64,000 nt of DNA from Takakia lepidozioides (Eukaryota > Plantae > Bryophyta). The notes beneath the pieces were generated by a model. The model saw only the letters and a program-made list of their open reading frames with translations, had not been told where the DNA came from and ran no database searches. Made by a program: the position numbers and the translations under genes. This document shows, piece by piece, positions 1-64,000 of this stretch. The first letter of the stretch is position 1, and the number at the start of each line of letters is the position of its first letter. The DNA lies in assembly GCA_030704615.1 (NCBI GenBank), contig CM060735.1, forward strand, positions 75,842 to 139,841. Direction: 5' to 3'.

Positions 1-699
1 CGAAACGTCGACAGAAGGTATACCGTGTTCGTCTGCTAATCTTTTTATTGATCGTATATAATTGAGTATACTATGTAATTGATAATGTTTCTTTTTTTTC
101 TGAGAAGAGCGCGGGGGAAGCGAAGCATATTATTCAGAAGCTTTTTGGCGAGAGAAGAAAGTAGCCCCGGAAAGCCACTTTCGCCCTTCATCCGCTGTGC
201 GAACAAAGTTGACCTCCCAGCCACTTTTTAAGAGGGCTTCCCCCATCGCAAAAAGATCTAGTATTTTTGGGCATTCACTGTGCGGGGACGGAGAGTCATT
301 GTTCCGCGAAGCGCTTTCATCTCTTCCACCGAAGAGATGAAACTGCCAAGCGGGGCGAAGAGAATCGAACGCACAGAAAAAAAAAAATTTGGCAGCGCCC
401 TGCTTGATTCGCTTGACAGGACCCCACGTCCCGGCATGCTCTCAGTGAAAGTTCTCAGAGAGCCCTTCTATCGTTCCCGCCCTCCGGGCTCTCTGGCCGC
501 AGACTGCACTTCGTTGGCTACGCCAACAGAGGCTCTGAGAGATCAATTAAGTTGATGAATGACTGATCATGCCTACTCATCGGGGTTTATCCCATTTTGT
601 TCGCACAGCGATGAAAGGAATGCTAAGAGCTTGCAACACGAGAAAAGCAAAAAAAATCTTTTTTTCTGCTTCACGTTTTCTGGCTTGTAGTTTTCTGGG

Positions 700-1056
700 T
701 TACTCCCGATCTGAAGCGCCCTTTTTCCATTCATATACAAATCCAATCGTCGAAATCAATGAAAATACTATCATAGACCAAGATCCAAACAAACCAATCC
801 TGTTAGGAGGAACTGCCCGAGGAAATGAAAAGGTGACTTCCAAATCAGATATAATAAATGAAATAGAAACGAGATAAAATCGTATATCAAAACGACTTCT
901 GGCATCATCAGAAGGATCAGAACCACATTCGTGAGCTGACAATTTCTCTGGATAAGCCGAACTGGAAGAAGAAGCAGATGAAAAAGAAACGCCAATTGGG
1001 ATCAAGGAAAATAGCAAACTTATTACTAAATAGACACAAATAGGTGCAAATTCCGT
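700..1056 (-). CDS. nad3: NADH dehydrogenase subunit 3 (118 aa; ACG start, edited)
   Basis: ORF 700..1017 contains PEKLSAHECGSDP..DARSRFDIRFYLVSI..FVYEWKKGA. The frame extends upstream to ACG GAA TTT GCA CCT ATT TGT (M E F A P I C after editing) at 1056. Confidence 0.97.
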   Translation of the reverse strand, partial: TEFAPICVYLVISLLFSLIPIGVSFSSASSSSSAYPEKLSAHECGSDPSDDARSRFDIRFYLVSISFIISDLEVTFSFPRAVPPNRIGLFGSWSMIVFSLISTIGFVYEWKKGASDRE

Positions 1057-1079
1057 GAACCAGGAACCGCTTTTTTTTT

Positions 1080-1152
1080 AGGGGAATAGTTCCAATGGTA
1101 GAACAATGGTCTCCAAAACCACAGGTTAAGGGTTCGAATCCCTTTTCTCCTG
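1080..1152 (+). tRNA. trnW: tRNA-Trp (CCA)
   Basis: Cloverleaf: acceptor AGGGGAA/TTCTCCT, anticodon loop CT-CCA-AA, T-loop GGTTCGAATCC. Confidence 0.95.
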
Positions 1153-1274
1153 ATTACACCAGATCTCGGTGGAGGTAGCGATCAATCATCGAACATGATT
1201 GATTAACTTTATAAGTTGTTGCGAAGGGATACACTTGATTTGCTGGAGCCATCAAATATAATTCTTTTTCCCTG

Positions 1275-1585
1275 AAACCCGAATGAGTTGCTAAGGAACT
1301 CACTCTGTGTGAATCTTTGGCGAAAGGGCGACGCGTTTACTGTCAATTTGCTCGCACATGCATAACCTGCGGCCTTTAATGGCGATAAATTTTCCGGAAA
1401 AGACTGATGCATCACTTCGTGATACGGTTCTAATGAAATAATAATTGGGCGATACATAGTCGATCTGCTCTGTTGTTCCTCCAGATCAGAGGGGCCACCC
1501 AAACGTTCCCTGATACGAAATGTTGCCGGCACTAGAAAAGACATGCCGTTACTGGATACCTAATAATATCTAATGGTATATTATC
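1275..1585 (-). pseudogene. Diverged duplicate fragments of the atp1 3' end
   Basis: 1281-1354 aligns with atp1 1900-1968 (gaatgagttgctaag...ctctgtgt...cgaaagg...actgtcaatttgctcg). 1550-1583 reads GYLDNIPLDII on the minus strand versus atp1 [11 protein letters not shown]. Confidence 0.7.
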
Positions 1586-1892
1586 CAAATACCCGTCCCT
1601 GTTCTCTCTTCTTCGGAGTCTAGCTTCGCCCCTTGGTAACTTTGGGAGGACCAAAAAGAGAAAGGATAAGTGAAAAAAAAGTGAAGGGGATGGAGGGGGG
1701 AAGAGCTCCGCTCGTATGGCGAAGCCTTACTAAGGGCGTAGCCGGAGGGCTGAAAAAGAAAGATTTGGCTGCGCCCCGGCCGCTTTCACCCTCCACCCGG
1801 AGGCACGGAAAGAAAACCAGCGGCCTGAAAAAAAATAAAAAAAAAAAAAACTATATATATTTAAAAAAAAAATTTTTTTTAATTTAATCTTT

Positions 1893-4800
1893 TTAAACTG
1901 AATGAGTTGCTAAGAAGCTCTGTGTAAATTTTTGACGAAAGGTAGCCGGTTGACTGTTAATTTGCTCGGTGATGTTTTTTTGTTGTACAATAGCAGAAAG
2001 TATACCTGGGTCCATAGACTTCAAAAGCTCGTGTTCATATTGATTGATGATCGAAATAGGAATTTGATCTAAATAACCTTTGACAGCTGCATAAATAACC
2101 ACGATTTGTTTTTCAATAGGAATTGGGCTATATTGTGGTTGTTTAGGAACCTCTGTTGGCCTAGCCCCACGATTTGATGAATACTGAGTAGCAGCATCAA
2201 GGTCTGAACCGGATTGAGCAGAAGCGGCTACTTCACGATATTGCGCCAATTCTGGTTTTAAGCTCCCACATACTTGTTTCATAGCTTTCAACTGAGCCGC
2301 AGAACCTCGAGAGTAGGGTTCGCGCCCATCTCTAGACGTTAGCACGGGATAGAGAACCCGGCCCCCTCTCAAAGAACCGCGCGCGATAGTCACCTATCAC
2401 ACGGCTCCCTTCTCCTGAAACCTGCCACTTCTAGACGACGACGTTCAAATCAATATCGGTCATCAATACCTTGCCCGCGTGTAGTTCGTCATGATGTCGA
2501 GCACACAGAGGGATTTGCTTCTTCCCATTGAGTGCCGATTGGATAGCCTTAGTTCTCTGTAATATCTTAACCTCTCTGACGGATCGCACTTTGTGCTTCC
2601 CGGCCGTGTAAGCCTTTTCTAGTTGCCGGATATGTTGCATCTCTACGACCCGCGAGTACCTTACTTCGGCTTAACCTTATAAGGAGCCTATTTATGACTG
2701 ACTCAGGCGGGGTTGGGTCCGTCGTTAAGAAGCACTTCTGAAATCCAATTCTTTAGCTTATACGAGGCCTATTGGGGCTTCCACTTGCACCCATCTGGCC
2801 ACCCGTCTGTCCGGCGGAGCTACCCCGCGGCGGCGGCCTCGCTCTCCCATTTCTTCAGTGGCTCTAGTGACTATCTTTCCTCGGTCCACGGCCGCCCGGA
2901 GGGCTTCTAGTATTTCCAGGAATATTTGTATTTCTTCCTCTGGAAACAGTCCTTGTCTCAGGGCTGACCTTAGGAATATCTGAAGGATTTTTTATTGGGT
3001 CTTCCCTCGCCATTGAAAGCTCTCTTCTTTCGGCATAGCCAAAATATGTTGTGTTGCCGTTTCGATAGTCCGTCTTTTGGCTCCGTCCCTACCCAGCTCT
3101 CGGCGCCACTTCTCGTATGCCGAGGTCCAGCATTTCGGAACCGCGCGGCGGCACTCCCTTCCCCAGCACTCTTCTAGCCCTTGCTCAAGTCTCATGGCGT
3201 GAGCTCTAAAAGACCGCCCCGATGTAGGCGGAGCTTACCACAGGCATATGCTTTGGGTTAGGCACCCATGGAAGAACACCCAGGGACGGGATCTTGTCGG
3301 ACACTGCGTGACTGAGTCGATTTTTTTCCGCGTTCACTTGCAGCTTTAGGTCCGATTGTATAAATTGTGTCACTCTCTTCGGGATTTTGAGCGCGGTGGC
3401 CTCGCTCCCTAAGACGCCAATCGGAAAATCGTCTGCATATCTGATGTACCTCACCCTGACGAACCCAGGATTTTTATAGTCTTGGTGGCTGATTCGCAGC
3501 TTCCTTGCCGTGCGCACTCGATGCCGCTTTTCGCGCCTTAGCTGTTCCGGATTCCCCCCTGATCTTGCCATCGTTCTCTCATCCAGGTAAATTAGCTTTC
3601 GATATTCGGGGTTGATGTGGCGTTTCTTAGATTCCGTGTTCCACTCCTTCTTAATTCGGTCTACTCCATCGTCCGGTCGGTGGGGGTAGATGTTGCACAA
3701 AAGAGATGACGGTACGCTTCCTTGAGGTATCTTCTCATATGTAGGTCTTCCCACGCCTATTATGCCCACGTGGAACATCTGTGTTAACGTATCCAAAAAG
3801 CGTTGATCCTGTATCTTCTCCGAAAGGATGCCTTTGAGCCTTTTCTGATTCGAGGTATCGTAGCACTTCCGAATGTCAACCTCAATGAACCAGGACGTTC
3901 CTTTCCATCCATACCTTACGGTTTCGAGTGCCGTGTGGCAGGACTTGCCCGGTCTGAACCCGTGCGAGTCCTCCGAGAATGTTGGTTCGTATTATATTCT
4001 TTCTAGGACCGCTCTGATGGCTTCTTTTATTACCTGGTACCTGGGGCTGATCACCGTAAGCGGTCTCGTCTTCCCGGTTTTTCCTGGTTTCGGGATGTTG
4101 ACTCGTCCCGCGGGTTCGAATGGATAATATGTCCCCGCGCGCAGTTGTTCTGCGGTGTGCCCGAACCATCTCCAGTTGATGCCCTCCAGGGGGTAAAAAA
4201 ATGTCCCCGAGTTTTTATTTGATGTGTTCGCACGCTGCTATGAGCGCATGCGGGTCAGCTATTATGTCGAGGATCTCCCGATATTTTCCGTCGACGTTAG
4301 GTTTCAGTTTCCGAATTCGATTGGCCGCAGCCTCAACTCGGACAGGAGAAGCAGGACTTTCCTGATTCTCAGTTCTATCCATCGCCGAACTGACGAGGTT
4401 CCCCTCGCAAGTTCTTGTGGTGGTTCCACTGGGACCGTACGAATCGCAGCCTCTCCCCATGGACAGGCCCCGATTCCCATCGGGAGTTCCCTCTAGGTAT
4501 TGAACGATTTGTAGGGCCTTGGTTGACCCGTTCGTCGCCGTGGAGTCTGTGTGTTTTCCGACGCAGGGTTCCCCTTTTCCTCCCCGTGTAGTAGAAGTAC
4601 TCATGCTGCGGACGGCACATATCCCGAGTTAACGCAGGTGTAATCCTGGGTGTCTCCCCTCTGAGAGTAGGGCGACCATCATCGAGGTTCGTTCTCCTAA
4701 ACTTCCGATAGTTAGTTTCTGACTTACCTGCTTCCGACCCAGTTCCGGCCGGGTAAGGCAGATTACGCGCTGAGGGATCCTACGCAGAGCTTTCCAACTC

Positions 4801-5972
4801 CAGCGATCCCATGTAGATCTCACCCCGCTCACACGACTTACAGATAATCCCACGTTAATAGCAGGTCGAATTCCACGATAAAAGAGTTCTGTTTCCAAAA
4901 AGATTTGTCCATCTGTAATGGGAATAACATTGGTAGGAATATAAGCAGACACGTCTCCAGCTTGTGTTTCGATCACAGGTGATGCAGTCAAGCTACCCGC
5001 ACCAGTCTGGTCTGACATTTTAGCGGCTCTTTCTAATGAACGGGAATGTAAATGGAACACATCTCCTGGGAACGCCTCACGACCCGGTGGTCGACGTAAT
5101 AATAATGACATTTGGCGATGGGCCACTGATTGCTTACTCAGGTCATCATAAATGATTAATGCGTGCATTCCATTATCTCGAGAATATTCTCCCATAGCAC
5201 GACCTGAATATGGTGCCGGGAATTGCAGAGGAGCGGGATCCGGAGCAGTGGCTGCTGCGATAATGCGATATTCTAAAGCGCCCGCTTCTGAAGGAATCTT
5301 AACTAATTGTGCCACGGTTGAACGTTTCTGTCCAATCGCTACATACACACAATACAATTTTTCACTATCCGAGGTGCCCTGTGCGTTGATTTGTTTCTGG
5401 TTCGATATGGTATCAATAGCTATAGCAGTCTTTCCAGTTTGTCTGTCTCCTATTATAAGTTCTCGTTGACCACGACCTATAGGAACCAGGCTATCCACTG
5501 CTTTTAATCCCGTTTGCATGGGTTCGTGCACAGATTTACGTGCAATAATCCCGGGGGCTTTAACTTCTACACGTCTCCGTTCCGCAGCGCTTAAAGCACC
5601 TTTTCCATCAATAGGTACTCCTAACGCATCAACCACACGACCTAACAAGGCCTTTCCTACAGGAACATCCACAATAGATCCAGTGCGTTTGACAATATCT
5701 CCTTCTTTAATGGCAGTATCACTACCAGATATAACGATTCCTACATTCTCATTTTCTGGATTCAAAGCCATTCCTTTCACACCGCTGGCAAATTCAACCA
5801 TTTCCCCGGCCTGAATCTTGTTTGATCCATAAACACGTGCAATTCCATCTCCAACTGATACCACTCGACCGATCTCATCCACTTGCAATTTAGTGTAGTA
5901 ATTGGTAATTCTTTGTTCTAATAATGTAGATAGTTCCGCTCCAGCCAATTCATTTCCAGTCAATTTGTTCGT
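1893..5972 (-). CDS. atp1: ATP synthase F1 alpha subunit (518 aa; exons 5972-4831 and 2307-1893; ACG start)
   Basis: Motifs [25 protein letters not shown] and [13 protein letters not shown]|GSAAQ. The joined exons total 1557 nt in frame. Confidence 0.97.
2308..4830 (-). mobile_element. Group II intron at the moss atp1i1127/1128 site, with decayed RT/maturase/HNH ORF
   Basis: 5' end GAGCG; domain V at about 2373-2407. Broken ORFs carry [11 protein letters not shown] (3206-3796) and an HNH-like [14 protein letters not shown] (2431-2640). Confidence 0.9.
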
Positions 5973-6069
5973 AAATTAATCAAACCTTCTACCAATAAAT
6001 TAAAAAATTCCACAATCTGAACCTTCAGATTGTGCCCAATTTATCATCTTCAATGATGAATCGGGACGG

Positions 6070-6072
<3 letters not shown>

Positions 6073-6105
<33 letters not shown>
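6073..6105 (+). repeat. G33 homopolymer upstream of atp1
   Basis: Run of 33 G seen directly in the sequence. Confidence 0.9.
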
Positions 6106-6106
<1 letters not shown>

Positions 6107-6492
6107 TTGGCCGAGCTCCTTGAGGCCAATAAAACGAAAGGGGAAGAGAAGACGCGAAAAAAAAAGAATTTTTTAGGGCGTAGCCAAAAAATTTTTGGGG
6201 ATTTTTTGGCGCAGCAAGAAATATTTTTTTTTCTTCTCTCCACCTTTCTTCGTTAAGCCAATGAAGTAGCGGAGGCCCACTTTCTTCTCTCGAACCCCCA
6301 TCACCCGAGCGCGGCGTTTTCACGAAGGGTCAACACTCCCGCTGTTTCGGCTTGGAAAGACCGGGGTTGGTTCGAACAGGCAAAGCGGATTATTCGGCTT
6401 GCCGCAGAACCGAGCCAAGCATGCAATTACTACGGAATTGCATATTCTCGAGATGGCTGTAAGCATTTTTTGCTTACTTTCCATTCGATTTG

Positions 6493-9400
6493 TCACTCAC
6501 TACGCGACTTTTGTTCCCAAGGACTAGCGAAATCAAAATAGCGAAATTCTTGAGTCATCTCGATAGGTTCAGAAACCACACGTTTCTCTGAATCATCATA
6601 ACGTACTTCCACATATCCACTTGAAGGAAGGTCTTTTCGTAATGGATGACCCTCAAAACCATAATCTGTTGATATACGGCGTAAATCAGGATGATTGGAA
6701 AAATACACACCAAACATATCCCACACTTCTCGCTCCCACCGGCCGGCTGATGGAAATATACTGACTACCGAACGAATTGGAGTTATTTCGTCTACACTGG
6801 TTTGTACACGAATGCGTGAGTTATACTGAATACGTAGGGTCGAGAGTTCCATCGCAGAGCCGCAGTTTCTCCGTGCACTCTCGCGATATAACAAAGTGCT
6901 CTCCGAACCGTGCGAGATGGTTACCCATCACACGGCTCTCCAACTCAAGTTTACCTATGGTTGTTCACAATCGTATGCCTCTAACCGTGTGCTTCCCTAT
7001 GACAGTTTTGGCACAGGGGTAGGCAAAAAAAAATAATATATTTTTTTCCCGGGAACCACCGTACATGGAGCACCCGCGGCCTGGCGTTATGGCCAGAACT
7101 AGCACATATGGCTTCCAGAGCTGCTGCGCCCTTGTATTGCTTTTCATGGTAACTTTCGTAAGGGAATGGGCTTTGCGATTCAAGCGGACTTTGCCCCCCG
7201 CGGTTGCCAGTTCTTGGCTAGCGGTTTGGTGTCGGGTAGCAGTATTTAACCATATCGCGTATGGTATAGGGAATGGCTGGGAGGTGGCCGTTCAGTTCAA
7301 CCCTGGCCCGCTACGCGAACGAAGTGGTCTTGTACCCCAAAAAGACCCCGTCTCGCAAGGGTGCGCCTCCTGCCATGGCATGGCTCTTCTTAGCCTTAAT
7401 CGGGTTTGACGGGTCTCTATCACCCTTGGCAAACACCTCAGCTGCGGTGCTGCCTAGTCGAAATTTGGTCGCATATGCTTTGGCCAGTGAGGTACGTAGT
7501 ATGTAGCTCAAGCACGTTATACATCGGCGTTTAGAGTTCGCCAGATGGTAATAGTTGGCGGGGCCACGGGGAATGGAGGCTACGCACGCTACCGAGTGAC
7601 TTCGAGGATACTGAGAGTAAGCAAAAATTGGTTTCGGGTCATCCGATTTATCACAAAATCCCTTCTCTGCCAGACGTTTCATAACTTTTTTCTGCATATC
7701 GACAAGTAAGCTAAGCCCACCAGATCGATGGATTCTTCCTCATGTTGTTATCCATTTGCCTCCATATCGTCGACCAAACTTGTAGGTATATTCCGAATCG
7801 CGACTAGTAAGATAGATATCCAAGGAAAGGAATCTTCTTCTTTTTGGCTCGGGTTATTAGGGTCCTATCTAGGTTAAGCCCAAGCTCAAGCCGCACTTCA
7901 ATAAATCGTGTAACCAAGTCACGTATCCTTTCTGCCAGAGCTCGTGAACCAAATACTCCAATAGGAAAATCATCCGCGAAACGCACGTAGTTTATTCGCC
8001 GAAAATGGATGTCTTGCGGGTGGCCTGGACCGAGGTTTCGTGCTGTTTCAACCCTGACTCTATGTGTCCTGGATTGATTGCCCTACATCGTCCTCTGTCA
8101 ACAATACGTTTCGATCGCAGGACAGAACCATCCAGCTCCTGAGGCCCTCTGTTGCGGGGCCAAAACCTTCGGCCTTTGTAATGAATGCTTTTTCTCCCGG
8201 CGGAGGCCATGAGACTCGCTTCGAGCCCTTTTTCTTGCACTGGGTTCAAGAATCTGTTGTCTCGAATTCTTCGCCTTGGTGATCGATTGTATCGAAGCTT
8301 TGCGAGAGCCTTCGGCCCTCTATGAACCGGATAGTACCCAAAAAGTCACGGCGTATCTGCTTCGAGCAGGTTTGTTGGGAGCGGCCCGGTATAGATCCTT
8401 GGAAACATGGAAGGAAGTACGGCTCGTACACCGTCTCCAGGATTGTACGAATCACTTCCCGTACCAGTATATCCTGGGATTCAGGTATATCTAGCGGTCT
8501 GAAAGAAAAAAAAATAGTTTGCTCCAAATTTTACCGAAACATTTTTGGAAAATCAATAAAAACCCTTTTTTTGCGAAATATTTTTGCTGCGACCTTCTGG
8601 CGTTTTTCGCCCCGAAACGGAATTCGGAGTTGATCACCGAATCCCTCAGTGTTTCTGGTGCTTCGATCAAGGTGCCGCATATAGTTCCCCTATAACCACC
8701 GTTCCTCGAACCCGAATTGGATGAAAGCTTAGGCGGCAATCCACAACAGATTGATGTCTTTTATGAGCCGAAAAAAGGCCTTCTGCCTTGCCTGGAACTG
8801 CTCTTTCTGACAATGTTTCCAAAGGGCAGGAAGGCGATCGGAATATGTAGAGGCGGAAAAAAAATATATATATTTTTTTTTCTTAGCCGCTTAGTCTCAT
8901 CCGAGCGTAATCTCGATCTCTTCATGCTGCTTGAGTATGCAACGTACCGGTACGTCGATTTAGGCTCCTTCCCTTCCGCTGTACAGTGCCAGCGCTTTCC
9001 CCTCACAGGGTCTCTTTCGATTAGGCAGGTACTACAAGCCCTCTGCCCCATTCGAAAAAACAAACGTCCGAATGGTTCACCGGTTCCACCGAATGCTCGT
9101 AATTGGATGCTCTTGGGCATCTCCGCGCAGTGCGCTTCAGGTGCTTTAGATACCCCAGGCTTTGACTTCGAAAGAATCAAGCGCTGTGCCTTTGATGCCT
9201 CGCCCTTTGCTCCGATTCCCATGAGCGTAGCGAAAAAAAAAATACTTTGGGGATCCCGGTTCCTTTGTTGTCCTGGTACGATCGTCACTAAGCTCCGTCG
9301 TACAAAGAAGACGCTGTAATACTCCATTGGAGTCTTGCCGAACGCGCCCGGGCTAATATCCCACCTACACCTCACGTTCACGAATGACAAAAAAAAAAAT

Positions 9401-9868
9401 AAATTTTTCCCCGTTCAACTGCGTTTCGAAGAAACGGTTGGGTATCGCCCATGGGTTGGCTATTCCCTGTGATCCCCTTTCACGACAGGCTATGTTCCCC
9501 ATTGGAAGTTCGTTCCGTTGGGTGTCTCTGGCGGTATATCCGTCAGATAAGTCGTGCCCGTCTCGTTGCAGACTTCTACAACGTCTCATTCGTCTGGCAC
9601 AAATGAGCACTTTATTCGGTGACTTCACGGTCGCCCTCAGTAAATTATAAACTACTTCGAATCTTCGTTTTCGAGAAGGATAATCAACTGCACGAATATC
9701 GATCAAAACTTGAAAACGTGTATTGGTATGATATTTAAGAAACCATAATAATTGAGATAGGTAATCAGGATTGGTATATAATATATTTTCATGTTTTGAT
9801 CTTTGAAATTGATGTATCCATTTTGGTAAAGTAGCTATCAGAGATTTGAAAAACGATTGGTCATCCAC
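6493..9868 (-). CDS. nad9: NADH dehydrogenase subunit 9 (190 aa; exons 9868-9637 and 6833-6493; GTG start)
   Basis: [17 protein letters not shown]|[38 protein letters not shown]. Confidence 0.95.
6834..9636 (-). mobile_element. Group II intron nad9i283 with decayed maturase
   Basis: 5' GGGCG, 3' CCCTAC, domain V at about 6905-6938. RT fragments [24 protein letters not shown] and RFADDF, plus X-domain fragment [19 protein letters not shown]. Confidence 0.92.
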
Positions 9869-10615
9869 AAATCGTCTCTTTTTTTCTAGGAAGTGAACAC
9901 ATTAAAACACAAGTTGAAGGGCGAAGCAAAGTTTAGTATTACGAAGGATAAATAAAAAAGGGGGAGCTTCGCTGATTCCGGACTTTATTGACGTAATCCT
10001 TCATAGGCAGGATTTAGCCGGCATAACAAGGCCACAGGTTGCGCTTCTAAAGCCTCAACCTACGATTTATACTGCAGCCATTCAGAGAGCCACGGTTTCA
10101 ACTACTTAATTAGCCAAGGACTCACTCAGAATAGGAAGTCTGAGGCCCGAAGTCAGAATATCTATGTATAGCTCACATGAAAAGGCCGAAGGTCCTTTCA
10201 CGGACTTTCGTCTTCCTCAGATAGGGGAGGGGAGACCCTTATTCATTCTATGAAGATTCTTCTATAAATAGGGACTGGGTATAAAATTATAAAATTGGGG
10301 CTGCAGAGATTAAAGGTAAGAAGGACCCCCACAGTAAATACGCTGCGTAGCCATTTAATCTCCAGTGCAAATGTTAGAATGTTACAGAGTGCTCCGCTAC
10401 GAATCGAACCAATTCGAGCTTGTAAACCTGGTGAACCAGGGAAACCCAGGAAACGTGAAGCCAAAGATAAATCTATATTTTTTGGGGGCCAATACAAGGA
10501 GCGAAGCTAGCTTTCTTGAAAAGCTCGGTAAGTAAGCGCTACGCTGCGCCTTGCGTCTCAACCGAAACTTTCGGGACGGAGGAAGCGGGGGCGAGGCGGG
10601 GCTCCAGCCCCCCTA

Positions 10616-10693
10616 ATGGACTAGGTCCTTAGAGGGCATACCCGCAAGACCTTCTCAAAGAACCGTACGTGGCAGTCGCCCGTCATACGGCTC
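10616..10693 (-). other. Orphan group II intron domains V-VI in the cob-nad9 spacer
   Basis: Minus strand reads GAGCCGTATGACGGGCGACTGCCACGTACGGTTC, then a stem AGGTCTT/AAGGACCT ending ..AGTCCAT. No host exon recognised. Confidence 0.75.
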
Positions 10694-11933
10694 CCCTTAT
10701 TCCCCAGCCGGTACATTTTTTCGACTCGGAACCATTGATGCGGCTCAAATTAATCTCGCCCGCATGCTGTTCGTCCGGCGGCTATATGTATTTTTCCATA
10801 TAGCCGCAGTAGACTATTCACTTGCCCGCGATAAAGCATCTGAAATAGACCATATACCATACCATGGAAGAAAAGGATCGAAATCCACAACCAGCCAAAT
10901 CCTAAATTGAGGTATAAAACATCTTTTTTGGTAGAAACGAATATACCAATTTATTTATTTTATTTATTTTAGTTATACGTGTTAGTTATACGTGGTATAT
11001 CGTATTTTGAGACTATGGACTATGGTATGAAACTTTTTCATAGCATATCTTATAAACCATCGGTTAACTGGGATGGAAATACAAGGAAATATACAAAAAA
11101 CTAAGATGTTGCCATGAACTGAAAGAACAGTCGCGGGATCCATGGAATCGGGATGGATTAAAGCCATCCACCAAGTGTCCCCAAGTAAAGCCCCAACCAA
11201 CTCGTTATCGAGTAAGGCTCTCCACCCGTCGTCCGCAGGAGATTCCCGCCCGGGGTGAATGTGCTACCGCTGGGTCGTTCTGGCTGTCATAAGGAGCGGG
11301 TACTTAGCCGGGAGAAGCTTCGCTACTGGGTAGTGCGCCAACAGCACCGGCCGTGCCTTCGGCACGATGTTGGACAATGGAAACAGGACCGATCGCCTGG
11401 GCGTCACCGTCCTTATTAAGCTTTGAGACGCTCCTACGACTTTATCTTGCCACAATTGAGGCTATCATTGCTATAGAAACTACAAAAGCCTCGGTGACTG
11501 GGGTTGACATAACAGAAACGACTCTTTTGATAGCCGCCGTGCCAACACCATATGTATATGTAATGATAGTCTCTCCAGAAGACTTAACGAAGTCGAGGAA
11601 ATCTCGCAATGGTAGATCATCAGTTTTAATGGAAACAGTAGACGGTAACTGTCCGGATGATAACGCGCTGGCCGCAATAGGCCCAGCGGAACCAAATAAA
11701 CTATCAGGAGGCGTGCCCGGTATAAAAATTACCGGTATAATAAATCTGCGCATAGTTGGGATACGTTATAGGCATAGATGGCTCTTGCGTAGTATTCAGA
11801 TCTGGTGTAGAATCAGCCAAATCTCGGCGGATTGAAGAGATAGAAGAAGCCAAATCGATGGAGAAGAGACGGCGGCGCACAGAAACCAAATACGAGGATT
11901 TGGTAGTAATACGGTTAATAAATTGATAGCTTT

Positions 11934-29117: not shown

Positions 29118-31189
29118 TCCGTTGAAATTAATAGGACTTAAGTCCTAAGAAAGAGACTTGGCAAGCTCGGGAAAGAAAAAAACCTAAGCTCTCAACGGTT
29201 CTTCGAAAAGCGAAAGTATCTTCGTATCTTATGAAGACGAAGGAGTGTGCGTCTGGGACAGGGTACTTAGTAGATGAATTAGGTGGTAATTTTTCGTTAG
29301 GTGCCCGTGGAAGTTTTGCCTATGATGCTTGTGGCGTTTCTTCCACGGTCATTTGACATACTGATCTCTAGGTTCTTTAGCTTTGTCGCGCAAAGATGCT
29401 TAGCTTTCAACTTGTTGTATTTAGCTTCCGCTACACGCTCATCAGCGTCATCTAGACGTGGCTGTTTATCAGTACTTATTTTTATTTTTTCACTCAACCA
29501 ACAGTTGATTACGAGCCTTAATTTCTTTCATTTCACGCTTTTCAGCCTCTTTCAACAGCTGATCCGCGTTTTTAGCTTTCTCAGTAAGCACCTGATAATC
29601 GAACTTCAGCTTTTCCAACTTTAGGTTCTTTTCTTGCAATTCTAATTTATTCGCCTCATTTAAATTATCCACGTACCCGGGATATGACCAAGTACCCCCC
29701 GCCGCAGTAGACGCGTCTATCGCACTACCAGCTATCTTAACAGCCTCTACAGACAGGGTTTTCCTTCGCGAAGTTACCTGTGAGTTGTTGAACAAAGCTA
29801 GGTGTATCCATAAGTTTTTACTTTTATTTCATCCGGTTCTATGGCGGGATCTGGCAACCACTATATAAATGAATAATCATAAATAGAAATCATCGACAAC
29901 CCTTATAAGTAAGGGGGTCTGCTTTGAGGAAATCGTACCAAATAGGATTCCCATCGTACTAGAAAAAACTGGAAAGACATAATCCAATAACTTAAGTTAA
30001 GGACCTTCCATTAGATAATAAATTTAGATTAAATTTATAAAAAGTTTTTAGAATTCTCATAAATTTTTGCGGTCTTCCACAAGGTTTGCGGGGAGTTGCG
30101 ACCACCGAATTCGCCTCGGAATTTAATTGCCGAATTTTCCAATGATCTGTCCAAGTTGCGGGCAAATATGGGCAAATATCCATAAAATATTTCGCAAACC
30201 TGGCAGATCTTCGCAAAAATGATAGATAATTCTGGAAACTTTGTGTGGTTGTTTATGTAATTTCATTTAAACAACCTTTAATCTACGAAATATTTTAAAC
30301 TCTAAACCTAAGATTCCACAATAAACGAAGATAATAAGATTATGTTTATTTTTCCATCTATGCAATTGGAGGATACACCTTCTTGACCTCTAGACGTTGG
30401 GGATACTGAAGGCCCAGATCCTTACCTACCAGGGTTACTCGTTCTTGTAGGGGTTTTATATATGTGTCTACCTCCCCCTCAGGAAAGGCCGAAATATTCC
30501 CGTCATGAAAATGGGGTCTGGGTTCCACCGCGGGGTTGCTTCGGCTATAATAGCCAACTCGTAGGATTGGAGATACGAGGCGTAGACCGAAGGAAATGCG
30601 GTTTCCGTCACAAGGTAAGTTTGGCCGGGAGGCCCCGTCAACAACTCGTCTTCATATATCTCATATACAGTGTCGGGTACGTTCCGAAGGTCTGGGATTA
30701 TATCCGTCCGTTGGAGCGCACTCACGACTTCCACGGCTCTCTCATATCCCCCTTCATAGTCTGGCAATTCCTTGAATTCATTCATTGTTAACCCAAGGCC
30801 TTTACGTTCAGACTCAAGGATTCCCTGAATAACAGCGTTGTTGCCTTCTCCTGAGTTGCTATTCGAACCAATGTTTTGTGGTAGAAGTTCTCAAAAACTC
30901 TTTTGACAAATCATTGTTCTAGATATTATTTCCAAAGAGAGCCTTTGCTCCAGGTTTCTAATGTAGAAGGGGGGGGGGGGAGAGAACCCTAAAAGAATCG
31001 TAGTATAGCACGATGCTAGGTCCACATCCACGATTCGTTATCCTTCCCCCTTTCCATCAAATAGAACCCACTTCAGTTAAGTACATTTCTCTTATTGCTC
31101 GTTCAACAACCAAGTTAAACGAATCTTTATAACATAACTATTTAGGTACAATACGAGGGCGCAGCTTACTTTTCTTCTTGCCGATTTAA

Positions 31190-32730
31190 CTCTCTAGGTT
31201 GGATTCGAACCAACGACCCAATGGATAGAGTAATCTTTTTGGAAGGATAAGTAATGGGCGGCCTTGGTGTTAGGCGAAGAAGGCTTCAATAATCATACAA
31301 GATACTTGATGAAAGCAAGTCATACATACATTGCGTTCATGTATAACATCGCAGTTATTGAGTCAGACCCACCATCATGATATAATCCTTCAAAACGCTC
31401 CCCTCCGAACCGTGCTTGCAAGATCTCCAAGCACACGGCTCTTGCTCGGTATTCGAAACTAGCATAATTGAACAAATATGATAGATGGTCTTTATCAGCC
31501 AGATTCAACGAAAAAATTTATTTTTTTTTTCTGCTTCTATGAAGACCAAGTTCATACCATGACTGCATAATAATGGTTAAAACACTGATTCCCTTCCAAT
31601 TCATTGTACTATGGAAACTCTGACGCCATTGCTGATGGTTCCGACACTGAGAGCACCAGGCCGCGGAGTGCAGCATATATATATATTTTTTTTCCGACCC
31701 GCCCCCGCTTTGCGGGAACTCTAGGCCCGGATTTACCCACTTTGTTCCCATAGCTCATTCCCGAATGAGAGGCCGAAGGAGGAGGAAAAATATAAATAAT
31801 TAAAGCTCTCTTCCTTAGGGAAAGGGGGCTTTTGGAGAAGAAGCAAGTCCGGGGTTTTGCGGTTTAGGGGCCTTCAGTGCTTAATTAAGCCTGCCAGGGA
31901 GGGCGTTCCTGAATCATCCGAGGAGGTCCTCACTTAGGATCGCTTTAGGTTTAAGTTATTTTTAGTGCTATGGACGAAGCCGCAGGTCAAGCAATCGAAT
32001 GTAGCAAGTTCATCCGCCTACGCGCATAGCTTGATAGCTACAAGCGAGCTAAACACAATGCATCCTGCATCTCGTGGAGAAATCCATGATGAGTGCTTGG
32101 CACGACTGCATCTGTTCCACATGATCAGTATGACTCTCCTGTTAACCGTGAAAAGCATATGTAAGAAACAGAGCCTACAAAGGCTTTGGTTATTTGCTTC
32201 AAGTATAATCAACCTCTTGGAAACCCGATCTATCTAGGTGCAAACAGCCAAACCAATACCATGCTTGCAAGGGAGATTCAAAGTAGCAGATTCTGCAACT
32301 TGTTGATCATTCAGGTTTTAGTGGAAAAACCACTTGGCTTTCATTCAGTTATGCAATAACATAGTAATTAAATGCTACGCCATGGATCTACGTAGATCCA
32401 AGGTTCGGGATTGAACACTACGCGCGCCTTGAAAGAGATGAAAAATCCACACATTGTATGCTCGATAGCTCGACCATGCCGTGCTTACATGGATAGGAGT
32501 CAAAAAAACCCAAATGACTTGCGTTTAACCATAAGGTTTATCCATATGAGGCCTAACTTAGACATAGTCTATAACATCATGCTACGTTTCCTAAATTCGT
32601 TTCCAAATGAAGGTAAGGTATTTTTTTAGACATGCTCTGAACGATGCCACAGTAAAAAGCTAAATCCTGTACCAATATATTCAGCGCACTTAACAGCCGC
32701 CATTTGCTCTAACCGCTGAGCCACTAGAGA
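31190..32730 (-). tRNA. trnN: Intron-split tRNA-Asn (GUU); exons 32730-32690 and 31224-31190; possibly a pseudogene (3-nt duplication in the anticodon arm)
   Basis: Joined exons: TCTCTAG TG GCTC AGCGGTTA GAGC A AATGG[CGG]CT-GTT-AA|CCATT GGGTC GTTGG TTCGAAT CCAAC CTAGAGA G. All stems pair apart from the extra CGG. Confidence 0.88.
31225..32689 (-). mobile_element. Group II intron in trnN(GUU), at tRNA position 38
   Basis: 5' GTGCG, 3' CTCTAT, intact domain V GAGCCGTGTGCTTGGAGATCTTGCAAGCACGGTTC at about 31407-31441. Confidence 0.88.
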
Positions 32731-33489
32731 AGAGGCACAAAAAAAAAATATTTGGCTGCGCTTTGCGCCTTTGGCCATAGGGGCAGGAGTTGTAGTAAAG
32801 GGGTTTGGATTGAATAAAAGAGATAAATGCATCAAGGGCAATGCAGTAACTTGGAGAAGAGAACGAGCCGCCATGCCACCTTTATTCGCCGCCTCGCCCC
32901 ACGCCTCTTGGCGGTTGCAGCGCGCAGGTCGCAGCAAAATATTTCACAAAATATAGAATTTGTTTACTTCTCAATTCCTCGACCAGGAAAATGTAAAGCA
33001 GGACTTGAGTCGTCCGCCCAGCTTATTGTCTAACGCACGTCAGAAAAATATATATAGTTTTTAACCTTTCCTTCTCGTCGCCCCACACCACATTATTGAC
33101 TTCACGAGGGAAGGGCGGGACTTTAGTCCCGGAAAACGTTAGCTTTCCGGGGGTTTCCCCAGCAGAGGTTTACCCGCTTTCTTTGCTTCGCGAAGAAGAG
33201 GGGCAGAGATTGGAAGGGCGCAGCAGAGAAACGCTTCTTATAAAACGCGTACCAAGAAATATTCGTTCTCTTCTCTTCGACCCTTGATTCGCTGCGCGAA
33301 TCAAGTTGGTTCCTGTCCAAATATACGGGTGCCCTCTTTTTCGAAGGTTTATTACACTCGTCGTTGCACCAAAATACATACTTTTTTCATTGTTCACTCC
33401 GTCCCTTCAGAAAACGAAGGTCGTTCCAGAAAATAAAAATATATATTTCTATTTCCGAGCCTCTTCATGGCTTCAGAGAGCTGAAGCCC

Positions 33490-34095
33490 CTAGATATCTC
33501 TTATTTTTTTTATAGTATTCCGAAAATCTATAGCATTTTGTCGAAACACATCCTGTCTTTTGACCCGAGTAGTTTTATGCATAGTAGGTACTATAGCCCC
33601 AATCATGGCTACTAATGAAATAAGACTAGAAACCAAAAACAAAACAAAATAGGTGGTATAAAGTAAATTGCCTAATGTTTCCAAATTAGTCCAACTTTGT
33701 ATCTTTTCAGCATAAACTGTATATGTTGGATAGGTTGTATTCAATTTCGTTGGTAATATTGGAATGTAATCATTATCTACAATGAAAAAAATTTCCAACA
33801 AAAAAATAAGTCCAATAATACCACCCACGGGTAAATAGCGCAATACATTCTCGTGAATTTCTGCTATTTTAATATTTAACATCATAACTACAAATGAAGA
33901 TGAAACGGCAATAGCTCCTACATAAACCACTAAAAAAATCATAGCAGAGGAGTCAGGACCTAACAAAACGAGTAAACCTGAAGTGTTTAAAAAAACTGGG
34001 ATGGAAAATGAAACGGAATGGACTGGATTTTTAGCACGTATCGCCATAACACTAGAGACCGAAGCAATGCTCGGAGAAACAGAAAAAAGTATCGT
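33490..34095 (-). CDS. nad6: NADH dehydrogenase subunit 6 (201 aa; ACG start)
   Basis: AKNPVHSV..VYVGAIAV..VMMLN..NLETLGNLLYT..VAMIGAIV. Frame extends to ACG ATA CTT TTT at 34095. Confidence 0.96.
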   Translation of the reverse strand, partial: TILFSVSPSIASVSSVMAIRAKNPVHSVSFSIPVFLNTSGLLVLLGPDSSAMIFLVVYVGAIAVSSSFVVMMLNIKIAEIHENVLRYLPVGGIIGLIFLLEIFFIVDNDYIPILPTKLNTTYPTYTVYAEKIQSWTNLETLGNLLYTTYFVLFLVSSLISLVAMIGAIVPTMHKTTRVKRQDVFRQNAIDFRNTIKKIRDI

Positions 34096-35444
34096 GGTTA
34101 TTTTACTAAGTCCCTTTTATCATTTGCTTTAACAATGAAAAAAGAAATATACATTTTTTTTCTACTTCTACCCATCATCAGTTTTCTAGATGGTGCAAGC
34201 AAACACCAGCCAAGCCGAAAAACAACTAGAGCCAACACGGGTACGCGGCGCAAGAAGGCTGTTGGCCCCATACCATACCCACAGAGATCCTGCTGGGATT
34301 GCTGGGCCAGGAGAAGGTGTGCGAAATAAGAGGGCTTTCGATACGAAAGAAGCCTTCGGTTATAATTTAAGGTGCGCAGCCAGAAGTAAGCCAATAAAAA
34401 TCTGTAGTTTTCTGCCTTCTCCGCCTCCCCCTGCCTCGGGCGTAGTCCATTAGAAGGCTTCGTGAAGAGACATCATAAATAAATGTCTCAGGTTCTCTAC
34501 TTGCTACCTCAGTCGAGTGGATAAATCCCGATGTATCGTAATAGTAAATGCATGGCGGAGTATGCGGATAGTTATATACAGAACTATCTTTCGCCCGCAT
34601 TATGAAGCCCATAAATCATTCTTTGACTCGTGAATTCGCACAAAGCAGATTCATCATGTATGATAATTAATGACCATATTTTTTATACACTCTATTCCTT
34701 GTGCCCCGGAGAGACTTTCATCACCGGAGGCTCCAACAAGAGCTTAAACGGCTTTGAGTAGTTTCCGTAGGGAACGATTCTTTAATTAGCTATGTAAATG
34801 AGCGCTTTTCACTTTTGCTTTTTGACCAATTGAAAAAAAAAAAAATATATATATATATATCTCTTTTCTCGATTCTTGGTAAAAATTGGAAAGCACATGG
34901 TTGGGGTCGAAGACCCCACCTGGTTGGCTTGTGGGATGGAGGCAGGGAGAGAGGCTTAAAGACTTTGAGGTTTATTTTCCCCCAAAAGAAGCATAAATGG
35001 CGTGAAATCACGCGAACTTCGTCCATTGGCTTAACGAAGGCACGCGGCGGACAAAGAAAAAATATAGGCGCGCATCGAAAAGAGAGATATATATATCTTT
35101 TTCTCATATATATGAAAAAATGCAGAAAAGTGGAAAAAAAAGATTTTTTTTACTCTCCAAATCAATTTGATTTCGGTTTAGCCTCCTTTTCCTGAAAAGC
35201 TACCATTCATTGTTCGGGGAAGAGAAAAACACATAAATATAAATTAACGCCCTATTCGCTGCGCAAATGTAGGGCGAGTCAGGCTTGGCTTCGAGGTATT
35301 TTTTCATATATATATGAAGAAATGCCGAAATAAATAAAAATATTTTTTTATTTCCTCTCAAGACTTCGCCTCGAAAACCATCAAGCAACGAAGCGGCTTA
35401 TTGGTTTCGCCTTGCGCTGAGACAAAAAAAAAAGATAATTCATC

Positions 35445-36879
35445 ACGGCTTGCAGTCCACCAGAACAATTTGCAATTATTCCATTGATTTCTATTCATAT
35501 AGGAAATTTGTATCTTTCATCTACGTGCGGAGCTCGCGCCCACTACTCGATGGTGGAAACACTTCGTCGGGGTTTTAGACGATAATCCAACTCCCGTTCA
35601 CCCCGATGCCGCGGAGTCAGGAAAGTGTTCTGTGCAGGATAGGTTTACGAATCTCGATGATGGCCGCTCCTTTGGAGGGGGGACGAATATGAGGACTGAT
35701 CTACTCGAGTAGTCGATGGTAAACGGTGAAAGGAAGCCCCTGGGTCGGGATACAAACCATGTTCACGCCGGCACACGCTGGTCAAGCCTAGAGAATCCTG
35801 GACAGAACGCGCGGGTAGATAAGATGGGGTGACGGCTATGAGGGCGAGTGCCCAGGGGACTGTGGAATGCGCTCGAGGATGGATGGAAAACCTCCCACAG
35901 AAGAAGCGGCGAGGAATGTAGTCCCGGCTCTCTTCGGCCGAGTTAAAAAATAAAAAATTTTTTATCGATCCCTTCATATATATGAAAAATGTGGTTTGTA
36001 AAGAAACAACCTGGAGATGGCTGCCGAGATGGGGCCTCTATTGAGCCTTCGGCCTCTTCATACACGGGTCATGAGGAGAGAGGAGCCGTATGATGGGAGA
36101 CTATCACGTACGGTTCCATAGGAGGGGAACAGCTTTCAAACCTCAGGCCGAAGGTGGACATGGAGCAGAAAAAAAAAGATTTTTATTTCCCCTACCAACC
36201 CAATTCATCTTTGTTCATGCCACCAACTATCAGTTTAGTATTGCTTCTAGTTCATTTTGTCACCCTGAATGGAGGACACTCAGTACCAAATGCTCGGCAA
36301 TCCTTTGTGGAAATGATTTATGATTTTGTGCTTAACTTGGTGAACGAACAAATAAGCGGCGCTTCTTCGATGAAACAACGATTTTTCCCCCTAATCTTTG
36401 TCACTTTTACTTCTTCATTATTTCGTAATCTTATTGGTATGATACCCCATAGTTTTACAGTAACAAGTCATTTTATAATTACCCTGGGTCTTCCATTATC
36501 TCTTTCTATTGGAATCACTATAGTTGGATTTCAAACGCATGGGCTTCATTTTTTCAGTTTGTCATTACCGCAAGGAGTACCCTTGTCGTTAGCACCTTTC
36601 TTAGTACCTCCCGAGCCAATCCCTCATCGTTTCCGCGCATTAAGTTCAGGAATACGTTTATTTGCCAATATGATGGCTGGTCATAGTTTAGTCAAGATTT
36701 TGAGTGGGTTTGCTCGGACTATGCTATCTATGGGGGGTATTATGTATTTAGCACATCTTGCTCCTTTTTTGATAGTATTCGCATCAACTGGTTCAGAATT
36801 AGGTGTTGCCATATTACAAGCTTATGTTTCTACCATTTCAATTCGTATTTACTTAAATGATGCTATAAACCTTCATTAA
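35445..36879 (+). CDS. atp6: ATP synthase subunit a (252 aa; exons 35445-35524 and 36201-36879; ACG start)
   Basis: ACG GCT TGC AGT CCA CCA GAA CAA TTT..; NLIGMIP.SFTVTSH, RLFANMMAGHSLVKILSGF, ELGVAILQAYV. 759 nt. Confidence 0.96.
35525..36200 (+). mobile_element. Group II intron atp6i80
   Basis: 5' GTGCG after nt 80; domain V GAGCCGTATGATGGGAGACTATCACGTACGGTTC at about 36083-36116. Confidence 0.92.
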
Positions 36880-37572
36880 AAAACTGGTGGAGAAAGCACC
36901 AAACCAGTTGCTACATCACTTCCTCACTTTCAAGCGCGTCATCATCAACCGTAATGAAAGAGCTGGATTTGCTTTTGATGACGCAGAATGATGCACACCA
37001 ATAGTCGGAGACCTTTGAGAACGCGCGGGATGCGAAAAGCTACGAAAAAAAAAATATTATATATATATTTCGCTGCGCCCTGCGGCCTTGCAGAGTTCCC
37101 TGTTGGCGGAAGCCAATGTCCCGGGACCTCGGGGACTAATTCCTACCGAGACAAGGAGGCCGCAGGTACTCCCCCCCCCCCTCCCCCCCGCTCGACAAAA
37201 GCCCCCTCCGATCGCCTCATTCACAGGAAGTGTGCAGGTACTCATGCGCGCTACCTGCGGGGTGCGCAAAAAGAATATAGATTTGCTGCGCCCACTCTCT
37301 CCCAAAACCTCCCCGATCCGGCTCGGAGAAGGAGCAAGCTTGCCTTCGGCTGGGACGCTTGGCGTTTGATTCTCAGGAAGGGCGAATGATTCGAAATTCT
37401 GGTAGAGGCCATGAATAAATCGGGGGGCCTCTGAGTAGCCAAGCGCATAATGAAGCTTGGGTTGTTTCCTCTCCCCAGGGTGGGGCACGAGGAGGCGAAG
37501 CGCATTATTCAGAAGCTTTTCTGCGCTTCGCCTCCTCCGTGGCCCGATCCTTCTTATCACACTTCGAATAGT

Positions 37573-38304
37573 TTACCACCATCTATAATGCGAAAAACTA
37601 CGATTGGCTTGAGCAAGTTTATGAAGATCATCCCTTTTTTTACGTGCAATCCCCATCTTTCGGGAAGCATCCAATATCTCATCAGACAAACATTGATCTA
37701 GGCTTATGCTCTTTTTGCTCATACGTCGTTTGGCTGCTGCTTCGAGCATCCAACGAATAGCTAAGGTTTCTTGACGATTTGTTGCTATAATAGATGGTAC
37801 TAATTGAGTAGTACCAGAAATTCTTACTTTTTTCACTTCACGAATAGGCTTGACATTTTCTATGGCGTTGACCAAAAGTTTTATTACATCGCCATGATGA
37901 GCTGGACAATGAAAAGTTTTATAAACAATAGCACGAGATCTCGTTTTTTTACCATCAATCATGCAAATATGGACCGATTTTTTTATTAATTGTTTTTGTT
38001 TACCATTCAAGCCCCGGATATAGCCAAAATTGTCTGAGCAATTGTATGTGCTTGCCCCACGGCCCCTGGGTCTTGATGGCACATGCCCTGGAAGGGCATA
38101 GCATAAATATCTACGATGGGATAAGCAAAGCGCAGAAAAGCTTTCTGGAAAAAAAAATATATTTTTTCCGCTAAATGGCCAAAAACTTGGCCAATTTTCC
38201 TTTTTTTTCGTTCCCGCTTTTTCCGAAAGTCTTGATTGGTGAAACCAATCAAGGGCTGAACCGAAAGCGAAGCTTAAATTCGATGATTTGACAAATAGAT
38301 TCAT
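37573..38304 (-). CDS. rps7: Ribosomal protein S7
   Basis: [50 protein letters not shown]. Its ATG overlaps the rps12 stop (ATGA). Confidence 0.95.
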
Positions 38305-38681
38305 ATAGAATCTTTGGTTTTTTTTGTACCATATTTAGATCTGCCTTGACGTCGACCCGGTATTCCCTGCAAATCTTTGACTCCTCGAATACGATGGTAT
38401 TTCACACCTGGCAAATCTTTCACTCTACCTCCTCTAACCATAACCACAGGATGCTCTTGCGAATTATGACCTTCGCCGGGAATGTAAGCAATTATCTCAT
38501 TTCGATTGGTTAAACGTACTTTGGCTATCTTGCGTGAAGCTGAATTAGGTTTTTTTGGTGTTCTTGTCGAAACACGCAGGCATACTCCTTGCTTTTGAGG
38601 ACATTGATTCGAAGCTCGAGTACGTTGTGTGCGCCGTTTCGACTCTCTACCATGACGAATCATTTGATTTATTGTAGGCGT
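38301..38681 (-). CDS. rps12: Ribosomal protein S12 (126 aa; ACG start)
   Basis: [63 protein letters not shown] at 38681. Confidence 0.96.
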
Positions 38682-39194
38682 ATTTCACTTACTTGGTTTT
38701 TTTCAGAAAGTCGCGTAAAAAAAAAGTTTTTTCCCATTTCTCACGCACGCTCTATTCGCTACAGGAATAATGGAGCCTGTGGCCGCTACGCCCTGCGGCC
38801 TTTCATCGCTATGCTTCCCACGATCCCTATTAACGATGAACGCGCAAAGGAAAAACAAGATAGGACGGTTAAAAGACAGAATCAAGGGCGAAGAGACAGA
38901 AAAAAAAATATTTATTTTTTCTTGTAGATCATTTTTTAGGCTCTTTTATAATTTATCCTCTTTTTGCGCCATTGATTGCTAAGCGGCACAGAAGCACCTG
39001 CGGCCTCGGATCACTAAGCTAAGCGGAGTCTTCGCATGCTAAGCAACGAAAAAATAAATATTTTTTTAAAAAGAAAAAGAAAATATAGATCTCTTTTTTT
39101 CGCTCTTGTATCCTTTTTCAGACAATTTACTACGTGCACCAGAAAGCCCTTTTCGCTTGGCTTCTGGAGCAACCATAGTAATTGTAAGGAAGGT

Positions 39195-39267
39195 TATCCC
39201 TTACGGGATTCGAACCCGTGTTCTCGCCATGAAAAGACGATGTCCTATACCCCTAGACGAAAGGGAC
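39195..39267 (-). tRNA. trnE: tRNA-Glu (UUC)
   Basis: GTCCCTTTCGTCTAG..TCGTC-TTTTCAT-GGCGA..GGTTCGAATCC..AAGGGATA. Confidence 0.95.
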
Positions 39268-39818
39268 GAAATGACTTCGAGGAAAGATGTCCGGCCAGAG
39301 CTGCGCTGCGAGAGAAGGAAGTGGCACGATCTGCGGCCTGTTGCTCGTCTATGCGCCACTTTTCCCTCCCATCTACGAGAATTCATGACGCTTTCAACTA
39401 GAAACAAAAACTCTTTACCTTGTCGACATTAAACATAGCAGTAAACCTTAAACGCAAGCTAGTCAATTCTTGATCACAAAGTAATCTTCTTCGAACCCGA
39501 TTACTGGCATGTCGTAATGTATGAAGCCAAACCACGTAACTGCGGTCAAGATGTTGAATGATTTGACCACAGTGCTATGACGGGAAACTGTCTCGGATCA
39601 CGGAAGGCACAAACGCTTAATAATGCAATACGGTAGTAATGGCCTAATTTAAAACAATGCTTGGTAGTATACCATCGCTTGGGCGAATGGGGTGAAACAG
39701 GGTGCAACCTATATATTATATTTTTTTAAATTTGTTAAATATTTCTTCATATATATATTTTTTTTTCTTCGTAGTGACTCAGCGCAGATGACACGTAGTG
39801 CTTAAGAATAATCGACTT

Positions 39819-39892
39819 GTGCTTGTAGCTCAATCGGATAGAGCACCAAACTACGGATTTGGGGGTTGAGAGTTCGAATCTTTCCAAGCATG
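39819..39892 (+). tRNA. trnR: tRNA-Arg (ACG)
   Basis: GTGCTTGTAGCTCAATCGGATAGAGC..CCAAA-CTACGGA-TTTGG..GTTCGAATC..CAAGCATG. Confidence 0.95.
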
Positions 39893-39993
39893 GGCCTATC
39901 AATCAAATTGTACTAAGGGAATACGTCCGATAGGTGTAAAGTAAGCAGTTCCAATCAGACGTATTTTATTATCTCCCTGCTCTGTCGGAGCTG

Positions 39994-40065
39994 GCGGAAA
40001 TAGCTTAATGGTAGAGTATAGCCTTGCCAAGGCTGAGGTTGAGGGTTCAAGTCCCTTTTTCCGCT
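39994..40065 (+). tRNA. trnG: tRNA-Gly (GCC)
   Basis: GCGGAAATAGCTTAATGGTAGAG..TAGCC-TTGCCAA-GGCTG..GGTTCAAGTCC..TTTCCGCT. Confidence 0.95.
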
Positions 40066-40699
40066 TGGGTTGATATTAACTGGGTCTTCCCTTGTGGTTT
40101 CGCGGAGACGAAGTTGTTGTGGTCACCGGCGAAGCGGGCCGAAGGCACCGGGAGAGAGTGGCCAAGAGAACCAGGGACCAAGTTGCTTGGCCTCGGGGCC
40201 GCAGGCCACAGGAGGCGCAGCTTCAGATATTCGGAAAAGAGAGAAAGGAAAAATATTTTTTATTGGCTACCACCCGCCACGCCGCGGCGGGGAGATGAAT
40301 CATTTGTCATGATCCAGGGCGCAGGTGCACCCATCCTTCTTCGCGCTGCGGGGGTCATTGCCCCGCGAAACGCGGTGAAACCGGTGCTGCGCCCACATTA
40401 TCCGCATAACAAATGATGGGGGCTTGGAACCGGGAGGATGGAGGAATGAAACGGTACGGAGAGTCATTGGAGGCACAGTGCTTTCCCTGTTCTTAGCAAA
40501 GGCCAAATAAAATACCTGCGAAAAAAATTAGTTTTTTTCATCGCGGCCCGCGAAAAGCTACGCCCTGCGGCCTTGCTCGAATTCAGCCTTAAATCCAAGC
40601 CAGACTCGCGGATTATGCAATTACTATGGTGAATTTAACACTTACCAAGAAAATAAAATTTTTTTATATTTCTCCGAACCGGCAGAGAAATCTCACAAC

Positions 40700-43174
40700 T
40701 TACAAACATAGACTTAGCGCCATTTGATGAGTGACTAAAAATAAGGGAGAGGGGTATAGAAAGAAAAAAGTAATAAAAAATAAAGTAATTGCTAGTAGTA
40801 AGGATTTTTCACGATCCATGGGTCTATATAGAATCCAGGTTTTAGGTGTATCAAAATACATTATTTTCACAAAGCGTATATAATAAAAACAACTGATAAC
40901 GCTAGTAACAACTCCTATTAAGGCTAGTAAGTAAGCCCCGCAGCCTAAAGCGGCGAAAAACAAATAGAATTTGCTACGAAATCCGGCTAACGGGGGTATT
41001 CCTGCGTATGGAAACATAGTAATAGACGGGGTAATAGCTGAAATAGGATTAGTTTTGGCTAAAGCACCTAAATCCGCTATATATTTGAAACGGTTTTGAC
41101 GTAATGCTAAAACTATGGCGAATACATTGATGGTCATTAATACATAAATAAAGACACCGATTAGTAGCGATTGAATCCCTTCTATGGTTCCACATGAAAA
41201 ACCAATGAAGAGATAACCTACATGTCCGATAGAACTATAAGCTAAAGGTCTTTTAACTTTGTTTTGGGCCATGGCGGCCAGTGCTCCTAAGATCATAGAA
41301 GCGATGCTGCAGAAAAGGAATAGTTGTTGCCATGTCGGATCATAGAAACTATAAATAGAAACACGTACCATATTGGCAAGAATAGAGATTTTAGGTGCAA
41401 TAGGAAAGAATGCTGTAACCGGAGTAGGTGAACCCTCGTATACATCAGGTGCCCACATATGAAAAGGAACTGCTGTGATCTTAAATGGAAAACCTACGGC
41501 AATAAATAAAATCCCCATAAAAATACCACTAGATTGAGCACCGAACGAAGTGATTTCATATCCAGTGAAAATCTTAGCTAATTCCTCAAAGTTAGTAACT
41601 CCAGTAAATCCGTAAATCATAGAACGACCAAACAATAAAATTCCAGGGGAGAATGCACCTAAAATAAAATATTTTGAGCCGGCTTCTGTGGAAAATTCAG
41701 AGTCTCTTTTTGGGGCTGCGATCACATGAAAACGTAAACTCTGAGGCTCAATAGCTAAATACGTGGCAATTAAATCATAAGCCGAGATCATAAGAAGCAT
41801 ACTGCGAGTAGGAAGTGAAATTGGGACAATAGATTCAAAAGCATTCAAACTCTCTTCTTTGAAATAATCCAAACACATAACTATAGTGCTAGCCGTACTT
41901 AATAATAGAAAGATTTGGCAAAAATATGTAAAATTGTCTATTATTAAATTATTATAGAATAAATTGGCAACAGTTAGAGGTGCGCCAGCGGCAACCAATA
42001 GGATGGTTATTAGATACCGATAGGGTTCTTACCCCCCGGTCAGAACCACACGTGCAAGTTTCCTTGCATGTGGCTCGTCCATGATAACTTCTTCGGGTTT
42101 ACGGACCGGGACCCCCCAGGGCTGGGCCTGCATAGACGAAACGGAACATCGGTCATGTTCGGAGTTGGCGTTATGCCATATCGTCTTCCATTCCCAAGGG
42201 GTATATTGGTTACGTCCGTAGGTGGAGTAATCAAAATCGCTGCTTTGCCCAGCTGTTGCCTTAGTCCTTCATTCAGGGTTGGTATATTGACGTAGGAAGT
42301 CTCGTTAGTATGAGGCTGAAAGTTAGTTACACTCAGCAAAAAAAAATATTTTTTTTTTCCCAGTCAGCTAGGCCAGCCTCTATTGGCATTATCCCAAATC
42401 GCTTCTCCGATTCTGCTACACCTTCCAGACGCGGCGCGCGTCCGCGTGTTTCCAGTACAGCGCATTATCACCTACCTCCCTTTCCTCCGAGCTCTTCACT
42501 CCAAGGGGCATCGTCGTATGCTCGACATTAATTGCCCGGTGTACTTTTCGGGGTACATTATGGAAGGATCTGTCACCCGTACATTTTTGGCCAAAGCCTC
42601 GGTCTCCAAGGGATTTTCAAAAGTCTTTTTTGAAATCGTAGCAAAATATTTTTTTTTCTCTGGGCTACGCCCCGCTTCTCTCGAAGCTGGTCCCTATAGA
42701 GTCCATTTGGGTGATCCCTAGTTTGCGCGTTTGGTCGTTTGCTCGCCGTTTAGTTACGTGTACGACTCTTCCTGTTCGTTACAGTTACGTCCGGAGGGTT
42801 GCTCGCGCGTGAGTAGCGTTCGGGCCCACGTGCCTTCCGGCCCCGCCCCTCGTTGGGGGGAGTTACCTTACTCCTATGCGTACGATTGTCCTTGCGGCGA
42901 AACGCGGATAGTACCCATGCTATGGTTCCCTGCGGTCTGATCCCACATAAGGTTAGGGAGTCCACCCGAGCGATTGCTTTCAACCTTCGTCTTCCCAAAC
43001 GCGCCCTCCTAGGCGCGCAACACTAAGTGAACCAAGCCAACTCACATTACGCACCAATGGTGGATAATCATATTTCTTAGAGGTACTAAATACAACTCCA
43101 TAAATAAGCGAAATGATGGTTGCGTTAATAAGAAAGATCTCTGGGAAAAGCGCTAAAAAATCATGTTCAAACAT
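40700..43174 (-). CDS. nad2: NADH dehydrogenase subunit 2 (489 aa; exons 43174-43019 and 42013-40700)
   Basis: MFEHDFLALFPEIFLIN.., STEAG.KYFILGA, AVPFHMWAPDVYEGSPT, LAYSSIGHVGY, AGIPPLAGF. 1470 nt. Confidence 0.97.
42014..43018 (-). mobile_element. Group II intron nad2i156
   Basis: 5' GCGCG after nt 156, 3' GGTAT, domain V at about 42043-42076. Confidence 0.92.
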
Positions 43175-43200
43175 TTCTTCGAACCTCTTTTTTATGTTTC

Positions 43201-45415
43201 TTAATCAAATTTTCCATGTTGCACTAAGTTACTTACGGAAGTATGCATACACTCTGGGAACACTTCGGGGTAAACACCCATCCGAATAACTCCGACAATA
43301 AAAGGTAAAAATATTAGAACTTCTCTTCTATTTAAATCGGATAATTTTTGGAGGAAATTGGGTTTTAAATTCCCAAAAATCACACGATTATATAGCCAAA
43401 GAGAATAAGCTGCGCCTAAAATCATCCCAAGTGCTGCTAATGTGGCCACTAAGCTATTTCTTTGGAAAGCTCCTACTAAAATGAGAAATTCCCCGATAGA
43501 GCTGCTAGTACCGGGTAAACTCATATTGGCTAAAGTGGGGAATAAGGGAATGGTAGGAAACATTGGCATGGTGCTGACTAAACCTCCATAATATTTAACA
43601 AGTCGAGTCTTATGTCGGTCATATGGAGCACCAACACGTGGAGAAGGGGCTGAAGGAACCGGTCCATGACTTGACATAGGTAAAATACTACCTTCAATTC
43701 CCTGTATGTTTGGACTGAACATACCAATAGTCACAAAATTCATATGGGCTACTGGAGAGTGGGCAATAATTTTCTTCAGATCGATTTGTCTTATTGTAGT
43801 CAAGGAAGTATATATAATAGCAATCACGCTTGGAGTATAAATGAAAGGAGTGGAATGAAGTGTCGCTTCAGGAAACATGGGTATGGAAAATCTTGAAAAA
43901 CCATAGGTTCCTAATTTTAGAAGAATTCCTGCCAAGATTACAGATCCAGCCGTAGGTGCCTCTACATGAGCTTCGGGTAACCGAATATGCACTGGTACCA
44001 TAGGCACTTTCACGGAGAGAGAAGCAAAAAAAGCAATCCATAGCAAGATTTGGCGCCGCTCACTAAATTCTGTAGTTAATAATATTTGTAAATCAGTGGT
44101 TCCTGTTTGAGAAAAAATAAATAAAATGGCTAAGAGCATGAAGACAGATCCAAGTAGAGTATATAAAAAAAACTGATATGCTGCTCGTATTTTTCTTCGT
44201 CTAGAACCCCATACCCCTATAATAATGGGAGAGTAAGGGATAGGCCCTCTGCTTTATCTCCCCACGATAAGTGGGTCGGGAAAACGCTTCTTCAGTAGGT
44301 ACCCACTCCCTTCTCAGGGAACCGTACGTGATACTCTCGCATCATACGGCTCCGTCTCGAGATAGCTGATGAGTCGGAAAGAAACGCCAAGCCGAAAAAA
44401 ATATATATTTTTTATTTTGGTCCTCTCTTTTGTTTCAGCAACTCATCCTGCGGCCTCGCCAATCGCTTCCGGGGGGAGGAATCGACCTGAGGCCTTTTCT
44501 CAAGACCAGGACGATTATCCCTGTCAACTCAATAGGTAGCTGACGAGTTTACGTCCATCCCCAGGCGTCGGGTACAGTTCCCTTCCCCGCCACCCCCGTA
44601 GCCGTCACCTGTAATTCGCGCAGGTGTGTCTGCACCCCCTGGACTTGACGAAAAATGTTTTCCCGCAGCAAAACTCCATTCTCCTCCGCCTAGGAGCACC
44701 CTTTCCTGCATGTCCATACAATACTCGAGTAGGCAGGGTGAAGTCTTGCAAGGTACCCATTCAGAGTACCTCCCTAATCCCAGATAGGTCATCCGACGGG
44801 TTCGACCAAAAAGCTATGCTTACACACAAGACTACCCTTCTCCGAAAGCTTCGCGGGGACTACTAAACTTAGATCCGCCCGGAGGAGTTTACTGCACAAG
44901 GCTCCTGCAGAGGCGGCGCTTCGCGCCGCGAATATCAGATGCTCAGCTCCGCACAACATAGGGATTGAAACGCTTTCAGGAAAAACATAAGATAGTAAAA
45001 GATCCGGCATGCGAAACACAGCAATCATGAAAGATTCACGAATTAAAAACGCTATCATATACTCTTTTTTATAACTCTTGATACTGGACCAACCTACTGG
45101 AATGCGAATAGGAATTAAAAATGTGGTCAAGACCACAGAGAATAAAGAGATACCATCTATACCTATGTGAAAATTGATGTTTGAATAAGGAAGCCATCGA
45201 ATGGTTTCCACAAATTGAAATTTGGCTGTAGAATTATCGAATTGTATCCAAGGAAAGGGAGAATACAAAAAAGTAATCAAAGAGGTGCACAAACCAATAC
45301 TTCGTATCAGTCGTATTCTTGAATCAGGGATAACAAAAGTAATAATGCTTCCTAACGGAGGACACGGAATAAGACCACTGAGATTGGAATAAAATGGAGC
45401 TAAGAATTGTAACGT
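43201..45415 (-). CDS. nad4: NADH dehydrogenase subunit 4 (495 aa; exons 45415-44955 and 44227-43201; ACG start)
   Basis: GIDGISLF, KVPMVPVHI.LPEAHVEAPTAGSVILAGILLKLG, QIDLKKIIA, LANMSLPGT. 1488 nt. Confidence 0.97.
44228..44954 (-). mobile_element. Group II intron nad4i461
   Basis: 5' GTGCG after nt 461; domain V at about 44320-44353; strong similarity to nad1i728. Confidence 0.92.
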
Positions 45416-46046
45416 AAATGTTTACTCTTCTTCCAATAAATCCCGAGGACGCAGCTCTCTTCGCAGGCCGCAGGTCTATATCTCTTCTCGGCTTTCCAGC
45501 CATAGCGGCCGATGGGTATATCACCCCGCACTTATATACATAACGCCCGTAACAATTGCATAACTTGATGGGCTTTTGTATGCGCATACTATGTAATTGC
45601 ATGCTTCGCCCTTCGCTGCTTTGCCCAACGCTTCAGGGCCTGCTACTATGACCGGACGGACCCGGTCAAGGCCGGGGGGATAAGAAAAAGCCAATTAATG
45701 GGCCAAAAAAAATTTTTTTTTCCGTTCTATGTTTCTTTCGTTTTCTCCCCTCCGACCCTCGATCTATCATTCCATCATTCCAACCTTTACTTCCTCCTTC
45801 CCCCTCCTCGGATTCCCTATAGTATAGGCCCGAACCAATCCCGTGCTGAGGACTCCTTTTTTCAGGACTCATCGTAGATGAACTGCAAAGCGTAGCTTGG
45901 GCTCCAAGAAAAATCTATTTTTTTTTTCGCTCGTCAGGCTTCGGGCCTCGGCCCTCCCTCCCAGCGGAGCTGAGAAAAGGGCGTAGCACCGGCTTATCAT
46001 TGCGTCCCTTGAAGTTTCGTGTTATTATACGAGGAAGTTTGGACCT

Positions 46047-49000
46047 TTGGTTCGTGCTAATGTCTTTTTCGAAACGGATAAATAGAAAACTCACTATGTA
46101 AATAAAATACAATCGATTATCTACCCGAAAAGAAATAGAATCCCACAGACCTATTATGGTAATAAATATGGTTAAGCCAATCGACATCACAGAAGCATAA
46201 TGATAAACAAAGCCACTTTGAAGTTTACTGATTTGCTTGGCTAATTTTCGAAATGTGTACGAAATCCCATAAGGCCCCAAGATTTCAATAGCACCCTTAT
46301 CTAAAGCTTTAAATGAGACTTCGTATCCAAGATGCAAAAACGATCTAACTATAAGGTCATTAAAAACTTTATCAAAAAACCAGCGCTTATTTAAAAAGCA
46401 ATATAGTCGATTACCCAAAGTACTAGTTTTCGAAGCGAAAATGAATTGATTTGCTACAAAATTTATATTATACGCCACAAAAGCACCTAAAGTACTAAAC
46501 AAAATAGGAATTAGTTTGATAATTGTTGGAGTAGCAAACTCGGATTCGGCAATAATTTCATTTTTGGGTAGTGTGAAAAGGGAATTAGCCCGAAAATTGG
46601 TACCTAAACCAATCATCGTATCGGTCCCTAAGCCGTTCCATTGCTGGAACGGCTTGGCTTCAAAACCGTACGTGAGGCTTCCGCCTCATACGGCTCCTCT
46701 CAGGATTTTCCGTCTCCCCGCTTGTTTTCAACATGGCAATGCTTGTCTAGGAGTTGAAGGTTGTTGTATACGAACACCCAAGGATTTCACTTTGATGTGG
46801 TCTACTCCCATGTCCTCGTGGTTTCCGAACATCTTTGGGCAATGTACTCAAGAGCCCCTTCAGGAGTTTGGCTACCGCATCTGGAGCCTCAGATTCCAGT
46901 AAATATTATTTCCGTCGAAGGTGCGCAGCGGAGAAGAGAAGTCGAAACGGAAAAAAAATATAGATTTCTTTGCTGTTGCGCCCTCTCCTCACTCGGCTTG
47001 TATTTCCATTGGGCTCTTATCTTGTCTCACCTTAATGTGCTTGTGGCTAGCTATCCAACTCGGTTTGACCAGGTAATATTCTTTTTTAACCCCAAAGGCC
47101 GTTGTGTAGGAGTCGTACGAAATCCAGTTATCTTGGTGTGCTTTCCCTTGGAAGATCCAGCTTCTCCTTTCAGGGAAGTACTTTAGTTTGATTTTATCAC
47201 GACCCCATGTTGGGTGCCGTCGGTACACCCATGCTCGGATCTTTTGAAAGATGTCATGGTCTAGTCTCCGGAATACATTGCTGCATTCGGAGTATTTGAA
47301 GTAGTTGCCCCATCCCACTATTTCGGGTACCGGGGTTGCGATAGGTTGGTAGGCCGCTTTTCCCTTTGAGAGTTGGATGGCCCGTCGAATCTCCTCGAGA
47401 AATCTCCGGCGAGACTCACGAGACGGAGTTATTAAAGTTTTCACTTTGCCCCATTTCCAGATATGATTGATTGGGAACCCTAGGAATTGGAACCCGGATC
47501 TGGTGTTGACTATCTGGGTCTTATCCGGGTGCAATTCTAGTCCCATGCACTTTAACCATTCCCCCAGAAATGTCCGAGCCTGTTCTAGGACCTCCCTGGA
47601 TTGGTGAAGTACAACGAAGTCGTTGGCATATCTAACCAGTATCGGAGTTGGTTCTTGGGGGTGTGCTTTCAGTGCCCACTCCCCCAAAGCTGTCTCCATC
47701 CCATGGAGAGCAATGTTGGCTAGCAGTGGGGAGATGACACCACAGGTGCCCATATTACTGGTCTCCACGTACTGGGGATTATTCCCCAATCCGGTCATGA
47801 TGTCGGCTTTCAGCCAGGCTTTGACCTGTCTGGCTAGACTAGACAGAGTTTTAAGTTTGTCCAAGAGGGCTTCGTGGTTGATGCGATCGAAACATTTGGA
47901 AATGTCCGCGTTCGGAACATACTTAGGCTTGGCTCGAATAGCTAAGAATATGGCTTCGATGGCATCCTGGCAGCTCCGTCCAGGTCTGAATCCATAGGAA
48001 TTGGGTTCGAAGCGGGCTTCCCATTCGGGTTCCGGGGCCATCCTGGCCAAAGCCTGCTTGGCTCTGTCCCCGATAACGGGGATGGGCCGGAGAGATGAAA
48101 AGGCGCGAAGTGCAGTTCGATAAAAAAAATCTATATTTTTTTTGGCTGGTAGTTTTCTGGGCGCAAAGCGCGCTCGGTTGACTTTACGTCTTCTGGCGCG
48201 CGGCGCAGAAAGGGCGCAGCAAAATATATATATTTTTATTGCTGGTAGTTTTCTGGCTTGTAGTTTTATTGGTCGCTTTTCCTCCTCCCGGGGCTCCGAT
48301 ATCCCTATTCGACGAATGGGCGTAGCCTTCCCATCCAATTGGAGCCCTCTTGCCATCTCTATTCTTTGTGGCCCCGAGGTCACCACCTTCTCGTCAATGC
48401 CAGGGTTTTTTCTCCCTCGGTTCTCCTGTGTAACTCGTCTCACGGCTAATAGTCTGGCGTGTATATTTTGTATGAGTCTAGATTGTGGAGCACGCATCTT
48501 ATCCGTATCGTTGGAGCGAGAAGCTTGGTAAATCCTGGTTTGGAGTCTAAAAACAACTGCCTTGACCTTAGGCCAAGGAATTTGTTCCCGGGGTATCGTT
48601 CGGGTATCTATGTATAACCTACTCATAACTTATTCTCCTTTCCAGTTTCTACTGAGATCCCAAGTCTCCAAGTGGGCATAATAAAAATGCTGCGAAAAAA
48701 AATATATTTTGGCTGGCTGCGCCCTGCGGCCTTGGCTTTTTAGAGAATCCTGCTCCCGTGGGGCTTGTAGCTTGGCAGCCCACCGCAAGGGAGCCCTACC
48801 GGAGTCTTCCAGTTTCGAGTGTATTGGATAGTTATAGCGGCCCATAGGCGCGAGATGTACTTTGCGGGGCGGTCCCCGGGACATAGTCCTTTCAGACAGT
48901 GGCCGTTTAGTCCATGGTCCATTGGATGTTCGGTGCAAGACCAAAATTTTGCACTGCAAGTACCCCTCGTTCCTGCCCCTCGGGCCCGTCCCTCAGTGTG

Positions 49001-52000
49001 GCCAGTACTTGATACTGTCGGGCAGCAAAGCTTACACTTGTTCACTCATGATGGTTCACCAGGGCCTCTTTCCTCCTCCCTTTTTTGCTCACTTCCAACT
49101 CAGAGTCTGCCAGACCTCCTACAAAGGAAAGAGAGTCGACTGAACATCTCAGCCATTGGCGGGAATTTCGCCCGCATCCAATTCTCAATTATCGTTCACC
49201 TCGAAAAAAAAATATATTTCTTCCGTGTTGGGTGAGCAACAGCCGCTTCGTCACAGGAGTGACTTATGGGCTAACAGGTCACACTTTGGCCAAGTATCCT
49301 ACAAAAATACTTCCAGAAGCTAAAAGGATTAAAGGGATTGCCATAAGAATGGGCGCATCGTGACATCGTAAGATGTCTCGCTTGAACGAATTTGTTGGTG
49401 CTAAAAAGGTTGGGAAAAGTAAACGAAAAGAGTAATAAGAAGTAAAGAAGACAGAGACACTTCCCAACCGGAAAGCAAAGTTACCACTGATTGTATATTT
49501 AGTATAAGCAGGCTCTGAAATAACATCTTTGGAGTAAAATCCGGTACGAAGAGGGAAACCTATTAGAGATAAGCTGCCTATAAGCATCATAGCATAAGTG
49601 AAAGGTAACAAGGAAGCAAGCCCTCCCATCTTACGCATATCTTGCTCATCCGACATGGCATGAATCACTGAACCTGCACTCAAAAGGAGTAATGCTTTAA
49701 AAAAAGCGTGATTCATTAAGTGAAATACGCTAACAGAATAGTTAGAAATGCCGCGAGCAAAGATCATATAGCCTAATTGACTACGAGTTGGATAGGCTAT
49801 GACCCTCTTTAAATCGTTCTGTAATATTCCGGTGGTTGCCGCGAAGAATGACGTCATAGCTCCTACAGGAGTAGTAACAATCGAAGCATTGGGTGAGTAT
49901 TCGAATGAAGGGGAGCACCTTGCTATCATGGAAACGCCTGCTGTTACCGTAGTAGCTGCATGAATCGAAGCGGATACTGGAGTGGGCCACTCCTGCTGCA
50001 TAACCCCTTACGCTTCCACAAGGCCAGGAAAAGGATATTTCGGAGCATTGGGTAATGAGCTGGTGGGCCTAGCAAGAGTAGGGACTGGATCTTCCACTTA
50101 TGAAATAGAGACTCTCCCAATAATCTTACGGATGGCCGCTGCGCCCCTAACAACTGAGATGTTTTTTCTCTTCCATACATGAATAGATTTGACGCCATCT
50201 CAGCCCCATCCCAACGCTTTTGGGAGATATATATCTCCCAAAGCAGAATAAAACTTTTGGGGCTTTTTCGAACCGAATCCTGGTAGATCCGGCGCGCAGC
50301 GCTTTGGTAACGATGACGATAAGGCTGGGCCCAGGCCAATAATTCGGCCTTTTTGGGATGTGACACCAGGTCGCGCTGGAAAGAAAAATATATATATTTT
50401 TCTTTCCGCTCCCTCCAAGTCGAGCTTATAACCAAAATGATGAGTGTTTGATTCGATACAAGGTTTCTCCACATGCCCAAAATATATACGGATCCTTTTA
50501 TTTTCTAAGATTTTCACATCTAGACTATGTAATCTAAAAAATGACCGAACGACAAAATAGTGCTTCGTACCTTAGGTAAATCCGACCAGCTTCTCTTTCC
50601 AGGGAGAAATTCCATTTCGAACAAGAGGTCTCACGTACAGTCTCTGAGGATCCTATAGAGTTCCTTCGGCCTTTACTTCGCTGGGTGGACTTGGCCTTCC
50701 TTTATAGGTTTCCTGCTGATCGGTCAAAATGAGATATTTTTCCGATGGGGACTCTCATTCGGTCGACGATTCCGGCATGCAGTGAGATTGTTGGAATGTA
50801 CCTAAATGGCACATGAGAGCCCTCAAATCTTCGAAAACCCTCCATTGCATCAGGTAACCAAGTATGCAATCCTATTTGTGCAGATTTTCCAACAGCGCCA
50901 ATAAGAGGTAAAATACGAATAACAGTTATGGCATGAAATCTCATATTACGAGAAATGAAATAATGATGGGGTTCGGAAAAGGCGCTAGCACGAGCAAAAA
51001 TAGTCGAAAAGTCTACTGTTTGAAGAATAGTAAAACGACCCATAATCCCGAGAGCTGATCCAAAATCACCTACTCGATTGACAAGCATAGCTTTTATAGC
51101 TGCTTTATTGGCCTGAAGCCGTGTAAACCGGAAATTAATTAACAAATATGAAGCGAGACCTACTCCTTCCCATCCCAAGAATGATTGAATGAAATTATCT
51201 CCGGTAACCAACATTGGCGTAAAAAAAGTAGAAATGGATAAATGACACATAAATCGAGGGCTATGTGGATCCTCGGACATATATGAAATGGAATAAAGAT
51301 GAACTAAGCTACTTACAAGTGTAACCACAATTGACATAACTACAGTCGGACTATCAGACACAGAGTCGAGAGGTTTACTTCACCGGGGCCTTGATTCTGC
51401 GAATCAAGCGGGAAATTTTTCTCGTACCGCAATGCGGCCGTTCACCCAAGTGAAATAATCAAGTGCTCCCCGAACCGTGCGAGATGGTTACCCATCACAC
51501 GGCTCACCAACTTGAGATTGTGGTTAAGGCTTGGGGTAACCAGCGTATGTCCGAGCAGGCCGCAGCAAAAAATTCTTTTTTCTTTTCGCTGCATATTTTT
51601 TTTCCCGTTCAGTCTCATTCGAGGGTACGGTGCCGCTTACCTTTGCCACTCGAGTGTACGGCATCTGCCGACTTAGGCCCCTTCCCTTCTGCTGATTCCA
51701 GCGCTTTCCCCTCACGGGAAAAAAAATCGCAGCCAAAATCGGATATTTGAAGCTGCGCCCTTTCGGGTAGGCGGGTACTACGAGCCTTCTGCCCCACGCA
51801 TTTGCCCAGCGGGCAGATGCGTGGTTCACCGGTTCCACCGAATACTCTATTGATGCCGAGACATAGGTGCGCTTGAAGTGGTGTGCTGTCCTTATTGGAC
51901 CCAGGCCCCCCCTTTGTCCTCCGGGCATATGCGCCCCCTTGCTGCCCATATGCGGGGGGAAGCGCCGTGTTACCTAGCCTTTACATGGGACCTCGCCCGA

Positions 52001-52481
52001 CGCGCCAAGTTTGGGATACCTCCTCCACCTTACGTTCGTGACCTACGGCCTCACCTGTGTCTCGAAGACACGGTCGGGGCACAGCCAAGGATATTTTTGG
52101 CTACGTCCAGTATGCCCCTTTCCCGACATGCTATGGTGCTCTAAGGGAGTTCGTCCCACAGAGTGAGTCGAGTCCGTCTCGCCGCGGAGCAACTGCAGCG
52201 TCCAGATAATCTATCTATCTGGCAATTCATCCGGTGACTTCACGGTCGCCAAAGGAGCCCCGAGAAGCATCAAACATCTCCGGAAAAATCCGTGGAGCAA
52301 TTTTTATATAGCAAGCACTGGCTCCCAGTGCAACTTCGTGAAAAGCAATCAAAGGTAAAATAGAAGATAATGGAACACACGTGGTTGTGACTATAGCAGT
52401 TCCTCGTGAACCGAGAAAACGACCAAAAGCACCTGCTACGCGACTACCTAGCAAAGGTAAAGTTACGATTAGTAAATACGT
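46047..52481 (-). CDS. nad5: NADH dehydrogenase subunit 5 (676 aa; exons 52481-52252, 51359-50837, 49986-49285, 46622-46047; ACG start, CAA->UAA stop)
   Basis: [44 protein letters not shown]|[28 protein letters not shown]. 2031 nt. Confidence 0.96.
46623..49284 (-). mobile_element. Group II intron nad5i1455
   Basis: 5' GTGTG after nt 1455; domain V at about 46663-46695; contains a long RT ORF. Confidence 0.92.
46989..48626 (-). CDS. Intron-encoded reverse transcriptase/maturase (545 aa open frame, degenerate catalytic motifs)
   Basis: RT0 ([22 protein letters not shown]), RT2-3 ([32 protein letters not shown]), RT4 ([12 protein letters not shown]), RT5 (VRYANDFVV), FLGF, and X domain GWGNYF. 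Confidence 0.8.
   Translation of the reverse strand: MSRLYIDTRTIPREQIPWPKVKAVVFRLQTRIYQASRSNDTDKMRAPQSRLIQNIHARLLAVRRVTQENRGRKNPGIDEKVVTSGPQRIEMARGLQLDGKATPIRRIGISEPREEEKRPIKLQARKLPAIKIYIFCCALSAPRARRRKVNRARFAPRKLPAKKNIDFFYRTALRAFSSLRPIPVIGDRAKQALARMAPEPEWEARFEPNSYGFRPGRSCQDAIEAIFLAIRAKPKYVPNADISKCFDRINHEALLDKLKTLSSLARQVKAWLKADIMTGLGNNPQYVETSNMGTCGVISPLLANIALHGMETALGEWALKAHPQEPTPILVRYANDFVVLHQSREVLEQARTFLGEWLKCMGLELHPDKTQIVNTRSGFQFLGFPINHIWKWGKVKTLITPSRESRRRFLEEIRRAIQLSKGKAAYQPIATPVPEIVGWGNYFKYSECSNVFRRLDHDIFQKIRAWVYRRHPTWGRDKIKLKYFPERRSWIFQGKAHQDNWISYDSYTTAFGVKKEYYLVKPSWIASHKHIKVRQDKSPMEIQAE
49987..50836 (-). mobile_element. Group I intron nad5i753
   Basis: Exon ends in U at nt 753 (MEG|PT) and the intron ends in G. 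A possible endonuclease remnant lies inside but is weak. Confidence 0.9.
51360..52251 (-). mobile_element. Group II intron nad5i230 (splice sites +/-1 nt)
   Basis: 5' (T)GGCGACCGTGAAGTCACC; domain V at about 51472-51505. Confidence 0.88.
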
Positions 52482-53606
52482 ACATAAATCATTTTTTTTT
52501 TTATGGTGACCGAAATCAAATCGATTGGGTAGATAATTGATTGTATTTTGGGCGACAGCTGCACGAGCCAAGACTTAGATGAAGGCTCTCCTAATAAATT
52601 GACGACACAGCCCAACAAAGCGAGTTTTTGGCGCATCCACCCCAATAGAGTTAATCGCAGGCCATTACGTAGTAATGGCATAATTGAAAGATGGGTCATC
52701 TTGAATAAGAGAGTTTGTTTTACTAAGTGCCTTCATTATGCAGGAACTACGGGAAAAAATGTTGTTTTTTTTTCGCACAGCGGGCGGAACAAGCTTGGCT
52801 ACGCCGCTGTTATCACTCTATCGGTCCTGATGGAAGCCGATGGCATATGCAATCAAGATTTTGCTTGGTAAAAGCTCAGGAGGCCATTTAGATAATGAGA
52901 GAGAATAAGGCGGACGAAAAAAAAAAGATTTTTTTTTCCTCTCCTACTTTGTTCGCGAAGCGAATCGGCGAGAGAAAAAAAGCAACTCCCTGGCTGCCTT
53001 TATTTGCTTGACGAGGACGGTGAAAGGTGGGGGGCTGGGGCCCTTTTTAAACGTAGTTGCCGGACCAGAGAATTAAAAGAAATATATATATATTTTTCTG
53101 TTTACTTCTTCACCAACTTATTATCTCCCATTATATCATATCATATAGAGGGCGAAGCCACCTAGAACAAAGCTCATAATTTTTTTCGCTATGCGTTTAT
53201 TATTCTAACCCTTGGACTTTATTGCCTTTCTTCAGCCTTCGGCGAAGAAAAGCATTCTCCTCTTTTAGATAAAGTAGAGAGAGGCTTACCCTTTCATTGG
53301 AGTATTCTCCAAGCCATTGCCAAGGCTTTTGCGACCATGGTTAGATCAAATTGAGTCATTTTTTCGGCACTATCTCGGATCTAAGATAGACTGGTATAAA
53401 TCAATAAAAAGGGGGCTCTCCGCGCCTTAGGGCAGAGGGCGCAGCAAAATATATGGTTTTTCAAATATTTTAAAAAATGCCGCAGGTCCGGCCAAGCCAG
53501 AATAAGCCTCGTATTGCGAAGAAGCCGGGGGTGTCTGGAGAATAAAGTGGCGAGAAGAAAACGGAACAGAAAGATTTTGTCTCCGCTCCGCGCTTCGCTC
53601 CTCCAA

Positions 53607-53686
53607 GCTCACTTGGTGAAAATGGTAAACACGACAGACTTAAAATCTGTTCCTATGGGTTATCGGTTCAAGTCCGATAGTGAGCA
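53607..53686 (+). tRNA. trnL: tRNA-Leu (UAA)
   Basis: GCTCACT/AGTGAGC acceptor, ACAGA-CTTAAAA-TCTGT, long variable arm. Confidence 0.93.
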
Positions 53687-53687
53687 T

Positions 53688-53767
53688 ACTCGCTTGGTGG
53701 AAATGGTAGACACGACAGTCTCAAAATTTGTTCCTATGGGTTATCGGTTCGAATCCGATAGCGAGTA
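53688..53767 (+). tRNA. trnL: tRNA-Leu (CAA)
   Basis: ACTCGCT/AGCGAGT acceptor, ACAGT-CTCAAAA-TTTGT; near copy of the preceding tRNA. Confidence 0.9.
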
Positions 53768-53792
53768 TCTTAATGTCTGAATTGGGAGGAAG

Positions 53793-64000: not shown

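What the first reader, a model, noticed from the sequence alone, without database searches (positions are those of the whole stretch)
31190..32730. Hidden tRNA-Asn(GUU) split by a 1.46-kb group II intron between nad6 and cox2
Seen: two tRNA halves 1465 nt apart join into a cloverleaf with perfect acceptor, D and T stems, anticodon GUU and discriminator G. The intervening sequence starts GTGCG, ends CTCTAT and has an intact domain V. Discounting a 3-nt duplication, the intron sits after tRNA position 38. Established, from recall: a trnN-GUU group II intron at this position occurs in charophyte algal mitochondria such as Chara, while typical moss mitogenomes such as Physcomitrium lack trnN. Inference: this is an algal-era relic kept in an early land-plant lineage, easily missed by tRNA finders.
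Basis: partly seen in the sequence, partly recalled or inferred. Interest (0 to 1): 0.85.

Follow-up and report, generated by a model that had tools for sequence, protein, structure and literature searches.

The report
Fossil intron-split mitochondrial tRNA-Asn gene
This moss-type mitochondrial genome keeps an almost complete copy of an ancient algal asparagine-tRNA gene split by a self-splicing-type intron, but a 3-base duplication in the anticodon loop probably kills it, and such relics in mosses were already reported in 2023.

Summary
On the minus strand a 41-nt 5' exon (32730-32690) and a 35-nt 3' exon (31224-31190) flank a 1465-nt group II intron (32689-31225). The intron starts GTGCG, has domain V and a bulged A in domain VI, and ends CTCTAT.

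It is the orthologue of the charophyte intron trnN-GUUi38g2. Chara/Nitella-type contigs carry an intact trnN-GUU with a 605-644-nt intron at the same site and in the same gene order. The intron's core blocks are conserved with the window (domain V 33/35).

The exons give perfect stems, but a tandem GGC duplication makes the anticodon loop 10 nt instead of 7. The gene is therefore most likely a well-preserved pseudogene.

Its good state does not show recent function. This lineage changes slowly, and the exons changed about as fast as the intron.

No RNA evidence for splicing could be obtained.

What this copy adds:
- It is the most complete of the four moss-type copies compared here.
- It lacks the disabling exon substitutions that the other sampled mosses share.

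The scan found this element before on another piece of the same genome (s1-451688). Interest is low to moderate.

The parts
32690..32730 (-). trnN(GUU) 5' exon, 41 nt: acceptor 5' strand, D arm, anticodon stem 5' strand AATGG, then CGGCTGTTAA. The anticodon GTT is at 32694-32692.
   Evidence: It matches the Chara/Nitella-type 5' exon at 36 of 38 positions, plus a 3-nt insertion.
32696..32701 (-). GGCGGC, a tandem duplication of GGC at the junction of anticodon stem and loop. The extra 3 nt make the loop 10 nt instead of 7.
   Evidence: It is absent from the algal orthologues L121 and L122 and from the moss-like relics L118 and L124. It is present in DNA contigs of runs X1 and X2 with no variant.
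31225..32689 (-). Group II intron, orthologue of trnN-GUUi38g2, 1465 nt, with no reverse-transcriptase ORF. It is about 860 nt longer than the algal versions because of insertions in domain I, the domain II-IV region and the domain VI loop.
32685..32689 (-). Intron 5' end GTGCG.
   Evidence: The algal orthologues have the same 5' end.
32139..32145 (-). Candidate EBS1, TTAACAG, complementary to the last 7 exon bases CTGTTAA. The preceding G (32146) could pair with the first base of the 3' exon.
   Evidence: Read. The block is conserved in algae (GTTAACAGGAGA). Its role is inferred.
31407..31441 (-). Domain V, 35 nt, with the AGC triad, a 2-nt bulge (AA) and a GAGA loop closed by G-U.
   Evidence: Rfam RF00029 scores 46.5 bits. 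It matches the algal domain V at 33 of 35 positions, including the unusual UU/UU upper helix.
31228..31403 (-). Domain VI. The basal helix is GGGGAGC / GATT-A-CTC, with a bulged A at 31231, 7 nt from the intron end. There is one G x A mismatch and an insertion of about 140 nt in the loop.
   Evidence: The insertion is shared with the moss-like contig L118. The Rfam placement of domain VI, ending at 31357, lies inside this insertion.
31190..31224 (-). trnN(GUU) 3' exon: anticodon stem 3' strand CCATT, variable loop GGGTC, T arm, acceptor 3' strand and discriminator G.
   Evidence: It matches the algal 3' exon at 33 of 35 positions, and both differences turn G-U pairs into Watson-Crick pairs.
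33490..34047 (-). nad6, the upstream neighbour.
   Evidence: Pfam PF00499, E = 2.3e-26.
23415..27089 (-). cox2 exons with an intron that carries reverse-transcriptase remnants; the downstream neighbour.
   Evidence: Pfam PF02790, PF00116 and PF00078.

Best explanation
This is the vertically inherited orthologue of the streptophyte mitochondrial gene trnN(GUU) with its group II intron trnN-GUUi38g2. It sits at the ancestral position between nad6 and cox2.

In the working algal gene the intron would fold through domains I-VI. It would pair its EBS1 loop with the last exon bases CUGUUAA, use the bulged A of domain VI to attack the 5' splice site, and join the exons into a 73-nt tRNA-Asn.

Here every recognisable part of that machinery survives: the 5' GUGCG, the candidate EBS1, domain V, the branch A and the 3' AU. 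All four tRNA stems survive too. However, a tandem GGC duplication at the edge of the anticodon stem enlarges the anticodon loop from 7 to 10 nt. It also moves the presumed IBS2 three bases away from IBS1.

The gene is therefore most likely a non-functional fossil, and tRNA-Asn would be imported from the cytosol as in other mosses. It looks so complete because this lineage's mitochondrial DNA changes very slowly.

Shown: the anatomy, the orthology, the synteny and the duplication.
Inferred: loss of function, import of tRNA-Asn, and the roles assigned to EBS1 and the branch A.
For: Orthology:
- The Chara/Nitella-type loci L121, L122 and L123 have the gene order atp6(-) nad6 trnN cox2 cox3 nad1(-), as in the window.
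- Each carries an intact split trnN with the intron after the same base.
- Conserved blocks against the window: 5' exon plus the start of domain I 77-79%, EBS1 block 83-85%, domain V block 93%, 3' end plus exon 93%.
- The nad6 protein of L122 is identical to that of Chara vulgaris.
- The literature names the intron and reports pseudogenised copies in mosses (PMC10012718 supplements; PMC3814193).

Defect:
- The GGC duplication is unique to this copy and is present in two DNA data sets.
- The classic cloverleaf then has a 10-nt loop. The only 7-nt-loop alternative needs a G-U-rich, mismatched anticodon stem and either a 4-nt connector or a broken D arm.

Slow clock:
- Only 4 of 172 algal-alignable intron columns (2.3%) are changed specifically in this lineage. 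The exons carry 2-4 lineage-specific changes in 73 nt, so they show no excess conservation.

Related moss-like contigs (L077, L118, L124) hold clearly decayed copies.
Against: - All 21 stem pairs and all tertiary-contact bases are intact.
- The two stem substitutions relative to algae both preserve pairing (G-U to G-C and U-G to U-A). Under neutrality this is mildly unexpected; my rough estimate is about 0.05-0.1.
- The intron core shows no clear lethal lesion. Its odd domain V is the ancestral functional form.
- No RNA data were available, so neither splicing nor its absence is shown.
- The effect of a 10-nt loop is assumed from general tRNA knowledge and was not tested.
Confidence: 0.8

Rival explanations
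1. The gene is still functional. The intron splices, and the tRNA works despite the duplication. One route would be a shifted anticodon stem (GGCGG/CCAUU) with a normal 7-nt loop CUGUUAA, whose C x A mismatch is repaired by C-to-U RNA editing.
For: - The stems, the tertiary bases, the discriminator G and the intron core motifs are all perfect.
- The stem substitutions preserve pairing.
- With a C-to-U change, the shifted register is as stable as the 10-nt-loop register (-21.2 against -21.1 kcal/mol).
- ARAGORN still calls the joined exons Asn(gtt).
Against: - The shifted register leaves 4 nt instead of 1 between the D stem and the anticodon stem, or breaks the D arm. I know of no such plant mitochondrial tRNA.
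- The exons evolve no more slowly than the intron in this lineage.
- Other mosses do without this gene (PMC1894977 Table 2).
- No transcript or splice joint was seen, although the RNA data were nearly empty.
Confidence: 0.12
2. The gene stayed functional in this lineage long after the other mosses lost theirs, and the GGC duplication killed it only recently. On this reading the pseudogenisations were parallel, not a single loss in the moss ancestor.
For: - Five 5'-exon substitutions shared by L077 and L118 are absent here, where the bases match the algae. They include ones that break the D stem and the anticodon stem. L124 carries most of them.
- The duplication is the only obvious lesion here.
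Against: - With about 2-4% lineage-specific divergence, only 2-3 neutral hits are expected in 73 nt. Intact stems do not require selection.
- The relationship of the metagenome contigs to this organism is assumed, not shown.
- The timing cannot be fixed from these few sequences.
Confidence: 0.35
3. It is a chance cloverleaf around an unrelated, independently inserted intron fossil.
For: ARAGORN with long introns allowed gives about 0.1 false split tRNAs per shuffled 64-kb window.
Against: - The exons are 94-95% identical to algal trnN.
- The insertion site and the synteny are identical.
- The intron blocks are conserved.
- The published alignments agree.
Confidence: 0.01

Closest known systems
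trnN-GUUi38g2 in Charophyceae (Nitella hyalina in PMC10012718 Fig. S3N; called trnN(guu)_37 in Turmel et al. 2013, PMC3814193; Chara/Nitella-type contigs L121-L123 here)
   Same: Same host gene, same insertion site, same neighbours (nad6 upstream, cox2 downstream), same 5' end GTGCGC, same EBS1 block, same unusual domain V and the same D6 branch-A context.
   Different: - The algal introns are 605-644 nt, against 1465 nt here.
- The algal exons have a normal 7-nt anticodon loop; here a GGC duplication gives 10 nt.
- The algal tRNA has two G-U pairs where this copy has Watson-Crick pairs.
Pseudogenised trnN-GUUi38g2 remnants in other mosses (Physcomitrium patens spacer, PMC10012718 Fig. S3N; moss-like contigs L077, L118, L124)
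   Same: Same locus downstream of nad6. About 75-79% identity over the flank, the 5' exon and the 5' half of the intron. The D6-loop insertion is shared with L118.
   Different: - The other copies are clearly decayed: broken acceptor, D and anticodon stems, and GTGTA or GTGCA intron starts in L118 and L124.
- L077 has lost the 3' intron part and the 3' exon, and L118 has an internal deletion and a decayed domain V.
- This copy keeps both exons and the whole intron core and has its own private lesion.
trnS-GCUi43g2 fossil in the trnS-GCU pseudogene of mosses and Phlegmariurus (PMC10012718, family F24)
   Same: It is also an algal-era group II intron in a mitochondrial tRNA gene, retained as a decaying pseudogene in a conserved moss spacer.
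   Different: Different tRNA, different insertion site (after position 43), different spacer (trnA-trnD) and a different intron family. trnN-GUUi38g2 is listed there as a solitary intron.
Plastid tRNA genes with group II introns in the anticodon loop (for example trnK-UUU i37 with matK)
   Same: A group II intron lies in the anticodon loop of an organellar tRNA gene and is missed by default tRNA finders.
   Different: These are plastid genes, functional and universally annotated, and trnK carries a maturase ORF. There is no sequence relationship.

Membership tests
trnN-GUUi38g2 (streptophyte mitochondrial group II intron in trnN-GUU) | The host gene is trnN with anticodon GUU. | tested here: met
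   The exons match the Chara/Nitella-type trnN exons at 36/38 and 33/35 positions. Anticodon GTT is at 32694-32692 and the discriminator is G. ARAGORN calls the joined exons Asn(gtt).
trnN-GUUi38g2 (streptophyte mitochondrial group II intron in trnN-GUU) | The intron is inserted between tRNA positions 38 and 39. | tested here: met
   ...CTGTTAA|GTGCG and CTCTAT|CCATT in the window correspond to ...CTGTTAA|GTGCG and CCCTAT|CTATT in the algae. Linear numbering is shifted by the 3-nt duplication upstream.
trnN-GUUi38g2 (streptophyte mitochondrial group II intron in trnN-GUU) | The intron sequence is homologous to the algal orthologues. | tested here: met
   Five collinear BLASTN blocks at 77-93% identity, with domain V at 33/35. 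This agrees with the published Nitella alignment.
trnN-GUUi38g2 (streptophyte mitochondrial group II intron in trnN-GUU) | Conserved genomic position. | tested here: met
   atp6, nad6, trnN, cox2, cox3 and nad1 are in the same order and orientation in the window and in L121-L123. The Phlegmariurus relic is 3.9 kb from cox2.
Group II intron (catalytically competent) | 5' GUGYG, domain V with the AGC triad and bulge, domain VI with a bulged A 7-8 nt from a 3' AY end, and EBS1-IBS1 pairing. | tested here: met
   GTGCG is present. Rfam RF00029 scores 46.5 bits, above the 40-bit gathering score. The bulged A is at 31231. TTAACAG pairs with CTGTTAA over 7 bp. One G x A mismatch lies in the basal D6 helix.
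Group II intron (catalytically competent) | Splicing observed in RNA. | tested here: inconclusive
   No joint was seen in the contigs of two putative RNA runs. Those runs hold almost none of the stretch, and the matching pieces look like paralogues.
Functional elongator tRNA gene | A 7-nt anticodon loop on a 5-bp stem, with one base between the D stem and the anticodon stem. | tested here: not met
   The loop is 10 nt (CGGCTGTTAA) in the register with Watson-Crick pairs. The 7-nt alternative needs two or three G-U pairs, a C x A mismatch, and a 4-nt connector or a broken D arm.
Functional elongator tRNA gene | Intact acceptor, D and T arms and conserved tertiary bases. | tested here: met
   7/7, 4/4 and 5/5 pairs. 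U8, A14, G18G19, A21, G15-C48, G53-C61 and the T-loop TTCGAAT are present.
Functional elongator tRNA gene | A mature, CCA-tailed, aminoacylated product. | not testable with these tools
   No small-RNA or tRNA sequencing data were on hand.

The most novel reading that the evidence does not exclude
In this early-diverging moss lineage the intron still splices and yields a working or regulatory tRNA-Asn-like RNA with an abnormal anticodon arm, possibly rescued by C-to-U editing. That would make it the only land plant outside liverworts with a native mitochondrial trnN, and the only one that still uses the algal trnN intron.
Probability: 0.1. Interest if true: 0.55.

Novelty: already known. Interest (0 to 1): 0.25.

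Why it matters
The finding shows that intron-split organellar tRNA genes escape default annotation.

This copy is the most complete of the moss-type trnN-GUUi38g2 remnants compared here. It keeps both exons, the whole catalytic core and the ancestral synteny. That makes it a good reference for three tasks:
- tracing how the gene decayed in land plants;
- polarising changes in the other, more eroded moss copies;
- dating the loss of mitochondrial trnN and the switch to imported tRNA-Asn.

The absence here of the disabling substitutions shared by the other sampled mosses suggests that exon decay in those mosses began after they split from this lineage.

None of this changes current concepts. The intron, its algal origin and its pseudogenised state in mosses are published.

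Tried and rejected
1. Degenerate domain V. Domain V has a UU/UU upper helix and no plain GNRA tetraloop, unlike the 12 other domain V hairpins in the window. I first took this as a sign of decay. I rejected that reading because the intact Chara/Nitella-type genes have the same domain V (33/35 identical), and the AA bulge also occurs in a cox2 intron of this window.

2. Rfam's placement of domain VI, ending at 31357, would leave 130 nt between the intron and the exon. I rejected it. The real domain VI base and branch A align with the algal 3' end next to the exon, and the extra sequence is a loop insertion shared with L118.

3. Perfect stems as proof of long purifying selection. This is not supported, because lineage-specific change is only about 2% in alignable intron columns and the exons are no slower.

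4. RNA evidence. The two putative RNA runs gave only short, 90-96% identical paralogue-like pieces and no joints.

5. The metagenome pattern scan gave 120 loci, of which only 2 were homologous.

6. Other nad6-anchored loci were of little use:
- L125-L127 end just after nad6.
- L128 has no trnN in the spacer.
- L129 has an unrelated intronless trnN-GUU.

7. I searched papers for a description of this copy in Takakia mitochondria and found none.

8. No database search was made with the joined exons. Exons and intron were searched unspliced or by reference. The joined form was only folded and scanned locally inside scripts.

Full report
**What is there**

Reading the minus strand, the sequence TCTCTAG TG GCTC AGCGGTTA GAGC A AATGG CGGCTGTTAA (32730-32690) is followed directly by GTGCGCTGAAT.... 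After 1465 nt...GATTACTCTAT (ending at 31225) is followed by CCATT GGGTC GTTGG TTCGAAT CCAAC CTAGAGA G (31224-31190).

The acceptor (7 bp), D (4 bp), anticodon (5 bp) and T (5 bp) stems are all Watson-Crick. The usual tertiary bases are present.

- ARAGORN in default mode does not report the gene.
- With introns allowed it reports exactly one split tRNA in the 64-kb window, this one.
- It names the gene Arg only because it places the intron boundaries arbitrarily.
- Shuffled windows give about 0.1 such calls per window. The cloverleaf alone is suggestive, not decisive.

Rfam finds a group II domain V/VI match inside the gap (31357-31443, minus strand, 46.5 bits, gathering score 40).

The neighbours are nad6 (34047-33490) upstream and cox2, cox3 and nad1 downstream, all on the minus strand. 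atp6 lies on the plus strand beyond nad6.

**Orthology**

I used the nad6 protein to find relatives and fetched their contigs. This gave three Charales-type mitochondrial loci, L121, L122 and L123; L123 is identical to L122 over the gene. The nad6 protein of L122 is identical to that of Chara vulgaris.

All three loci have the gene order atp6(-) nad6 [gap] cox2 cox3 nad1(-). In the gap each has an intact trnN-GUU split by a 605-644-nt group II intron at the same base...AAATGGCTGTTAA|GTGCGCC...CCCTAT|CTATTGGG....

Five collinear blocks align with the window:
- 5' exon plus the start of domain I;
- the block holding GTTAACAGGAGA, the candidate EBS1, complementary to the exon end CTGTTAA;
- a block in the domain II-IV region;
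- domain V (33/35 identical);
- the domain VI 3' strand plus the 3' exon.

The window's intron is about 860 nt longer. The extra sequence lies in insertions between these blocks, including about 140 nt in the domain VI loop. Independent insertion and chance are therefore excluded.

**What is wrong with the gene**

Against the algal exons the window has four substitutions:
- position 9, A to G;
- position 16, T to C;
- position 40, T to C;
- position 70, G to A.

It also has one tandem duplication, GGC to GGCGGC (32701-32696).

None of the substitutions breaks a pair, and two of them convert G-U to Watson-Crick. The duplication, however, leaves a 10-nt loop on the native anticodon stem.

The only way to restore the 7-nt loop CUGUUAA is a shifted stem GGCGG/CCAUU. 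That stem has a C x A mismatch and two G-U pairs, and it needs either four bases between the D and anticodon stems or a broken D arm.

The duplication is not an assembly slip. Contigs of two DNA runs from different studies match the window without any difference over all 1731 bases laid. One of those runs may be the source of the assembly.

In the intron I found only one small blemish, a G x A mismatch in the basal domain VI helix. My first impression that domain V is degenerate was wrong, because the intact algal genes have the same unusual domain V.

**Other mosses**

A pattern scan of metagenome contigs and one nad6-anchored contig gave three moss-like copies:
- L077 has the nad6 end, a decayed 5' exon and the 5' 600 nt of the intron. 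The rest is deleted. It has its own ACTG duplication in the same loop.
- L118 has both exons decayed, a GTGTA intron start, an internal deletion and a decayed domain V.
- L124 has a decayed 5' exon and a GTGCA intron start.

L077 and L118 share five 5'-exon substitutions that the window lacks, among them changes that break the D stem and the anticodon stem. L124 carries most of them. At those positions the window agrees with the algae. None of the three has the GGC duplication.

**Does the good preservation mean function?**

I polarised changes with the algal sequences:
- Only 4 of 172 reliably aligned intron columns changed specifically in this lineage.
- 7 changed on the stem of the other mosses.
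- About 7 changed on each of their tips.

Scaling to the flanks gives roughly 2-4% lineage-specific divergence. That predicts 2-3 neutral hits in a 73-nt tRNA. Two to four are seen, plus the duplication.

The exons therefore evolve no more slowly than the intron, and a slow clock is enough to explain the intact look. The fact that both stem hits preserve pairing is a weak hint of past constraint; my rough estimate is 0.05-0.1 by chance. This leaves room for a late, independent death of the gene, but does not show it.

**RNA**

No holder of the stretch is on record as RNA. Two putative RNA runs of the same species label gave only short paralogue-like pieces and no joint. Splicing and expression remain untested.

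**Literature**

- Turmel et al. 2013 (PMC3814193) list trnN(guu)_37 among the few group II sites conserved between charophyte groups.
- Table 2 of PMC1894977 shows trnN(guu) present in Chara and Marchantia and absent in Physcomitrella.
- Zumkeller and Knoop 2023 (PMC10012718) name the intron trnN-GUUi38g2. [quoted passage not shown] Their Fig. S3N aligns Nitella with the Physcomitrium and Phlegmariurus remnants.

The published Nitella and Physcomitrium sequences agree with what I see in L121/L122 and L077.

**Organism**

The names of the sequencing runs were coded. I confirmed its literature claim, but I did not verify the species myself.

What I can say is that the best nad6 matches are mosses at no more than 90% identity, and that the locus is 75-79% identical to moss-like contigs.

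**Verdict**

- The gene is probably a pseudogene (about 0.8).
- The kind of element is already known.
- This copy is the best-preserved moss example I could compare and is useful as a reference, but it is not a conceptual novelty.

The joined exons were not sent to any search; they were only folded and scanned locally in scripts.

Noticed in passing
window 28567-28827 (-): A 260-nt copy of the 3' end of the large-subunit rRNA (Rfam LSU model positions 2653-2912, 154 bits) lies in the trnN-cox2 spacer, far from the complete rrnL at 59252-62945.
   Followed up: no
window 25434-26644 (-): Two ORFs with weak reverse-transcriptase (RVT_1) matches lie in different frames inside the cox2 intron region. 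They look like a broken intron maturase.
   Followed up: no
L077, about 935-985 of the reverse complement: The decayed trnN remnant of another moss-like contig has its own 4-nt tandem duplication (ACTGACTG) at the same edge of the anticodon loop where this window has GGCGGC. The site may be prone to slippage.
   Followed up: partly
window 31184-31264 and 32705-32761 (run X9): Contigs of a putative RNA run of the same species label match short parts of the locus at about 96% and then run into unrelated sequence. One covers the 3' exon plus the last 40 nt of the intron. The other covers the 5' flank plus the first 26 nt of the 5' exon, at high depth. These may be partial second copies (nuclear or recombined) or paralogous tRNAs.
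   Followed up: no
window 53607-53867 (+): trnL-UAA and trnL-CAA abut with no spacer (53686/53687). trnH-GUG follows 24 nt later.
   Followed up: no
window 60275-60503 (-): A group I intron (Rfam RF00028, 59.8 bits) lies inside the mitochondrial large-subunit rRNA gene. Another note of the scan also flagged it.
   Followed up: no
L129 12790-12861: An unidentified 124-kb mitochondrial contig has an intronless trnN-GUU of quite different sequence at the same nad6-cox2 position. The position of trnN is therefore older than the intron, or the intron was lost there.
   Followed up: partly
L121 10770-10840 and L122 8560-8630: The algal trnN introns carry a GC-rich palindromic insert in domain I that differs in length between the two algae and is absent from all moss copies.
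   Followed up: no
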